Counted from the first letter of the stretch, positions 1 to 64,000 are shown. The stretch: 64,000 nucleotides of DNA from Minisyncoccota bacterium (GCA_041664425.1 JBAYKU010000003.1:3373-67372), one strand, 5' to 3'. Notes: generated from the letters alone by a model not told the origin. A program made the numbers and translations.

Positions 1-2369
1 TGGCTAAAAAAGATTTCAAACACAAACTAGTCGTTTTTGATGCCCATGCGATTTTGCATCGGGGTTATCATGCTTTGCCTGAATTTACTTCCAGTAAGGG
101 GGAGCCGACGGGTGGGCTCTATGGTCTGACGGCGATGCTGATTCGGATTATTGGTGAATTAAAACCAGATTATTTGGTGGCTTGCTATGATCGCCCTGAG
201 CCGACTTTTCGTAAGCAAGCCTACGATGCCTATAAAGCCAAACGACCAAAAGCTGATGATGGGTTGGTCGCTCAAATTGAAAGATCAAAAGATATTTTTA
301 CCGCTCTCAATATTCCGATTTTTGAATTGCCAGGTTTTGAGGGCGATGACCTGATCGGCACAGTGGTGGAGCAAGCAAAAAAGATTAGTGATTTACAAAT
401 CATCGTGGCTTCTGGCGATATGGATACTTTGCAGTTGGTGGATGGCGAACAAGTCTTGGCTTACACTCTAAAAAAAGGCATCAATGATACCGTGGTTTAT
501 AACGAGAAGATGGTTAAGGAGCGTTTTGGTTTCGGGCCAGAACTTTTACCTGATTTCAAGGGTCTGCGTGGTGACCCCTCGGATAATATTATTGGTATTG
601 CGGGGATTGGGGAAAAGACGGCCACTGATTTGATTGTGGGTTTTGGTTCGATTGAACAAATTTATAAAAAATTAAAAAAGAGTGAGCAGTCTTTTCTCGA
701 TGCGGGGATCAAGGCGCGCATTGTCGGTCTACTAAAAGAAGGGGAGGAGGAAGCGATTTTCTCTAAAACTTTAGCGACCATCAAGCGCGATGTGCCCGTC
801 AAATTTATTTTACCTGATCAGGTTTGGCTAGAGACCATCGATCAGACCAAGGCAGAAAAGATTTTTATGGATTTGGAATTTAAATCATTGTTGGCTCGCC
901 TGAAAGGTCTTTTAAATAATCAGGCGACTAGTAATGAAGTCGAGACGACTTCGTCGTCAGTAGATGAACCAGTGATTGATTCGTTGGATGTTAAAAAAAC
1001 TGGTTTAGCTTTGTGGTTGCTAGATTCTGATTTGACCAACGCCAGTCTCGATGAGATTTATGCTTTTGCTGAAACGAGAGATTTTGCCGTGGCTCAAGAA
1101 AAAATTTTTGCTCGGCTTCACGATCAGGGTTTAGAAAAAGTCTATGAACAGATCGAGTTGCCACTTCTACCGATTATCGAAGCGATGCAAACCCGAGGCA
1201 TCTTGGTAGATAAAAATTTTTTAGCTGACTTGTCTGTTCGTTATCACAAAGAGCAGGATAAAATTAGTCAGAAAATTTTTGCTTTGGTGGGACATGAATT
1301 TAATCTCAATTCTCCTAAACAACTCGGCGAGGTTTTATTTACGGAATTAAAAATTTCACTCAAGGGAATGAAAAAAACGGCGGGGGGAGCTTTATCAACT
1401 CGCGAGTCGGAATTACAAAAAATCGCTGAAGCTCATCCGGTCATTCCGCTCATTCTCGATTATCGCGAATTGCAAAAATTACTTTCCACCTATATCGATA
1501 ATCTGCCGACCATGCTCGATGGCGAAGATCGTTTACATACCACTCTCAATCAAGCGGGGACGACTACTGGTCGGATGTCGTCCAATAATCCTAATTTGCA
1601 AAATATCCCCGCCAAAGGAGAACTCGGTCCAGAGATTCGCAAAGCTTTCGTGGCTAGCCCGGGCTATGAATTTTTGAGTTTTGATTATTCGCAGATTGAA
1701 ATGCGGGTTCTAGCCCTACTGTCTGGCGATACTGATTTGCAAAATATTTTCGCCAATGGTCAGGATATTCATGCTAGTGTGGCCTCGCGGGTTTTTGGCG
1801 TGCCGATGTCTGAAGTGACCAAAGATATGAGACGAAAAGCCAAGGTGATCAACTTCGGCATTATTTATGGCATGGGGGTCAACGCTCTGCGCACTAATCT
1901 CGGTGGCACTCGTGAGGAGGCTCAGCATTTTTATGATCAATATTTTATTACCTTTCCGACCATTAAAGCTTATTTTGATGGAGTGGTCAGCAAGGCAGGC
2001 CAGACTGGCTATACCGAGACTTGGTTTGGTCGTCGGCGTTATTTCCCCGGCCTTCACTCTAAGTTGCCTTTTGTTCGGGCTCAAGCCGAGCGCATGGCGA
2101 TGAACGCTCCTCTTCAGGGGACGGCTGCTGATATTATCAAACGGGCTATGGTTGAGGTGGTAGATAGCCTAAAGAAAAAGTACCTAGAGTCAGAGCTCTA
2201 TCTCCTTCTTCAGATCCACGATGAGTTATTATTTGAAGTCAAAGAGGGTAAAACAAAGGAAGTTTCTAGTGTTTTGATTTCTGCTATGGAAGAGATAGAT
2301 GGCCTCCCTATGAGATTTTTAGTGGAGGGTAAAAAGGGGGAGAGTTGGGGGAAAATGACGGCTTTTTAA
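1..2369 (+). CDS. polA: DNA polymerase I (5'-3' exonuclease + polymerase domains; 3'-5' exonuclease domain essentially absent). True ATG lies 1 nt upstream of the window (frame back-translates to MAKKDFKHKLVVFDAHAIL).
   Basis: N-terminal 5'-nuclease motifs (LVVFDAHAILHRGYHA, GIGEKTA), polymerase motifs (RRKAKVINFGIIYG, QIHDELLFE); only ~75 aa separate the two domains. Confidence 0.9.
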   Translation, partial: AKKDFKHKLVVFDAHAILHRGYHALPEFTSSKGEPTGGLYGLTAMLIRIIGELKPDYLVACYDRPEPTFRKQAYDAYKAKRPKADDGLVAQIERSKDIFTALNIPIFELPGFEGDDLIGTVVEQAKKISDLQIIVASGDMDTLQLVDGEQVLAYTLKKGINDTVVYNEKMVKERFGFGPELLPDFKGLRGDPSDNIIGIAGIGEKTATDLIVGFGSIEQIYKKLKKSEQSFLDAGIKARIVGLLKEGEEEAIFSKTLATIKRDVPVKFILPDQVWLETIDQTKAEKIFMDLEFKSLLARLKGLLNNQATSNEVETTSSSVDEPVIDSLDVKKTGLALWLLDSDLTNASLDEIYAFAETRDFAVAQEKIFARLHDQGLEKVYEQIELPLLPIIEAMQTRGILVDKNFLADLSVRYHKEQDKISQKIFALVGHEFNLNSPKQLGEVLFTELKISLKGMKKTAGGALSTRESELQKIAEAHPVIPLILDYRELQKLLSTYIDNLPTMLDGEDRLHTTLNQAGTTTGRMSSNNPNLQNIPAKGELGPEIRKAFVASPGYEFLSFDYSQIEMRVLALLSGDTDLQNIFANGQDIHASVASRVFGVPMSEVTKDMRRKAKVINFGIIYGMGVNALRTNLGGTREEAQHFYDQYFITFPTIKAYFDGVVSKAGQTGYTETWFGRRRYFPGLHSKLPFVRAQAERMAMNAPLQGTAADIIKRAMVEVVDSLKKKYLESELYLLLQIHDELLFEVKEGKTKEVSSVLISAMEEIDGLPMRFLVEGKKGESWGKMTAF

Positions 2370-2485
2370 GCCTAAAGTTGTCCACATTTGGAAAAAACTT
2401 GCATTTTAGCCCTAAAAACGATAATATTAAGCCACAACTTTCGTTGGAAAGGTCGATCTCAAAAAACCTATAGGTAAAAAAACAA

Positions 2486-2662
2486 ATGAAGAATTATATC
2501 ATCGTTGCCATTGTGATCATTTTGATCATCGCCGGCGTCGTCTGGTACTCCAACAAAGGTACCGTGGCTCCTGTTGACAATATGGCCACCACAACCGCTC
2601 CAGCCGTTGAAGGTACTATTGATACCACTGCTGTTGATGCAACGACTACTACTGCTCAATAA
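2486..2662 (+). CDS. small membrane-anchored protein (58 aa, one TM helix, Thr/Ala-rich tail)
   Basis: ATG at 2486, TM segment IIVAIVIILIIAGVVW, followed by a strong hairpin terminator; not in ORF track because <60 aa. Confidence 0.4.
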   Translation: MKNYIIVAIVIILIIAGVVWYSNKGTVAPVDNMATTTAPAVEGTIDTTAVDATTTTAQ

Positions 2663-2682
2663 TATCTCTGATGTTAAAGAAG

Positions 2683-2720
2683 CAAAACAAAAGACTCTGC
2701 TAGCAGGGTCTTTTGTTTTG
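2683..2720 (+). terminator. rho-independent terminator hairpin (caaaacaaaagac...gtcttttgttttg)
   Basis: perfect 13-bp inverted repeat with a T-run. Confidence 0.6.
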
Positions 2721-2754
2721 CTGGTTTATAAGATTAGTTTATACTTATGGTTAT

Positions 2755-3225
2755 ATGATCACTCTTTCTACTTTTGCTATGGCAATTCGCTTGGTTGCCG
2801 CTTTATTGTTAGGTGGGTTGCTTGGTGTTGAAAGAACGATGGCTGGAAAGATGGCTGGTTTGCGAACCTATGCTTTAGTGTCGATGGGCTCAGCCCTGTT
2901 TGTCATTATTGCTCAGCAGGTGACAGCCTTGTCGGTTTTTAATGGCAATGCCGATCCTTTGCGGGTGGCTTCTCAGGTGCTGGTGGGCATTGGCTTTATT
3001 GGGGCCGGTTTGGTGATGGTCAAAGATTCCAAGCTGACGGGTCTGACAACGGCGGCCGGTTTGTGGCTGGCGGCTGGTGTTGGTTTGGCTTGCGGCTACG
3101 GCCTGATTAGTTTGGCGATTATTTCTACTATGCTCGGCCTGCTAGTTTTGGTTTCCTGGTTTTTGGAAAAGCCTCTCTTGAAGAATGATATTGACGACAC
3201 CTATGAACCCACCGGATCTAAATAA
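2755..3225 (+). CDS. MgtC/SapB family membrane protein
   Basis: motif LLLGGLLGVERTMAGKMAGLRTYALVSMGSALF typical of the MgtC family; start moved to an internal ATG downstream of the terminator. Confidence 0.6.
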   Translation: MITLSTFAMAIRLVAALLLGGLLGVERTMAGKMAGLRTYALVSMGSALFVIIAQQVTALSVFNGNADPLRVASQVLVGIGFIGAGLVMVKDSKLTGLTTAAGLWLAAGVGLACGYGLISLAIISTMLGLLVLVSWFLEKPLLKNDIDDTYEPTGSK

Positions 3226-3811
3226 TCCTAAAACTGTCGCTCTGTTGAAAATCAAGCAGGCGCTCCTCGACGCCGAGGAAGCGCCGCTTTTTAAATATCG
3301 AAAAGATAATAATTATTGGCCGGTGATCGGCGAGGGGAGTCATGAAGCCAAGATCATGTTTGTCGGCGAAGCTCCCGGAAAAAATGAAGCCAAGACTGGT
3401 CGGCCTTTTTGTGGAGCGGCGGGAAAAATTCTCGATGAGCTCTTGGCGGGGATCGGTCTTAAACGCGAAGATATTTATATTACTAATATTGTCAAAGATC
3501 GTCCGCCAGAAAATCGTGATCCACTGCCGGAAGAAATCGCTTACTACGCCCCACTACTAGATCAACAGATTGAAATTCTTCAGCCACGCGTCATTGCCAC
3601 TCTCGGTCGGTTTTCAATGAGCTATTTGTTGACGAAATATTTTTTGCCCGCCAGCACTATTACTGAGATGCACGGACGAGTAATCGAGACCGAGGAAAAA
3701 TATGGGCCAGTGACGATCGTCCCGCTCTATCATCCGGCAGCGGCTATTTATAATCAACACCTGAAAGATACCTTGAAAAAAGATTTTGCAGTTCTAGCTA
3801 GGTTTAAGTAG
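3203..3811 (+). CDS. uracil-DNA glycosylase, family 4
   Basis: GEGSHEAKIMFVGEAPG...GRPFCGAAG motif of family-4 UDG. Confidence 0.8.
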   Translation: MNPPDLNNPKTVALLKIKQALLDAEEAPLFKYRKDNNYWPVIGEGSHEAKIMFVGEAPGKNEAKTGRPFCGAAGKILDELLAGIGLKREDIYITNIVKDRPPENRDPLPEEIAYYAPLLDQQIEILQPRVIATLGRFSMSYLLTKYFLPASTITEMHGRVIETEEKYGPVTIVPLYHPAAAIYNQHLKDTLKKDFAVLARFK

Positions 3812-3820
3812 AATAGGGCC

Positions 3821-4585
3821 ATGAAGCTAATCTCCTGGAATGTGAACGGTATTAGGGCCTGTGTCAAAAACGGCTTTGTGAGCTTTTTGGTTAAGGAAAA
3901 ACCGGATTTGTTGGGCTTGCAGGAAATAAAAATTAGTGACGAAGCGCGCCTCAAAGAGACTTTTGACTTTCAAAATTATGAGGAATTTTGGTACCCAGCT
4001 GAGCGACCAGGGTATAGTGGGACAGCGATTTTAGCTAAAAATAAAGTGGTGGTGAAAAATGGTTTAAGCATCAAAGAACTAGATACTGAGGGACGAGTGC
4101 AGACGGTTGAGCTAAAAGATTTTTATCTGGTCAATGTTTATTTTCCCAATGCCAATCATGAGCTATCGCGCTTAGATTTTAAAATTAAATTCAATCAGGC
4201 CCTTTTAAAATATCTGAAAAAGTTAGAGACTAAAAAACCAGTAGTAGTTTGTGGGGATTTTAATGTGGCCCATCGGGAGATCGACCTGGCTCGACCGAAA
4301 GAAAACGAAGGCAATGCTGGTTTTACAGTGGAGGAGCGGGCCTGGGCCGACGAGCTCGAGCGGGCCGGTTTCGTTGATACTTTTCGTCATTTACATCCCA
4401 CTAAACAAGAGTACTCTTGGTGGAGCTATCGAATGATGGCTCGGGATCGGGATGTCGGCTGGCGGATTGATAGCTTTTGGGTTAGTCAAAAATTGGTGCC
4501 AAAAATAAAAAAAGCTTGGATTTTAGGTGAAGTGTTTGGTTCTGACCATGCACCGGTGGGATTAGAAATTGACTTGTCCTCCTAA
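3821..4585 (+). CDS. xth: exodeoxyribonuclease III / AP endonuclease
   Basis: MKLISWNVNGIRA...LQEIK...SDHAPV ExoIII signature. Confidence 0.85.
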   Translation: MKLISWNVNGIRACVKNGFVSFLVKEKPDLLGLQEIKISDEARLKETFDFQNYEEFWYPAERPGYSGTAILAKNKVVVKNGLSIKELDTEGRVQTVELKDFYLVNVYFPNANHELSRLDFKIKFNQALLKYLKKLETKKPVVVCGDFNVAHREIDLARPKENEGNAGFTVEERAWADELERAGFVDTFRHLHPTKQEYSWWSYRMMARDRDVGWRIDSFWVSQKLVPKIKKAWILGEVFGSDHAPVGLEIDLSS

Positions 4586-4602
4586 CTTTTTAGTTGCGAA
4601 TT

Positions 4603-4857
4603 ATGCAATATGTTTATATTTTAAAAAGTGACGAAGATGATGAACTATATATTGGGTGCACTAAAGATTTAAAGAAGCGTGTCGAATTGCATAATTCAAA
4701 AAAAGTGCCATCTACTGAGAAACGTGGTAGGTTAAAGTTGATATATTATGAAGCTTTCATTAGTAAAGATGATGTTTTTGCCAGAGAAAGATTTTTTAAA
4801 ACCGGTTGGGGTCGAACCAATATCAAGAAGTTATTGTTTAACTTTTTTAACAACTAA
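4603..4857 (+). CDS. GIY-YIG nuclease domain protein
   Basis: YVYILKS...LYIGCTKDLKKRVELHN GIY-YIG motif. Confidence 0.7.
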   Translation: MQYVYILKSDEDDELYIGCTKDLKKRVELHNSKKVPSTEKRGRLKLIYYEAFISKDDVFARERFFKTGWGRTNIKKLLFNFFNN

Positions 4858-4873
4858 AAAGTTTGGAGGATAA

Positions 4874-5590
4874 ATGCTCTATCTCATCCACGGTCGTGAC
4901 ACGATCAAAAGTCAAAATAAGTACAACGATCTCATTATCTCTCTGCGTGAGCGTCAGCCGGACAGTGCAGTTTTTTTATTGAACGAAGAAAATTTTAGAG
5001 AAGCGCAGTGGCAAGAACTTTTAGTAGGACAGAGTTTGTTTTATCAAAAATATGTTGTCGGTGGTAATCGTCTTTTGGCTAATAAAGAATTTGGACCGAT
5101 TGTGGCAGAGAATATTGAAGAGCTGGCTAAGTCGCCACATATTTTTATTTTAATTGAAGAAAAGTTAGATTTGAAAATCTTTGAAAAAATTGAGAAAAAT
5201 GCTGACAAGGTTTTGTTTTTTGATAAGAAGGAGGCCGAGGTGGGGGAGACTTACAATGATTTTGCGGTGGCCGATGCCCTGTGTCGTCGGGATAAGAAAA
5301 AATTATGGTTAGAATATATCAAGGCCATAAACGATGGGCGAGAAGCAGATATGATTTTTTGGCAATTGTGGTGGCAGTTGAAGATGTTGTTGGTAGCTAA
5401 AATGACCAAGCAGAAAACTCCTAAGACCATCAAGCCTTTTGTTTTTAATAAAGCCATGCGTGGTGCCGGAAACTATACCGAAGAAGAATTAAAAAGTTTG
5501 GCCGGGAAAATGGTTCGCTTCTATCATCAAAATTTTCCCGGCAGCGAAGACTTTGCTTTTGGTTTAGAAAAAATAATTTTGGAGATCTAA
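4874..5590 (+). CDS. putative DNA polymerase III delta subunit (HolA-like)
   Basis: size and an N-terminus (LYLIHG.D...) resembling short HolA; weak. Confidence 0.35.
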   Translation: MLYLIHGRDTIKSQNKYNDLIISLRERQPDSAVFLLNEENFREAQWQELLVGQSLFYQKYVVGGNRLLANKEFGPIVAENIEELAKSPHIFILIEEKLDLKIFEKIEKNADKVLFFDKKEAEVGETYNDFAVADALCRRDKKKLWLEYIKAINDGREADMIFWQLWWQLKMLLVAKMTKQKTPKTIKPFVFNKAMRGAGNYTEEELKSLAGKMVRFYHQNFPGSEDFAFGLEKIILEI

Positions 5591-5603
5591 TCTTCATGTT
5601 AAA

Positions 5604-6776
5604 ATGAAAACAATGAATTCCCAATCTGGCTTTATGGTTCAGGTGGTGGCTATTGTTTTGGCAGTAGTGGCGATTATTTTGATGGTCTCTTTTGGTTCAC
5701 CTCTTAATTTTTCCTGGCCCATAAAAAACCAGACAGCTGCCGCTAGTCAATCTTTAGTCGAAGCGACAACTTCAATTAAAATCATCGAAGTAGCTAATCC
5801 AGTCGAAACGTCTTGGAAGCAGGTTGAACCCAGTCTAATTAAATTTCCTGGTCGTGATTCTCATGCTACCTATGAATTTAACGGCAAGTTATTTTTGACT
5901 GGCGGTTTGGATGCAACCGGGACTGGCCCTGCCAATAATCCAGTTTATGAGAAAGCTAAATATTATAATGATATTTGGTCCTCAGATGACGGTGAAAATT
6001 GGACTTTAGTTAAAGCCAAAGCTGATTTTCCACCTCTCCGTTCGATGTCCGTTGTTAATTTCAAGGGTGCTCTATATATGTTTGGTGGTTGGGGGCCGAC
6101 TGTCGGTTATAAAAATGGGATTTGGAAATCGACTGATGGTATCGTTTGGTCTAGGATCGCTAACACATCTTTCGATGAACGTGAGGGGCAGAAGGTAATA
6201 ATTTTTAATGACAAGCTATGGCTGATCGGAGGGGTAAATTATTTTACTAAAAAAACTTTTAATGATGTCTGGTCTTCGTCTGATGGGGTGGCCTGGAGAA
6301 AAGAAGTGGCCAATGCTCCATGGCATTCTCGCTGGGATCATGATGTGGCGGTTTTTAATGACCAGATTTGGTTGGTGGGCGGAATGAATTTTAATGGCGT
6401 GGGCTATGGCGATGAGTGGAGGTCAGAAGATGGAAAAAAATGGACTCGGGTGACAGAGCTGGCGCCATGGAAAAAACGTCAGGGCCAAGCCCTAGTAGTT
6501 TTCAAGGATCTGATGTGGTTGATTGGTGGTATTGATGCCAAGACTAGCGAGGGGATAGGCGATACTTGGTTTACAAAAAATGGGGTTGATTGGCAGAAGA
6601 CAGAAATAGATGGCGGTTGGTCGGGTCGGGAGGATCACGAAGTTAATGTTTTCAAAGATAAGATCGTTATTACTGGTGGAATGAATGGTAATTTTGAGTG
6701 GCTGAATGATGTTTGGGTGGCCACTGTCCCGGTGGAGAAGGTGGAGGTGAAAGTCGATGAAATGGTCTCTAGGTGA
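5604..6776 (+). CDS. secreted/membrane-anchored beta-propeller repeat protein (six Kelch/Asp-box-like repeats W-S-x-D-G-x-x-W ... GG)
   Basis: N-terminal TM/signal, repeated WSSDDGENW / WKSTDGIVW / WSSSDGVAW / WRSEDGKKW / WFTKNGVDW blades. Confidence 0.5.
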   Translation: MKTMNSQSGFMVQVVAIVLAVVAIILMVSFGSPLNFSWPIKNQTAAASQSLVEATTSIKIIEVANPVETSWKQVEPSLIKFPGRDSHATYEFNGKLFLTGGLDATGTGPANNPVYEKAKYYNDIWSSDDGENWTLVKAKADFPPLRSMSVVNFKGALYMFGGWGPTVGYKNGIWKSTDGIVWSRIANTSFDEREGQKVIIFNDKLWLIGGVNYFTKKTFNDVWSSSDGVAWRKEVANAPWHSRWDHDVAVFNDQIWLVGGMNFNGVGYGDEWRSEDGKKWTRVTELAPWKKRQGQALVVFKDLMWLIGGIDAKTSEGIGDTWFTKNGVDWQKTEIDGGWSGREDHEVNVFKDKIVITGGMNGNFEWLNDVWVATVPVEKVEVKVDEMVSR

Positions 6777-6842
6777 TTTTTCTTTACTTTTTTGCTCAAA
6801 TTGGTATTATTTGCTTGCTTTTTTAGATATTTAGAGAAGTTG

Positions 6843-6917
6843 TTGCCCCGTTAGCTCAGCTGGTAGAGCAGTTGCCTTTTAAGCAAACGGTCGTAGGTTC
6901 GATTCCTACACGGGGCA
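6843..6917 (+). tRNA. tRNA-Lys (anticodon TTT)
   Basis: cloverleaf GCCCCGT...ACGGGGCA, anticodon loop CTTTTAA, T-arm GGTTCGATTCC. Confidence 0.85.
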
Positions 6918-6988
6918 CAAAATAAAATAACCGACCTGTGAGCGGTTTTTATTTTGTGCCTAATTGAATTCTAAGTTAGGATGTTTTT

Positions 6989-7462
6989 ATGGCTAAAAAA
7001 GACCTATCGCTAATTCTCCATAATATCCGCAGTTCTCACAATGTGGGGGCGATTTTTCGTACGGCTGATGGGGCAGGGGTGAGTAAAATTTACCTGACTG
7101 GTTATACCCCGAAACCGATTGACCAATTTGGCCGACCAGATAAAGCTCTGGCGAAGACTGCTCTCGGTGCCGAGAAGACTATAGCCTGGCAATATCTGGC
7201 TTCCGCCTCAACTTTGATCAATAAACTTAAGAAATCAGGTACAGAAATTATCGCCTTAGAACAAGCGCCTGATTCGGTAGATTTCCGGCGGGCTAAAATC
7301 AAATGGCCGGCCGCCCTCTTGTTGGGCGAGGAGGTGGAGGGGGTTAATAAAGCGCTACTAAAAAAAAGTGATCAGATTATTGAAATCCCGATGCGAGGGC
7401 AAAAAGAATCACTCAACGTTTCGGTGGCCACCGGTATTGCAGTTTATGAAATTTTGAAGTAA
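6989..7462 (+). CDS. TrmH/SpoU family RNA 2'-O-methyltransferase
   Basis: SpoU methylase motifs (HNVGAIFRTADGAG, LLLGEEVEGV, NVSVATGIAVYE). Confidence 0.8.
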   Translation: MAKKDLSLILHNIRSSHNVGAIFRTADGAGVSKIYLTGYTPKPIDQFGRPDKALAKTALGAEKTIAWQYLASASTLINKLKKSGTEIIALEQAPDSVDFRRAKIKWPAALLLGEEVEGVNKALLKKSDQIIEIPMRGQKESLNVSVATGIAVYEILK

Positions 7463-7512
7463 TTTAGATAAGGTTTTTCTGAATATTTTTTAAAAATTTG
7501 ATGAGCCAAGTG

Positions 7513-7685
7513 TTTTTTAGGGGGAAAGGATTTTCTAAGTTCACCCTATGGAATAGCAAAGCGAAATTTGTCAAAAAAACTTACTTAATTTCAAAATGGC
7601 TGGGCTTGGGTCTGGGTTTTGAAATTAAGAAAGTTTTTGAACAAATTTATTCCATGGGGCAGGAAAAATCCGTACCCTAAAAAAT
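7513..7685. mobile_element. MITE-like element copy 1 (~173 bp) with ~22-bp terminal inverted repeats TTTTTAGGGGG...AAAAATCCGTACCCTAAAAAA and an internal palindrome TTAATTTCAAAA/TTTTGAAATTAA
   Basis: TIRs read directly; a related copy lies at 15537-15625 in opposite orientation. Confidence 0.5.
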
Positions 7686-7747
7686 AGCTTGGAGAAGAAA
7701 TGTAAAAAATGTTTAGAAAAACTGTTTACTAATTTATTTATAAAACT

Positions 7748-8425
7748 ATGGAAGAAACTGGTTTGACTAAAATTACGCTCCTGTCGATCATCACCATTTT
7801 GATTGTTGGCTCTTTGATTGGGGGAAGTATTTATTTGAAAAAAGGTGAGGGGAGCGATATGGCCACTAGTTCACTGGCCATGGTTGGGGCAATTAATAAT
7901 CAAGCTAGTTCTACTAATCAACAAACAACTATGCCAGAAATAACTATTGATAAAAATAAAAATTACAGCGTTGTGCTTCATACCACTGAAGGTGATATTG
8001 CTATCGAGCTTGCGGCTCAGGCGACCCCAGTTACTGTTAATAATTTTGTGACTTTAGCTAAAAAAGATTTTTATAACGGCACGATTTTCCATCGGGTGAT
8101 CAAGGGCTTTATGATCCAGGGTGGTGATCCGACAGGTACGGGTATGGGTGGTCCTGGTTATAAATTTAACGATGAACCGTTTGCTGGTGAATATACTCGC
8201 GGGACAGTGGCCATGGCCAACGCTGGTCCCAATACCAACGGTTCCCAATTCTTTATCATGCACGCGGATGTCCCACTACCAAAGGCTTATGTGATTTTTG
8301 GTAAGGTGATATCCGGGATGGAAACGGTGGATAAAATTGCGACCGCTCCCGTTAAGGCTGGTGGTGAGAATTCCTCTCCCATTAATCCAGTTAAGGTGAC
8401 CTCTGTAGAGGTGATAGAGAAGTAG
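7748..8425 (+). CDS. peptidyl-prolyl cis-trans isomerase, cyclophilin type, membrane anchored
   Basis: cyclophilin motifs (FHRVIKGFMIQGGDPTGTG, GTVAMANAGPNTNGSQFFI); N-terminal TM helix. Confidence 0.85.
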   Translation: MEETGLTKITLLSIITILIVGSLIGGSIYLKKGEGSDMATSSLAMVGAINNQASSTNQQTTMPEITIDKNKNYSVVLHTTEGDIAIELAAQATPVTVNNFVTLAKKDFYNGTIFHRVIKGFMIQGGDPTGTGMGGPGYKFNDEPFAGEYTRGTVAMANAGPNTNGSQFFIMHADVPLPKAYVIFGKVISGMETVDKIATAPVKAGGENSSPINPVKVTSVEVIEK

Positions 8426-8447
8426 TAAAAGTAGTAGAGTAGTAAGC

Positions 8448-8497
8448 AAAAACCCCTGATTTGTGCGAAGTCGGACTTCGCACAAATCAGGGGTTTT
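8448..8497 (+). terminator. strong rho-independent terminator (20-bp perfect stem)
   Basis: aaaacccctgatttgtgcgaagtc / gacttcgcacaaatcaggggtttt. Confidence 0.75.
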
Positions 8498-9043
8498 ATT
8501 GTAAAAAAGGAACGCCATCACTGGAGGTGATGGCGTTAGACGAAAGAGAATGGAAAAGGGACCCCGCTCGTAGAGCCTTTGGGTAGGTGGCTAGCAAGAG
8601 ACCTTATCACCCTCCGCAATCATCTGGCCGGATGATTGTTTCAAGCAATTTGGCTTTCTACCTAGCGTCCTTTACGCGCCCTTCCATACTGAGCGATCAA
8701 CTCAGTTAATATCTACTGGATGAAGTGGCGTACCATGATTAACCAGCATAACCATGCAGTCTTTACGATTCCGACTGCCGGCGCTTTTCCAGTCCTCTTT
8801 CAATTCCACTGACATTTCTAGCAGATTTGATTGTTTTTGGCAATGAAAAAGGCCATCGCAGAGAGAATCGCCTTTTTCGCTCGCCACTACTGGGTTGTGA
8901 CCTTTCTCGTCTATGGGCAGACTTGCGATGGCCTGTGACGACAATGTATCAAGATAGATTATTTTTGGCAATGGCTACAGAAATGAGCCCTAACAGTTTT
9001 TATTTCATAAAACTGAAAGGGTAAATTCCTCAACTTTGGCATA

Positions 9044-9910
9044 TTACTTTTGACAATTTGCGCAGTATTGGGTACCCCTACCGAGAAGTCTGATTTTTTG
9101 AATTGGTCGTTTGCAGACTTTGCAGGGTTGGCCAGCTCGGCCATAGACCTGGAGATGGGGGACGAAGCCACCCTGACTGCCATCGCTTCTGACGTAGTTG
9201 CGACTAGAGGTGCCGTGTTTACTGATGGAATGTTTGAGGACGGCGATAATCGCTTGGTGTAATTTTTTAGATTCAGGGCCGGTTATTTTGCCAGCGAGTC
9301 GGGTAGGTAAAATCTTGGCAATAAAACAACTTTCGTCAGCGTAGATATTGCCAATACCGGCGATGAGTTTTTGGTCGAGGAGAATTTGTTTGATTGGGCG
9401 ACGTGGATATGTGGAGAGAAGTGATTGAAAATATTTTAAAGAAAAATCTTTAGTCAGTGGTTCGGGCCCATGTTCGGCAAAAAGTTTGGCTACAGTGGCA
9501 TCATCGAGTAATTTAACCCAGCCGAATTTGCGCATGTCATTAAAGAAAAGTTTGGAGCCATCAGAGAAATCAAAAATCAGGCGGGTGAATTTGTTGGGTA
9601 AATTATCTAGTCCGCCAGGTTGAGGATGTCCACCAGAAATTATTTTTCCAGTTTTTGGTTGAAAAATCAGTTGCCCCGTCATTTTGAGATGAACGAGTAG
9701 GTCGAGCGGACCAGTCAATTTTATTCGAATCATTTTGGCGCGACGTTCAATGTCGGTAATTTTTGTATCGCTAATTTTTTTCTGGAAATCAGTAGGGGAA
9801 AGGGGAGCCACAGTTTTAGCCCATAGAATAGTGGCTTTGGTATTTTTTTTACCAACGATAACTTTGTTTAAGTCTTGTCTAATTGTCTCGACTTCGGGTA
9901 ATTCGGGCAT
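9044..9910 (-). CDS. fpg: formamidopyrimidine-DNA glycosylase (Fpg/MutM)
   Basis: N-terminal MPELPEVE, C-terminal zinc finger CKVCKRPIQK...YCANCQK. Confidence 0.85.
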   Translation of the reverse strand: MPELPEVETIRQDLNKVIVGKKNTKATILWAKTVAPLSPTDFQKKISDTKITDIERRAKMIRIKLTGPLDLLVHLKMTGQLIFQPKTGKIISGGHPQPGGLDNLPNKFTRLIFDFSDGSKLFFNDMRKFGWVKLLDDATVAKLFAEHGPEPLTKDFSLKYFQSLLSTYPRRPIKQILLDQKLIAGIGNIYADESCFIAKILPTRLAGKITGPESKKLHQAIIAVLKHSISKHGTSSRNYVRSDGSQGGFVPHLQVYGRAGQPCKVCKRPIQKIRLLGRGTQYCANCQK

Positions 9911-9966
9911 AATTAGCTTTTAGGTTATAGCTATCAGCTTTCAGAAAAAAAGCAACACTCGAAAAG

Positions 9967-11265
9967 CTAAAAGCTACCAGCTAAAAGCTTCCTAAGCTCT
10001 TCCCTCACCACTGTCGCATCGTCCCACTCCTGTCGGCTGCCATTTGGCCCCATGATATAAGGGTCAGTGCCTTTGCCGGTGATAATTACCGCCGAGCCTG
10101 GGGTAGCGAGACTGAGGGCCTTGGCAATAGCTTCGCGTCGATCGAAAATTTCTAAATGGTCTTTGGTTATACCCTTGGCGACATCACAGATAATATGATG
10201 AGGGTCTTCGTCGTAAGGGTCTTCGTTGGTGAGGATGATTACGTCGCAGTATTTGTCAGCTACTTGGCCCATTTGCGGTCGCTTCCATTGATCTCGGCCA
10301 CCGCCACAGGAACCGAGGATACAAATTTTATGTTTAACGCCCAGGGCTTCATAGGCTTGGGCGAGGGAATCGGCGGTGTGGGCGTAGTCAACAATGACTT
10401 CGAAATTTTGATGCGGATTGCCTGCCTGCGCAGGCAGGTTTATCGAAACTTTTTCCATCCGGCCCCGAATCTGGTCTAGACTTTCAATGGCTTTTTTAAT
10501 ATCGAGAGCGGATACACCAAAAACTCGAGCCATTTTGGCGGCGCCGAGGATGTTGTAGAGATTAAATTTCCCCGGTAATTTGGTGTTTATTTTTTCGCCA
10601 TCAATCGTTAAGCGTGATTCGTTCTCAGAGATTTCAAAGGGTTCGGCATCGTGGAGAGTAAAAGAAATTTGCTTGGCTGACGGAGCGCGTTGGAAAAATT
10701 TACCCGCTTCAACATCGTCGGCATTGGCGACCAGAGTTTTATTTTTCTTGGAGGATTTTTCTAGCGCGATTGCATATTCCAATTTGGCCTCGAGATATTT
10801 TTCAAAGGAACCGTGTGCTTCGATATGTTCAGGGGAGATGTTGGTAAAAATTAAACCATTAAAATCAATGAACTTATGGCGAAAAGTTTTGGCTCCTTCG
10901 GAAGTGGTTTCGAGAATAGCAAAGTCACAACCAGCCGCTACTGCTTCCCGTAAAAACTTTTGCATGAACATCCTCCCCGGCATACTCATCTTGTAGAGAT
11001 TGCGTCTGATCTTGTCGCCAATTTTAAATTGGAGGGTGGAAGTAGTGGCCACTTTGTAGCCGGCAGTTTCTAGAATCTTGGCCAATATTTCAGTGGTGCT
11101 AGTTTTACCCTTGGTGCCAGTGATGGCGATAACTTTGATTCTCCTAGAAGGGAAGCGGTAAAGAATCGCTCCGGCGAGGGCGAGTAGATAGTGATAGATG
11201 GGCTGGCCGGCGCGGTAAAGTTTTTTAGGAATTAGTTTTTCAATTGAGCGAAGGATTTTTTCCAT
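9967..11265 (-). CDS. Mur ligase family protein (MurE-like UDP-MurNAc-tripeptide synthetase)
   Basis: ATP-binding AITGTKGKTST motif, C-terminal TNEDPYDEDP (DNPR-like) region. Confidence 0.55.
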   Translation of the reverse strand: MEKILRSIEKLIPKKLYRAGQPIYHYLLALAGAILYRFPSRRIKVIAITGTKGKTSTTEILAKILETAGYKVATTSTLQFKIGDKIRRNLYKMSMPGRMFMQKFLREAVAAGCDFAILETTSEGAKTFRHKFIDFNGLIFTNISPEHIEAHGSFEKYLEAKLEYAIALEKSSKKNKTLVANADDVEAGKFFQRAPSAKQISFTLHDAEPFEISENESRLTIDGEKINTKLPGKFNLYNILGAAKMARVFGVSALDIKKAIESLDQIRGRMEKVSINLPAQAGNPHQNFEVIVDYAHTADSLAQAYEALGVKHKICILGSCGGGRDQWKRPQMGQVADKYCDVIILTNEDPYDEDPHHIICDVAKGITKDHLEIFDRREAIAKALSLATPGSAVIITGKGTDPYIMGPNGSRQEWDDATVVREELRKLLAGSF

Positions 11266-11267
11266 GA

Positions 11268-11840
11268 TTAATGATTTAAATTTTTAAGAGCAAATTTTAT
11301 TTTTTCTCCCGTATCAGTGATTTCGGCTGGAATTTTCTTGAGAGTGTCACGAATATCACGTTCGACATAGCCCATAGCTTGGAGGGCGAGGATGGTATCA
11401 GTATCCTGGCGAATATCGCTAATCTCGGTGTGACTTTCCAGATGTTCAACTTTATCTTTTAGCTCAAGGACAATTTTTTCGGCGAGTTTGCGACCAATAC
11501 CAGAAACTTTAATTAGATAGTCAGTGTTGTTCCCGCTAATCGCTTGGATCAAAGTGTTTGGGGTGGCCAGGGTGAGAACAGATAGGGCGCTTTTTGGTCC
11601 GACCCCCGAGACACCCAATAAAAGCTCAAAGAAGCCCAGCTCTTCTTTGGTGGCAAAACCATATAAGTCCAAAGCATCTTCACGGACGACGAGGTGTGTT
11701 TGCATGACCGCTTCTTGGTTTTTGATCAAATTATGTTTGGTCTCAGGAGTGGTAAAAACCTTATAGCCAACACCGCCGACATCAAAAATGATGAATTTTT
11801 CTCCCGAATCACTCAATTTTCCTCGCAATTGTCCAATCAT
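11268..11840 (-). CDS. ruvA: Holliday junction DNA helicase subunit RuvA
   Basis: MIGQLRGKL...GGVGYKV start typical of RuvA, HhH motifs GVSGVGPKSAL. Confidence 0.85.
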   Translation of the reverse strand: MIGQLRGKLSDSGEKFIIFDVGGVGYKVFTTPETKHNLIKNQEAVMQTHLVVREDALDLYGFATKEELGFFELLLGVSGVGPKSALSVLTLATPNTLIQAISGNNTDYLIKVSGIGRKLAEKIVLELKDKVEHLESHTEISDIRQDTDTILALQAMGYVERDIRDTLKKIPAEITDTGEKIKFALKNLNH

Positions 11841-11924
11841 AACCTAATCATACCTTATAAATGTCTTCTGTAAAAACGTCACCCAACCCTTGCTTTTTTG
11901 ATTAATCTGGGTTATCTTATCGTC

Positions 11925-12188
11925 ATGCCTATAATCAAATCAGCTAAAAAAGCCCTCCGCAGCTCTACTAAAAAGCGCGTCTTCAATGATCGTCGCCGTA
12001 AGGCTATGCGCGAAGCTGTCAAAGATATTAAAAAATTAGTTTTGGCCAAGACTCCAGCCGAAGCCCAAAAGAAGCTCAGTGATGCTTACCAAGCCATCGA
12101 CAAGGCTGCCAAGCGGGGAGTGATCAAGAAAAATGCCGCCAACCGCAAGAAATCTCGATTAGTTAAAATGATTAAGAAAGCCTCTTAA
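11925..12188 (+). CDS. rpsT: 30S ribosomal protein S20
   Basis: MPIIKSAKKALRSSTKKRVFNDRRRKAM; start moved to an internal ATG. Confidence 0.8.
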   Translation: MPIIKSAKKALRSSTKKRVFNDRRRKAMREAVKDIKKLVLAKTPAEAQKKLSDAYQAIDKAAKRGVIKKNAANRKKSRLVKMIKKAS

Positions 12189-12227
12189 AAACAAAAACAA
12201 AAAAACCGCCCTTGGGCGGTTTTTTTT

Positions 12228-12345
12228 GGTGCTCCTTGCAGGAATCTTCCGCGACTCAAAACTCGCCGTCGCTTGTTTTGGTCGTGTCCGCAGCTCGCGA
12301 TTCGGCCTGCTGGCCTAATAACGCTCCGCTTTTCGATTCCTAGTG
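12228..12345 (-). pseudogene. degenerate tRNA-derived fragments: a diverged copy of the 3' two-thirds of the adjacent tRNA-Arg (incl. ...GGAAGATTCCTGCAAGGAGCACCA with encoded CCA) plus an opposite-orientation T-arm-like piece (TTTTCGATTCCTAG)
   Basis: direct comparison with the tRNA at 12407-12478; both copies are preceded by similar hairpin+T-run terminators. Confidence 0.45.
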
Positions 12346-12406
12346 TAAGTAAAATTATTTACTTACTCCGGGAACAAAAAAAACGGCCAAAGCCGTCTTT
12401 TTTTTG

Positions 12407-12478
12407 TGCTCCCGGTAGGAATCGAACCTACATTACAAGCTCCGCAAGCTAGCGTTCTATCCATTAAACTACGGGAGC
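12407..12478 (-). tRNA. tRNA-Arg, anticodon apparently GCG (unusual; the scaffold is near-identical to the tRNA-Arg(TCT) at 22465-22536)
   Basis: GCTCCCG TA GTTT AATGGATA GAAC G CTAGC TTGCGGA GCTTG TAAT GTAGG TTCGATT CCTAC CGGGAGC A; anticodon stem has one T-T mismatch. Confidence 0.6.
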
Positions 12479-12508
12479 AATTACGCTCTGTACCCTAACA
12501 CATTATTT

Positions 12509-13021
12509 CTAAAAACCAAAATATTCGCTGACCTTATCTATAGCTGTTTCCTTTGGTTTTAATTCTGGTAGAAATTTAGCCAAAGTTCTTTGGACTTCCG
12601 CTGGGTCAATTTCATAAAAATAAATATGAATATATGGAAAAATCAGCCGGCCGGAATGGAGAATTAAAACATCAATATCTTTATTGTCTTCTACCCAAAA
12701 AGATTTAACTGATTCGTAAGAATAAAAATTATTACCTACTAAAATTCCTTTATCAGAAATTTCTATTTCTGGCCAATTGGGTTCGCGTTTTTCTAGAGTA
12801 ATAATTGAATAGGCTCCAAGTAAAACAATCAGTGCAAAAAGAAAATTTTTAAAAATAATAGCCAGAATTATTACAATAAAAGCCAAAATGCCTACCATCC
12901 AAGACCAGTCTGGGTGACGTTTCGTCTGGTTATATTCGGGCGCTTGCCAACGGAGAAATATTTGTTTTTTAGGATTAGCCGGCATTGCTATGATTATATC
13001 AGTTTGTGGTTTAGCCCCCAA
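12509..13021 (-). CDS. hypothetical membrane protein (two TM helices + C-terminal soluble domain)
   Basis: ORF with hydrophobic stretch ILAFIVIILAIIFKNFLFALIVLLGAY. Confidence 0.4.
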   Translation of the reverse strand: MGAKPQTDIIIAMPANPKKQIFLRWQAPEYNQTKRHPDWSWMVGILAFIVIILAIIFKNFLFALIVLLGAYSIITLEKREPNWPEIEISDKGILVGNNFYSYESVKSFWVEDNKDIDVLILHSGRLIFPYIHIYFYEIDPAEVQRTLAKFLPELKPKETAIDKVSEYFGF

Positions 13022-13120
13022 ATTAATTTATGCACTTCTTATGCACCCTTTTGCTTTTTGACAGCTTGTTGACCTAATAAAAGAGAGTACCATCGTTAGT
13101 AATTAATGACCTCGAGGCCT

Positions 13121-13726
13121 ATGGAGTTCGACACAGACAAAAATCTAGTCGAAAAAGCCAAGGCTGACCGCAAAGCCTTTGCTTTGCTTTACCAAAAATA
13201 TTCAGAGAAAATTTTTAATTATTTTTGGTATCGTCTTAATCACGACACCGAGGTAGCTCAAGATTTAATGCAAGATGTTTTTTTGCGTGCCTTTAATAGC
13301 CTACATGCTTTTAAGGAAGAGAGTTATTCTTATCTAACTTATTTATTAAAAATTTCTCATAATCTTTTAGTAGACTATTATAAAAAACCCAAAAATGTTT
13401 CTCTAGAGAGTTTGGAGGTTGATATACCAGAAGATGTTCCAGAGGAGGTGATTTTACACCTGGAAGATGAACAGAAAGAAAAGGCTAAAAGTCTGTGGCG
13501 AGATGTTCAGAACTTGCCACTACACGATAGAGATGTTCTGCTTTTGCATTATCGAAAGAATCTTAAGATATCTGAGATTGCTAAAATTAAGGGTCGATCA
13601 GAAAATGCTATAAAGTTAGCCCTTTCTCGAGCCAGAAAAAAATTAAAAGTTTTGCACGATTTAGAGAATCTACCTCATTTTGGTAATAAAAAACTAAGCC
13701 CGACAAAGAGAAAATTTATTTTTTGA
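13121..13726 (+). CDS. RNA polymerase sigma-70 family (ECF-type) sigma factor
   Basis: region 2 (DLMQDVFLRAF) and region 4 HTH (LKISEIAKIKGRSENAIKLALSRARKKL). Confidence 0.75.
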   Translation: MEFDTDKNLVEKAKADRKAFALLYQKYSEKIFNYFWYRLNHDTEVAQDLMQDVFLRAFNSLHAFKEESYSYLTYLLKISHNLLVDYYKKPKNVSLESLEVDIPEDVPEEVILHLEDEQKEKAKSLWRDVQNLPLHDRDVLLLHYRKNLKISEIAKIKGRSENAIKLALSRARKKLKVLHDLENLPHFGNKKLSPTKRKFIF

Positions 13727-13987
13727 ACAGTTATGACACCTTTGTTTTTCTTGTTCGTTATAGAGGTTGTCAGGAGTGATGGCGCTCCACTACAACTAAA
13801 TAGCTTTGCGCAGACTTTGGCTTACTATATGTAGCAAAAGTAATATGGATAGATGGGTATCTATCTTGCCCAGGGGCAACAAAGATCAGTCGCTTCTGGT
13901 GGTGTGGGGGCCACATAAGGCATGGGGGGTATGTTCCTTTCACCAAAAAAGCGCCCTGAAGAGGGGCGCTTTTTGGACGGTGTTTTT

Positions 13988-15388
13988 TTAAAATTTATTC
14001 TGTTCTTCCTTGCCCTTTTTTAGACCCAATATTTCTCCTAGGGGGTAGAGATGAGAGCTAATTGTTTCGCCAATAGCTAATTCTTTAAAATAGAGAAGGG
14101 GGTTTTCTTTGGTAGGATATTTATCGGAGAGAACCTCTTTGATTGATGGGAGGATTAAAGAAACAAAAACCGATCTAACTATCGCCGATAAAATAAAAGC
14201 CAAAAAAAGGATATTGAAGCTTTTAAAATCAATATATTTTACGATCAATCCTCCCAGTCCAGCCCCAAGAAAAACCCCGAGACCACTGAGAACATTTTGG
14301 TAGGCAACACAGATAGCTCGGCGTTCTGGGGTGACCGAATCGTAGATAAAATTGCTGGCAGCCAGAGAGAAAGCGGCCCACCCAACACCGGTGACTAATT
14401 GTGGAACAAAAATTAAGTAAAAGGGGTTGGCAGAAAATAGCCAGAGAACTGAGGCTGGGATGATGATGAGACTGCCAATTTTTAATAATTCGCGATTACC
14501 GTAGCGATCGGCAAACTTACCCCACATCGGCATAAACAGGAGAGTAAATAAACTACCAGAGATGCTAATGATGGTATACCAGATTGGGTTGAGGGCGAGA
14601 TCGCGCCACATATAAATAGCAAAGAACGGCCCAGAGATATTCATGGCTAGATTGATGGCGGCAACATAGATAGCAAAACGGCCGAAATTATTTGATGGTG
14701 CTTTGCGAATAAATTGCCAGAGAGAGAAAAAATAGTTTTCTGGCAAACTCATTTTTTCTTCATGATGTTTACTTAAAAAGAAGGCTGAAAAATAGCGGGC
14801 GATACCAGCAATAATAAACAGAGAAATAAAAGCTAGAATCAGCCACTGATTTTCCTTGGCATAAAAAAGTAGGAGGGAAGCGAGGAGGGTGGCAGAAATG
14901 TTAACCGCAATATTTATTTTGTTGCGATTAGAAAAATAAGCGCCACGAATATTTTCTGGCACGGCATCGCCGAGGAGAGAAAACCAAGCTGGTCCGCCGA
15001 GTGACCCGGCCAGGGCATAAATAATATAGGCTAAAATCAGTAGGGGGATTAAAAGATAACTTTGGCCGTAAAAATAAAACCACCCACCCAGTGAGGCAAA
15101 GATGAACCACACGGAAGCGTGCAAAATGACCGAGGTGACGACAATCGACCGGCGAGAAAATTTTTCAATTAGACGACTACCACCGAGCTGAGCAATGGGG
15201 CCAATAAGACTGGCGAGGCCAGAGAGGAGGCTGATTTGAAAATTGGAAGCTTTTAGTTCGAGGGCAAAAGGGGTGATATAAGACTCGCCAGCTCCACCGG
15301 TGATCGAAGCCGCCATCCCTTCCTTGATTGAAAGTTTTCTGGTGCGAGCGTATTTTTGGTCGAGAGTGAGATTATTTTGTTCAGACAT
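13988..15388 (-). CDS. MFS transporter
   Basis: 12 predicted TM segments, MFS-like loop motifs. Confidence 0.7.
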   Translation of the reverse strand: MSEQNNLTLDQKYARTRKLSIKEGMAASITGGAGESYITPFALELKASNFQISLLSGLASLIGPIAQLGGSRLIEKFSRRSIVVTSVILHASVWFIFASLGGWFYFYGQSYLLIPLLILAYIIYALAGSLGGPAWFSLLGDAVPENIRGAYFSNRNKINIAVNISATLLASLLLFYAKENQWLILAFISLFIIAGIARYFSAFFLSKHHEEKMSLPENYFFSLWQFIRKAPSNNFGRFAIYVAAINLAMNISGPFFAIYMWRDLALNPIWYTIISISGSLFTLLFMPMWGKFADRYGNRELLKIGSLIIIPASVLWLFSANPFYLIFVPQLVTGVGWAAFSLAASNFIYDSVTPERRAICVAYQNVLSGLGVFLGAGLGGLIVKYIDFKSFNILFLAFILSAIVRSVFVSLILPSIKEVLSDKYPTKENPLLYFKELAIGETISSHLYPLGEILGLKKGKEEQNKF

Positions 15389-15536
15389 TAGTTTAATCCT
15401 AACAGAAAATTGTCAGGGTGATAAATGTTAATTTGTTGATTTTAGGCTGTTTTTTGGCTAGGATGAGGGTTGGTGTGAAAACAGAGGTTAAATCATCCTT
15501 TTGTACTTTTAATTCCCAAACTTTTTACTCGGCACA

Positions 15537-15625
15537 CCCTTTTTAGGGTACGGATTTTTCGAAGCTTAAAAAATCCTGAAGTTTTCGCGCCGGTCGCGCT
15601 CCAAACCCCCTAAAAAGGGTGAGCC
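15537..15625. mobile_element. MITE-like element copy 2 (inverted relative to copy 1; shares the TIR GAAAAATCCGTACCCTAAAAAGGG / CCCCCTAAAAAGGG and the AGGATTTTTTAAG motif, and carries an internal GC hairpin)
   Basis: reverse-complement alignment to 7513-7685. Confidence 0.45.
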
Positions 15626-15682
15626 TTCGACAAGTTTTGAAATTAAAATAATGATTGTATGATTTCCAGATAATTTTCACTG

Positions 15683-15772
15683 GGAGAGATGTCCGAGAGG
15701 TTTAAGGAGACGGTCTTGAAAACCGTTAGGCTCGAAAGGGTCTCGTGGGTTCGAATCCCACTCTCTCCGCCA
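15683..15772 (+). tRNA. tRNA-Ser (anticodon TGA), long variable arm, CCA encoded
   Basis: GGAGAGA...anticodon loop CTTGAAA...variable arm...GGTTCGAATCC...TCTCTCCGCCA. Confidence 0.85.
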
Positions 15773-15817
15773 GATTACCAAGTTTGAACAGGAGTATAAT
15801 AAGGGTTCTTTGGTAAA

Positions 15818-16666
15818 ATGAAGATCATGTCAAAATTATTAACCAAAAAAGAAGCTGTTAAATTTCTTGGTCTCGATGACAAGACTTTTGATAACTACTT
15901 CAAAAGTGCGGCTGAATTTCCATGCGTCGATAGAAACGGTGGCAGAGGCCGCTTTTACTTTGAGGAAGACGTGTTGCGAAAATGGAAGGACAATTTGGCA
16001 TGGAGAACTGTTGATCTAAATAAAGAGGACTATGCCTTGTGTTTAGATTTTGCACTCGCACAACACTTTCGCAACTATGTGCAATCAGATTTTGGTACTG
16101 GGCGACAAAGGGAGTTTGGACAAAAAATAACAAATTGGGTCAAAGGACAGCTTGGAGAAGTTGCCGTAAAGAAATTTCTGAAAAGAGAGTTTAATGTAGA
16201 TGTTGAACTTGATTTTAATATTCGCGATAAAATTGTTTTGCAAGATATTACGGCTGTTAAGGAAAATGGAAAAATGAGAACGCCCAAAATTGGCATTGGT
16301 ATAAAGTCGTCTAAACCTAAAAGTGCTTTTTTGGTACTCGGAGAAAATGAAATAAAAATAAAAGAACGCAGATCAGATATTTATATCTACTGTCGCCCAG
16401 ATATTCCCGATGACCATCTTTTAAGACTCACAAAAGAGGAAGTGAATGAAGTTGTAAAAGATAAACCTCATTATTCAAAATATAAAGATTTAATGCCCGA
16501 CTTTATAAACATACCCTGTGAGGTTGTTGGTTGGTGTCGTTACACTGACTTAAGAGAAACAAAATCAATCCCCGGACAAGAATTTGACGGCGTCCGATTT
16601 GTTAAAGAGTCGGGTCTCTTGAGAAAATCGAAGAAAGATTGGGAAGAGCTTATAAGGCAACTGTAG
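15818..16666 (+). CDS. putative type II restriction endonuclease (PD-(D/E)XK-like) with N-terminal HTH, partner of the adjacent C5-MTase
   Basis: convergent, 3'-overlapping with the methyltransferase gene; VDVELD...IGIKSSK candidate catalytic motif; N-terminal LLTKKEAVKFLGLDDKTFDNY HTH-like segment. Confidence 0.4.
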   Translation: MKIMSKLLTKKEAVKFLGLDDKTFDNYFKSAAEFPCVDRNGGRGRFYFEEDVLRKWKDNLAWRTVDLNKEDYALCLDFALAQHFRNYVQSDFGTGRQREFGQKITNWVKGQLGEVAVKKFLKREFNVDVELDFNIRDKIVLQDITAVKENGKMRTPKIGIGIKSSKPKSAFLVLGENEIKIKERRSDIYIYCRPDIPDDHLLRLTKEEVNEVVKDKPHYSKYKDLMPDFINIPCEVVGWCRYTDLRETKSIPGQEFDGVRFVKESGLLRKSKKDWEELIRQL

Positions 16667-17795
16667 CTCCAGCTTCTACTTTATCGAACAGGCTCGCTAT
16701 CTCTTGTGCGTTGGCTTCTCCATTGGTTATTTTTGAGTCAACAAACTCATAAGGTATTCCTGCAAAAGTTTTTAGCACGGCAGAAATGACTGCCTGTGCT
16801 CCAACAGGGGGTACAGCCATTCCGATTTGTTTTCTTGCGCTTTCCTTTGAGCCCTCAAATATAAAGTTGTCGGGAAAAGATTGTAGTCGTGCTCTTTCTC
16901 GGTTTGTAAGAGCGCGATGTTCTGACCAGTGGTAAACATGCGTTCCACCCCCTCCGCTTCCGGTGATCGTATAGGAGGGTTTTTTAGGGTCTAATCTTTT
17001 ATAAATCTGGCTCATGCGAGCACCTTTCACATTCAATCTTAAATGCTGTGGAATTCCCTCGTACCAAGCATTTTCTCCCGCAGGGATATGTTTTAGTCGC
17101 TCAACAACGCCCGCAGATTGCTTGGTAAGTTCGTGATTTTGTGCGCCATCTGGTATTCGTGGGTTTTCTATTGCTTCGCGCGCACTTACATAATTATATT
17201 TTGTAGTTGGGGCAGGAACTCTAAACTTCAAGCCTAAATCTTTTCTTATACCGATGATAACAATTCGGTGTCTTTGTTGTGGTACTCCATATTCTTCAAA
17301 CTTATACAAGTGAGGGGTGAGAATATATCCCTTACCTGCCTCGCCCAAGTCTTTCAAAATTTGTTTAAAAGCGTTTCCACCATTTGCACTCTGTAAACCG
17401 CTAACATTTTCTGCAATGAACCATTTTGGATTATGTGTATTTATAGCCCTGACCCCATGAGAGTAGAGGGGGCCAAATTTTCCATCAAATCCTTTTTGTT
17501 CCCCAACAACACTAAAGTCATTACAAGGGAATCCGAAAGCAAGCACATCAAATTTTGGTACCTTTTTAAAGTCTACTTCTTGAACAGGGGCACAAACGAC
17601 ATTTTCCTCGCTTCCATTATGAATATTACGAGCATATGTTTTGCAGGTATCGACGTCGTAATCATTTGCCCAAACAGGTTCAATACCATAGGTAGTGTCT
17701 TTGTTTTCAGCAAAGGATCCGATTGCACCGAGAGCAAGCCCACCGGGACCGGAAAATAGTTCTGCTAACTTAAATTTTATTTCTTTTTTTTTCAT
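16650..17795 (-). CDS. DNA (cytosine-5)-methyltransferase
   Basis: motif I FSGPGGLALGA, motif IV GFPCNDFS, ENV motif. Confidence 0.85.
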   Translation of the reverse strand: MKKKEIKFKLAELFSGPGGLALGAIGSFAENKDTTYGIEPVWANDYDVDTCKTYARNIHNGSEENVVCAPVQEVDFKKVPKFDVLAFGFPCNDFSVVGEQKGFDGKFGPLYSHGVRAINTHNPKWFIAENVSGLQSANGGNAFKQILKDLGEAGKGYILTPHLYKFEEYGVPQQRHRIVIIGIRKDLGLKFRVPAPTTKYNYVSAREAIENPRIPDGAQNHELTKQSAGVVERLKHIPAGENAWYEGIPQHLRLNVKGARMSQIYKRLDPKKPSYTITGSGGGGTHVYHWSEHRALTNRERARLQSFPDNFIFEGSKESARKQIGMAVPPVGAQAVISAVLKTFAGIPYEFVDSKITNGEANAQEIASLFDKVEAGATVAL

Positions 17796-17821
17796 AAAAT
17801 CTATAATTCTATTTTAGCATG

Positions 17822-18454
17822 TTATTGCCCGATGTTCTTTATAATCTCAACAACCTTGCCACTAATTTTAAAATCATCGTTTTCGTGAATGAAGATTGGT
17901 GAGTATTCCCGTGTTGATTCTGATAAAAGAGCAATTCTAGAATGGTTTTTATCTAAACGATATTTTTTTATATTAGCCATACCATCAATAACCGATACAA
18001 TATAATCGCCATCACGTGGTGATGTATTTTCGCTATCTACAATAACAAAATCTCCACTCTCTACATTTTTGCCACCAATGTTTGCTTTATTAAGGGAGTT
18101 TCCCTCCGCTCTTAAAGCAAAAACACTTTTTTTGTTTGGAGCAAGTCGTTTGGATATTTTTAAGTATCCCTCAATATTTTTATCAGCGTAAATGGTCGCC
18201 GGGCCACAATTAGCGGCACCGACTATTGGAATTGAAACAAAAATATCTCCAGCCTTTGCTTTGTTGCTAATTCTGCTAATTTTTTTATTTTTTCTATCAA
18301 TCAAAATAAAACCCTTTCGTTCCAGTTGGGAAAGGTGGTGTTTAACTTTTTGGGGGAGTTTTTCTCCTATCAATTCGCCGACTTGGCGTAGCGTAAGACC
18401 ACCCACATTTTTATCATCGATCACTTTGAGTAGTTTTTCTTGTATTGTGTGCAT
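17822..18454 (-). CDS. LexA-like repressor (winged-helix + S24 peptidase domain; Cys-Gly cleavage site, Ser/Lys dyad)
   Basis: LRAEGNSL...GDFVIVD...DGDYIVSVID...NIKKY S24 signature; N-terminal HTH. Confidence 0.75.
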   Translation of the reverse strand: MHTIQEKLLKVIDDKNVGGLTLRQVGELIGEKLPQKVKHHLSQLERKGFILIDRKNKKISRISNKAKAGDIFVSIPIVGAANCGPATIYADKNIEGYLKISKRLAPNKKSVFALRAEGNSLNKANIGGKNVESGDFVIVDSENTSPRDGDYIVSVIDGMANIKKYRLDKNHSRIALLSESTREYSPIFIHENDDFKISGKVVEIIKNIGQ

Positions 18455-18634
18455 ATTGGTATTATAGTGCAGGTGTCAAAGATATGCAAAAAGTTATCCA
18501 CAAGCAATTAACATATGACAGAGTTGACAGTAAGGGCTGGTGCCGCTTAAAATAGAGGTATCCTGATGGTCTCAAACCATTGAAGTCGACAGGAAAGAAA
18601 CTATTATCAATTAAAGCAGTCGATCTGAACAATT

Positions 18635-18862
18635 ATGAGAAAAGTAATATACGTTCTCTCTCATGGTACAAAATGGAAAGTGAAGTGTGATCACTGTGAT
18701 TCTGAAGTAAAAGATACACAAGTTGAAGCAATCAAAGTTGCCAAGCGACATGTAGCAGGATTGCCAGCGGGCACACTCTCTCAGATTCTGATACAACGAG
18801 ATAATGGTCAGTTTAGGGCAGAGTGGACTTACGGAGAGGATCCGTTTCCACCCGAAGGATAA
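18635..18862 (+). CDS. DUF2188-like small protein
   Basis: HGTKWKVK...DTQVEAIKVAKRH...YGEDPFPPEG resembles the DUF2188 family (recalled, not searched). Confidence 0.4.
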   Translation: MRKVIYVLSHGTKWKVKCDHCDSEVKDTQVEAIKVAKRHVAGLPAGTLSQILIQRDNGQFRAEWTYGEDPFPPEG

Positions 18863-18866
18863 AATT

Positions 18867-19073
18867 ATGGCAAAACCAAAATATATAGCAAAGTCTGGTC
18901 AGCCTTGGACTCCAGTTGAAGTAAAACAGTTGAAAAGCATGGGGGGCTGGGTGCCAACTCGTGTTATTGGCTTGAAACTTCAGAGACCAGTCGCAGGAAT
19001 ACAGGCAAAAGCTCAAGAAATCGGTATGAGTTTGAAGCCGGTAAATAAATCGCCGCGCTCAAAACTTAAATAG
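18867..19073 (+). CDS. hypothetical small basic protein
   Basis: ORF with ATG at 18867 just after the previous gene. Confidence 0.3.
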   Translation: MAKPKYIAKSGQPWTPVEVKQLKSMGGWVPTRVIGLKLQRPVAGIQAKAQEIGMSLKPVNKSPRSKLK

Positions 19074-19385
19074 GTCAACCTGAGCAAAAGGAACTGGCTT
19101 ATAACGCGCCTGATAGGTAGAGAAGATCAGCTTCCAGTAAATCAGCTCGGCTAACCAATGATGGCGGTAGAAAGGTTACACCTAGCTCACCAAAACCACT
19201 CACTCGAGTGGTTTTGGTTTATATCGAATAATCTATTGCATTTTTACCTTTGTCGGACTTTGGCTTCGGTGTCTCAAACCATTCAGGATGAACTTTGAAT
19301 ATACGCCTTAATTCCTGTATACTTTTATCAATATCCTCGAATTTGAGCCATTTTCTAGGTTCAAAGTTCCAGGCATCATCCCCAC

Positions 19386-19775
19386 ATGCGTTATCTCGGA
19401 ATTGATTATGGTTCGAAAAAAATAGGTCTCGCCGTCTCGGATGAGAGTGGACGGGTGGCTTTTCCTTTGCAAGTGATTCCTAATACCAAGAAACTTTTGG
19501 CTGAAGTGGTGGCTATTTGCCGACAGGAAAATATTGCTAAAATTATTTGTGGCTTGTCGCTAGATTTTTCTGGCCAAGATAATCCGATCGCCAAGGAGGC
19601 TAAAGATTTCTGTAATCAATTAATATCGGAAATTAACCTACCGCTAGAATTTGAAAATGAATTTCTGACCAGTGTTTTTGCTGGCCAAATCTCTCCTCAA
19701 AACAAAGAAATTGATGCTCGGGCCGCCGCCCTGATACTCCAGCGCTTTTTGGACCGCACTAAAAATAATTCTTAA
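19386..19775 (+). CDS. ruvX: Holliday junction resolvase-like protein RuvX/YqgF
   Basis: MRYLGIDYGSKKIGLAVSD RNase H-fold YqgF signature. Confidence 0.8.
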   Translation: MRYLGIDYGSKKIGLAVSDESGRVAFPLQVIPNTKKLLAEVVAICRQENIAKIICGLSLDFSGQDNPIAKEAKDFCNQLISEINLPLEFENEFLTSVFAGQISPQNKEIDARAAALILQRFLDRTKNNS

Positions 19776-19969
19776 CATCGGAGCCTATCCTTGGTGTGCT
19801 GATTGGTTTATAATTAACCCTATCTAAGTAAGGTTTAAAATTTTTTGAATATAAAAATTTTAAACCTAGATTTGACCAATATTAGCCGTATCTTGGTTAA
19901 ATCAAAAAAAGACTGATAATCGGAGGTAATTTTATTAACAATAATGTCAAATCTACTTAATAGGGTAAA

Positions 19970-21061
19970 ATGAAAGCTAATCGTTTTTTTAATATGTTTC
20001 CCGTGCCGAAATTTCTGCAAATGGCGGCAGCGGGGATTGATATTTCTGATCGGTCTTTGAAATTTTTTCAATTAATTGAGAAAAGGGGACAACTAATCGA
20101 TGGTTGGCATGAAGAAGTTGAATTGCCGGCCGGGATTATTGAAGGTGGTCGGATTATTCAAGCTGATAAATTAAAACCAATCATCAACAGCCTGTCTAAG
20201 AAATATGGTGTGACCAGGGCTATAGTCTCATTGCCAGAAGATCGCGCCTATACTTTACAATTGAACTTACCCCAGATGAAAAAAAGCCAATTACGAGAGG
20301 CCATTGCTTTTCAGCTAGAAGAGTATGTTCCCTTACCATCAAATGAAATTGTTTTTGATTATAAATTGGTAAAAAGTGGTGGGGATAAAAATAGTTTGAT
20401 TGTGGCGGTGTCGGCTCTGCCTAAGACAATTATCACTGAATATGTAGAAGTTTTTTCTGGCACCAGTATGGTCCCGATTGCTTTTGAGATTGAAGCACAA
20501 GCTATGGCCAGATCTCTTTTGTCACGTGATTCTAATGAGCTAGCTTTGATTGTTGACATCGGGCGCGTCCACGTTGGTTTCTTTGTGGCACGACAAGGAG
20601 AGGTTTTATATGCCTCAATTGCCAATAACATCGGTGGTGATGATATTAGCGCCATTATTTCTCGACAGTTGAATATTTCTCTTGAAGAAGCGGAAAAACT
20701 CAAAAATGAGATTGGCCTCAATCGCTCGGAGGACAATAAAGATTCCTTCTTTGCCGCTATTCCCGTTATCACTTCTATCAAAGATGAGATTAACCAGCGT
20801 TGTGAATATTGGCGAAATCGTGAAAAATATAATCCGAGAACCGAAAGAATTGCTCGAATCGTCTTGTGCGGGGGACAATCAACTTTGCCAGGTCTGCTAG
20901 ACTTTCTCCAATCCTACTTTGATATCCCGGTGGAGCTTGGCAACCCTTGGCAAAACTTTTATCCAGCGGAATTGGGAGTACCAAAGCTGTCGTTAAAGGA
21001 ATCTCTCCGCTATGCTACCGCCCTGGGTTTGAGTCTGCGTTCATTTGAAGAAATTTTTTAA
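19970..21061 (+). CDS. pilM: type IV pilus assembly protein PilM
   Basis: actin-like ATPase fold motifs, AAGIDISDRSLKFFQL start; followed by pilN/pilO-like genes. Confidence 0.6.
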   Translation: MKANRFFNMFPVPKFLQMAAAGIDISDRSLKFFQLIEKRGQLIDGWHEEVELPAGIIEGGRIIQADKLKPIINSLSKKYGVTRAIVSLPEDRAYTLQLNLPQMKKSQLREAIAFQLEEYVPLPSNEIVFDYKLVKSGGDKNSLIVAVSALPKTIITEYVEVFSGTSMVPIAFEIEAQAMARSLLSRDSNELALIVDIGRVHVGFFVARQGEVLYASIANNIGGDDISAIISRQLNISLEEAEKLKNEIGLNRSEDNKDSFFAAIPVITSIKDEINQRCEYWRNREKYNPRTERIARIVLCGGQSTLPGLLDFLQSYFDIPVELGNPWQNFYPAELGVPKLSLKESLRYATALGLSLRSFEEIF

Positions 21062-21064
21062 TCT

Positions 21065-21595
21065 ATGATTAATCTTTTACCACTCGAAAATAAAAAAAAT
21101 ATTTGGCGCGATTATCGCAATCGTCGCTCGGTAACAATTGCTCTGGTGGTGATGTTTTTGTTGTTGACGGGGATTATTTTGTTGACCGCTTTTTATTTTT
21201 CTTCTTTGTTTGGCTTGCAACCGCGGGCTAGTGTCGTAGTGGAAAAAAATGAAAAAGATCGACCGGCTTATGAACTAAAATTGAAAAATCTAAAAGAAGA
21301 ACTCGCTCTGCTCTCCGGTCCAAGTAATAATTTTTCAGCTATTAGTGTTTTTGAAAGAATTTCCCAAACCAAAGTGGCGGGTGTCGGAATCGAATCTTTT
21401 TCCCAAGAGATAAAGACTACTGGAGAAATAATTTTTAAATTACAGGTCACCGCTGGTTCCAGAAAGATGGCTTCTGATTATATTTCCAAACTCCACAGTG
21501 TCGAGGGGGTCAAGGATGTTGTCTATCCTATTTTGACTAGTGACAAAAATCTAACCATTCCTTTGGAAATAATTTTGGCTGATAAGAAAAAATAA
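21065..21595 (+). CDS. pilN: type IV pilus assembly protein PilN
   Basis: MINLLPLE N-terminus + single TM, typical PilN. Confidence 0.55.
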   Translation: MINLLPLENKKNIWRDYRNRRSVTIALVVMFLLLTGIILLTAFYFSSLFGLQPRASVVVEKNEKDRPAYELKLKNLKEELALLSGPSNNFSAISVFERISQTKVAGVGIESFSQEIKTTGEIIFKLQVTAGSRKMASDYISKLHSVEGVKDVVYPILTSDKNLTIPLEIILADKKK

Positions 21596-21597
21596 TC

Positions 21598-22134
21598 ATG
21601 TCTAACTCCAAAACAAAAATTTTTTGGTTACTGGCCTCTATCGATGTCTTGTTGTTTGTTGGTTGGATAGTTTTATCTTTTTTGACTTGGCAAAAAGTGT
21701 CGGTGGAAACTGCTATTGCTGATTTAAATGATGGCGAATTTAAAATTGAGCTGGCTGAACTCAAACGTTTTCTTACTTCTTCTCAAGGTAAAATTGATAC
21801 GATCGGGTTGGCAGTAGTTGATTCAGAAAATGTTAATTCTCTAGTTGACCAAATTTTGAATTTGGCGCAGGGGGCTGGGGTGGAGGCGGCGATTGATCGT
21901 GCCACCGCCAGCAAGGACAGTTTAGATTTAATTATTTCCGCTAAGGGAAATTTTCGTAACTCCGTCCAATTTTTACGTTTAATGGAAAAATTGCCCTACC
22001 GGCTCACTATTAGCAAAGAATCCATGGTCAATCTGGCGGGGACGGGGAGCGACCTTTTAAAAGCTAAAACCGAGCGGGTCTCGAGTCTGTGGCGGTCGGA
22101 AATCAATATTAAGATTTTAAGTTATCACCAATAA
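21598..22134 (+). CDS. PilO-like pilus assembly protein
   Basis: TM + coiled coil, position in the pilMNO operon. Confidence 0.4.
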   Translation: MSNSKTKIFWLLASIDVLLFVGWIVLSFLTWQKVSVETAIADLNDGEFKIELAELKRFLTSSQGKIDTIGLAVVDSENVNSLVDQILNLAQGAGVEAAIDRATASKDSLDLIISAKGNFRNSVQFLRLMEKLPYRLTISKESMVNLAGTGSDLLKAKTERVSSLWRSEINIKILSYHQ

Positions 22135-22135
22135 A

Positions 22136-22459
22136 ATGGACTTCGGCAAAAAAATTAAAAATTGGTTTGGGGGTCTTTTTGATAAGGATCGTTTAAATTT
22201 TGCTTATTCTCCTTGGGGAGACTGGCGGATTATTGTAATTGTTTTTTTGTTGGGAGAGGTCTTAATTATTTCTTCGCATTATTTCTTTTACCAGTGGTCG
22301 GCAGTAGCAGAAGATCAATCTTCATCCCAGGATGGTTCTCAGACTATTGTTGAGCAAAAAAATAAACTGGACCAAGTCTATTTCTTGTACCAAAATAAAC
22401 AAAAGGTCTTAGAGGATGCCCAAAAAAATCCGCCGAGTTTGGTTGACCCATCTTTATAA
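22136..22459 (+). CDS. small membrane protein (possible PilP-like pilus component)
   Basis: operon position, single TM. Confidence 0.25.
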   Translation: MDFGKKIKNWFGGLFDKDRLNFAYSPWGDWRIIVIVFLLGEVLIISSHYFFYQWSAVAEDQSSSQDGSQTIVEQKNKLDQVYFLYQNKQKVLEDAQKNPPSLVDPSL

Positions 22460-22464
22460 AATTG

Positions 22465-22536
22465 TGCCCCCGCGAGGAATCGAACCTCGATTAACGGCTT
22501 AGAAGTCCGCAGTTTTATCCATTAAACTACAGGGGC
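22465..22536 (-). tRNA. tRNA-Arg (anticodon TCT)
   Basis: GCCCCTG TA GTTT AATGGATA AAAC...CTTCTAA...TTCGATTCC...CGGGGGCA. Confidence 0.75.
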
Positions 22537-22841
22537 TTTTTTGTCCTACCAAAACTTTCTTGTTGCCTATAAGTTTTTTTTCGATGGCAATTTGCACACC
22601 TTATCTCGCACTTATTAATCTCATTGGAGACCGATTTCCATGAGTAGTGGCCAGACAACATCTTTGCTACAGTTTTGAATTTACTATTTGGGTCAATATG
22701 ATCAAATTCTAAAACAATTGGATCATTCTCTCCACAATCGACGCATTTTTTAGACGAGAGAAAATCCAATAGCTTTTCCCTAACTTTAATGCGATGGTTC
22801 TTTTGAGCCTGATATAAGTCCTCCTTGTGTTTGTAGGGCAT
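22527..22841 (-). CDS. HNH endonuclease (small, free-standing); 3' end overlaps tRNA-Arg(TCT) by 10 nt
   Basis: CVDCGEND...LEFDHIDPNS...CANCHRKK HNH/zinc motif. Confidence 0.7.
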   Translation of the reverse strand: MPYKHKEDLYQAQKNHRIKVREKLLDFLSSKKCVDCGENDPIVLEFDHIDPNSKFKTVAKMLSGHYSWKSVSNEINKCEIRCANCHRKKTYRQQESFGRTKKPL

Positions 22842-22939
22842 ATAGTGGGATTATATCATCAAGTTCTAACCTCAACAACAGGCATTTACCATAATTAATT
22901 TATACTATAAGATTAGCATCAAATCAAAGAATTAAGGAA

Positions 22940-23686
22940 ATGAAATCATCGTTTGTTGAAGCTAAAAAAGAATTAAAAAAGCTGGCCAACCCGATTCAGG
23001 CGGAAATTCTCCAGCGCTTCTTCAAAACCGGTCGAGGTCAATATGGCGAGGGCGATATTTTTCTGGGAGTGAAAGTGCCACAAACTAGAAAAGTGGCTAA
23101 ACAATTTCGCGAGCTACCTCTGGCGGAAGTCGAAAAACTGCTACATTCTAAAATTCACGAAGAGCGTTTGCTGGCGCTACTAATTTTGATTCAGAAATTT
23201 CAGCTGTCGGGCGAAGGGGAACAGAGAAAAATTTACCGTCTCTATTTAAAAAATCTAAAAGGAACTTGTCGCGTGGGAGCGCAGCGATTTTACGCGATCA
23301 ACAATTGGGACTTGGTGGATTTGTCAGCACCGCAAATTGTCGGCACTTTTCTGCTTGATAAAAATCGGTCGGAACTTTATCGTTTGGCGCGATCTAAACA
23401 CCTCTGGAGTAGGCGAGTGGCGATGATCTCAACTTTTGCTTTCATTAAAAAACAGCAATTCGACGACAGTTTAAAACTGGCCGAGATTTTATTGACTGAT
23501 AAACACGACCTGATTCACAAAGCCGTCGGTTGGATGTTGCGCGAGGTGGGGAAGCGCGACCTAGTGGCCGAAGAAAACTTTTTGAAAAAATATGCCGGCA
23601 CCATGCCCCGCACTGCCCTCCGCTATGCTATTGAAAAATTCCCACCAGTGAAAAGACAATTTTACCTTAAATATGGCTCAAAATAA
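22940..23686 (+). CDS. DNA alkylation repair enzyme (AlkD/AlkC-like HEAT-repeat glycosylase)
   Basis: family-typical N-terminus (AEILQRFFKTG...) and HEAT-like repeats. Confidence 0.6.
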   Translation: MKSSFVEAKKELKKLANPIQAEILQRFFKTGRGQYGEGDIFLGVKVPQTRKVAKQFRELPLAEVEKLLHSKIHEERLLALLILIQKFQLSGEGEQRKIYRLYLKNLKGTCRVGAQRFYAINNWDLVDLSAPQIVGTFLLDKNRSELYRLARSKHLWSRRVAMISTFAFIKKQQFDDSLKLAEILLTDKHDLIHKAVGWMLREVGKRDLVAEENFLKKYAGTMPRTALRYAIEKFPPVKRQFYLKYGSK

Positions 23687-23702
23687 GGTTATCTGTACAC
23701 TA

Positions 23703-23733
23703 TTGACATATATATAAAACGGGTGTATAATAT
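23703..23733 (+). promoter_or_regulatory. near-consensus sigma-70 promoter (TTGACA ... TATAAT, 19-bp spacer) upstream of the DGR target gene
   Basis: ttgaca at 23703-23708, tataat at 23728-23733. Confidence 0.5.
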
Positions 23734-23812
23734 AGGGTAGATCCGCTGGAGTCTAAAACACTGGGTTTTGGGCTAGCTAGCGAAAGAAATTGACAAAGAA
23801 AGGGAAAAGACG

Positions 23813-24445
23813 ATGTCTACCAAGAACACGTCGAAAGAATCCGAAGTTGTAATGGCAACAGGAGAGCAGGTTGAGCACATCATGGATATGTGGCGTAGGC
23901 GTCTGAATAGCCGCAAACTGACCCTGGCAGAGGCCCAGCACATCATCCAGAACGGCGGTCAGTATTTGCCTATCATGGATAAGGCGGCCGATGTCCTCGT
24001 GGATCAGGTGCGGTCGGATACGCAGAACACGATCATCCGTATGGTTCGCAACGTTCAACGCAATCGGTCTGCGGAGCAGGCCATCAATGCTACCGGACGC
24101 ACGAAGTATGTCGACAGCTCTGTCCTTGCGAGCATGCCGGTCGGTAGTGGCCCCGAGGAAGTGGAACTCGTTTACTTCAAGCTTGGCCGCTATGTTGGCA
24201 ACGAAGAGCTTGAACGCGAGTACGATGTCCGTGGCCTTCGACCCGATCCTCAAGCACAATCGGCTGACAACGAGGGAGATCCGTCTTTCGCGGACGACCA
24301 CCCGAATGGTTGTCTCTGGGGTCGCGATGGTCGGGTGGCAAGTTTCGTCGCGTTCGGTCGTTGGTTCGGCGGGCGCGAGGTGAGCGTCGACCGCGTCGAC
24401 TGCGGCTGGTTCGGCCGCTGGTGGTTCGCCGGTGTTCGCAAGTAA
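23813..24445 (+). CDS. DGR target (variable) protein; the C-terminal ~34 aa are encoded by the variable repeat, ending ...GWFGRWWFAGVRK
   Basis: 3' end is an adenine-mismatched copy of the TR; GC-rich ORF; GGAAAAG RBS. Confidence 0.8.
   Translation: MSTKNTSKESEVVMATGEQVEHIMDMWRRRLNSRKLTLAEAQHIIQNGGQYLPIMDKAADVLVDQVRSDTQNTIIRMVRNVQRNRSAEQAINATGRTKYVDSSVLASMPVGSGPEEVELVYFKLGRYVGNEELEREYDVRGLRPDPQAQSADNEGDPSFADDHPNGCLWGRDGRVASFVAFGRWFGGREVSVDRVDCGWFGRWWFAGVRK
24340..24441 (+). repeat. DGR variable repeat (VR)
   Basis: ~100-bp homology to TR; every mismatch falls where TR has A (A->G/C/T). Confidence 0.85.
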
Positions 24446-24500
24446 TTTTCCCTCAGGCTTAAGTTTCTTTGTGCTTCGGTACTTAGACACTTAGTCCTTA

Positions 24501-24527
24501 CCCCACCCTCTCTGTGAGAGGGTGGGG
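24501..24527 (+). promoter_or_regulatory. GC hairpin downstream of VR (ccccaccctctc-tgtg-agagggtgggg), the typical DGR target-recognition stem-loop
   Basis: perfect 11-12 bp stem ~55 bp after the VR end. Confidence 0.6.
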
Positions 24528-24831
24528 TAAAATTTTGCATAAAAAAATAAAATGTTAAGATAAAAAAGGTAGTAGGTGAATATCAGTAAGCAATTAAGGT
24601 TGCTTGCCACCGAATCCAGTATCCATACATTGAGAATATCTGCGACTACGGTTTCAGATAGGGTGGTGTATGTAGACACTTCACAAAAAATGAAGCTACT
24701 TGGTGCGAGATACCAAGGCATTACGATGCCGAATAAGATTCAACCCCGAGAGCAAGGTGAACGGAGCAGTCATCGTATGATGGCAACTCCGAGAGTATTC
24801 GAGGGGTGGTGACATAGACGATATCTCGTAC

Positions 24832-24932
24832 AATTTCGTCACGTTCAATCGTTGGAACGACAAGCGCAAGGTGAACGTCAACCGCAACGACAACGACTGG
24901 AACGACAACTGGTGGTTCGCCGGTGTTCGCAA
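24832..24932 (+). repeat. DGR template repeat (TR), AAC-rich (aacgacaagcgcaaggtgaacgtcaaccgcaacgacaacgactggaacgacaac...)
   Basis: aligned base-by-base with VR; differences only at TR adenines. Confidence 0.85.
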
Positions 24933-24938
24933 CTCTCT

Positions 24939-25292
24939 TCATTTCTCTCCAGCTTTCACTGGAGAGTTTTGTTTTGTAAGCTTTCCATTCCAACCCCCAA
25001 GCATTTTACCAATCTCATCTAATTTTAAAGACAGAGCAATATATTTTTTAGTATCTAAAGACTTGGCCTCCCATAGGACCAGCAAAAGGACTTTGAGCGT
25101 ATCCATTTTTCTGATAGCTAATCGAACATATGGTGCCTTGTCTGCCGGAGACAAAAACGAAGCACTGGCCACGGCCTCTATCGCTTCAATAAACAAAGCG
25201 TCAACTCTTAAACCCAAAGAAAATTTTTCAACCTTGGGTAAAGTCTGATGATATTGGTGCCACAAAAGATAAGCTGATTTCAAATACTGCAA
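24939..25292 (-). CDS. avd: Avd-like accessory variability determinant (four-helix-bundle protein of the '23S rRNA intervening sequence protein' family)
   Basis: YLLWHQYHQTLPKVEKFSLGLRVDALFIEAIEAV...LDEIGKMLGGW resembles the Avd family; encoded antisense to the TR/RT. Confidence 0.6.
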   Translation of the reverse strand: MQYLKSAYLLWHQYHQTLPKVEKFSLGLRVDALFIEAIEAVASASFLSPADKAPYVRLAIRKMDTLKVLLLVLWEAKSLDTKKYIALSLKLDEIGKMLGGWNGKLTKQNSPVKAGEK

Positions 25293-25335
25293 AAGTGGTA
25301 GTAATTTTGTCGGGGGGGGGGGTACTATTGGTCAA

Positions 25336-26331
25336 ATGAGTGGAATTAAATTTATTCACAAATATGAGGATATCATTTCCCTTGATAATTTACTAGGAGC
25401 TTGGCGACAATTTGTTCGAGACAAAAAATCTAAAAAAGATGTTCAAGAATTTGAATTAAACTTGATGAGTAATATCATTTCTCTACATCTCGACCTCAAA
25501 CACAAAACCTACTCCCACGGTCCCTACCTAGCCTTCAACATCTCTGACCCCAAACCGCGTAATATCCACAAAGCCCTCGTTCGCGACCGTCTGCTCCACC
25601 ATGCCATCTACCGTGTTCTGCATCATCACTTCAACTCAAAATTCATCTACGACTCGTATTCTTGTCGTTTGGGCAAAGGCACGCACAAGGCAATTAAAAG
25701 ATTTGAACAAATGGCAAGAAAAGTTTCGTGTAATAACACCAAAACTGGCTGGATTTTAAAATGCGATGTCAGAAAGTTTTTTGCTTCGATTGATCAAACT
25801 ATACTTCTAAATATTTTAAAAAAACACGAGCCTGACCCAGATATTATCTGGCTCCTCGAGCGGGTAATCAGTAGTTTTTATAGCACCGAATTTGGCAAAG
25901 GTTTGCCTTTGGGTAATTTAACCTCGCAACTCTTGGTTAATATCTACATAAATGAATTTGACCAGTTTATGAAGCACCAACTCAAAGCCAAATATTACCT
26001 CCGTTATGCTGATGATTTTGTGATTATGGACACAGACAAAAGATGTCTCGAAAAACTTTTGCCTAAAATCAAGGTTTTTCTGCTAGTCCAGCTTAAACTC
26101 ACGCTTCATCCCGACAAGGTGTATATCAAAACTCTAGCTTCGGGTGTGGATTTTCTCGGCTGGGTGCATTTTCCTCATTATCGAGTGCTGCGGACGGCGA
26201 CAAGGAGGAGGATGTTTAAGAGAATTAGAGAAACGAGTGGCAAAAAAGAGACCGTGCAATCTTATTTGGGGTTGCTGAAGCATGGTAATGGATATGGATT
26301 AAGAGAAAAAATTATAAGCTCGGCTGGTTAA
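25336..26331 (+). CDS. DGR reverse transcriptase (331 aa, no maturase/endonuclease domains)
   Basis: RT motifs incl. YADDFVI (YxDD), the LGNLTSQ region, size typical of DGR RTs. Confidence 0.85.
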   Translation: MSGIKFIHKYEDIISLDNLLGAWRQFVRDKKSKKDVQEFELNLMSNIISLHLDLKHKTYSHGPYLAFNISDPKPRNIHKALVRDRLLHHAIYRVLHHHFNSKFIYDSYSCRLGKGTHKAIKRFEQMARKVSCNNTKTGWILKCDVRKFFASIDQTILLNILKKHEPDPDIIWLLERVISSFYSTEFGKGLPLGNLTSQLLVNIYINEFDQFMKHQLKAKYYLRYADDFVIMDTDKRCLEKLLPKIKVFLLVQLKLTLHPDKVYIKTLASGVDFLGWVHFPHYRVLRTATRRRMFKRIRETSGKKETVQSYLGLLKHGNGYGLREKIISSAG

Positions 26332-26379
26332 TGTAATTTGGAAAAAGTTAGTTTCTGTGGTTATATTAGTCAGATATTT

Positions 26380-26452
26380 GGGCGGTTAGCTCAGTTGGTA
26401 GAGCATTTGATTTACACTCAAAGGGTCACAGGTTCGAGTCCTGTACCGCCCA
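26380..26452 (+). tRNA. tRNA-Val (anticodon TAC)
   Basis: GGGCGGTTAGCTCAGTTGGTAGAGC...TTTACAC...GGTTCGAGTCC...ACCGCCCA. Confidence 0.85.
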
Positions 26453-26453
26453 C

Positions 26454-27185
26454 TTGAAAGACATCCCCATTATTTTTGAAGACTCCGATATTCTGGTCTT
26501 AAATAAACCCGCCGGTTTGTCGGTGCATGGTGATGGTTTTAATACTGAACCAACTTTAGCCGATTGGCTTCTCAAAAAATATCCCGCTTTAGCGGAAATA
26601 GGCGAGTCAATGAAAGACCAAAAGGGGATTGAAATAAAAAAACCAGGTCTAGTTCATCGTCTCGATCGCGATACCAGTGGAGTTTTGTTGGTGGCTAAAA
26701 ATCAACCCACCTTTTTATTTCTCAAAGAACAATTTAAAAATCACTTAGCTTCAAAGACTTACCGCGCAATTTTGTCGGGGGAGATGAAGGGGGAAGTGGG
26801 GCAGGATCAAACTATTTCTCTGCCGATTGGGCGGAGTAATCGTGATCCGCGCCAGCGAGTGGCCAACATCAAAGCGGCTGGCACTTTGCGGGAGGCGACG
26901 ACTATCTATCGGGTGCTGAAAACCGCTTCTGGCTATACCTATGTTGAGGCCAACCCAAAAACTGGCCGGACCCACCAGCTCCGGGTCCATTTTAAAGCCC
27001 TCAATTATCCCATCCTCTGTGACGCTCTCTATGCCCCTAAGCTCGCTTGTTCGGACATGATGGGGCGTCAGGCTCTCCACGCCTTTTCACTCTCTATTAC
27101 CCTGCCCAACGGGGAACTGGGCTGTTTTTCCGCGCCCCTACCCTTAGATTTTCAAAAAACCCTTGATAATCTTGGTTTGATGTGA
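26454..27185 (+). CDS. RluA-family pseudouridine synthase (TTG start 2 nt after the tRNA)
   Basis: GLVHRLDRDTSGVLLVAKN and HQLRVH motifs. Confidence 0.75.
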   Translation: MKDIPIIFEDSDILVLNKPAGLSVHGDGFNTEPTLADWLLKKYPALAEIGESMKDQKGIEIKKPGLVHRLDRDTSGVLLVAKNQPTFLFLKEQFKNHLASKTYRAILSGEMKGEVGQDQTISLPIGRSNRDPRQRVANIKAAGTLREATTIYRVLKTASGYTYVEANPKTGRTHQLRVHFKALNYPILCDALYAPKLACSDMMGRQALHAFSLSITLPNGELGCFSAPLPLDFQKTLDNLGLM

Positions 27186-27200
27186 TAAGCTAACGCCCGT

Positions 27201-27659
27201 ATGACATCAAGCTTTATTACTTCGCCAATCGATATGGCCAAGCGCCAAAAACTCGGTCTCAAAGCCGGGATGACTGTTCGTGTCTGGCAGAAAATTCAAG
27301 AAAAGGGTAAAACTCGCTTGCAGGCCTATGAAGGTCTGATTATTGCTTGTAAACATGGCAAAGAAGCCGGCTCAACTTTCACGGTTCGCCGAGTCGCTTC
27401 AGGGGTAGGGATGGAAAAGATTTTTCCACTTTACTCACCAAATATTGATAAGATTGAAATTTTGAAAGAAGCCAAGACCCGTCGTTCCAAACTCTATTTC
27501 ATTCGCGACAAGGCTGCCCGTGAGATCCGTCGCCGAATGCGCGGTGTGGTTCGCAAAAAGACTGCCAAGGATGATGACGAGCTCGTCGAGCAAGTGATCG
27601 AAGGTGTCGCTCTCGAAAATCCAGTGGAGATCGAGGAAGTGGCTGAAACCAAAGAATAA
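27201..27659 (+). CDS. rplS: 50S ribosomal protein L19 (with acidic C-terminal extension)
   Basis: VRVWQKIQEKGKTRLQAYEGLIIA...FTVRRV...EKIFPLYSPNI. Confidence 0.85.
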   Translation: MTSSFITSPIDMAKRQKLGLKAGMTVRVWQKIQEKGKTRLQAYEGLIIACKHGKEAGSTFTVRRVASGVGMEKIFPLYSPNIDKIEILKEAKTRRSKLYFIRDKAAREIRRRMRGVVRKKTAKDDDELVEQVIEGVALENPVEIEEVAETKE

Positions 27660-27767
27660 TTAAAACAAAAAAACCACCGAGCAGGCTCGGTGGTTTTTTG
27701 TTTTTGTTCGGCCAATATACTGGTATATACTATTGCTTGAGGATAAATTTGGAGTTAAAATAGATGG

Positions 27768-28442
27768 ATGGGTAAAAGAGGTCCAAAACCGAAAGGGGTT
27801 GTAGATACCAAATGGTCAGCAGACCTGGCCTATGCTATAGGCTTGCTGTCCTCTGATGGATGTCTTTCTTCTGATGGTAGACATATAACTCTAGTTTCAA
27901 AAGATGAAGAACAAATAGTGAATTTTCTAAATTGCCTTAAAATTGAACTCAAAATAGGTAAAACTTACAATGGTTCCAAGGATAAGAGAGTCTATTATCG
28001 TGTGCAAGTAGGTGATGTATTATTTTACAATTTTTTGTTAGAGCTTGGACTTGCCTCTGCTAAATCAAAAACTATTAGTTCTTTAAAAATTCCTGACAAA
28101 TACTTTTTTGATTTCTTAAGAGGGTCTTTTGATGGTGACGGTTGTTTTTATTCCTATTGGGATCCGCGCTGGAAATCTAGTTTTATGTTTTACACTAGTT
28201 TTATTTCTGCCAGTAAAGAACATATTAATTGGCTGCGAGACGAAATATTTAAGAGATTAAAAATTAAAGGTCATATCACTAAGGCTAAGAAAATGAATAT
28301 TTATTATCAGCTTAAATATGCTAAAAGTGATTCTTTGAAGGTGCTAAGAAAGATTTATCAGCCAAATAAGGTCGTGGTATGTCTATCTCGAAAAAGATTG
28401 AAAATTGACCAAGCTTTAGGCATAATAGGGAACAGTCTATAA
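27768..28442 (+). CDS. LAGLIDADG homing endonuclease (two LAGLIDADG motifs), free-standing, ends 4 nt before tRNA-Leu
   Basis: LAYAIGLLSSDGCL and FDFLRGSFDGDGCF motifs. Confidence 0.7.
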   Translation: MGKRGPKPKGVVDTKWSADLAYAIGLLSSDGCLSSDGRHITLVSKDEEQIVNFLNCLKIELKIGKTYNGSKDKRVYYRVQVGDVLFYNFLLELGLASAKSKTISSLKIPDKYFFDFLRGSFDGDGCFYSYWDPRWKSSFMFYTSFISASKEHINWLRDEIFKRLKIKGHITKAKKMNIYYQLKYAKSDSLKVLRKIYQPNKVVVCLSRKRLKIDQALGIIGNSL

Positions 28443-28446
28443 AAAT

Positions 28447-28530
28447 GCGCGAGTGGCGAAGTTGGTAGACGCGATACCTTGAGGTGGTATTGGGAGTAAT
28501 CCCGTGGAGGTTCGAGTCCTCTCTCGCGCA
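28447..28530 (+). tRNA. tRNA-Leu (anticodon GAG), long variable arm
   Basis: GCGCGAG...ATACC TTGAGGT GGTAT...variable arm...GGTTCGAGTCC...CTCGCGCA. Confidence 0.8.
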
Positions 28531-28664
28531 CAATGTGTAAAAAAGCCTAAATCAGGCCTTTTTCTGTAAAAGGATGTTGGTTTGCTTTTTTTATATTGTG
28601 TGATATAATATGTATTAGATAAGTGGTCTTAAACAGCTGTCGCTAGGCGACCAGGAGGTGTTTA

Positions 28665-29021
28665 GTGAGAAAGCCTATCTATCTGTACAGGGTTTACCTC
28701 CAACTTCTTGCCACTGGCAAGGTGGCTAAGTTTGGGGAGACCATGGCTGTATCGGAAGCCGAAGCAGAGAATCATCTCCGTTTCCGGGAGTACGGCGAGC
28801 TCTCGATCGAGCGACTGGAATCGGAGAAGGGTCTCCGGCTGGTCGCAGCCAGGGTTGGTACGACCAAGGCGATGAAGCTGGCCCAGTTGACTGGCGAGTT
28901 ACCTCCGGCCCCCAAGGTCCGTCAGCACCGCCAAGCGCCGGCCCAGCAGTTTTTTGCTGGCACCGGGTTCGGTCTTGCCGAACCACCGACTCGTCCTCAT
29001 CGAGTCCGTCGCCATGACTAA
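28665..29021 (+). CDS. hypothetical protein, strongly GC-rich (compositionally foreign) ORF with its own promoter, GGAGG RBS, GTG start and terminator
   Basis: ORF plus regulatory signals read from sequence; no recognisable domain. Confidence 0.4.
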   Translation: MRKPIYLYRVYLQLLATGKVAKFGETMAVSEAEAENHLRFREYGELSIERLESEKGLRLVAARVGTTKAMKLAQLTGELPPAPKVRQHRQAPAQQFFAGTGFGLAEPPTRPHRVRRHD

Positions 29022-29121
29022 GCGGCGACTCCCTTGCAAGAGCGTAGGCAGAAACAGATCACTCGATTCTGTTCCGGCCCACGCTCTTTATTTTTTGCCA
29101 AAATTGTGATAAAACAAACCT

Positions 29122-29670
29122 ATGCTTTATACGACCAATGGTGATGATGGTAAGACAGGCCTTTTTGGTTGTGATCAACGGATTTCTAAAAGTTCCGCGA
29201 TTGCCGAAGCTTTGGGCTGTCTCGATGAAATCAATTCGCTTTTAGGTTGGTGTAAAGTAAAAGCTGGCGATAAGTCTTTCAAGGTTGGCACAGTGGGGAT
29301 TGCCGCTATGATTGATGAAGTTCAACAAGATCTTTTTATCATTCAGGCCCAATTAGCCGGTGCTCCAAAGGTTTTGCCAGTAGAGAGAATAAAAGTCATG
29401 GAGAGTTTGATTGGTGAGATTGAAAAAATTCTACCACCGATTAAAACTTTTTTTGTGGCTGGTGGTACCGAGTTGGCGGCTATCTTTGATCACGCTCGCA
29501 CGGTGGCTCGACGGGCTGAGAGGCGAGTGATTGCCGCTCATGAAGAAGGCCTAGTTAAAATTTCTCAAGAAAGTTTAGCTTTGCTCAATCGTCTATCGTC
29601 CCTACTCTATGCTTTGGCTCGTTTAGCCAATCATGATAGTGGGGTGAATGAAGAAGCTCCGAGGTATTAA
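29122..29670 (+). CDS. ATP:cob(I)alamin adenosyltransferase, PduO type
   Basis: MLYTTNGDDGKTGLFGCDQRISKSSAIAEALGCLDEINSLLG family-typical N-terminus. Confidence 0.8.
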   Translation: MLYTTNGDDGKTGLFGCDQRISKSSAIAEALGCLDEINSLLGWCKVKAGDKSFKVGTVGIAAMIDEVQQDLFIIQAQLAGAPKVLPVERIKVMESLIGEIEKILPPIKTFFVAGGTELAAIFDHARTVARRAERRVIAAHEEGLVKISQESLALLNRLSSLLYALARLANHDSGVNEEAPRY

Positions 29671-29760
29671 CCCGCTTAAGTTTTTGAATTAGAATCCGCC
29701 ATGGGGCGGATATTTTTATAAAACATTGGGAATTGTACCGAGTTTGATTATCCACAGTAG

Positions 29761-30303
29761 ATGGTGTTTACTTGCAGGATATTTGGCAGTATTATTAAAT
29801 ATATGCCAATAGTCAGTTGTGAAATTTGTTCAAAAGAATTTTATTCTAAACCGTCTTGGATAGAAAGGGGGAAGGGGAAGTTTTGTTCGAGAGTTTGTTC
29901 CTCCTTGGCAAAGAGAAACGGAAAAGATATTAAATGTTTTTCTTGCGGTAAGGGAGCTTATAAACCGTTAAAAGATTTAAATAATTCAAAGAGTAAAAAT
30001 TATTTTTGTAGTAAAAAGTGCAGCCTGTCTTGGAATAATTCCTTACATTTTGGAGATAATAGTGTTAATTGGAAAGGGGGAAGATTTTCTTATAAAAAAA
30101 TTATTGAACGAAATGGATTGCCTCAAGTTTGTGTCTTGTGTGGAAAAAATAATACAAAAATTCTCTCAGTTCACCATCTCGACCAAAACAGAAGCAATAA
30201 TGATATAAAAAATTTAGTTTGGCTTTGTCAAAACTGTCATTTTTTGGTTCATCACTATTCAGAAGAAAAACAAAATCTATTTAGTAAGTATGCCAATCAA
30301 TAA
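29761..30303 (+). CDS. HNH endonuclease with three N-terminal CxxC...FCSxxC zinc-ribbon repeats (paralog 1)
   Basis: repeats CEICSKEF...FCSRVCS / CFSCGKGAY...FCSKKCS; C-terminal VHHLDQNRSNNDIKNLVWLCQNCHFLVH. Confidence 0.6.
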   Translation: MVFTCRIFGSIIKYMPIVSCEICSKEFYSKPSWIERGKGKFCSRVCSSLAKRNGKDIKCFSCGKGAYKPLKDLNNSKSKNYFCSKKCSLSWNNSLHFGDNSVNWKGGRFSYKKIIERNGLPQVCVLCGKNNTKILSVHHLDQNRSNNDIKNLVWLCQNCHFLVHHYSEEKQNLFSKYANQ

Positions 30304-30796
30304 AAAGTGCGAAATGTGCCATCAAGTATTTCACCCCAAACCAGCCAATGTTAAAAAGGGCTGGGGTAAATTTTGTTCGGCTAAATGCCAATACCAATCT
30401 TTTAAAAAGGGGGTTGTTAAAAAATGCTTTGTTTGTCATAAGGAAGTCTATTTAACTCCCAGTCGTTTTAAAAATTCAAAAAGTGGTAGGTTTTTTTGTG
30501 GCAAATCATGCCAGACCAAATGGCGTAATCAGGAATTTAGTGGTGATAAAAGCAAATTATGGAAAAATGGCCGCTCGACTTATCGTGATGTGATGTTAAA
30601 AAGTTCTACCAGTCGGAAGTGTAGACTCTGTGATGAAAAGGATTTTAGAGTGTTGGCGGTCCATCATGTGGACCAAAACCGAAAAAATTACAGGCTTGAA
30701 AATCTAGTTTGGCTGTGCCATAATTGCCATCACCTTGTCCATTCTGATAGTATGGAAAGGTTGAGTTTAAGCGAGATTTTGGAGATTGCAAGATAA
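30290..30796 (+). CDS. HNH endonuclease with zinc-ribbon repeats (paralog 2, tandem duplicate)
   Basis: same architecture; AVHHVDQNRKNYRLENLVWLCHNCHHLVH. Confidence 0.6.
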   Translation: MPINKKCEMCHQVFHPKPANVKKGWGKFCSAKCQYQSFKKGVVKKCFVCHKEVYLTPSRFKNSKSGRFFCGKSCQTKWRNQEFSGDKSKLWKNGRSTYRDVMLKSSTSRKCRLCDEKDFRVLAVHHVDQNRKNYRLENLVWLCHNCHHLVHSDSMERLSLSEILEIAR

Positions 30797-30803
30797 ATAT
30801 GAT

Positions 30804-30876
30804 GGCGGTCATCGTCCAGTGGTTAGGACTTTGCTCTGTGGCAGCAAAAACGTGAGTTCGAATCTCACTGATCGCC
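30804..30876 (+). tRNA. tRNA-His (anticodon GTG) with encoded G-1
   Basis: G-GCGGTCA...TTGCT CTGTGGC AGCAA...GTTCGAATCTCAC TGATCGC C. Confidence 0.75.
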
Positions 30877-30943
30877 CACCTAAATTTTCTCAAGGCCATT
30901 ATTTTAGAGTGACTTTTGACGAGTATCTTGTTAAAATTCAGTT

Positions 30944-31420
30944 ATGAAAATGAAATCTGATTGGCTCAAACTGATTACGGCGATTGTCGTTGTCCAGCTA
31001 GCTGGTTTTATTGGTTCGATTTATACTACCCCGTCGATTGATAGTTGGTTTAATCTTTTACAAAAACCCCTACTATCTCCGCCTAATTGGGTTTTTGCGC
31101 CAGTTTGGACCATCCTATTTCTCTTGATGGGAATTTCTGCTTGGTTGATTTGGAAGCGGGGATTGGGGAAAAAGGAACGCTTAGCTTTGAGTGTTTTCTT
31201 GTTTCAACTAGTTTTGAACGTTTGGTGGTCAATTATTTTCTTTGGTTGGCACAATCTCGGTTTGGCTGTTTTAGAAATAATTGCTCTCTGGTTGTCGATT
31301 GTTTGGACCATTAGAGTTTTTAATCGCTTGTCACCTCTAGCCGCTCGACTACTATGGCCGTATCTGATCTGGGTTTCTTTTGCTTCATACTTAACCATCG
31401 CTTTTTGGTGGTTAAATTAG
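30944..31420 (+). CDS. TspO/MBR family tryptophan-rich sensory protein
   Basis: five TM helices, W-rich family-typical sequence. Confidence 0.75.
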   Translation: MKMKSDWLKLITAIVVVQLAGFIGSIYTTPSIDSWFNLLQKPLLSPPNWVFAPVWTILFLLMGISAWLIWKRGLGKKERLALSVFLFQLVLNVWWSIIFFGWHNLGLAVLEIIALWLSIVWTIRVFNRLSPLAARLLWPYLIWVSFASYLTIAFWWLN

Positions 31421-31453
31421 AAAATTAATAATTAATAAAATAAAATAAAAAAT

Positions 31454-31834
31454 ATGAGTGGCTACGTAGATAATATTGAGAAAAAAAGTCAGTACAATGA
31501 TAATTTTCGAGAAGTCCTTTTTACTTCTGGCAAAATGCAGTTAGTCGTTATGAAATTAAATGCGGGCGAAGATATTGGTGAAGAGGTCCATGATAAAGTT
31601 GATCAATTTATCCGTGTTGAATCTGGTGAGGGCATGGCTGTCCTCGATGGAGAGGAAACCAAGATTTATGATGGTTTCGCGGTGGTGATTCCAGCTGGTA
31701 CCAAGCATAACATCATCAACCAGGGTGTGGATGCAATGAAGCTCTATACTATCTATACTCCACCACAGCACCGCGAACGTACTGTTCACGCGACTAAGGC
31801 TGATGCTATCGCTGATGAGGGGGATCATTACTAA
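31454..31834 (+). CDS. cupin domain protein
   Basis: GEETKIYDGFAVVIPAGTKHNIIN cupin motif 2. Confidence 0.6.
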   Translation: MSGYVDNIEKKSQYNDNFREVLFTSGKMQLVVMKLNAGEDIGEEVHDKVDQFIRVESGEGMAVLDGEETKIYDGFAVVIPAGTKHNIINQGVDAMKLYTIYTPPQHRERTVHATKADAIADEGDHY

Positions 31835-31848
31835 AAAATAGAATCCGC

Positions 31849-31885
31849 GACCGCCCCATTGGGTCGGTCGCGGATTTTTTGTTGT
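31849..31885. terminator. bidirectional terminator hairpin (aatccgcgaccgaccc...gggtcggtcgcggatt)
   Basis: long perfect stem between convergent genes. Confidence 0.6.
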
Positions 31886-31897
31886 GGCAGGTCTTCC

Positions 31898-32236
31898 CTA
31901 GTACGGGATGACTTCTTGGAAGTTGTTGGTCGGGACTCCGACCAGAGCTACCCATAAGTCGTCGTCATACTGTTTTTCGAACTCGTTGAGTTTGACGAAG
32001 AAACCCGTTTGCCACCTCTTGATCTGTTTCCATGGTCGCCAGACGATGGCCGTTTCGCAACTGGCGTTCAATCGAGCGAACACCTTGTCCCCATCAATGA
32101 AGTGTCCATAGATGGTTACCCTCGTGCCACTCAGAGTAAGCACCGACTTGACCGTGCCCACCCCGCCACACTTTTCCTGCAGTTTGGTCTCTAGGTATCC
32201 CAGTACAGCGTCCTTCTTTTTCGTTGCTTCCCACAT
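31898..32236 (-). CDS. hypothetical protein (GC-elevated ORF with GGAGG RBS)
   Basis: ORF with RBS; no recognisable motif. Confidence 0.35.
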   Translation of the reverse strand: MWEATKKKDAVLGYLETKLQEKCGGVGTVKSVLTLSGTRVTIYGHFIDGDKVFARLNASCETAIVWRPWKQIKRWQTGFFVKLNEFEKQYDDDLWVALVGVPTNNFQEVIPY

Positions 32237-32346
32237 GGCGAACCCTCCTTTTTTGTCTATATATTAAATTAACACAAAAAATTTTTGTTGCCAGCTATTT
32301 GATATATAATCGTTGGTAGGGGGTTTAATCGCTAATTGAAATCGAC

Positions 32347-32589
32347 ATGCGTTTTTCAATCGTTGTGTTGTTGCTGGGTATTATCTTTTTGCTGCGTAAT
32401 TTGGGATTTTTAATGCCAATTGCCAACTGGGATATTGTCTGGCCGATTCTGTTGATTGCCCTGGGCTTGATTATGATGTTCAAGAAGAGAGGTTGCCGTG
32501 GTTGTCATGGCATGGGCGGTGCTTGTAAATGCAAATGCTGCCAATCTCAAGGCTGTTCTTCTTGTAAGGATGGCACTTGCCAGACATAG
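32347..32589 (+). CDS. small membrane protein with two TM helices and a C-terminal Cys-rich (metal-binding-like) tail
   Basis: GCRGCHGMGGACKCKCCQSQGCSSCKDGTCQT tail. Confidence 0.5.
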   Translation: MRFSIVVLLLGIIFLLRNLGFLMPIANWDIVWPILLIALGLIMMFKKRGCRGCHGMGGACKCKCCQSQGCSSCKDGTCQT

Positions 32590-32638
32590 TTAAACCAAAA
32601 CTAAAACGCGCGCCCTCGGGCGCGCGTTTTAGTTTTAG

Positions 32639-32992
32639 TTATTTATCATTATCACCCTCACTACTACCTCTCTCTTCTATAAATTTTCTGATTTTTAACA
32701 TGTCTTCCTGGGAAAGTTCAGAAAAAGTAAAACCAGCGAGAAAAATATCGGAATCATCTATTTTATTTATCCAGGCTACAATAGCGACACATTTAATATT
32801 TGCTACTTCTGGGCTGAGAGTAAAAGATAACTCATAACGAGAGTCGGGGGTGAAGCGACGGTGACTGCGGAGTCTAAAACCGGTCTCGCTGATATCTAGA
32901 GATTCTGCTCGAATCTCTTTGTCATCACCATTAACAGCGACAGTAAAATTGCAGTTGGTGCGAAAAGACCTTCGTCGTTCTTCATTATTCAT
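32639..32992 (-). CDS. PilZ domain protein (c-di-GMP-binding-like)
   Basis: RRSFR ... DISETG PilZ motifs. Confidence 0.55.
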   Translation of the reverse strand: MNNEERRRSFRTNCNFTVAVNGDDKEIRAESLDISETGFRLRSHRRFTPDSRYELSFTLSPEVANIKCVAIVAWINKIDDSDIFLAGFTFSELSQEDMLKIRKFIEERGSSEGDNDK

Positions 32993-33052
32993 TTAGTAAG
33001 TATATCTCTCGAAACAAGCAACGTCCATTATTTTTGAGTTTTAGACAAAATT

Positions 33053-33823
33053 TTGCTACAGTTTCTTCGTATGACAGAAAACAATCTAACAAAATACGAA
33101 AAACATCAGCTGGAAAAAGCTGATCGAGAAAAAGCAGATAAAAGTCAAAAACGTCAGCGTCAGATCTGGCGCTACCTTTTATGGTTGTCGGCCGGGCTTT
33201 TGATTGTAGTGACTGTTTGGCAAGTCAATCGTTTGGTTTCTGGCAATAGTAAAATCTCACCAACCGCTACCAGTTCCTCTTTAGCCTTAACGGTTAAAGA
33301 TGGTGATTGGATAATGGGAGCCACCACCTCGCCAGTGGTCCTGATTGAGTATAGTGATTTCCAGTGTCCCGCTTGTGCTGAATATAATGATTTAGTTGAA
33401 CAACTTAAAAAAGATTACCCGGATAAATTAACCGTTGTTTACCGGCATTATCCTTGGTTTTTCCATGAGCATGCTATGAGTGCGGCTTTGGTGGCCGAGG
33501 CTGCCGGACAGCAAGGGAAATTTTGGGCCATGCACGATCTGTTGTTTAAAAATCAAAATGAGTGGTCGGCTGGAAAAGGTTCGGAGTCGTTTAACAAATA
33601 TGCCAATCAATATGCGATTAGACTCGGTCTAGATCAAACCTTGTTTACAAAAGATTTAGCCAACCCGGTCTGGCGTCAGAAAATAGAAGCCCAGCTGGCA
33701 GAGGGGAAGAGTCTGGGGATAGATTATACGCCAGCCTTCGCTATTAATGGTAAAATAATTACAAATCCAAAAAGTTATGAAGAATTCCGACAAGTTATTG
33801 ACCAAGTCCTCAAAAGCCAATAA
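33053..33823 (+). CDS. DsbA-like thiol:disulfide oxidoreductase (membrane anchored, CPAC active site)
   Basis: FQCPACAEY thioredoxin-fold motif. Confidence 0.75.
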   Translation: MLQFLRMTENNLTKYEKHQLEKADREKADKSQKRQRQIWRYLLWLSAGLLIVVTVWQVNRLVSGNSKISPTATSSSLALTVKDGDWIMGATTSPVVLIEYSDFQCPACAEYNDLVEQLKKDYPDKLTVVYRHYPWFFHEHAMSAALVAEAAGQQGKFWAMHDLLFKNQNEWSAGKGSESFNKYANQYAIRLGLDQTLFTKDLANPVWRQKIEAQLAEGKSLGIDYTPAFAINGKIITNPKSYEEFRQVIDQVLKSQ

Positions 33824-34241
33824 GTGGTATATACCACTTATTGCGATACTTTCTTTTGGTGGTTTTGTTGATGCTAGCTATCTAACCATTTCTCATTTTA
33901 AAGGGGCCTCTCTTTTTTGTAATTTATCCACTGGTTGTGATCAGGTCACCACTAGTGCCTACTCAACAATTCTAGGTGTGCCCGTAGCCATGCTGGGATT
34001 GTTTTTTTATCTTTTCACCTTTATTTTGGTGGTGGCTTATTTTGATACCAAAAAAGATTTTCTGTTTAAAATCATTTTAGTCTTGTCGGCTTTATCTTTT
34101 TGCTTCTCACTTTGGTTTGTTGGAGTAATGGCTTTTGTTATTGGGGCTTGGTGTCAGTATTGTTTGGTCTCTGCGGTTCTCTCGACCACGATTTTTGTTG
34201 CCAGCTTGTTCCGATATCGACTAGGGCGAACAGAGGGCTAG
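33777..34241 (+). CDS. vitamin K epoxide reductase (VKOR) family protein
   Basis: TM helices with CxxC (CNLSTGC) and the C-terminal CQYC motif; pairs with the DsbA-like gene. Confidence 0.7.
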   Translation: MKNSDKLLTKSSKANKWYIPLIAILSFGGFVDASYLTISHFKGASLFCNLSTGCDQVTTSAYSTILGVPVAMLGLFFYLFTFILVVAYFDTKKDFLFKIILVLSALSFCFSLWFVGVMAFVIGAWCQYCLVSAVLSTTIFVASLFRYRLGRTEG

Positions 34242-34313
34242 TTTTGACATTTACTGGCAAAAGGGGTAATATTATCTAAAGCCCCGCGGGGCATTTTTAA
34301 ATACAACAAATAT

Positions 34314-34496
34314 ATGTCACTCATCAATTATCTCAAGGATACTAAGACCGAAATGAAGCATGTTAGCTGGCCGACTCAAAGCCAAGTGATTAATTTCACT
34401 TTGTTAGTTTTGGGTTTGTCTATCGGGACCGGTATTTTACTCGGCGCTTTTGATGTTATTTTTACTAGCGGTCTCAAGACCATTATTTTTAAATAA
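34314..34496 (+). CDS. secE: preprotein translocase subunit SecE
   Basis: size, single C-terminal TM, conserved secE-nusG-rplK order. Confidence 0.75.
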   Translation: MSLINYLKDTKTEMKHVSWPTQSQVINFTLLVLGLSIGTGILLGAFDVIFTSGLKTIIFK

Positions 34497-34498
34497 AT

Positions 34499-35044
34499 AT
34501 GGCTAGACAGGAACTAAATCAAGGTCGGAATTGGTATGCGATCCATACTTATTCTGGTTATGAAAATGCGGTCGCGCGCAACCTTAAACAGCGTATCGAA
34601 TCTCTAGGCATGGAAGATAAAATCTTCAATGTCATTGTTCCGGTGGAGAAAAAGGCAAAAATCAAAGCGGGTAAGCGGGTGGTGTTGGAAGAAAAAATTT
34701 ACCCGGGCTATGTTTTGGTGGACATGGTAGTGACTGATGATTCTTGGTATGTGGTCCGCAACACTCCACGCGTGACTGGTTTTATTGGCTCAGGTGTGGT
34801 GCCAGTACCATTAGAAATTAAAGAAATCGAAGAACTCTTTTCTCGTATGGGTGATGAGAGTATCAAACACAAGATTGACTTGGTGGTGGGCGAGACTGTG
34901 TCGATTGTCGATGGTCCGTTTAAGGATTTTGAGGGGAAGGTTAGCGAAATCGATGAAGAGAGAGGTAAGGTTAAAGTTTTGGTTTCGATGTTTGGTCGCG
35001 AGACTCCCGTCGAACTCGATTTCTTGCAGGTCAAGCACATTTAA
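34499..35044 (+). CDS. nusG: transcription antiterminator NusG
   Basis: NGN domain WYAIHTYSGYE, KOW motif. Confidence 0.85.
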   Translation: MARQELNQGRNWYAIHTYSGYENAVARNLKQRIESLGMEDKIFNVIVPVEKKAKIKAGKRVVLEEKIYPGYVLVDMVVTDDSWYVVRNTPRVTGFIGSGVVPVPLEIKEIEELFSRMGDESIKHKIDLVVGETVSIVDGPFKDFEGKVSEIDEERGKVKVLVSMFGRETPVELDFLQVKHI

Positions 35045-35106
35045 AGGAAAGGTTGATAAAATACCGTTTTTATTATAGGATGGCAAAGTTCAATAAATAA
35101 TCACTT

Positions 35107-35532
35107 ATGGCAAAGAAAGTAGAAAAGAAAATCAAATTACAGATCCCAGCCGGTAAAGCTAACCCGGCACCTCCTGTTGGTACCGCTCTCGGTCCAGCCG
35201 GTGTTAATATTGGTGATTTCGTTCAGAAATTCAACGCTGCTACTGCCGAAATGATCGGCTCTATTATTCCAGTCGAAATCTCCGTCTATGCTGATCGTAG
35301 TTTCGACTTCATCTTGAAGACCCCACCAGCTTCTGACTTTTTACTCAAAGCCGCTAAAATTGAGAAAGGTTCTGGTAAAAACTTAGTTAGCCGAGCGGGC
35401 AAAGTCACTCGCGCTCAATTGCGAGAAATCGCCGAGAAAAAGATGTCTGATTTGACCGCCAGTAGTGTCGAACAAGCCATGAAAACTATCGAAGGTTCGG
35501 CTCGTTCTATGGGTTTGGAAGTCACTGATTAA
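35107..35532 (+). CDS. rplK: 50S ribosomal protein L11
   Basis: [28 protein letters not shown]. Confidence 0.9.
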
Positions 35533-35684
35533 ATTTCAATACAAGACCGGCGCCAGCGCAAGCTGGCGCCGGTCTGTCGTTTGGGCTAATTTTAGGGTGG
35601 ATTTTGTTGACAATTGGATAGGGAAATAGAGGTTAAGCCCCTTGGGCATCAAAAACATAAAAGGAAAAAAGGAGGGTTGTAATC

Positions 35685-36380
35685 GTGGACTCGAAAGATT
35701 TAGGTGCACTACTTCGTGGAGAAAAAATCTCCACCCCACAGCGTGTGATCAAAGGCCTGCAGGAGCTGGCAGAGGTGGTCAAATACCTTCGCCTGTTTGG
35801 TTTCAAGATTTCTTCAACGACCGGTGTTTGGGACCTGTTCCATATTGGTCACGGTCGTTACCTCGAACAAATGCGTGCTCAGGGACATATAAGTATCGTC
35901 GAAGTTGATTCTGATGAAGTGGTCCGAATGCGTAAACCTGACGACTTGCACCGTCCAATCGTTCCATTGGATGAAAGAATCGAAATGCTTTCGTTCGTTC
36001 GTCCAGTAGATCTGATTTATCCGCTGATGGCAGGGGAGGATCCAATTGAGTTCATTCGAGTTATGAGACCGGATGCATTCATTGTGTCTGAAACATCGGC
36101 AGATTCCAAGGAAGAATACCTGTCTCAGGTGCGTGATCATTGTGGAGAGGTGGTTGTGCTGCCAGCCCAAGCGGCCATTTCTACTACTCGGCGTATACAA
36201 TATATGATGATGGCTGGTGGAATCGAGAGGCTGGTAGAAGTTCGCGACTCGATCACTAGAATGATTGGTGCTGCTCATGGTGATGGCGATATCAAGAACC
36301 CTAAACACGATGAAGTTGCACGTAGTTCTGTTGTGAGTGAACTAACCTTAGGGAATCAAGAAAAGGAAGGTAAACGATGA
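35685..36380 (+). CDS. nucleotidyltransferase of the cytidylyltransferase-like (HxGH) superfamily, function unknown
   Basis: GVWDLFHIGHGRYLEQ (HxGH) motif; first gene of the GC-rich thymidylate island. Confidence 0.45.
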   Translation: MDSKDLGALLRGEKISTPQRVIKGLQELAEVVKYLRLFGFKISSTTGVWDLFHIGHGRYLEQMRAQGHISIVEVDSDEVVRMRKPDDLHRPIVPLDERIEMLSFVRPVDLIYPLMAGEDPIEFIRVMRPDAFIVSETSADSKEEYLSQVRDHCGEVVVLPAQAAISTTRRIQYMMMAGGIERLVEVRDSITRMIGAAHGDGDIKNPKHDEVARSSVVSELTLGNQEKEGKR

Positions 36381-37222
36381 CTCCAGTTATCCTAGCTCAA
36401 AGAGTTTTGGTGGCGTATGTGCCAGTTGTCCACTCGGCTATTATTGAGTGGGCTAAACGGGAAAACTCACCAATTCTCGTACTCTGCCAAGAGTTTATTG
36501 GCGAGTTCCCACAACTCAAGCACGACCTGCGAGCCGTCTCACCTGAGCTTGTCGTCGATATGTTAAAGAGTCTTGGTTTTCAAGCCAGTTTGCTTGATTT
36601 TCAGGCTTTGGTTGCATTAAAGATGATGAGTAAGCCAACTTTTGTCTTGCCGACCGACGAGGTGATGCAACAATTTGCCGAACGCTATCTGGTGGGGCAA
36701 AAAGTTGAACATCAGCGGGTCTTCATTCGCTGGGACAAGATCAACACCACGAGCGAAAACGAGGTTTATCCTGATCGGTCGGTAACGAGCGAGCAATTAG
36801 CCAAAGACATCATGGGTTTGTGCTACGAACATGCCAAGCTGTCTTCAGATTGGTGGCGACAGGTTGGGGCGGCAGCGGTGCGAGATGGTCAGGTCTTACT
36901 CTACGGTGTAAACCGAATGAAGCCGACTGATTACGCGCCCTACCTTGATGGTGACATTCGTGGTTGCTTTGGTTTCGGTGAGCGCCTGGATATCTGCGGA
37001 ACGCTTCATGCGGAAGCGGCGGTCGTAGCTGGCGCTGCCGCACGTGGTCTGTCATTGGATGGTACCGATTTCTACTGTACCACCTTTCCCTGTCCACAAT
37101 GTGCCAGACTTTTGGAAGCTGCCAGGGTTCGGCGCGTCATCTACGACGAGGGGTATTCAGTTTGTGATACTTTCGACATTCTCAAGACTGCGGGAGTTGA
37201 AATCATCAAACTGATACCGTGA
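36377..37222 (+). CDS. dCMP deaminase-like protein with ~130-aa N-terminal extension
   Basis: C-terminal zinc-binding CMP/dCMP deaminase motifs HAEAAVV ... PCPQCARLL. Confidence 0.6.
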   Translation: MTPVILAQRVLVAYVPVVHSAIIEWAKRENSPILVLCQEFIGEFPQLKHDLRAVSPELVVDMLKSLGFQASLLDFQALVALKMMSKPTFVLPTDEVMQQFAERYLVGQKVEHQRVFIRWDKINTTSENEVYPDRSVTSEQLAKDIMGLCYEHAKLSSDWWRQVGAAAVRDGQVLLYGVNRMKPTDYAPYLDGDIRGCFGFGERLDICGTLHAEAAVVAGAAARGLSLDGTDFYCTTFPCPQCARLLEAARVRRVIYDEGYSVCDTFDILKTAGVEIIKLIP

Positions 37223-37285
37223 ACTGTGTGTGGTGGGTTTTATCCCAACCAATATGAGACCGAGACGCTTCACGTGTCTCGGTCT

Positions 37286-37744
37286 TTACTTTTTATAGCC
37301 AATAGGGAAATTAATAATTTTTCTTTTATTCTTCCCACTAATTTTTTGTCCGACTAATAAATGGGCATGTAGGTGGGCAACCGAGGCCCCTGTATAATTA
37401 GAGTCACCAAACCTAATAGCAAAACATCCTGCTGGTAATTTGTATTTTTTTGATAACCATTTTAAATGGTCAGCTAATTCTGCAAAACCTGACCCACTGA
37501 TTTCTTTTATGTGTTTTATGTGCTTGCGATAAATAAATAAATAGTGATGAGTTGTGCCAGAGTAAGGGTAATCGTTTTTAGTTACCACCCAATATTTGCC
37601 AGTTTTTTCAATTGGGTGGTCGTGGTATTTGGCTAAATATTTAGGGCAAAAAGGGCAAGCATTTATTTTGGTCAATTCTTCCATTTTAGCCTTTTGAGCT
37701 GGTAGGCGGGCGTGATGAAAATTAAAAAGTTTGTTTTTTAACAT
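37286..37744 (-). CDS. HIT (histidine triad) family protein with N-terminal CPFCP zinc motif
   Basis: HLHAHLL histidine-triad motif. Confidence 0.6.
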   Translation of the reverse strand: MLKNKLFNFHHARLPAQKAKMEELTKINACPFCPKYLAKYHDHPIEKTGKYWVVTKNDYPYSGTTHHYLFIYRKHIKHIKEISGSGFAELADHLKWLSKKYKLPAGCFAIRFGDSNYTGASVAHLHAHLLVGQKISGKNKRKIINFPIGYKK

Positions 37745-37824
37745 AAGGTTATCTTAGCATTTTTTAAAAATAAAAAAATAACAGCCACTGGCGCGCGAGG
37801 GCGCCAGTGGCTGGCTGAGGTGAC

Positions 37825-38721
37825 TTAAAAAGCCACAGGGATACCTCCAATCGGAGGATGAGGGTCATAATCCGTAATCTCGAAATGTTCGGCCCGAAAG
37901 GCGAACAAGTCTTTGATCTCTGGGTCAATGATCTGGAGAGTGGGTAATCGTCGCGGTTCACGGGCGAGCATTTTCCACACTCCTTCCATTTGATCGTCGT
38001 AGATATGAGCATTCTTGATAGCGTGGACATAGTATCTGGGTTTCAAACCAGTTACCTGAGCCAAGGCTAACGAGAGGGCTGTATATTGAGCCAGATTGGC
38101 CGGTAGTCCAATAGTGACATCACACGAGCGTTGTTCTACACACGTATCTAGACAGTCACCGTAAACGTAACAAGTTACCCAACCATGGCACGGGGCAATG
38201 AAAACCTTGCGGTCTCCAAACTCCGAGGCGTAGTAAGGTACCCACGGGCTGACCATGTTGGTTCGTGACCACGGCTTCTCTCTTAGCCCTTGTACCAGAG
38301 CGGCGAATTGGTTGAAACCGTTTGGTAGTCCTGGGGTAGGGAAGTTGTGAAAGGCGACACCATAGGAGCCAGGCCCGAAGTCACCTTCGGGTAGTCCAAG
38401 GGTGTCACAAACTTCTTTAGTGCCCCATTGCTCCCACCAGTCGCAACCATAGGCCTTGAACTCTTCGACGGTGTGAGCGCCGTTGATCATAGCGAAGATT
38501 TCGCCGATAGCCTTTCGCCAAAAACCAATCTTACGTTCGGTGATTATCGGTGCACCATTGCGCAAGTCAAAGCGCAAATCCAGCGGTTTGAAGAAAGTAG
38601 TGCAAGGCACTGCTTGGTTGTTTACTTCTTGCCGTTCTCCTCTATCCAATATGAGACGTAACAGGTCTCGATACTGTGTATCGGGAGTACGATCTTCTAG
38701 ACACAAATACTCCATCTGCAT
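37825..38721 (-). CDS. thyA: thymidylate synthase (ThyA family; Asn in GLPAN suggests dUMP specificity)
   Basis: FIAPCH catalytic Cys motif, QRSCDVTIGLPANLAQY, REPRRLPTL, DYDPHP...PVAF match ThyA blocks. Confidence 0.75.
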   Translation of the reverse strand: MQMEYLCLEDRTPDTQYRDLLRLILDRGERQEVNNQAVPCTTFFKPLDLRFDLRNGAPIITERKIGFWRKAIGEIFAMINGAHTVEEFKAYGCDWWEQWGTKEVCDTLGLPEGDFGPGSYGVAFHNFPTPGLPNGFNQFAALVQGLREKPWSRTNMVSPWVPYYASEFGDRKVFIAPCHGWVTCYVYGDCLDTCVEQRSCDVTIGLPANLAQYTALSLALAQVTGLKPRYYVHAIKNAHIYDDQMEGVWKMLAREPRRLPTLQIIDPEIKDLFAFRAEHFEITDYDPHPPIGGIPVAF

Positions 38722-38864
38722 ATAGATTCTCCTCTCTTGTGGTTTGTTGTCGGAGGCCAAATTACTCTAATTCCGATATTAGCAGGAAAGGGGAGCTAGT
38801 CAATTTGCAAAAACTAACGCCGTACCTCGGAGGCACGGCGTTGCAGATTCTTTTGTTTGTGTTC

Positions 38865-39356
38865 TCAGTCGGCGAACCGACGAAGAATTTGGAAGGTTGA
38901 GGTGTATTGGTCTCCCTCTCCCTGACTAATAGCCATCTGCTCCACTACTTCCCAGCATTTGGCTAGCTCAGGAAAATGGGCGTCTCCTGCGCATTCAACC
39001 TTTACCACTGTGCGGTAGATCTTGTTAGCCCAGGGTATGGCCGAGAGAAAGACTTCACTACCGCCAATCACAAAGGTTTCGAGTTCTCTGTGAATGGCTT
39101 TCTCGACCTCAGGCCAGCTGCGACAGACGACCACCTCGCAGGTCTGTTCCATGGTTCTCGACAGAACGACGTTCCTTCTTCCGGGTAGGGGGCGAAACCT
39201 TTCCGGTAGTGAGTCATAGGTCTTTCGGCCCATGACTACAGTGTGACCCATGGTGAGCTTCCGGAATCTTTTCATGTCGCTAGGGAGCGACCAGGGCAAT
39301 TGGCCTGCTTTGCCAATCACTCCATTAAGAGAAACCGCGCAAATGATTGAGATCAT
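38865..39356 (-). CDS. folA: dihydrofolate reductase
   Basis: MISIICAVSLNGVIGKAGQLPWSLPSDMKRFRKLTMGHTVVMGRKTYDSLP. Confidence 0.85.
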   Translation of the reverse strand: MISIICAVSLNGVIGKAGQLPWSLPSDMKRFRKLTMGHTVVMGRKTYDSLPERFRPLPGRRNVVLSRTMEQTCEVVVCRSWPEVEKAIHRELETFVIGGSEVFLSAIPWANKIYRTVVKVECAGDAHFPELAKCWEVVEQMAISQGEGDQYTSTFQILRRFAD

Positions 39357-39453
39357 TTATGACTCCTTTCTAGACCTATTGTCTGCTCAGACTTTAGCAG
39401 GAAAGTGACTATAGTCAATTGTTCAGTAAAATGCTAAATTTCTAACATTAAAT

Positions 39454-40632
39454 ATGAAAGACAAACAAATCGAAAAATTGATTAAAACCGAGGCCACGAG
39501 GCAGAAGAAAGTGATCAACCTGATCGCTTCCGAAAACTATGTCTCAGCCGATGTCTTGAAAGCTTTAGGATCGGAGTTGGTCAATAAATATGCCGAAGGT
39601 TATCCAGGTGAACGCTATTATGGCGGCAACCAGATTATTGATGAAGTAGAAAAGCTCTGCCAAAAGCGCGCTCTAAAAACTTTTGGTTTGTCGGATAAAA
39701 AGTGGGCGGTTAATGTTCAGCCCCTGTCAGGCTCACCAGCCAACTTGGCAGTTTATCTAGGCTTGGTTCCGTTGGGTGAAAAAATTATGGGGATGTCGAT
39801 GGCTCACGGTGGCCACCTCACTCATGGTCAAAAAGTTTCTATTACTGGCAAGGCCTGGCAGCAGGTATCCTATGGGGTTGATGAAAAAACGGAAATTCTA
39901 GACTATGACCAACTGCTCACTCTGGCTAAGAAGGAAAAGCCAGCGATTATTGTCGCCGGCTTCACAGCTTACCCTCGTAAAATTGATTGGAAAAAGTTTC
40001 GAGCGATTGCCGATGCTGTCGGAGCCTATCTAATGGTAGATATGTCGCACTTGGCCGGCTTGGTCGCTGGTGGCGCCTATCCGTCGCCCTTTCCTTATGC
40101 AGATATCGTCACGACTACTACTCATAAAACTTTACGCGGTCCGCGCTCAGCTCTGATTTTTTCCCGGATTGATCAACGCGATTTGCCAGCGAAGATTGAT
40201 AAAGCCATTATGCCTGGCCTACAGGGTGGCCCGCACATCAATCAGGTGGCAGCCGTAGCGGTAGCTTTAGACGAAGCTAGTCGTTCGGAATTTAAAAAAT
40301 ATGCCAAGCAGATTGTGGTCAATGCTAAAACTTTAGCGACCGAATTAAAAAAGAAAGGTTGGCGGCTGGTCTCTGGTGGAACTGATAGCCATTTGATTTT
40401 GGTAGATGTCTGGAATGGTGGACAGGGGATTGGTGGCAAGGAAGCTAGTGAGCGCTTAGAAAAAGAAGGAATCATTGTTAATAAAAACGGTATTCCATTT
40501 GATCAACGCGGGCCGGTTGATCCCTCTGGTATTCGCCTCGGCACGGCCGCGGAAACTACTCGTGGTAAAACCGAAAAAGATATGATTAAAATCGCCGAAA
40601 GAATCGATAAAATTTTGAGAACAAAAAAATAA
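39454..40632 (+). CDS. glyA: serine hydroxymethyltransferase
   Basis: PLP-lysine region TTTTHKTLRGPRS, overall SHMT similarity. Confidence 0.9.
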   Translation: MKDKQIEKLIKTEATRQKKVINLIASENYVSADVLKALGSELVNKYAEGYPGERYYGGNQIIDEVEKLCQKRALKTFGLSDKKWAVNVQPLSGSPANLAVYLGLVPLGEKIMGMSMAHGGHLTHGQKVSITGKAWQQVSYGVDEKTEILDYDQLLTLAKKEKPAIIVAGFTAYPRKIDWKKFRAIADAVGAYLMVDMSHLAGLVAGGAYPSPFPYADIVTTTTHKTLRGPRSALIFSRIDQRDLPAKIDKAIMPGLQGGPHINQVAAVAVALDEASRSEFKKYAKQIVVNAKTLATELKKKGWRLVSGGTDSHLILVDVWNGGQGIGGKEASERLEKEGIIVNKNGIPFDQRGPVDPSGIRLGTAAETTRGKTEKDMIKIAERIDKILRTKK

Positions 40633-41054
40633 TGGTTCTAAAAATAAAAATCAAAAAATTAAATCCAGAAGCCAAGTTGCCGACCTATGCCCATCCGGGG
40701 GATGCGGGGATGGATGTTTATGCTGTTAGTAAAACCGAGACCGAAAAATTTGTGGAATATGGTACGGGGCTGGCTTTTGAATTACCAACCAACCATGTGT
40801 TGTTGGTTTTTCCCCGCAGTAGCATTTCTAATACTGATTTGTCACTGACTAATTGCGTCGGGGTTTTAGACTCGGGCTATCGTGGCGAATTAAAAATGCG
40901 GTTTCGAAAAACTGGCGAGGTGGAATATGCAGTTGGGGAGAGGATTGGTCAGATTCTGGTTTTACCTTATCCAGAAATAGATTTTGAGGAAGCCGAAGAA
41001 TTGGCCGACAGCTCTCGGGGCGAAGGCGGTTTTGGTAGTACGGGGAAGAGTTAA
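40632..41054 (+). CDS. dut: dUTP diphosphatase
   Basis: AHPGDAGMDV, VLDSGYRGEL dUTPase motifs. Confidence 0.85.
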   Translation: MVLKIKIKKLNPEAKLPTYAHPGDAGMDVYAVSKTETEKFVEYGTGLAFELPTNHVLLVFPRSSISNTDLSLTNCVGVLDSGYRGELKMRFRKTGEVEYAVGERIGQILVLPYPEIDFEEAEELADSSRGEGGFGSTGKS

Positions 41055-41081
41055 AAAGATTGCTTATTTTGTGTTAATATT

Positions 41082-42746
41082 TTGTTAATGACTATCCAGG
41101 GGAAAATAAAATTAGCCATAAAAGATGCTTTGGGAGCTTTGGGTTTGCCGACTGGCGATTTTTTGTTGGAGCATCCGGCGGATTTGAACTTGGGTGACTA
41201 TGCTTCCAATGTGGCGATGGTTTTTGGTAAAAAGCACAATCGTCTGCCAAAGGATTTGGCTAGTGATATCATCAAACAGCTTTATTTGAATAACTATGAT
41301 TGGCTGGAAAAAGCCGAAGTGGCTGGTCCGGGTTTTATCAATATTTTTCTGACTAAAAAGTTTTTGACCGAGACGGTGGTTGATTTACAAACTGGAGAAC
41401 TGGGTTTGGTAGATTTTGGCACTGGCCAAAAAGCGATTGTGGAATATTCTTCGCCGAACATTGCTAAGCCTTTTTCCATCGGTCATTTGCGCTCGACAAT
41501 TATTGGTGCCGCGATCGCTAATCTGCTCGAGGTGAGTGGCTATAAAATTATTCGCCATAACTATCTCGGCGATTGGGGAACACAGTTTGGTAAGATGATA
41601 GTGGCGATTAAAAAATGGGGCGATCTGTCTGCTATCGAAAAAAGCGCCGAACCAGTCAAAGAGCTCGTGGCTCTCTATGTTCGTTTTCATGAAGAAGCCG
41701 AAAAAGATAAGGATTTGGATGACGAAGCTCGCTCGTGGTTTACAAAATTAGAACAGGGTAACGAAGAAGCCGTGGAAATTTGGCAGAAATGCATTGCTTT
41801 GTCGAAAGTTGATTTTACTAAAATCTATCAGCGATTGGGAGTGGAGTTCGATCTCGATCGAGGTGAGAGCTTTCTGGAGGGCAAGACTGGTCCAGTTTTA
41901 GTGGAAATAAAAAAGAGTGGTTTCGTCCATGAGAGCGAAGGAGCGACTTTATTTTTCTTTCCCGAAGATTCTTTACCACCAATGATGCTGGCGAAAAAAG
42001 ATGGTTCATCTTTGTATGCTCTGCGTGATCTAGCTTCGGATTTTGGCCGCCAGTCTGAATTTGCTCCGGACCTGATTATTAATGAAGCTGGCTCGGAACA
42101 AAAATTACATTTTGAGCAGGTAATAGAAGCTGAACGTTTGCTGGGCTGGTTCAGGCCAGGTCAGCGAGTCCATATTGGTCACGGTCTGTACCGTTTTGCC
42201 GAAGGAAAGATGAGTACTCGCAAAGGTAATGTGATTTGGCTCGAAGAAGTTTTGGATGAGGTGGTTAAACGAGCATCAGAATTTAATCCTGATTCGGCTG
42301 AAGCGGTGGGAATCGGAGCCTTGAAATACAACGATTTGAAACGAGACAGTAAACTCGATATTACTTTTGATTGGGATGATGTTTTAAATCTCAAAGGCAA
42401 CTCTGGCCCCTATTTGCAATACACTGTCGCTCGAGCCAAAGCGATCTTGGACAAGTCGGATAAAAATCCGGCGATTGGTAATAGTCTTGTTGGTACGGAT
42501 TTAGAACTCTCGCGCTGGCTGTATCGTTTCCCGGAAGTAGTAGAACGTTCGGCACGCGAATATGCCCCACATCAGCTTTGTACTTATCTCTATGAATTGG
42601 CCAGCACCTTTAATGCTTTTTATGCTCAAGAAAAAATTGTCGGTGGAGAAGGGGAGGAAAGTAAACTAGCTTTAGTTTCTGCCACGGCTAATATTTTAGC
42701 CAAGGGTTTGGATTTGCTTGGTATCGCCGTGCCAGAAAAAATGTAA
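41082..42746 (+). CDS. argS: arginyl-tRNA synthetase
   Basis: HIGH-like SIGHLRS, class I fold, anticodon-binding C-terminal domain. Confidence 0.85.
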   Translation: MLMTIQGKIKLAIKDALGALGLPTGDFLLEHPADLNLGDYASNVAMVFGKKHNRLPKDLASDIIKQLYLNNYDWLEKAEVAGPGFINIFLTKKFLTETVVDLQTGELGLVDFGTGQKAIVEYSSPNIAKPFSIGHLRSTIIGAAIANLLEVSGYKIIRHNYLGDWGTQFGKMIVAIKKWGDLSAIEKSAEPVKELVALYVRFHEEAEKDKDLDDEARSWFTKLEQGNEEAVEIWQKCIALSKVDFTKIYQRLGVEFDLDRGESFLEGKTGPVLVEIKKSGFVHESEGATLFFFPEDSLPPMMLAKKDGSSLYALRDLASDFGRQSEFAPDLIINEAGSEQKLHFEQVIEAERLLGWFRPGQRVHIGHGLYRFAEGKMSTRKGNVIWLEEVLDEVVKRASEFNPDSAEAVGIGALKYNDLKRDSKLDITFDWDDVLNLKGNSGPYLQYTVARAKAILDKSDKNPAIGNSLVGTDLELSRWLYRFPEVVERSAREYAPHQLCTYLYELASTFNAFYAQEKIVGGEGEESKLALVSATANILAKGLDLLGIAVPEKM

Positions 42747-42797
42747 CCCGTGCGGACGCTAGCGCGTCCGCACGGGGCGAAGAAGAGGGGCCAAATT

Positions 42798-43025
42798 TCA
42801 GTGGCCCTCTTTCTTGAGAATCCTTTTGGCACAAGGGGAAGTCTCTTGGAAGAATTCGAGGACAGAGTGAGGGTCTGCGTCCCACCTCTGAGCTAAGGCC
42901 TGTATCTGATAACCCAAGCCGGTCAGTTCCCCCCTTTGCTCCCGATCTACCTCGGGTTGGACAATACTTTTGACACCTTCCTCAACGAGCAGACACTCAA
43001 TTCCGTGACGGGTAAGATTTTTCAT
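42798..43025 (-). CDS. hypothetical small protein (GC-elevated), flanked by hairpins
   Basis: ORF only. Confidence 0.25.
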   Translation of the reverse strand: MKNLTRHGIECLLVEEGVKSIVQPEVDREQRGELTGLGYQIQALAQRWDADPHSVLEFFQETSPCAKRILKKEGH

Positions 43026-43125
43026 TACTTTTTCACCCCCTTTCGTGGATGGTTTATCTTCTGGTTGCAAACTAGCAGTTTTTGTTGTGGTTGTAAATAC
43101 CGCGTTTTTACGGTAAATTGTCTAA

Positions 43126-46100
43126 ATGGAAGAAAATAAAGACCTCGTAGAAAAATCAGCTCTCGCCAAGCGCGAGGAGGAGATTTTGGCTGGTTGGCAA
43201 ACTAAAAAAGTTTTTGAACAATCCTTGAATCAGAAGGCCTCTAAGGGAGAATTCGTTTTCTATGATGGTCCGCCTTTTGCCACGGGTCTGCCACATTATG
43301 GCCACTTGATTGGCGGCACCATCAAAGATGTTATTCCGCGTTATAAAACGATGCAGGGTTACCATGTCTCGCGTCGTTGGGGTTGGGACTGTCATGGTTT
43401 GCCAGTAGAAAACCTGATTGAAAAAGAACTCGATCTTAAAACCAAAAAAGAGATTGAGGACTACGGTATCGGTAATTTTAATGAGAAGGCCCGCGAGAGT
43501 GTCATGCGCTATGCTGATGAGTGGAAAAAAATCGTGCCACGCCTCGGTCGCTTTGTGGATATGGATAATGATTATCGGACAATGGATCCGAGCTATACCG
43601 AATCAATCTGGTGGATTTTCAAAAATCTTTACGACCAAGGTTTGATTTATGAGGGGTATAAGGCGATGCAGATTTGCCCACGTTGCGAGACGACCCTGTC
43701 GAACTTTGAGGTTAACCAGGGTTACAAAGATATCACTGATATTTCAGTCTTTATTAAATTTGAGTTGGTTGATGAACCCGGAACTTTTGTGGTGGCTTGG
43801 ACGACGACGCCTTGGACCTTGCCAGGGAATGTCGCTTTGGCCGTGGGTGCCGATCTAAAATATGTAGTGACTTCAGTAGAAAAAAACAAGTATATTCTTT
43901 TAGCTGAGCGGTTAGAATTTTTAAAAAATAAATTATTTGCCGATCAAGAAGTGGTAATAGAAAAAGAAATAACCGGTGCTGATTTGATCGGCTTACCTTA
44001 TGAACCAGTTTTTGATTACTATGCCAAAGACGAAACCTTAAAAAATCACGAACGTGGTTGGAGGGTATATGGCGCGGATTTTGTGACGACTGAAGATGGT
44101 ACTGGAGTGGTCCATATCGCCCCGGCTTTTGGTGAAGATGATATGAAGTTAGGCCAGAAAGAAAATTTGCCTTTTGTTCAACATGTGGCCATGAATGGTA
44201 CTTTCAAACCGGAGGTAGGGGATGGTCTGGCCGGTCTACGAGTGAAGCCGATTGAAAATCCCCAAGCGACTGATATCGAAATTATAAAAATCTTGGCGGT
44301 CAAGGGCTCACTTCTAGCCAAGGAAAAAATCGTTCACTCTTATCCGCATTGTTGGCGTTGTGAGACTCCGCTTCTCAACTATGCTACTTCGTCATGGTTT
44401 GTAGAGGTGACAAAAATCAAAGATAAATTAGTGACGGAAAATAAAAAAATCAATTGGGTGCCAGAGCATATTAAAGAAGGCCGATTTGGTAAATGGCTCG
44501 AAGGGGCCCGTGATTGGGCCATTTCTCGCACCCGTTTTTGGGGTGCTCCACTGCCGGTCTGGCGTTGCGAAGCTTGCCAGGAGAAGAAAGTTTTCGGCTC
44601 CTTGGCCGAATTGCAGGCCGTCATGGTGCCAGCTAAAAATAATTATTGGATTATGCGTCATGGCGAGGCTGAGAGTAATCTTGGTGATTCAATAAGCTCT
44701 GACCCTCTTGCCCCGAATCATTTGATAGAAAAAGGTAAAGATAAAGTTAAAGAGTCAGCTCAAAAATTGAAAGGAGAAAAAATCGACTTAATTATCTCAT
44801 CAGATTTTGTGCGAACAAAAGAAACAGCTGAAATTATGGCAGAGGAATTAGGTTTAACCTCAGATCAGATTGTTTTTGATGAGCGTTTGCGAGAAATTAA
44901 CCCAGGCAGCTTTACTGGTAAAAGTTGGGGTGACTACAACGACGCTTTTGGAGAGAGAATTAATCGTCTAAATGGGCGTTTACCTGGTGGTGGCGAGAAT
45001 TTTAATGAGGTGCGCCGTCGGGTGATGGCTGTTTTGTATGAATTTGAACAAAAATATCAAGGTAAAAAAATTCTGGTTATCACGCATGGTTTGCCGGCTT
45101 TTATGATTCAGGCTACGGTTGATCATTGGGATGATCGAGCGACTACTTATCGGCCTTATCCGAAGCCTAGTTTCGAACCAGGAGACGTTCGGGCTGTCAA
45201 TTTTGCCCCTATACCTCATAATAATAATTATGAATTAGACTACCATCGCCCATACATAGACGATATTGAAATGTCTTGTGCTTGTGGTGGGCAAATGAAG
45301 CGCGTGCCAGATGTCTTTGACTGCTGGTTTGAATCCGGCTCCATGCCCTATGGTCAAAATCACTATCCTTTTGAAAAAGAAAAAGGTGGTTTTGACCCGA
45401 CTAAGCAAACTTCCTTCCCAGCTGATTTTATCGCTGAGGGGCAAGATCAGACTCGAGGCTGGTTTTATACTATGTTGATTATTGGTACGGCTTTATTTGG
45501 TCAGAGTCCTTATAAAAATGTGGTGGTCAATGGTTTGGTTCTAGCTGAAGATGGCCAGAAAATGTCTAAACATCTGAAAAACTACCCTGATCCACTAGAT
45601 TTGGTCAACAAATATAGCGCCGATGTCTTGCGACTTTATTTGATGGCTTCGCCAGCAGTGCACGCCGAGGATCTAAACTTTTCCGAAAAAGGCGTGGGGG
45701 AGATCCAGCGTAAAATAATCTCTCGCTTACTTAACGTTGTGACTTTCTTAGAGACCTACGGCGAGGTCAAGGGAGGGGAGATTAAAACTCCCAAGACGGA
45801 TGACATTCTCGATCAATGGATTTTGTCACGTTTAGGTCAAACGATCGCTAAAGTCGAGAAAGAGTTTGAGGGCTATGAACTAGACCGTGCCGTCTGGGCC
45901 CTGGATGATTTTATTGACGACCTTTCAAACTGGTATCTGCGTCGCAGTCGAGATCGTTTTCGTGGTGACAATCAAACCGATCGTGAGCAAGCCAATCAAA
46001 CTTTGTTGTTTGTTCTGTCGGTGACGGCTAAAATTTTAGCTCCGCTAGCACCATTTTCTGCCGATGATATCTACTTGCGCCTAACCGATGGTCAGGCTAA

Positions 46101-46644
46101 AGACAGTGTCCATCTGGAAACTTGGCCAGAAGCAATATCGACCGATGAAAAATTGATTGATCTAATGAAAGAAGTGCGAAAAGTAGTAACTTTAGGTTTG
46201 GAGATGCGCATGTCAGCTGGGGTCAAGGTGCGTCAGCCTTTGCAGAGTATCGCTATTGCTGATAAAAAATTGTTGGGACAAAATGAATTATTGGAACTGG
46301 TCAAAGATGAATTGAATGTTAAAGAAGTTATTTTTGATCAGGCTTCAGGGGAGCCGGTCTGGTTGGAGACGAAGATAACCCCAGCTTTGCGTGAAGAGGG
46401 AATGGCTCGTGATTTTATTCGTCTGATTCAGGAAAAACGCAAACAAGAAAATTTGGTGCCGAGTGATCAGGCTGGTCTAAAGATTTTTGTTCGTCCTAGA
46501 AGCCAAGAAGTTTTTAAAAAGTTTATTGATGAAATCAAGCTGGTGGCCGGGTTGAGTGGGGTAGAATTTTTGTCTACTGAGCCAGGGACTGATCCAGATG
46601 GATCAGTCCAAGAAGAACCAGTTTGGTTGGATTTGGTTCGTTAG
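43126..46644 (+). CDS. ileS: isoleucyl-tRNA synthetase carrying a ~195-aa inserted histidine-phosphatase (PGAM-like) domain between the WGAPLP and DVFDCWFESG blocks
   Basis: HYGH (HIGH), CP1 editing domain, KMSKH (KMSKS); insert has RHG, SSDFVRTKET, GGENFNEVRRR, ITHG phosphatase motifs (nt ~44638-45225). Confidence 0.85.
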   Translation: MEENKDLVEKSALAKREEEILAGWQTKKVFEQSLNQKASKGEFVFYDGPPFATGLPHYGHLIGGTIKDVIPRYKTMQGYHVSRRWGWDCHGLPVENLIEKELDLKTKKEIEDYGIGNFNEKARESVMRYADEWKKIVPRLGRFVDMDNDYRTMDPSYTESIWWIFKNLYDQGLIYEGYKAMQICPRCETTLSNFEVNQGYKDITDISVFIKFELVDEPGTFVVAWTTTPWTLPGNVALAVGADLKYVVTSVEKNKYILLAERLEFLKNKLFADQEVVIEKEITGADLIGLPYEPVFDYYAKDETLKNHERGWRVYGADFVTTEDGTGVVHIAPAFGEDDMKLGQKENLPFVQHVAMNGTFKPEVGDGLAGLRVKPIENPQATDIEIIKILAVKGSLLAKEKIVHSYPHCWRCETPLLNYATSSWFVEVTKIKDKLVTENKKINWVPEHIKEGRFGKWLEGARDWAISRTRFWGAPLPVWRCEACQEKKVFGSLAELQAVMVPAKNNYWIMRHGEAESNLGDSISSDPLAPNHLIEKGKDKVKESAQKLKGEKIDLIISSDFVRTKETAEIMAEELGLTSDQIVFDERLREINPGSFTGKSWGDYNDAFGERINRLNGRLPGGGENFNEVRRRVMAVLYEFEQKYQGKKILVITHGLPAFMIQATVDHWDDRATTYRPYPKPSFEPGDVRAVNFAPIPHNNNYELDYHRPYIDDIEMSCACGGQMKRVPDVFDCWFESGSMPYGQNHYPFEKEKGGFDPTKQTSFPADFIAEGQDQTRGWFYTMLIIGTALFGQSPYKNVVVNGLVLAEDGQKMSKHLKNYPDPLDLVNKYSADVLRLYLMASPAVHAEDLNFSEKGVGEIQRKIISRLLNVVTFLETYGEVKGGEIKTPKTDDILDQWILSRLGQTIAKVEKEFEGYELDRAVWALDDFIDDLSNWYLRRSRDRFRGDNQTDREQANQTLLFVLSVTAKILAPLAPFSADDIYLRLTDGQAKDSVHLETWPEAISTDEKLIDLMKEVRKVVTLGLEMRMSAGVKVRQPLQSIAIADKKLLGQNELLELVKDELNVKEVIFDQASGEPVWLETKITPALREEGMARDFIRLIQEKRKQENLVPSDQAGLKIFVRPRSQEVFKKFIDEIKLVAGLSGVEFLSTEPGTDPDGSVQEEPVWLDLVR

Positions 46645-46648
46645 AAAA

Positions 46649-47239
46649 ATGTCTCATCGTCTATACCACACCGAAGCATTTGTTTTACAACATCGACCGA
46701 GGGGGGAAGATAGTAAACTGTTGTATTTATTTACAGCTGATTTTGGTTTGATTTTGGTGGTCGCTCAGGGGGTGAGAAAACTCGGTTCGAAAATGCGAGC
46801 CAATATCACCGACTACTCCTTTGGCGACTACTCGCTGGTTCGGGGGAGAGAATTTTGGCGGCTGGTTTCTGCTCAAAAGCGAAATGATTTTTCGGCGACT
46901 TTTTCTTCGCCTAAAAAAAGATTGATCGCTGGTAATGTTTTTCGGTTATTGATGGTGCTGACTGGGGAGGAGGAAAGCCAAGAAATTTTTGAAGATTTGA
47001 AACAAGCTTTTGGTTGGTTGAGTCAGATTGCTGAAGATGATAAATTGGTCTCAGTCATTGAGAGGATGCTAGTGCTCCGGCTACTGTCACATTTAGGCTA
47101 TCTCAAATCTGATCCAATTTGGCTTGGTTTGGTCGCGGGAGATTGGACGAGAGAAAAATTGGCCACTTTGATGGCCCCACCTCTCAATCGCGATTCGACT
47201 ATTTTTATAAACAAAATGCTCAGGGATCTGCATTGGTAG
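46649..47239 (+). CDS. recO: DNA repair protein RecO
   Basis: MSHRLYHTEAFVLQHRPRGEDSKLLYLFT OB-fold N-terminus typical of RecO. Confidence 0.7.
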   Translation: MSHRLYHTEAFVLQHRPRGEDSKLLYLFTADFGLILVVAQGVRKLGSKMRANITDYSFGDYSLVRGREFWRLVSAQKRNDFSATFSSPKKRLIAGNVFRLLMVLTGEEESQEIFEDLKQAFGWLSQIAEDDKLVSVIERMLVLRLLSHLGYLKSDPIWLGLVAGDWTREKLATLMAPPLNRDSTIFINKMLRDLHW

Positions 47240-47276
47240 AAGAGAAACGCCGGTAATGATATAATCGATAATAATT

Positions 47277-49205
47277 ATGGCCCTACCTGGTTCAGAAGAA
47301 ACAAACAGTTTAAACGAATTACAACGGAAACTTGATCAAGGCACCTTGACCAATGTTCGTTTGAAGCGTTCCAATTTACCTCGGGAGGAATCTGCTGAGG
47401 GTGATGGTTGGTCCCGAGATATTATTGATGACTATAGTGAGGAGGTGCAGTCTTCTTCGTGGCGTAAAATTAAGAATTTTTTAATTATTGCCACTGTTTT
47501 CTTTATTGTTTCTCTGGGGATTGCCTCCATTGTTATTTTGCGAGGTGGTAATTTGATTTCTAATGCCAATATTAATCTCGATGTTCGGGGACCGGTGAGT
47601 ATCAAATCTGGCGATATTTTGCATTTACAAGTGGGAGTGGTAAACCACAACAAGGTGTCTTTGGAATTGGCTAGAGTTTTGGTTGAGTATCCAGACGGCA
47701 CTCGCTCGGCCATAGATGCCACTCAGAATTTTATTCGCGGTAATTACAGTATTGGAATAATAAAAAAGGATGAAGTTATAAATCAGAGCTTTGATGCTCT
47801 GGTTTTTGGTGGTCAAGGCAACCAACAAAAAGTAAAAGTAACTTTGGAATATCGCTTGGCCGGATCGAATAATGTTTTTTCCAAAGAAAAAGATTTTATT
47901 TATTCTATTAGTGATGCACCCGTAACCATGGCAGTTGATTTGCCATCGGAAATGAACGCTGGTCGTGAATTTAATTTTACGATTGATTTGGTTTCTAACT
48001 CGCCAACAATTTTGTCTGACTTGATATTAGACGTTTCTTTCCCGCCAGGATTCCAATTTAAATCTTCAGATATTCCACCTGCTCCGGACGGTCACACCTG
48101 GCGTTTAGGTGATCTGGCCTCTGGTGCTAAGAAAAAAATCACAGTGACTGGCTTTTTATCTGGTCAAGAAAATGAAGCTAAAAGTTTCCGATTTGTTGTC
48201 GGTCCAGCCGAAGGTCGGGTTGGGACTCAGACCGCTTTTGCTTATGGTGATGTTTTAAAAAATCTGGTTATCCGCAATCCTTTTGTTGGAGCTGATTTGG
48301 TTATTAATAACGACTCCGGCTCCGAAATAGTGGCTTCGGCTGGTGATATCCTCAATGGTCAGATTAACTGGACCAACAATCTAGTGAGCAGTATCAGTAA
48401 TCTCCAAGTGGAATTAAAAATTGACGGCAATGTCATAAATCTTCGATCAATCAGAGCTGATAGAGGTTTTTATCGTTCCCAAGACAACAAAATCATCTGG
48501 AATAAAGATCTTGTCGCTGGTATGGAAACCATCACCCCTAACTCTAAAGGGGGAGTATCTTTTTCCTTCTCGGTTTTGCCACTCTCTTCTTTGCGTAGTA
48601 GTTCGGTTAGAAATCCGCAAACCAAACTAACTTTAGTTTTGACTGGTGAAAGACAAACGACCGGCAACCAGTCTGAAGTTGTCAGAACGGAAATAGAAAA
48701 AACCTTAAAAGTCTTATCTGTTCCTCAGCTCGCCACCCAATTGCTTTACAGTAATGGACCTTTTACCAATAGCGGACCGATAAATCCTAAAGTTAATGAG
48801 TCTTCTACTTATACTGTGACTTGGTCAGTAGCCAATCCTTATAGTGAGATCAAGGATGCGCGGGTGACTGCCAGCTTGCCAGTTTATGTCAATTGGCAAT
48901 CAACCATTTCTCCACAAGACGAAAAGTTGACCTACAATCAGGCCACCAGACAAATAACTTGGGACTTGGGAACTTTGCCGGCTGGTTTGGGTTTTGGTTC
49001 CAACCCGAGAGAAGTGTCATTCCAAATCGCTCTTACTCCAAGCTTGGGCCAAGTCGGGGAGACCCCAGTGGTGGTGACTGAGGCTGTTTTAACCGGCACG
49101 GATTCTTTTGCCAACACAGAGGCTCGTTTTAGCCGAGCCGCCTTGTCTACCCGCCATCTCAATGAACCAGGTAAAGTGTCCGGTGTTGGTGTGGTCAGTG
49201 AATAA
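47277..49205 (+). CDS. large membrane-anchored extracytoplasmic protein (N-in, one TM, beta-rich ectodomain), hypothetical
   Basis: TM FLIIATVFFIVSLGIASIVIL; repetitive beta-strand-rich sequence. Confidence 0.4.
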   Translation: MALPGSEETNSLNELQRKLDQGTLTNVRLKRSNLPREESAEGDGWSRDIIDDYSEEVQSSSWRKIKNFLIIATVFFIVSLGIASIVILRGGNLISNANINLDVRGPVSIKSGDILHLQVGVVNHNKVSLELARVLVEYPDGTRSAIDATQNFIRGNYSIGIIKKDEVINQSFDALVFGGQGNQQKVKVTLEYRLAGSNNVFSKEKDFIYSISDAPVTMAVDLPSEMNAGREFNFTIDLVSNSPTILSDLILDVSFPPGFQFKSSDIPPAPDGHTWRLGDLASGAKKKITVTGFLSGQENEAKSFRFVVGPAEGRVGTQTAFAYGDVLKNLVIRNPFVGADLVINNDSGSEIVASAGDILNGQINWTNNLVSSISNLQVELKIDGNVINLRSIRADRGFYRSQDNKIIWNKDLVAGMETITPNSKGGVSFSFSVLPLSSLRSSSVRNPQTKLTLVLTGERQTTGNQSEVVRTEIEKTLKVLSVPQLATQLLYSNGPFTNSGPINPKVNESSTYTVTWSVANPYSEIKDARVTASLPVYVNWQSTISPQDEKLTYNQATRQITWDLGTLPAGLGFGSNPREVSFQIALTPSLGQVGETPVVVTEAVLTGTDSFANTEARFSRAALSTRHLNEPGKVSGVGVVSE

Positions 49206-49268
49206 TCAAAATCTTTGGCAAAGATGATTAATTTTGCCAAGTAAGTAAAGCTATAGTATTATCTGCAT

Positions 49269-50354
49269 ATGAACGGCAACGATCGAATCAATTTAGTCAG
49301 TCTATCTTTCAATACTCTCTGGAAGGCGGTTTTGGTTTTCGGTATCGTTTTCTTTGTCTATTATTTGCGAGACGTTTTTCTGGTCTTACTAACCTCGATT
49401 GTTTTTGGTTCGGCGGTTCGACCATTTTCTAATTGGTTTGAGAAATTTAAAATTCCTCGCGTTTTTTCGGTTCTTTTGGTTTATATTATTGCCTTCTCTG
49501 TTGTCCTGGGAACTTTGTATTTTATTATTCCGCCGATTTTTGGAGACATGCTCGATATCGCTCAGACTTTGCCGGCCAAGATTAACTCCTTTATGCAGAC
49601 TAACTCGACTTGGAGCAGTGTGACTGATTTTTCGAACAGTTTTGTTAATGATTTTTCCATTAATGATCTGATGAATTCCAATGTCAGTTCCTATCTCCCA
49701 GCTATCCCTAAAAATGTCATGGAGTTAATCACTTTTCTCTTTAACGGTATTTTTAGCTTCGTTTTGATTATTATTATTTCTTTCTATATTGCTGTTCAGA
49801 AAAATGGTGTTGAGGAATTTTTACGTCTGGTTGTGCCTCTGCGAAGCGAAAATTATGTGATTGATCTCTGGCGAAGAGTTGAAAAGAAGATCGGTGGTTG
49901 GCTCCAAGGGCAGATTTTACTGGGTATTATTATTGGGCCACTCGTTTTTCTCGGTTTGACTTTGTTGGGAGTAAAATACGCTTTGATTTTAGCTATTTTG
50001 GCAGCCGTTTTTGAACTCATCCCATTTTTTGGGCCAGTGCTCTCGGCGGTGCCGGCAGTAATTTTTGCTTTTTCGACTGGGGTGCCGGTCGGTTTAATGA
50101 CAGTTGGTTTCTATGTTGTCGTCCAGCAATTTGAGAACCATCTGATTTATCCATTGGTCGTGCGCAAGATTATTGGCGTGCCACCCCTGATTGTGATTAT
50201 TTCTTTGGTTATTGGGGCCAAACTAGCTGGTTTTCTGGGTATAATTTTAGCAGTACCAGTGGCAACTTTGTTTATGGAGATGGCTAATGATATGGAAACT
50301 CGTAAGGGACTTTTCCGTCTTCAAAGTGCTCAGGCGGAAAAAAATGAAAACTAA
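49269..50354 (+). CDS. AI-2E family (PerM/UPF0118) transporter
   Basis: 8 TM topology and family-typical sequence. Confidence 0.7.
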   Translation: MNGNDRINLVSLSFNTLWKAVLVFGIVFFVYYLRDVFLVLLTSIVFGSAVRPFSNWFEKFKIPRVFSVLLVYIIAFSVVLGTLYFIIPPIFGDMLDIAQTLPAKINSFMQTNSTWSSVTDFSNSFVNDFSINDLMNSNVSSYLPAIPKNVMELITFLFNGIFSFVLIIIISFYIAVQKNGVEEFLRLVVPLRSENYVIDLWRRVEKKIGGWLQGQILLGIIIGPLVFLGLTLLGVKYALILAILAAVFELIPFFGPVLSAVPAVIFAFSTGVPVGLMTVGFYVVVQQFENHLIYPLVVRKIIGVPPLIVIISLVIGAKLAGFLGIILAVPVATLFMEMANDMETRKGLFRLQSAQAEKNEN

Positions 50355-51789
50355 TTCTTCTCGTTTTTATATCACAACCACTTTGCCTTATGTAAATGCT
50401 AAACCGCATCTTGGTTTTGCGATGGAAATTATTCGGGCTGATATTATTGCTCGCTATCACGGGGCGCTAGGGGAGGAAGTCTTTTTTAACACGGGCACCG
50501 ATGAACATGGTCAGAAGATTTATGATAAGGCTATTGAACTAGGGCAGACCCCTCAGGCCTATGTTGATGAACTAGCCGAGAAATTTCGCGATCTAATCAC
50601 ACCACTGGGTATTAGTTCTGATATTCATTTTATTCGGACGACTGATCAAAATCACATTGAAGCGGCTCAGGAATTTTGGCGTCAATGCGATCACAATGGC
50701 TTTATTTATAAGAAGAATTACCAGACCAAGTATTGTGTTGGTTGTGAATTGGAGAAAACTGACTCAGAACTCGTGGATGGCAAGTGCCCACTTCATTCCA
50801 ATTTAATTTTAGAAATTAGGGATGAGGAAAATTATTTTTTCAAATTTTCGGCTTTTGGTGATAAACTTCTGGCTTTCTATGAAGCGCGACCAGATTTTAT
50901 TTTTCCGGCTGAACGGGTCAATGAGATGAAAGCGTTGATTGAACGGGGTCTGCAAGACTTTAGTATTTCCCGGCTAGCGACGAAAATGTCGTGGGGTATT
51001 CCAGTGCCTGGCGATGAGACTCAGGTGATGTATGTCTGGTTTGATGCTCTAGTGAACTATGTCTCGGCTGTCGGCTGGCCTGATGACCAGGACAGTTTCA
51101 AAAAATGGTGGCTCGATAATGGTGGAGTGGTGCAATATTGTGGCAAGGACAATCTCCGTCAGCAGACAGCTATGTGGCAGGCGATGTTAATGGCCGCCGA
51201 TATTCCGAACTCTAAATGTGTCATTGTTGAAGGTTTTGTCACTAGTGGTGGTCAAAAGATGAGTAAGAGTGCCGGTAATGTCGTTGATCCGCTAGCAGTG
51301 GTAGAAAAATATGGCACTGATGCTCTGCGCTATTTTGTGGCGGGGGAATTGGCTATGTTTGAAGACAGTGATTTTACTTGGGAGCGTTTCCATGATGCTT
51401 ATAATTCCAAACTGGCCAATGGCCTGGGTAATCTCGTCAGTCGGGTGATGAAAATGTCGGAGAGTTATCTCCCTGAGCCGGTGACAGTGGGGGAAGTAGC
51501 TTTGCCTGATGAATTTAAAAAATGGTTAGACGTTTTTGATATTGGTCGGGCGACTGATTTGATTTGGCAAAAAATTACTGAGCTTGATCTTAAAATTCAA
51601 GCCACTCAACCCTTCAAATTAATTAAAGAAGCTCGCCCCGCGGCGGAAAAAATAGTGGCGGAGCTGGTGCAGGGAGTAGCCGAGATTGCCGAGATGTTAA
51701 GTTTTATCATGCCAGCCACCGCCGAAAAAATAAAAGTTTTGATTAAGGAAAACAAAATGCCGGAGCCGCTCTTTTTGCGTAAAAACTAA
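50344..51789 (+). CDS. metG: methionyl-tRNA synthetase (short form)
   Basis: PYVNAKPHLGFA (HIGH region), Zn knuckle CVGCE...CPLH, KMSKS. Confidence 0.85.
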   Translation: MKTNSSRFYITTTLPYVNAKPHLGFAMEIIRADIIARYHGALGEEVFFNTGTDEHGQKIYDKAIELGQTPQAYVDELAEKFRDLITPLGISSDIHFIRTTDQNHIEAAQEFWRQCDHNGFIYKKNYQTKYCVGCELEKTDSELVDGKCPLHSNLILEIRDEENYFFKFSAFGDKLLAFYEARPDFIFPAERVNEMKALIERGLQDFSISRLATKMSWGIPVPGDETQVMYVWFDALVNYVSAVGWPDDQDSFKKWWLDNGGVVQYCGKDNLRQQTAMWQAMLMAADIPNSKCVIVEGFVTSGGQKMSKSAGNVVDPLAVVEKYGTDALRYFVAGELAMFEDSDFTWERFHDAYNSKLANGLGNLVSRVMKMSESYLPEPVTVGEVALPDEFKKWLDVFDIGRATDLIWQKITELDLKIQATQPFKLIKEARPAAEKIVAELVQGVAEIAEMLSFIMPATAEKIKVLIKENKMPEPLFLRKN

Positions 51790-51790
51790 A

Positions 51791-52639
51791 ATGATTCCCA
51801 AATATTTTGACGCGCATACTCATCTTAATATTCAATTTGATACAGACTGGCAGAAGACAGGGCAGAGAGCTCTGGATGCTGGCGTGGCTTTTGTGAATGT
51901 GGGCGCGGATGTGGAGCGGTCGAAATTGGCCGTGGAACAGGCCAAGTATTTTGGTGCCAATGGGTATGCCACGGTTGGTATTCATCCGACCGAGGATGGC
52001 GCCGATTTTGCGACAATAGAAAAACTGGCCGAGGAGGATTGCGTTGTAGCGATTGGAGAGTGTGGATTGGAACTAATGGAAAATGAAAAAAATACCCACC
52101 AAAATTTTTCTGCGAAAAACTTAAGTGGGCAAGAAACACAAAATGACAATGAAAAATTAAAAAGTTTTGAATATAATAAAAAAATACAGGAGGAGTTGTT
52201 TAGAAGGCATATTGAGTTGGCACTAAAATTGGATAAACCGCTGATGATTCACTGTCGCGAAGCCTACGAAGATACTTGGGAAATTTTAAATGAATATCGG
52301 CAAAAAGTGGGGGAGAAGCTAAAATTCAACATGCATTTCTTCGCTGGGGATTGGGCTATTGCCCAAAAGTTCCTGGCTTTGGGTGGTTACCTATCCTTTA
52401 CTGGCGTGATCACTTTTACCGACCAATATGACGAAGTGATCAAAAAAATGCCCCTCGATCGGCTGATGGCCGAGACTGACGCCCCCTTTGTTGCTCCTGT
52501 GCCGTACCGAGGGAAGCGCAATGAGCCAGCCTATGTGGTTCTAGTGGCCGACAGGATTGCCGAATTGCGTTCAGAGTCACGGGAGGAGGTTTTAGAGGCT
52601 CTGATCGGTAATACTAGGCGGTTTTTTGGAATAAATTAA
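51791..52639 (+). CDS. TatD family hydrolase (with ~45-aa low-complexity insertion)
   Basis: FDAHTHL start, CRE..., DAP metal-binding motifs. Confidence 0.75.
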   Translation: MIPKYFDAHTHLNIQFDTDWQKTGQRALDAGVAFVNVGADVERSKLAVEQAKYFGANGYATVGIHPTEDGADFATIEKLAEEDCVVAIGECGLELMENEKNTHQNFSAKNLSGQETQNDNEKLKSFEYNKKIQEELFRRHIELALKLDKPLMIHCREAYEDTWEILNEYRQKVGEKLKFNMHFFAGDWAIAQKFLALGGYLSFTGVITFTDQYDEVIKKMPLDRLMAETDAPFVAPVPYRGKRNEPAYVVLVADRIAELRSESREEVLEALIGNTRRFFGIN

Positions 52640-52766
52640 AAAAAGAAGGGGTTTTGACCCGGTAGTAGATTTTGGCGTTGCTCTGTAAGAGCGTTTGCCT
52701 TTAGCAAACGACGCCAAAATTCACTACTGGGTTGACCTTTTCTGCTCGTATGCTAGGATTATGCCC

Positions 52767-53276
52767 ATGGAAACACAGGAAATTATTGCTGGTCAACCCG
52801 CTAATCTTTATGAGATTGGCTATTTATTGAATCCTTTAATCCCAGCCGAAGGAGTCTCTGCTGAAGCTGATAAGGCTTTGCGTACCCCGATCGAGGCTTT
52901 GGGTGGGGAAGTCACTAGTCAGTTGATGCCATTTATGCGTCCGTTGGCCTATGCTGTTAGTAAATCTATCGGCAGCAAGCGCAGTTCATACAAAGATGCT
53001 TATTTTGGCGCCCTACGCTTTGAACTTACCTCTGATAAAATTGCCGATCTGAAAGATGCTCTCGATAAAAGTGAGATGATTCTACGTTTTCTTTTAATTC
53101 GTTTACCTAAAAATGCCGAAAGAGTAATTAATTTTACTTACCGTAAACCCGCTTCCCGTCACGAAGGTTCTGCCGACCGTCCTGTCGCTAAAGAAGCTGA
53201 AGCTATCGAAAAGGTAGAAATTAATGAAGAACAAATCGATAAAGAAATCGAAGATTTGTTAGTCACAGCCGAATAA
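52767..53276 (+). CDS. rpsF: 30S ribosomal protein S6 (with C-terminal extension)
   Basis: YEIGYLLNP...LAY...; rpsF-ssb-rpsR order. Confidence 0.7.
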   Translation: METQEIIAGQPANLYEIGYLLNPLIPAEGVSAEADKALRTPIEALGGEVTSQLMPFMRPLAYAVSKSIGSKRSSYKDAYFGALRFELTSDKIADLKDALDKSEMILRFLLIRLPKNAERVINFTYRKPASRHEGSADRPVAKEAEAIEKVEINEEQIDKEIEDLLVTAE

Positions 53277-53279
53277 ACA

Positions 53280-53738
53280 ATGTATCTAAACAAGGCGATA
53301 ATTTATGGTAACTTGACTCGCGACCCAGAGCGCCGAGCTTTGCCATCTGGCGCTTCGGTAGTCAATTTTTCTGTTGCTACTTCTCGAGTTTGGAAGGATA
53401 AGAGTGGTGCTCGTCAGGAAGATACTCAATTCCACAATATTGTCGCTTTCGCTCAGTTAGCTGATCTGATTTCCCAATATTTACGCAAAGGTTCCGGTGT
53501 CTTAGTAGAGGGTAGAATGCAGACCCGAAGCTGGGATAGCCCTGAGGGCAAAAAATACCGCACCGAAATCGTAGCGGATGCCATCCAGTTTGGCCCTAAG
53601 CGTGACGGTGCTCCAGCTCCTGCTGATTATGGCAAGGCTGATAGCAAGGGGAGTCAGGTAAATGAACAGCCAAGTCAGCCGGTCGACACGATTCAGTATC
53701 CCGAAGAGGATATTAATCCAGACGACATTCCATTTTAG
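53280..53738 (+). CDS. ssb: single-stranded DNA-binding protein
   Basis: OB fold NKAIIYGNLTRDPE..., acidic C-terminal tail ending DDIPF. Confidence 0.9.
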   Translation: MYLNKAIIYGNLTRDPERRALPSGASVVNFSVATSRVWKDKSGARQEDTQFHNIVAFAQLADLISQYLRKGSGVLVEGRMQTRSWDSPEGKKYRTEIVADAIQFGPKRDGAPAPADYGKADSKGSQVNEQPSQPVDTIQYPEEDINPDDIPF

Positions 53739-53758
53739 AAAAAATAAATTTAAATTTT

Positions 53759-53959
53759 ATGAAGCAATGCCATTTTTGTACTAATAATGCTAAGGATATC
53801 GACTATAAGGATACTGAAGCCTTGAAAGGTTTCCTCGATTCTCATGCTCGTATCGTTAAGCATCGCCGAACCTCTGTTTGTTCTCTTCATCAGCGCAAGC
53901 TTACCGAAGCCATCAAACACGCTCGTTTCCTAGCCCTCTTGCCATTCTCAGTCGGTTAA
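53759..53959 (+). CDS. rpsR: 30S ribosomal protein S18
   Basis: CHFCTNNAKDIDYKDTEALKGFL... Confidence 0.85.
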   Translation: MKQCHFCTNNAKDIDYKDTEALKGFLDSHARIVKHRRTSVCSLHQRKLTEAIKHARFLALLPFSVG

Positions 53960-54595
53960 AAAAGACCACAAAAATCCCGCCCTATCTCAAGGCGGGATTT
54001 TTGTTGACAGAAAAGATATTTTCTGTTAGTAATAGACGAGCGAACGGCTACCTCGTGTAGCGTCGCGTCCTGAGGTGAATCCGTCGTCCCCCCGCGACGT
54101 CACCTCAGGACCTCCCTAAAACCACCTTTGATTATCTTCGGCTACCTGCCGACAGTTATAGTCAGCAAGGTGGTTCTTTTTTTGTTGAAAAATAGGGGAG
54201 CTGAGATATCCACAGGCCTCTTGACGACTTTTATGGATTTGTTAAACTAAGATCAGATCAGTTCGTTGTGTGGTTTAGACAAAGAGCTTTCGCATAAGCA
54301 GATTGTGATCGTGGACCCCAGATCCATGATTAACGAACGTGTGACCGTCGCCATTACATTCCATCGCCGAGTGCGACGAATGTCATACAAAAACCAATCT
54401 CGCATCCTCCTGTGCTATAGGATGTCATCTGGATTGAGCTCTCGACTAATTGTCTCACCACACCCCGTTTTCCCCGCCTCGTACTGGCCTCGTGTGCAGT
54501 ACCTGGCGGTTTCTTTTTGCCAGAAATTTTTCCAATTAAAATTCCCCCGAGCCGACTAGTGTCGGCTCGGGGGAATTTTCTGCGTTAATCCGCGT

Positions 54596-55156
54596 CTACA
54601 CTCGCTCTGTATATTCGCCTGACTCAGTATTGATTCTAATTATATCTCCAGCATTGATGAACATTGGGGTATTGATAGTGGCACCAGTTTCTAGGGTGAC
54701 CAACTTAACTCCGCCCTGAACGGTATTACCTTTGACTGCTGGGGGAGCGTCTTTGACTTTGAGCTCCACTTTGATAGGTATTTTTACACCGAGAGTGCGA
54801 TCACCAAAAGACAAGACATCAACAATCGAGTTGGCTTTAACAAATTTGATTTGATCACCGACGGTCTCATGAGGAAAGGAAAAACGCTTACTAGGATCTT
54901 TTTCTTCACAGAACCAGTATTCATTGCGGTTCTCGTAGAGGTATTTGACCTTGCGAGTTTCAATTTCGGCTTCCTCTACCTTTTCACTTTGATGAAAAGA
55001 AATTTCCATCACTTTGCCAGTAAAAAGATTCTTTAATTTGGTAGCGTTGACTGGCTTGCGTTGTTGTTTGCGGAAGACGTGAGAATCGAGGACTTCAAAA
55101 GGCTCGCCTTCATAGACGATAAACTTGCGCGGTTTGATTTCGTTGTATTCAAGCAT
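54596..55156 (-). CDS. efp: elongation factor P
   Basis: three-domain EF-P, KPGKG-like loop region. Confidence 0.85.
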   Translation of the reverse strand: MLEYNEIKPRKFIVYEGEPFEVLDSHVFRKQQRKPVNATKLKNLFTGKVMEISFHQSEKVEEAEIETRKVKYLYENRNEYWFCEEKDPSKRFSFPHETVGDQIKFVKANSIVDVLSFGDRTLGVKIPIKVELKVKDAPPAVKGNTVQGGVKLVTLETGATINTPMFINAGDIIRINTESGEYTERV

Positions 55157-55250
55157 GATAGATTTCTTAAGGGCTAAAGATATTGCAGTCTAACCCGATT
55201 TATTCACAAATTCAACCCCGCCCTCTCGGAGAGAGGGCGGGGTTGAATTT

Positions 55251-56261
55251 TTACTCTGCTATTTTTTCTTTGATCTGAGTGGCGACTTGCTCTTTGATTT
55301 CTGGATTGTCGCGCAGGAAAGTGCGGGCCGCATCATAGCCTTTACCTAATTTAATACTGCCAAAAGAATAGGAGGCACCAGCTTTGGTTACTACGCCGTT
55401 TTTCTCACCTAGGGCAATCAATTCGCCTTCGGGGGAAATGCCTTCATTGTAGAGAATATCAAATTCAGCTTGTTTGAAAGGAGCCGCGACTTTATTTTTA
55501 ACTACCTTGACCCGAACTCGACCGCCGACAATCTCTTCACCCTTTTTGATTTGGGCGATGCGACGGATATCGAGGCGGACAGAAGAGAAGAATTTGAGAG
55601 CCTTGCCACCTGGGGTAGTTTCGGGATTGCCAAACATCACACCAATCTGCATACGAATCTGATTGATGAAAATAACGACCGTATTGCTTTTAGCGACGAT
55701 GGCCGTCATCTTGCGTAAGGTTTGCGACATCATACGGGCTTGTTTACCGACGTGATAATCGCCAACATCTCCCTCTATTTCATCTTTTGGTGTCAGAGCG
55801 GCGACTGAGTCGATAACCACGACGTCAATTTTACCGGTGCGGACGAGACTCTCGGCAATATCGAGGGCTTGCTCGCCGTAGTCTGGTTGGGAGATGAGTA
55901 ATTCATCAGTTAAGACCCCGAGACGCTTGGAATATTCTGGATCGAGAGCGTGCTCAGCATCAATAAAAGCACAGATGCCGCCTTTCTTTTGGGCTTCGGC
56001 AATGATGTGGAGGGCGAGGGTCGTCTTACCAGAAGATTCTGGTCCGAAGATCTCAATGACTCGTCCACGGGGGACGCCACCCACTCCTAGGGCCATATCT
56101 AGGCCGAGAGATCCAGTAGAAATAGCGTCGACACCTACTTTTGGTTTGTCACCCAGCTTCATGATCGCTTCATCGCCAAAACGGCTTTGAATAGATTTGA
56201 TTGTTTCTAAAACCGAAGCGCGATCGCCGCCAATCGGATGTGATTTCTCTTTTTTTGCCAT
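55251..56261 (-). CDS. recA: recombinase RecA
   Basis: Walker [11 protein letters not shown]1/L2 loops. Confidence 0.95.
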
Positions 56262-56390
56262 ATGTTTGCTTGTCCGCTTAGGTTCTTGGATAATCTACCA
56301 AAATTTTATTCACCTGCTTAACTTTTAAAAAAGTTTGGCTGGTAATAAAACTTAAGTAGACAAGAATTTTGGCGGGTTATATTAAGTTGC

Positions 56391-56744
56391 TTATTGGAAG
56401 ACCAATTCGACGTTTTTACTAATTTTTCGGCCAAAGCTATCTTCGGCTTTGAACTCAAGTATATTATAGCCTCTGGCTAGTAGCAAAGATTCATTGAACA
56501 CGCCGTTTTCGTCAGTAAAAATCTTGCGGTCGTTAAAATAGATTTTGGCGATCCTCTTAGCTTGGCCACTGATAGTGACTAAGGGAGTCCGATGAGTCGA
56601 GCCCGAGACGGGGGAGTCAATGATAATTTGGGGTCCCAATAAGACATTTTTAAGTTTGAGGCCAGAATAAACAGCCATGACTAAAAACAAAATAGTAATA
56701 GTAATTACTTTTATTGCTTGGCGAGTGGAATTAGGGGAACTCAT
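56391..56744 (-). CDS. hypothetical membrane-anchored secreted protein
   Basis: N-terminal TM + beta-rich domain. Confidence 0.35.
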   Translation of the reverse strand: MSSPNSTRQAIKVITITILFLVMAVYSGLKLKNVLLGPQIIIDSPVSGSTHRTPLVTISGQAKRIAKIYFNDRKIFTDENGVFNESLLLARGYNILEFKAEDSFGRKISKNVELVFQ

Positions 56745-56791
56745 AGTCTTTGCCTGGTGATTGGGGTGGATGGTTTTTGACTGAATAAAAG

Positions 56792-59101
56792 TTAAAAACC
56801 TTCTTGGCCATGAGCAATATCCTCGACCGTCTCGTCTGGTCGGTGAGAATAGACCTCTCTCGGTTTGGCGCCATCACCGGGACCAATCACCCCGCGTTCC
56901 TCGAGCATGTCGAGTAGACGAGCAGCGCGGGCATAACCAACCTTTAGTTTGCGTTGGAGGTAGGAGGCAGAAGCCTTGCCAGCTTCAACGACGGCCATCC
57001 GAGCTTCTTCGTAGAGGTTGTCATCGTCGCTATCTTCGCCTAAGGCAGTACCATAGAGGGCTTTGTTGCCAGCTACCTCATCGTTGCCTAGGCTAATCTC
57101 AGTCGGGAGAAATTCTCCAGCATACTGGTCAATCAAATAGGAGACGACTTTTTTAACTTCGGTTTCAGTGATGAAGGCCGACTGAACACGAATCGGTTTA
57201 GCCATTTCTCCACCGAGATAAAGCATGTCGCCAGCCCCGAGTAGTTTTTCAGCTCCAGCCATGTCAATAATAGTACGAGAGTCTATTTGCGAGGCGACTT
57301 GGAGGGCAATACGAGAAGGAATGTTAGCTTTAATCAGACCGGTAATAACCTCGACACTAGGACGCTGGGTAGAGAGGAGGAGGTGGATACCGACTGCGCG
57401 AGACATTTGGGCGAGACGGACGATAGCGGCTTCGAGCTCGCGTGGGTAGCTGGTCATAATATCGGCCAACTCATCAATAATGATGACAATATAAGGCATC
57501 CTTTCAATCTCTTCTGATTCATCTACCTCGCTACCTTTTTTACCAAGTTTTGATAGTTTGGTTTCTAAAATATTTTTATGATACGACTGAATATCGCGAA
57601 CCGATTCGGCCTCGAGAATATTGTAGCGGCGATCCATTTCTTTGGCGGCCCAACGCAAAGCCGCAATAGTTTTTTTAGGATCAGTGATGACTGGGGTGAG
57701 GAGGTGAGGAATTTTGTTGTAGAGGGTTAGCTCAACCCGCTTTGGGTCAATCATGATAAAGCGTAATTGTTCTGGTGAATTGCGATAGAGGAGGGAAGTA
57801 ATAATAGTATGGATAGTGACAGATTTACCAGAACCAGTGGCTCCGGCGATCAGCATGTGGGGCGATTTGGCGAGGTTGGTGTATTGGGGTAGACCAGAAA
57901 TGCCTTTACCGAGGGCAATATAAAGTGGGAAGTTGGACTCAGCAAATTCTTTGGTCCCGAGCATGGTCGCTAAACCGACAGTGGCTTTAGTGGTGTTGGG
58001 GATTTCGATACCAACGAGAGATTTACCAGGGATTGGGGCTTCGATTCTGAGTGGGTGGGCGGCGAGAGCGAGAGAAAGGTCGTTTTGCAGGGCGATAATT
58101 CGTGAGAGCTTCATACCCTCGGCTGGCTTTAGAGCATAGCGGGTGACCGATGGTCCGATCGAAACCTCGTCCATTTCGACATTGATGCCAAAATTAGACA
58201 GAGTTCTTTTAATAATATTCATGTTGGCTTTGATGTCGCCAACCCCCGGCTTGCCACTATCTCGTTCGAGTAATGATAGTGGGGGTGGAGTGAAAGCGCT
58301 GATGCCACCGCGTTTGGCAAAAGACATGGCGCTAGCAAAGAAGCTCTCGTCCGAAGTAGTTTTTTTAGGTTCAACAACTTTATTGGCGGAGCGGTCGTCT
58401 TTGTTGGCGTTGTCTACTTTGTTGGCTTCTGATACGCGAGCTTCTTCGTCGGTGGTTAGCTTGCCGTCAACTGGCACGTTCTCCAATTCTTTTTTGCGGA
58501 AAAGTTTGAGGGGATTGAGAAAACCAGTATCAAAAACTACCAATAAAGAAACCACGGCGATAGCAACCAAGAAAATCAAACTGATATAGAAATCAAACAA
58601 AGAGAGCATGGGCTTGGACAAGAGAGTGCCGACATTACCACCAGCTTTTTCGCCGAAAATCAGACTGGTTACAGCCAAAGCCGAAACGAAAAATAGTAGC
58701 CCACCCAGTAGTCTGGAAAGGACAAAGTTTGGTCGCATTGATTTGAAAAAAGAAAAGGACAACGACAGAAACACTACTGGAATCAAGAAGAAACCAGCCC
58801 CGAATAATTTATCGAAAAGCTGATAAATAAAATCACCAGCCACCCCGGCTTTTTGGAAACGGGCGAGCATAAAAAAGGCGGCCAGCGCCAAACCGGCAAT
58901 AGCCAGAGCCCCATGCTTGGTCTCTTCTTTGAAGCTGATTTTAGGAACAGAAAAATCGGGATCAAGATCTTTTTTTGGACGATTTTTTCTCTCGTTTTGA
59001 TTAATTTTTTTACGGCCCATATTTTGATTTTTAGATTCTTTTATAACTGACACTATTATAGCAAAAACCAACCCTATAACCAAAAAAGCCTTATAGGACA
59101 A
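56792..59101 (-). CDS. ftsK: DNA translocase FtsK/SpoIIIE
   Basis: N-terminal TM helices, motor domain Walker A IAGATGSGKS, C-terminal gamma winged helix. Confidence 0.9.
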   Translation of the reverse strand: MSYKAFLVIGLVFAIIVSVIKESKNQNMGRKKINQNERKNRPKKDLDPDFSVPKISFKEETKHGALAIAGLALAAFFMLARFQKAGVAGDFIYQLFDKLFGAGFFLIPVVFLSLSFSFFKSMRPNFVLSRLLGGLLFFVSALAVTSLIFGEKAGGNVGTLLSKPMLSLFDFYISLIFLVAIAVVSLLVVFDTGFLNPLKLFRKKELENVPVDGKLTTDEEARVSEANKVDNANKDDRSANKVVEPKKTTSDESFFASAMSFAKRGGISAFTPPPLSLLERDSGKPGVGDIKANMNIIKRTLSNFGINVEMDEVSIGPSVTRYALKPAEGMKLSRIIALQNDLSLALAAHPLRIEAPIPGKSLVGIEIPNTTKATVGLATMLGTKEFAESNFPLYIALGKGISGLPQYTNLAKSPHMLIAGATGSGKSVTIHTIITSLLYRNSPEQLRFIMIDPKRVELTLYNKIPHLLTPVITDPKKTIAALRWAAKEMDRRYNILEAESVRDIQSYHKNILETKLSKLGKKGSEVDESEEIERMPYIVIIIDELADIMTSYPRELEAAIVRLAQMSRAVGIHLLLSTQRPSVEVITGLIKANIPSRIALQVASQIDSRTIIDMAGAEKLLGAGDMLYLGGEMAKPIRVQSAFITETEVKKVVSYLIDQYAGEFLPTEISLGNDEVAGNKALYGTALGEDSDDDNLYEEARMAVVEAGKASASYLQRKLKVGYARAARLLDMLEERGVIGPGDGAKPREVYSHRPDETVEDIAHGQEGF

Positions 59102-59189
59102 TGTTTTTTGGATGGCCTATAGACAAAAATGTCCGACAGGTATACAATAAAAGACAATCATTGTCTAGGACAAAAACAAAAAGACAAAC

Positions 59190-60011
59190 ATGTTGGAACA
59201 AAAAGACAACAAATTAAAAGACATAAACCTATTGGCCAATAAGGGTCAGCGTCTATCTCGTGCCATCTATTTGGTCAGCTCGTTTGTCCCCGACCAAGAC
59301 CCTTTGAAGTGGAAGATTAGGGAACGGGCGATTGAATTAATGTCCGATGCCAAAACTTTAGGACAGAGTATTGAAAAGTCCGATAATAATGGACAGAACA
59401 ATTTAGAGTCAGAAATTGTCCTCAACAAATTAAATGGACATCTCGATCAGCTCCTGTCCCTGATGGATTTGGCTGTGGCTGGGGGAGCTATTTCGGAAAT
59501 GAACTTTGGTATTCTCAAACAAGAAACGTCTGTATTATCGGAAAAAGTTTCTCGCGGAATTGAGGAAATTGCTTCTCTGTGTTTTGTTGATGGTCCGGAT
59601 GAAGAGATCAGAACTGTCAATGGTTTTCCAATTTCCGGTTTTAACCGTCAAGTTCGGACACCGGCTATCGCTTCAAATCTGACCCATAACCAAGGTCCTC
59701 ATATTGGACAAGTACATGTCACAGCCCCGGCTGTTTCTAATGGACAAAAAAGTGCCAAAATGATTTCAGGGGAGAGTCCTAGTCCGATTAATCGTGCTCG
59801 ACCAAACAAGTCTGAAAGCCGTGATAATAGAAAGAAAACTATCAATGATTTCGTAAAAGGGAAGAGTTGGACTTCCATAAAAGACATTGCTACGGCAGTC
59901 CATGGTTGTAGTGAAAAAACCGTTCAGCGCCTGCTGGCTGAAATGGTCGAAGAGGGGGCTCTAAAAAAGCAGGGTGAACGTCGTTGGTCGCGATATATGC
60001 TTGCCCAGTAA
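59190..60011 (+). CDS. hypothetical protein with C-terminal winged-helix DNA-binding domain
   Basis: C-terminal SIKDIATAVHGCSEKTVQRLLAEMVEEGAL HTH-like segment. Confidence 0.35.
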   Translation: MLEQKDNKLKDINLLANKGQRLSRAIYLVSSFVPDQDPLKWKIRERAIELMSDAKTLGQSIEKSDNNGQNNLESEIVLNKLNGHLDQLLSLMDLAVAGGAISEMNFGILKQETSVLSEKVSRGIEEIASLCFVDGPDEEIRTVNGFPISGFNRQVRTPAIASNLTHNQGPHIGQVHVTAPAVSNGQKSAKMISGESPSPINRARPNKSESRDNRKKTINDFVKGKSWTSIKDIATAVHGCSEKTVQRLLAEMVEEGALKKQGERRWSRYMLAQ

Positions 60012-60445
60012 GTTTTCTTAGAAAATTTATGTTGGCTTGCCCGGTAGTGATTTTGTACTCAAAATCTACTACCTGGGTTGATTTTTACCCTTGTTTTTGC
60101 TAAGATATCAACAGGCCAAAAACCGTGGTTTCTCTGTGGTTATCCACAAAAGTTTTTGCGGTTTTAGGACAGGAATAATATAATCAGACTATGGCAGTTT
60201 TGTCTGTCCCTTGTCATTTGAATACACCGAAAGAATAAACGTTAGAAACTCCTTTCTTTCCCTTTGTTTATTAAACACTCGCAGAGACGGGTGGTTAATG
60301 AATCGTCGCGAATTGGCTACAAAATAGTTAATTGGTGGCGAGCGTGAACCCGCCGAGATAAGTCGATGGCGGTTGGTTCACCGAAAAATTAATTAGTTTA
60401 TTAGAATAGATTATAAGTTCAATTATTAAGAATTAACCCAATTAT

Positions 60446-62362
60446 ATGAGTAAAATGTTTAAACTTACTTCATTGGTTGTTGGTTTGGCGATGGTCTTGT
60501 CGTTCGTAGCAGTTCCTGCTTCGGCCGCTACCATTGATGAGTTGATGGCGCAAATTGCGACTTTGACTGCCCAAATCGCTGCCTTGAAGGGTGGTGCTAC
60601 TGCTACCACTGCTACCACTTTCACCCGTGACCTTACTGTAGGTTCCACTGGTGCTGATGTTAGCGCTTTGCAGCAAATTTTAATCGACAGTGGTTACTTG
60701 GATATCGTTACCCCGACCACCTACTTTGGTTCTATGACCAAGGCGGCCCTCGTTAAGTACCAGAAAGAGAATGGTATCTCTGCCACTGGTTACTTCGGTC
60801 CAATCACTCGTGGGTTTGTTAACTCAACTGTTACCACTACCACGACCACTACCACCACTACTACTGGTATCACAACTCCAGGTGTTGAAGGTAGTATCAC
60901 CGTTTCCGCTAACCCAACTCCAAGCTCTGGCCAAACCATTCGCGAAGGTGACTCAAATGTTAGCGTGTTAGGTCTTAAATTAGAGGCCAAACTTTCTGAC
61001 ATTAGTATCCAACGCGTAAAGGTTGATTTGGGAACCTCTTCCGTTTTCTACGGCAAGTTGTTCACCACTATCTCTTTGGTTGATGACTCCGGTCGTGTCT
61101 TAGTTGAATCTCCTTTGAATTCTTCTACTGTTGTCAAAGAAGATACCACCTACTACATCACCTTGTCTGGTTTCAACTATGTTGTTGCCAAGAATTCTAC
61201 CAAGGTCTTGACCTTAAGACTTAGCGCCATGGGTTCTATCGATAGCACCTATGATGCCTCTGCTGCTTACGGTCTTTTGATTCCTGCCAACGGTGTTCGT
61301 GGTGTTGATGGTGCTGGCTTGAGCCAGACTGGTCCTTCTACGGCCTTGTCTCGCCGAACTGTTACTATTGATTCCGATGCTTTGGTTGATGCCGCTACTT
61401 TGAAGATCACTTACAACAGTGCTTCTCTCGGTACTCAACAAATCGTTGCTGATCAAAACACTACCAAGGATGAGTATGCCAAACTTCCTCTTTTGACCTT
61501 CGATATGAAGGCTGAAAAGGATAATGTCACTGTGACTGACTTGATTGTCAATATCACCAGAGGTGGAGTTACCACCACTGCGTCTGGCACCACTGTCTAT
61601 CTTATGGACGGTAGTAATGTTATCGGTTCAGCCAACTTGGTTGGTACTAGCTTGACTGCTATGACTGCCACCTTTGCTGATGACTTTGTCATCCCAGCCG
61701 ATACCACCAAGACTTTGACTGTTAAGATGGATGTTGTTGATGCTGGTACTGATATCACCACTTTTGTCGCTGTTGTTACAGCTGGCACTGATGTTGATGC
61801 TGAAAATTCCAATGGTACTGCCGTCGTTGAGACTGGTACTGCCACTGGTAACACTATCTCTATCTTGAAGAGCGGTCTCCAAGTTTCTTTGGATTCCAAT
61901 CCTACTATTGAGAAAGTGATTACTTCCAACAACACCAACAGTACTACGACCGTGACCGCGACCTTCAATGTTCGTGTCAAGGCCTTTGGTGCTGATGTCG
62001 TTTTGCCAACTGTGGCTTCCGATACCCCAATGTTTGCTAAGACTGGTGCTACTAATAGCTTTACGGTTTACGCTGATGGCGTCGCCTCAGCTTTGACTGC
62101 TTACGCTACTAGTACTAACTACACCATCCCATCCACTTGTTCGACTGCTGGTTTGACCAACGGTTGTACTTTGGCTGAAGGTAGTGAAGTTTTGATCCCA
62201 GTCACCTACACCTTCTCGAGCCGAAATGTCGCTGGTACCGCTCTTACTGCTGGTAACTACGCCGTTCAGCTTATCAAGGTTAACTACGGTGCTACTGTGA
62301 CCACTAGCACTTTCATGTCTAGCTTGAGTAATTGGAGATCTCCTTCAACTTACGTCAACTAG
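60446..62362 (+). CDS. secreted cell-surface protein: signal peptide, coiled coil, peptidoglycan-binding domain, poly-Thr linker, large Thr/Val/Ser-rich beta domain
   Basis: PG_binding-like LTVGSTGADVSALQQIL...GYFGPIT; TTTTTTTTTTG linker. Confidence 0.55.
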   Translation: MSKMFKLTSLVVGLAMVLSFVAVPASAATIDELMAQIATLTAQIAALKGGATATTATTFTRDLTVGSTGADVSALQQILIDSGYLDIVTPTTYFGSMTKAALVKYQKENGISATGYFGPITRGFVNSTVTTTTTTTTTTTGITTPGVEGSITVSANPTPSSGQTIREGDSNVSVLGLKLEAKLSDISIQRVKVDLGTSSVFYGKLFTTISLVDDSGRVLVESPLNSSTVVKEDTTYYITLSGFNYVVAKNSTKVLTLRLSAMGSIDSTYDASAAYGLLIPANGVRGVDGAGLSQTGPSTALSRRTVTIDSDALVDAATLKITYNSASLGTQQIVADQNTTKDEYAKLPLLTFDMKAEKDNVTVTDLIVNITRGGVTTTASGTTVYLMDGSNVIGSANLVGTSLTAMTATFADDFVIPADTTKTLTVKMDVVDAGTDITTFVAVVTAGTDVDAENSNGTAVVETGTATGNTISILKSGLQVSLDSNPTIEKVITSNNTNSTTTVTATFNVRVKAFGADVVLPTVASDTPMFAKTGATNSFTVYADGVASALTAYATSTNYTIPSTCSTAGLTNGCTLAEGSEVLIPVTYTFSSRNVAGTALTAGNYAVQLIKVNYGATVTTSTFMSSLSNWRSPSTYVN

Positions 62363-62638
62363 TCATAATCTAACTTTTAGTTAGTCTGCCAAAAGTAGAC
62401 TCAAACTAAGTTTAAGATTACAAAAAACCGCCCAAAAGGCGGTTTTTTGTTTGAAGATTTTTTTATCTAGGGTATATAATGAGGTTGGTTTTTACTATTA
62501 AAATTTTAAAATTTAATTTAATCCGGCAAAATTCTTGTCTACTTAAGTTTTGTTTACCCGCCAAACTTTTTTAAAAGTTAAGCGGGTGAATAAAATTTTG
62601 GTAGATTGTGCAAGAAACTTAAGCGGACAGGTAAATAT

Positions 62639-63103
62639 ATGAAAAAGATATCAAAGGGGTGGTGGGGATTAGCAATCGTAGTCGCAGTGATTATTTTTTG
62701 GTTTGGGGTTGGGCAAAAGATGTTTGTCCATTGGCAACAGCAGAGATATATTGCCAGTGTTGAGGTGCTAAAGGCCGAGTATAAAAATGACACTTATGGC
62801 GGGGCGACACCGGAAGAGACTTTGCAGCTGTTTATCAAGGCTTTCCAGGCGGGGGATTTGGAACTGGCCAGTAAGTATTTTATTATCGAAAAACAGGCCG
62901 AATACCTAGATAAGATGCAAAATTGGGTGAAGTTGGGGAAGGGGGAGGAGATAATAAGTACTTTATCATTAGCTACTTGGAGCGGTGATAGTAAATCAAA
63001 TCAAGATCAAATGGATGTGTGGGGAAAAAATAGAGAATCCATACTAAGCATTTTCTTTATAAAAAACGAATTTACTAAGAAATGGAAGCTCATCAATATG
63101 TAA
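62639..63103 (+). CDS. hypothetical membrane-anchored protein
   Basis: ORF with N-terminal TM. Confidence 0.35.
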   Translation: MKKISKGWWGLAIVVAVIIFWFGVGQKMFVHWQQQRYIASVEVLKAEYKNDTYGGATPEETLQLFIKAFQAGDLELASKYFIIEKQAEYLDKMQNWVKLGKGEEIISTLSLATWSGDSKSNQDQMDVWGKNRESILSIFFIKNEFTKKWKLINM

Positions 63104-64000
63104 AAGTAATACTAGCGTTGGTTTTTCTGCCAACGCTAGTATTTGGTTATGATAAAGACATCACCCACCCCTTTTTGACTGGCGAGGCGATCAAATTATC
63201 CGAAGCCAGTTTCAGTCAGAATTTTTCTGGTGCCGAAGTCCAGGCCATCAAAACTGGGTCAATCGAGGAGGATGCTGGTGACCGACCCCTGAACCACTTT
63301 TATGATCCGATTCGTCAGGCCGGTTTGTATGGCTTTGTTTCTTCTAAAAGCTGGGCTCATGGACATAATACTGGTGGCAATGCTTATTCTTGGGAGAATG
63401 CCATTTATGAGTATGTCTATGGTGACAAAGCTAAGGGCCTAAATACTTTGGGTCATGTCGTCCACCTAGTCCAGGATGCGACCGTGCCCGATCATACGCG
63501 GGCTGATAATCACTATTGGCACTCGACTTATGAATCGTATGCCAAGGTTCAGACCTTTGTTGGCTCCGCCGAACCAATCATCCTTGATTCTTTGGATGCT
63601 TATTTTGATCAGACGGCCAGTTTTTCTAATGGTAATTTTTTTAGTGACGATACTATTTTAAATGGATATCAAGAGCCTAAAATAATAAAAGAATCTAAGG
63701 AATTAGGAAAAGACGGAAATTTTAGAAATTATGGTTATGGAAAAGTTGGAGAGAAAATAGTTCTAATTGTAAATGAAATAGGGAATGATGGGGTTATTAA
63801 AAAAAATTATTCTATTTATGATAAGAATGACAACCAAGTCATGTCCGCCTACTGGTCCACGCTGGCACCCAAAGCGGTGGGCTATAGTGCTGGAGTAATA
63901 AAACTATTCTTGGCTGAAGTAGAAAAAGAACGGCAAACTCACGCCTTACAAAAAGCGCGGGAGCCGTGGTGGCAGAAATTGATTGCGGCCGCTAAACTAA
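63082..64000 (+). CDS. secreted zinc-dependent phospholipase C / S1-P1 nuclease-like protein (3' end beyond window)
   Basis: signal peptide VKVILALVFLPTLVFG; GHVVHLVQDATVPDHT (H...D...H zinc motif); frame open to the window end and not in the ORF track. Confidence 0.45.
   Translation, partial: MEAHQYVKVILALVFLPTLVFGYDKDITHPFLTGEAIKLSEASFSQNFSGAEVQAIKTGSIEEDAGDRPLNHFYDPIRQAGLYGFVSSKSWAHGHNTGGNAYSWENAIYEYVYGDKAKGLNTLGHVVHLVQDATVPDHTRADNHYWHSTYESYAKVQTFVGSAEPIILDSLDAYFDQTASFSNGNFFSDDTILNGYQEPKIIKESKELGKDGNFRNYGYGKVGEKIVLIVNEIGNDGVIKKNYSIYDKNDNQVMSAYWSTLAPKAVGYSAGVIKLFLAEVEKERQTHALQKAREPWWQKLIAAAKL

Follow-up and report, generated by a model that had tools for sequence, protein, structure and literature searches.

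Why would an essential aminoacyl-tRNA synthetase carry what appears to be a complete phosphatase within its catalytic domain, and what might the two enzymes have to do with one another? The question is raised by ileS in the window analysed here, a stretch of 64,000 nucleotides from a Minisyncoccota bacterium (GCA_041664425.1 JBAYKU010000003.1:3373-67372; Table 1). The frame reported in the preliminary description holds, being uninterrupted on the plus strand, and its predicted product is the housekeeping type-2 isoleucyl-tRNA synthetase (IleRS) of a Parcubacteria-group (Candidatus Paceibacterota) bacterium. The whole protein scores 906 bits against TIGR00392 (equivalog cut-off 621.4), and the top Foldseek matches of its AF2 model (pLDDT 92.3 and pTM 0.86 for the whole protein) are the IleRS2 structures 8c8u and 8c9d and the yeast IleRS-tRNA structure 8wnd, with TM-scores to type-2 IleRS of about 0.8 when normalised by target length. 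Enzymes of this type are eukaryote-like and mupirocin-resistant. IleRS2 and eukaryotic enzymes match the protein with E-values of 1e-216 to 1e-223, as compared to 1e-80 to 1e-103 for IleRS1, and it contains a DUF5915 match, in agreement with a preprint that defines type 2 by C-terminal ARD2/ARD3 (Pfam DUF5915) and the lack of the C-terminal zinc-binding domain of IleRS1. Both the synthetic and the editing site are predicted to be intact despite the insert. H57 and G59 of the HIGH motif and K812 and K815 of the KMSKS motif are invariant in 116 homologs, and the CP1 editing domain is recognizable both by its two conserved blocks and by the match of aa 199-408 to an isolated IleRS editing domain (PDB 1wk8).

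Table 1. Features of the ileS locus (residues of the IleRS protein; nucleotides of the window)
Feature	Residues	Nucleotides	Strand	Basis or remark
argS (arginyl-tRNA synthetase), conserved upstream neighbour		41082..42746	+	ORF; synteny in 51 split loci
argS-ileS spacer, where split genomes have the free phosphatase gene		42747..43125	.	pattern scans, HMM, Rfam
13-bp GC hairpin in spacer		42747-42776		pattern scan
Promoter-like site in spacer		42826-42855		pattern scan
Terminator-like hairpin in spacer		43086-43104		pattern scan
ileS, type-2 IleRS with predicted embedded phosphatase	1172 aa	43126..46644	+	uninterrupted ORF; TIGR00392; AF2; Foldseek
N-terminal half of catalytic domain and CP1 editing domain	1-499	43126..44622	+	Pfam tRNA-synt_1, aa 20-506
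HIGH motif (HYGH)	57-60	43294-43305	+	motif location
Editing motif WTTTPWT	225-231		+	invariant or nearly so in 116 homologs
GTGVVHIAPAFGEDD, conserved GTG..H...G.DD editing block	325-339		+	invariant or nearly so in 116 homologs
WAISRTRFWGAPLPVW, conserved IleRS block before insert	464-479		+	motif location
First zinc-knuckle Cys pair, C481-x2-C484	481-484	44566..44577	+	both Cys invariant in homolog alignment; kept in insert-less relatives
Inserted histidine-phosphatase domain (His_Phos_1, PhoE/CobC-like)	500-700	44623..45225	+	Pfam PF00300; alignment to solved IleRS
RHG motif: R511, H512 (predicted nucleophile), G513	511-513	44656..44664	+	aligns to PhoE R9/H10
R563, second phosphate-pocket arginine	563	44812..44814	+	aligns to PhoE R59
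E590, predicted proton donor	590	44893..44895	+	aligns to PhoE E83
H654, second catalytic histidine	654	45085..45087	+	aligns to PhoE H151
C-terminal half of catalytic domain and stem-contact region	701-895	45226..45810	+	Pfam, motifs, structure alignment
Second zinc-knuckle Cys pair, C718-x-C720	718-720	45277..45285	+	invariant in homolog alignment
DVFDCWFESGS	729-739	45310-45342	+	motif location
Alternative insertion site B loop	~746-760		+	position of domain in relatives
KMSKS motif (KMSKH)	812-816	45559-45573	+	motif location
Alternative insertion site C loop	~884-895		+	position of domain in relatives
Anticodon-binding helical domain	896-1041	45811..46248	+	Pfam Anticodon_1, E=1.2e-29
Type-2 C-terminal domain, DUF5915 match	1078-1138	46357..46539	+	Pfam PF19302, E=8.3e-12

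The protein shares with the solved type-2 enzymes (Priestia megaterium 8C8U/8C9D, Thermus thermophilus 1ILE and yeast 8WND) the Rossmann/HUP catalytic domain with HIGH and KMSKS, the CP1 domain, the zinc-knuckle Cys pairs, the helical anticodon-binding domain and DUF5915. It differs from them at a single point, where structure-sequence alignment places about 205 residues (aa ~500-704) opposite 6-9 residues of the solved structures, none of which has a domain there (human 9w01 passes from residue 491 to 498 and P. megaterium 8c8u from 475 to 484). The ~195-aa insertion described earlier (aa ~505-700, nt ~44638-45225) was thus essentially correct and is refined to the boundaries in Table 1, with a folded core at aa 506-691 and linkers at aa 500-505 and 692-700. 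Its placement inside the catalytic core, however, has to be revised. The insert sits outside the active-site core, between the two Cys pairs of the zinc-knuckle loop, which connects elements on the surface of the Rossmann-fold catalytic domain, in its second half. That the insert might be an ordinary IleRS zinc subdomain was ruled out, as all four Cys are kept but the additional residues, roughly 200 of them, take on a fold like that of PhoE.

The insert is predicted to be an autonomously folding histidine phosphatase of branch 1 with a complete predicted active site, so that the earlier impression of a functional domain stands as far as its appearance goes. Pfam His_Phos_1 (PF00300) matches aa 508-663 with E=2.8e-29 and 102.6 bits in the whole protein, and with 106.7 bits in the excised insert. 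As the gathering score is 21.7 and the match interrupts that of tRNA-synt_1, it lies far beyond chance, and the catalytic core residues and the alpha/beta fold of the superfamily are present as well. All motifs quoted in the preliminary description are found where it placed them, both those of the insert (IMRHGEAESN, aa 509-518; ISSDFVRTKETA, aa 557-568; GGENFNEVRRR, aa 622-632; VITHGLP, aa 651-657) and the flanking blocks WAISRTRFWGAPLPVW and DVFDCWFESGS. The RHG motif is invariant in 117 of 117 full-length homologs. In all 217 complete copies at this site, hereafter site A, the equivalents of R511, H512, R563 and H654 are kept and the acid position is either Glu (209 copies) or Asp (8 copies), and the catalytic residues are likewise retained in every copy at other sites, in tandem or free. 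Since this conservation coincides with an overall identity to this protein of only 42% in the insert, as opposed to 63-68% in the IleRS core, it points to selection on catalysis.

The earlier label PGAM-like holds for the histidine-phosphatase fold but is imprecise as to the subgroup, which is that of PhoE, CobC and phosphoserine phosphatases. The insert aligns with PhoE over 183 residues as compared to 136 for SixA, unlike the minimal SixA fold it has a complete cap as in enzymes acting on small molecules, structure comparison puts it much nearer PhoE than either SixA or PGAM5, and its closest structures are metabolic small-molecule phosphatases. A dPGM was ruled out by scores below all cut-offs (NF038349, TIGR01258, PRK01295 and others) and by the lack of dPGM-specific motifs, as were the CobC alpha-ribazole-5'-phosphate phosphatase (TIGR03162; 76.7 bits, cut-off 162.9) and the SixA phosphohistidine phosphatase (TIGR00249; 42.5 bits, cut-off 74.5). 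Identity of the insert to PhoE (YhfR, a phosphatase of broad specificity from Geobacillus stearothermophilus, 1EBB/1H2E), the phosphoserine phosphatase iPSP 4IJ5, GpgP 6S2Q and CobC 6E4B is only 20-25%, and whereas these enzymes stand alone in a metabolic context, the insert is embedded in, or in relatives operon-coupled to, a synthetase.

The predicted architecture extends beyond this genome and is spread across the Parcubacteria group. It recurs in each of the 120 best homologs, the least similar of which is 54% identical, and more than 200 homologs share it. The preliminary description knew of no IleS of this kind, and we likewise found no earlier description of a phosphatase-bearing IleRS in open-access papers and preprints; the architecture is nevertheless already present in hundreds of public records, with the extra domain left unnamed. 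A 2026 survey of 96,219 IleRS domain architectures does not mention a phosphatase domain. In relatives the domain is found at three internal IleRS sites, namely A and the two further loops B and C, sometimes in tandem and in some proteins in 2-4 copies, whereas neither an N- nor a C-terminal fusion turned up in a set of more than 250 fused proteins. All three sites are variable surface loops, and in insert-less relatives the flanks are joined directly at site A. Judged from the secondary structure of the AF2 model, the strand topology would have sites A and B lead into the starts of neighbouring strands (VFD, ~730, and FIAEG, 768-772), and the phosphatase may therefore lie on the side turned from the active-site crevice. 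The use of three internal sites, with tandem arrangements and up to four copies but no terminal fusions, suggests that position matters.

Other lineages hold the phosphatase in a gene of its own. A genome scan with an 11-sequence alignment, evaluated for 80 GTDB species loci, found the domain embedded in 27 and free in 53, and never both forms in one locus. In 52 of the 53 free-form reference genomes an insert-less ileS, encoded on the same strand, directly follows the phosphatase gene; the spacing is -98 to +121 nt in 41 of these 52 and commonly -4 or +1 to +5. The usual place of the phosphatase gene is between argS and ileS (synteny in 51 split loci). Lineages thus appear to have the phosphatase built into IleRS or encoded by a distinct gene that often overlaps or nearly abuts the ileS start; the phosphatase domains across these lineages are only ~40-58% identical. 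More distant free-standing homologs are not adjacent to ileS. In the window, the argS-ileS spacer contains neither a decayed phosphatase copy, as judged by six-frame HMM search, nor an Rfam match, T-box included. How often the domain has been gained or released can hardly be read from the trees, as a neighbour-joining tree of the phosphatase domain is too noisy for its 30 parsimony changes to be reliable and the roughly 6 changes on the neighbour-joining tree of the IleRS core from 74 genomes are an unreliable number too.

Because the phosphatase is either embedded in IleRS or free beside an insert-less ileS, and never both, it is most likely a dedicated partner of IleRS. We tentatively propose, with somewhat less than even confidence, that the protein is bifunctional and that its PhoE/CobC-class phosphatase serves IleRS in cis, or elsewhere in trans, in a reaction that belongs to the IleRS cycle. 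A functional connection of phosphate-ester hydrolysis with the charging of isoleucine is what three observations together suggest: fused and split forms complement each other, at least three internal sites are in use, and terminal fusions are not seen. The domain would work as a phosphomonoesterase, in which His512 would attack a phosphate held by Arg511, Arg563, Asn518 and His654, Glu590 would protonate the leaving group and the resulting phospho-histidine intermediate would then be hydrolysed. Its substrate is probably small, nucleotide-like and tied to the IleRS cycle, candidates being a product of the AMP type or, at the terminal A76 of tRNA-Ile, a phosphate group that would block charging. 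The preliminary description had suggested a phospho-nucleotide substrate or a regulatory role, and the fold neighbours are in accord with a small substrate resembling a nucleotide. Tethering would secure an at least 1:1 stoichiometry and closeness to IleRS. Then again, no substrate can be deduced, the domain reaches no NCBIfam equivalog cut-off, and the 80 loci show no recurrent third partner gene, be it a kinase, a CCA-adding enzyme or an RNA-repair enzyme, the intervening genes being heterogeneous. The strand topology of sites A and B and the location of distant free-standing homologs away from ileS also speak against the proposal.

But could the phosphatase simply have been carried along? 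A metabolic enzyme, for instance a nucleotidase or a sugar-phosphate or phosphoserine phosphatase, may have dropped through rearrangement from an argS-ileS operon coupled to growth in the Parcubacteria ancestor into permissive surface loops in IleRS, both activities being needed but mechanistically unrelated. We regard this as unlikely, though it is the most serious of the alternatives. It is in keeping with the metabolic nature of the nearest structures, with the surface-loop location of all insertion sites and with the near-neutral character of the embedded domains (median pI 6.4, and 5.9 in the insert studied here), which are therefore no obvious RNA binders. Tandem and multi-copy variants look like increases in dosage, and a dosage-driven metabolic enzyme would account for them no less well than would a specific enzyme acting in cis. 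Moreover, the conserved neighbourhood (smpB, infC, rplT, an AA_kinase-family gene, argS, ileS and recO) is a general housekeeping and translation cluster, and therefore adjacency could reflect co-expression alone. However, hitch-hiking does not readily explain why the fused and adjacent states are strictly complementary in spite of the divergence of the domains, nor why three internal sites are used at all. With genes overlapping or 1-5 nt apart, loss of the stop codon of the free phosphatase gene would readily give an N-terminal fusion, yet none is seen, and a foreign domain in an essential enzyme should be costly unless its position is useful.

If the phosphatase is indeed a dedicated partner, it might act on tRNA-Ile or on IleRS itself as a third catalytic site, freeing the 3'-terminal A76, or the enzyme, of a phosphate, for instance following an attack of phosphotransfer or tRNase toxins, and thereby coupling repair to recharging. 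We consider such an end-healing or de-blocking role rather improbable. Less probable again is a built-in protein phosphatase that strips an inhibitory phosphate from IleRS or from a partner, an idea drawn by analogy from toxin kinases whose targets are class-I synthetases, phosphorylated within or close to the KMSKS loop (GltX by HipA and TrpS by HipT). The serine of this motif, S814, is replaced by Ala in 9 of 116 insert-bearing IleRSs, the full cap and the distance from SixA and PGAM5 speak for small substrates, no kinase recurs in the neighbourhood, and 2-4 copies per IleRS are hard to square with a single site in cis. Just as little credit is due to a non-catalytic module, structural, tRNA-binding or sensing a phospho-metabolite, whose pocket would bind phosphate without turnover. 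Besides the phosphate-binding arginines, the Glu/Asp donor and both histidines are kept in all of the more than 330 complete copies, a hallmark pattern that suggests retained catalysis, and the domains are not basic. Finally, an artefact or a selfish element has practically no chance: a chimera or a frameshifted gene pair was ruled out by the continuous frame, the even base composition across the insert, the clade-wide architecture and identical independent sequences (the exact protein, MFA6416106.1, is found in NCBI, JGI, Logan and ENA, and the independent JGI assembly P0024 is 100% identical over the insert and both junctions), and an intein or mobile insertion by the conserved enzyme fold, the lack of any Hint or intein Pfam match and, as already noted in the preliminary description, the wrong termini (...MVPAKNNYW at the start and ...PIPHN-N-NYEL at the finish, with Asn instead of Cys, Ser or Thr after HN), the 'PHN' tripeptide in the C-terminal linker (aa 697-699) being the only faint echo of one.

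Aminoacyl-tRNA synthetases are among the best-studied enzymes, and to our knowledge the sole hydrolytic domains inside their catalytic bodies are editing domains. The classical examples are CP1 of IleRS, ValRS and LeuRS and the INS domain of ProRS. CP1, a universal and ancient aminoacyl-ester hydrolase, shows that an insertion can equip a synthetase with a second active site working on the substrate cycle of the first; the phosphatase insert differs from it in its phosphomonoesterase fold, its restriction to one clade, its different connective loop and its existence as a separate gene in sister lineages. An additional enzymatic domain in IleRS has a precedent in NCBIfam NF040702 (ileS_w_GNAT), whose accessory fold is however GNAT; with 337 bits against a cut-off of 1999 the present protein is not a member. 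Histidine phosphatases are known in end-to-end fusions, the Rv2228c-type RNase H/acid phosphatase (NF005567) and the Nudix plus histidine-phosphatase protein MutT1 (Rv2985, 9CXX). These involve other partner enzymes and, as far as is known, no insertion into the catalytic domain of the partner, and the insert falls below the NF005567 cut-off of 326 bits.

What appears to be a phosphomonoesterase fold with an intact predicted active site is thus welded into, or translationally coupled to, an essential IleRS across a large radiation, and its hosts are ultra-small, host-dependent bacteria with minimal genomes and few dispensable genes. This raises the possibility of a new accessory reaction of a synthetase, be it product clearance, tRNA-end repair or regulation. 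De-blocking of tRNA-Ile or IleRS, if true, would represent a new class of synthetase quality-control or defence function, which the modularity of the system, with several fusion sites or action in trans from an upstream gene, would make experimentally tractable. In any case the system lets domain insertion and gene splitting be compared in a natural setting and is open to standard biochemistry. The architecture also affects annotation, as the NCBI pipeline demotes such IleRSs to 'class I tRNA ligase family protein', and metabolic reconstructions may mis-score the domain as phosphoglycerate mutase. The protein studied here has only this family name at NCBI, although its TIGR00392 score exceeds the cut-off.

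The window protein is a member of both the type 2 isoleucyl-tRNA synthetases (IleRS) and branch 1 of the histidine-phosphatase superfamily. It passes the NCBIfam equivalog model for isoleucine--tRNA ligase, TIGR00392, with 906 bits against a cut-off of 621.4, and its top solved relatives are all type 2 or eukaryote-like enzymes (human 9w01, P. megaterium IleRS2 8c8u, yeast 7d5c and 8wnd, T. thermophilus 1ile; E values of 1e-216 to 1e-223), whereas type 1 structures score much more weakly. The same IleRS2 structures are the top fold matches of an AlphaFold2 model, which was computed with 116 homologs and is confident (pLDDT 92.3, pTM 0.86). Since the HIGH (HYGH, aa 57-60) and KMSKS (KMSKH, aa 812-816) signatures as well as the editing-domain motifs WTTTPWT (aa 225-231) and GTGVVHIAPAFGEDD (aa 325-339) are invariant or nearly so across the family, both the synthetic and the editing site of a canonical IleRS look intact. 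The C-terminal part comprises Anticodon_1 (aa 896-1041) and DUF5915 (aa 1078-1138) regions as defined by Pfam.

The Pfam tRNA-synt_1 match of this protein is broken in two by a His_Phos_1 domain at aa 508-663 (E=2.8e-29; 102.6 bits against a gathering score of 21.7). This is far beyond chance and confirms the phosphatase-type insert proposed in the preliminary description, whose quoted motifs all lie in the reading frame where it had placed them. Query residues 499 and 705 align with residues 491 and 498 of human IleRS, and residues 497 and 702 with residues 475 and 484 of P. megaterium IleRS2; hence about 205 residues of the window protein stand in place of 6-9. The insert follows the WxISRxRFWG...PVW strand, precedes the DVFDCWFESGS element, and is flanked by the cysteine pairs C481-x2-C484 and C718-x-C720, both of which are invariant in the family. 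This site is probably the connective peptide that binds zinc in the second half of the Rossmann fold. In relatives that lack the insert, the helix 'GSxxEL...' continues straight into 'DLHRPxID'; the flanks are joined directly, and the domain has thus been inserted cleanly, with linkers of about 5 and 10 residues. Alignment, which had been proposed for confirming the boundaries, thus bears them out with solved enzymes and insert-less relatives alike.

None of the NCBIfam equivalog cut-offs is reached by the insert (CobC, 76.7 against 162.9; archaeal dPGM, 74 against 225; SixA, 42.5 against 74.5), and membership in these three families is therefore rejected. We classify it as a histidine phosphatase of branch 1, among the small-molecule phosphatases of the PhoE/CobC type. 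The original label 'PGAM-like/histidine-phosphatase' accordingly stands at the level of the superfamily but not in the strict sense of a phosphoglycerate mutase. An intein, for which no termini had been seen at the outset, is rejected as well, as the junction residues are unsuited and Pfam finds no Hint domain.

The possibility of an assembly chimera, raised in the preliminary description, is dismissed by a continuous open reading frame, an even base composition across the insert, homologs throughout the clade and an identical insert in a second assembly. The full sequence of 1172 aa can be found unchanged in NCBI, JGI, Logan and ENA; it is MFA6416106.1 ('class I tRNA ligase family protein [Candidatus Paceibacterota bacterium]'), encoded on a 119-kb contig. 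The protein of the second assembly (P0024, from JGI) is 100% identical over aa ~320-945, whole insert included, and its differences are confined to N-terminal patches. These are discrete (aa ~9-45, 210-225 and 290-315, compared over window positions 43126-44100) and include indels of 6 and 8 residues, a mosaic pattern that suggests recombination between strains.

PF00133 and PF00300 occur together in all 120 of the 120 best full-length homologs (54-94% identity, 1150-1224 aa), whose source names are Paceibacterota, Vogelbacteria, Yonathbacteria, Pacebacteria and Minisyncoccia; the named groups checked belong to the Parcubacteria group of Patescibacteria. With the insert as query, phmmer was run exhaustively against 1.84 billion cluster representatives and returned 893 proteins at E <= 1e-10; among the best 150 of these IleRS-embedded copies are mixed with free-standing proteins of ~190 aa. 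At least 520 stretches encoding a relative were found in a scan of GTDB species representatives. Publicly, such proteins go by 'class I tRNA ligase family protein', 'Isoleucine--tRNA ligase' or 'hypothetical protein'. One locus of the embedded type (DATKUR010000003.1) is labelled 'Candidatus Humimicrobiaceae bacterium', a name that does not look Parcubacteria-like and that could reflect mis-binning or horizontal transfer.

Is the inserted domain likely to be active? R511, H512, G513 and R563 are the same in all 117 full-length homologs, and conservation is at least 95% for N518, E590 and H654, with the insert averaging only 42% identity to the window as compared to 63-68% for the synthetase core. 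All 217 complete copies at the window's insertion point (site A) keep both arginines and both histidines, the acid being Glu in 209 and Asp in 8, and the catalytic set is also kept in all copies at other sites, in all tandem copies and in 115 free-standing copies. Such conservation is the mark of a working enzyme, as opposed to a module that has decayed or has a structural role alone.

Of the free-standing homologs, P0005 (189 aa, 41% identical) and P0008 (192 aa) are the most closely related. The gene of each directly precedes that of an insert-less IleRS (977 and 1015 aa, respectively), with 3 and 1 nt between them. The contig L001 reads AA_kinase, ArgRS, phosphatase, IleRS, which agrees with the argS-ileS synteny of the window. 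When 80 species-representative loci were sorted with local HMMs, the domain proved to be embedded in 27, always at site A, and free-standing in 53. An insert-less IleRS lies downstream on the same strand in 52 of the latter and an ArgRS upstream in 51; the stop-to-start distance falls between -98 and +121 nt in 41 of the 52 and is very often -4 or +1 to +5. As none of the 80 loci holds both an embedded and an adjacent copy, and as no remnant of a phosphatase gene was found in the window's own argS-ileS spacer, the two architectures are complementary. We regard this as an indication, of the Rosetta-stone type, that phosphatase and IleRS function together. The median isoelectric point is 9.1 (net charge +4) for free-standing and 6.4 (net charge -2), near neutral, for embedded copies; the value for the IleRS core is acidic (5.2 in the window). 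It is a compatible speculation that a basic free phosphatase and the acidic core form an electrostatic complex in the split form.

The split arrangement shows some variation. A Staskawiczbacteria genome (MHOT01000012.1) carries two free-standing phosphatase genes in tandem between argS and ileS, and 11 split-type loci (including L009, L010, L011, L014, L027 and L033) have 1-4 extra open reading frames between the phosphatase gene and ileS. These are heterogeneous (CYTH triphosphate-tunnel, PaaX/Cas2-like, PLP-dependent (PALP) enzyme and PEP-utiliser mobile-domain proteins, several being without Pfam match). A more distant free homolog, P0011 (197 aa; L005:5001-5594), is encoded 1.2 kb upstream of a LeuRS gene (6792-9188) with two small genes between. 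This may be fortuitous or point to a weaker link with another class Ia synthetase. Finally, a frame with a faint LAGLIDADG_3 match, possibly a homing-endonuclease-like gene, is located ~2.7 kb upstream of argS in L001 (559-1569).

Some metagenomic relatives contain more than one phosphatase domain. P0197, P0200 and P0229 have tandem domains at site A; P0199, P0219 and P0192 use a second site (window aa ~746-760, in the loop entering the strand FIAEG), and P0208, P0243 and P0219 a third (aa ~884-895, where the stem-contact region meets the anticodon-binding helix bundle). P0144, which reaches the end of its contig, contains four copies, one apparently before the N2 segment. Together with P0197, P0200, P0229, P0192, P0219, P0243 and P0208 it forms a set with 2-4 domains each, all with catalytic residues. 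The extra copies are only 25-40% identical to any other copy and thus old. The fused proteins, more than 250 in number, included none with the domain joined at the N- or C-terminus, although loss of the phosphatase stop codon in a split-type genome would yield an N-terminal fusion; to us this suggests that selection favours the internal position. Of two distance-based, unrooted trees, that of the IleRS core would need about six transitions between split and fused forms among 74 genomes, and the short one of the phosphatase domain is too noisy for use. The fused, split and multi-site pattern points to a hitherto unknown functional link between phosphatase and IleRS that is directly testable.

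But what might the phosphatase do? The protein holds three active sites, two of IleRS and a third of phosphatase type, in an architecture that is restricted to one clade and coupled at a stoichiometry of 1:1 or higher, either through fusion or through genes that are closely spaced and often overlap. Following the chemistry of the histidine-phosphatase superfamily, His512 would attack a phosphomonoester bound by Arg511, Arg563, Asn518 and His654, Glu590 would protonate the leaving group, and the phospho-histidine would then be hydrolysed. Our best guess, to which we give slightly less than an even chance, is a small, nucleotide-like substrate that is part of the IleRS cycle, such as an AMP-type product or a charging-blocking phosphate on the terminal adenosine of tRNA-Ile. 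We base this on the full cap and on nearest neighbours that are small-molecule or nucleotide phosphatases, and on the fact that known fusions of the fold (Nudix MutT1, RNase H/CobC and PFK-2/FBPase-2 among the matches) usually share the substrate cycle of their partner. Two points speak against a close spatial link: the domain in its embedded form is not basic, and sites A and B, which enter the N-terminal ends of adjacent strands, may place the domain opposite the active-site crevice, judging by the secondary structure of the model. The main rival, which we consider less likely, is a phosphatase with a housekeeping role that simply accompanies a translation gene cluster coupled to growth (smpB, infC, rplT, an AA_kinase-family gene, argS, ileS and recO). 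Self-dephosphorylation aimed at the KMSKS serine is weakened, since this residue is Ala in 9 of 116 insert-bearing enzymes and the neighbourhood has no recurrent kinase.

The published division of IleRS recognizes a catalytic domain, connective peptides (CP core, ED/CP1, CP2 and CP3), a stem-contact fold and an anticodon-binding domain, and the CP1 editing domain is a conceptual precedent for a hydrolase inserted in the catalytic domain. Among the closest precedents are the NCBIfam exception model 'IleRS with N-acetyltransferase domain' and CobC-like domains joined end-to-end with RNase H or Nudix enzymes. In keeping with the initial remark that no such IleS had been described, full-text searches of open-access papers and preprints brought up no synthetase described as containing a phosphatase, and a 2026 preprint that annotated domain architectures in 96,219 IleRS sequences is silent on phosphatases and on Patescibacteria. 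We count the window protein among the synthetases that carry an accessory catalytic domain, which is a known kind; sequences with the present architecture were already in the databases but unrecognised.

Features of the ileS region in the window
Feature	Position	Strand	Remark
GC-rich hairpin	42747-42776		perfect, 13 bp, directly after argS stop
90-aa reading frame	42798-43070	-	inside argS-ileS spacer, no Pfam match; probably spurious
Promoter-like site	42826-42855		argS-ileS spacer
Terminator-like hairpin and T-run	43086-43104		~20 nt upstream of ileS start
ileS	43126..46644	+	uninterrupted, 1172 aa
MetRS-like protein	50251-51786	+	512 aa, tRNA-synt_1g, E=7e-100

The spacer between argS and ileS (42747-43125) is unusually long (379 nt) and shows a GC bump. 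It has no Rfam match and so no recognisable T-box, and could be an ileS leader or attenuator. Three class I synthetases, ArgRS, IleRS and the MetRS-like protein, are encoded within 10 kb; the genes between them are those of RecO, a DUF11 surface protein and an AI-2E transporter. When read from its earliest possible start codon (46598), the recO-like frame shares 47 nt (46598-46644) with the 3' end of ileS.
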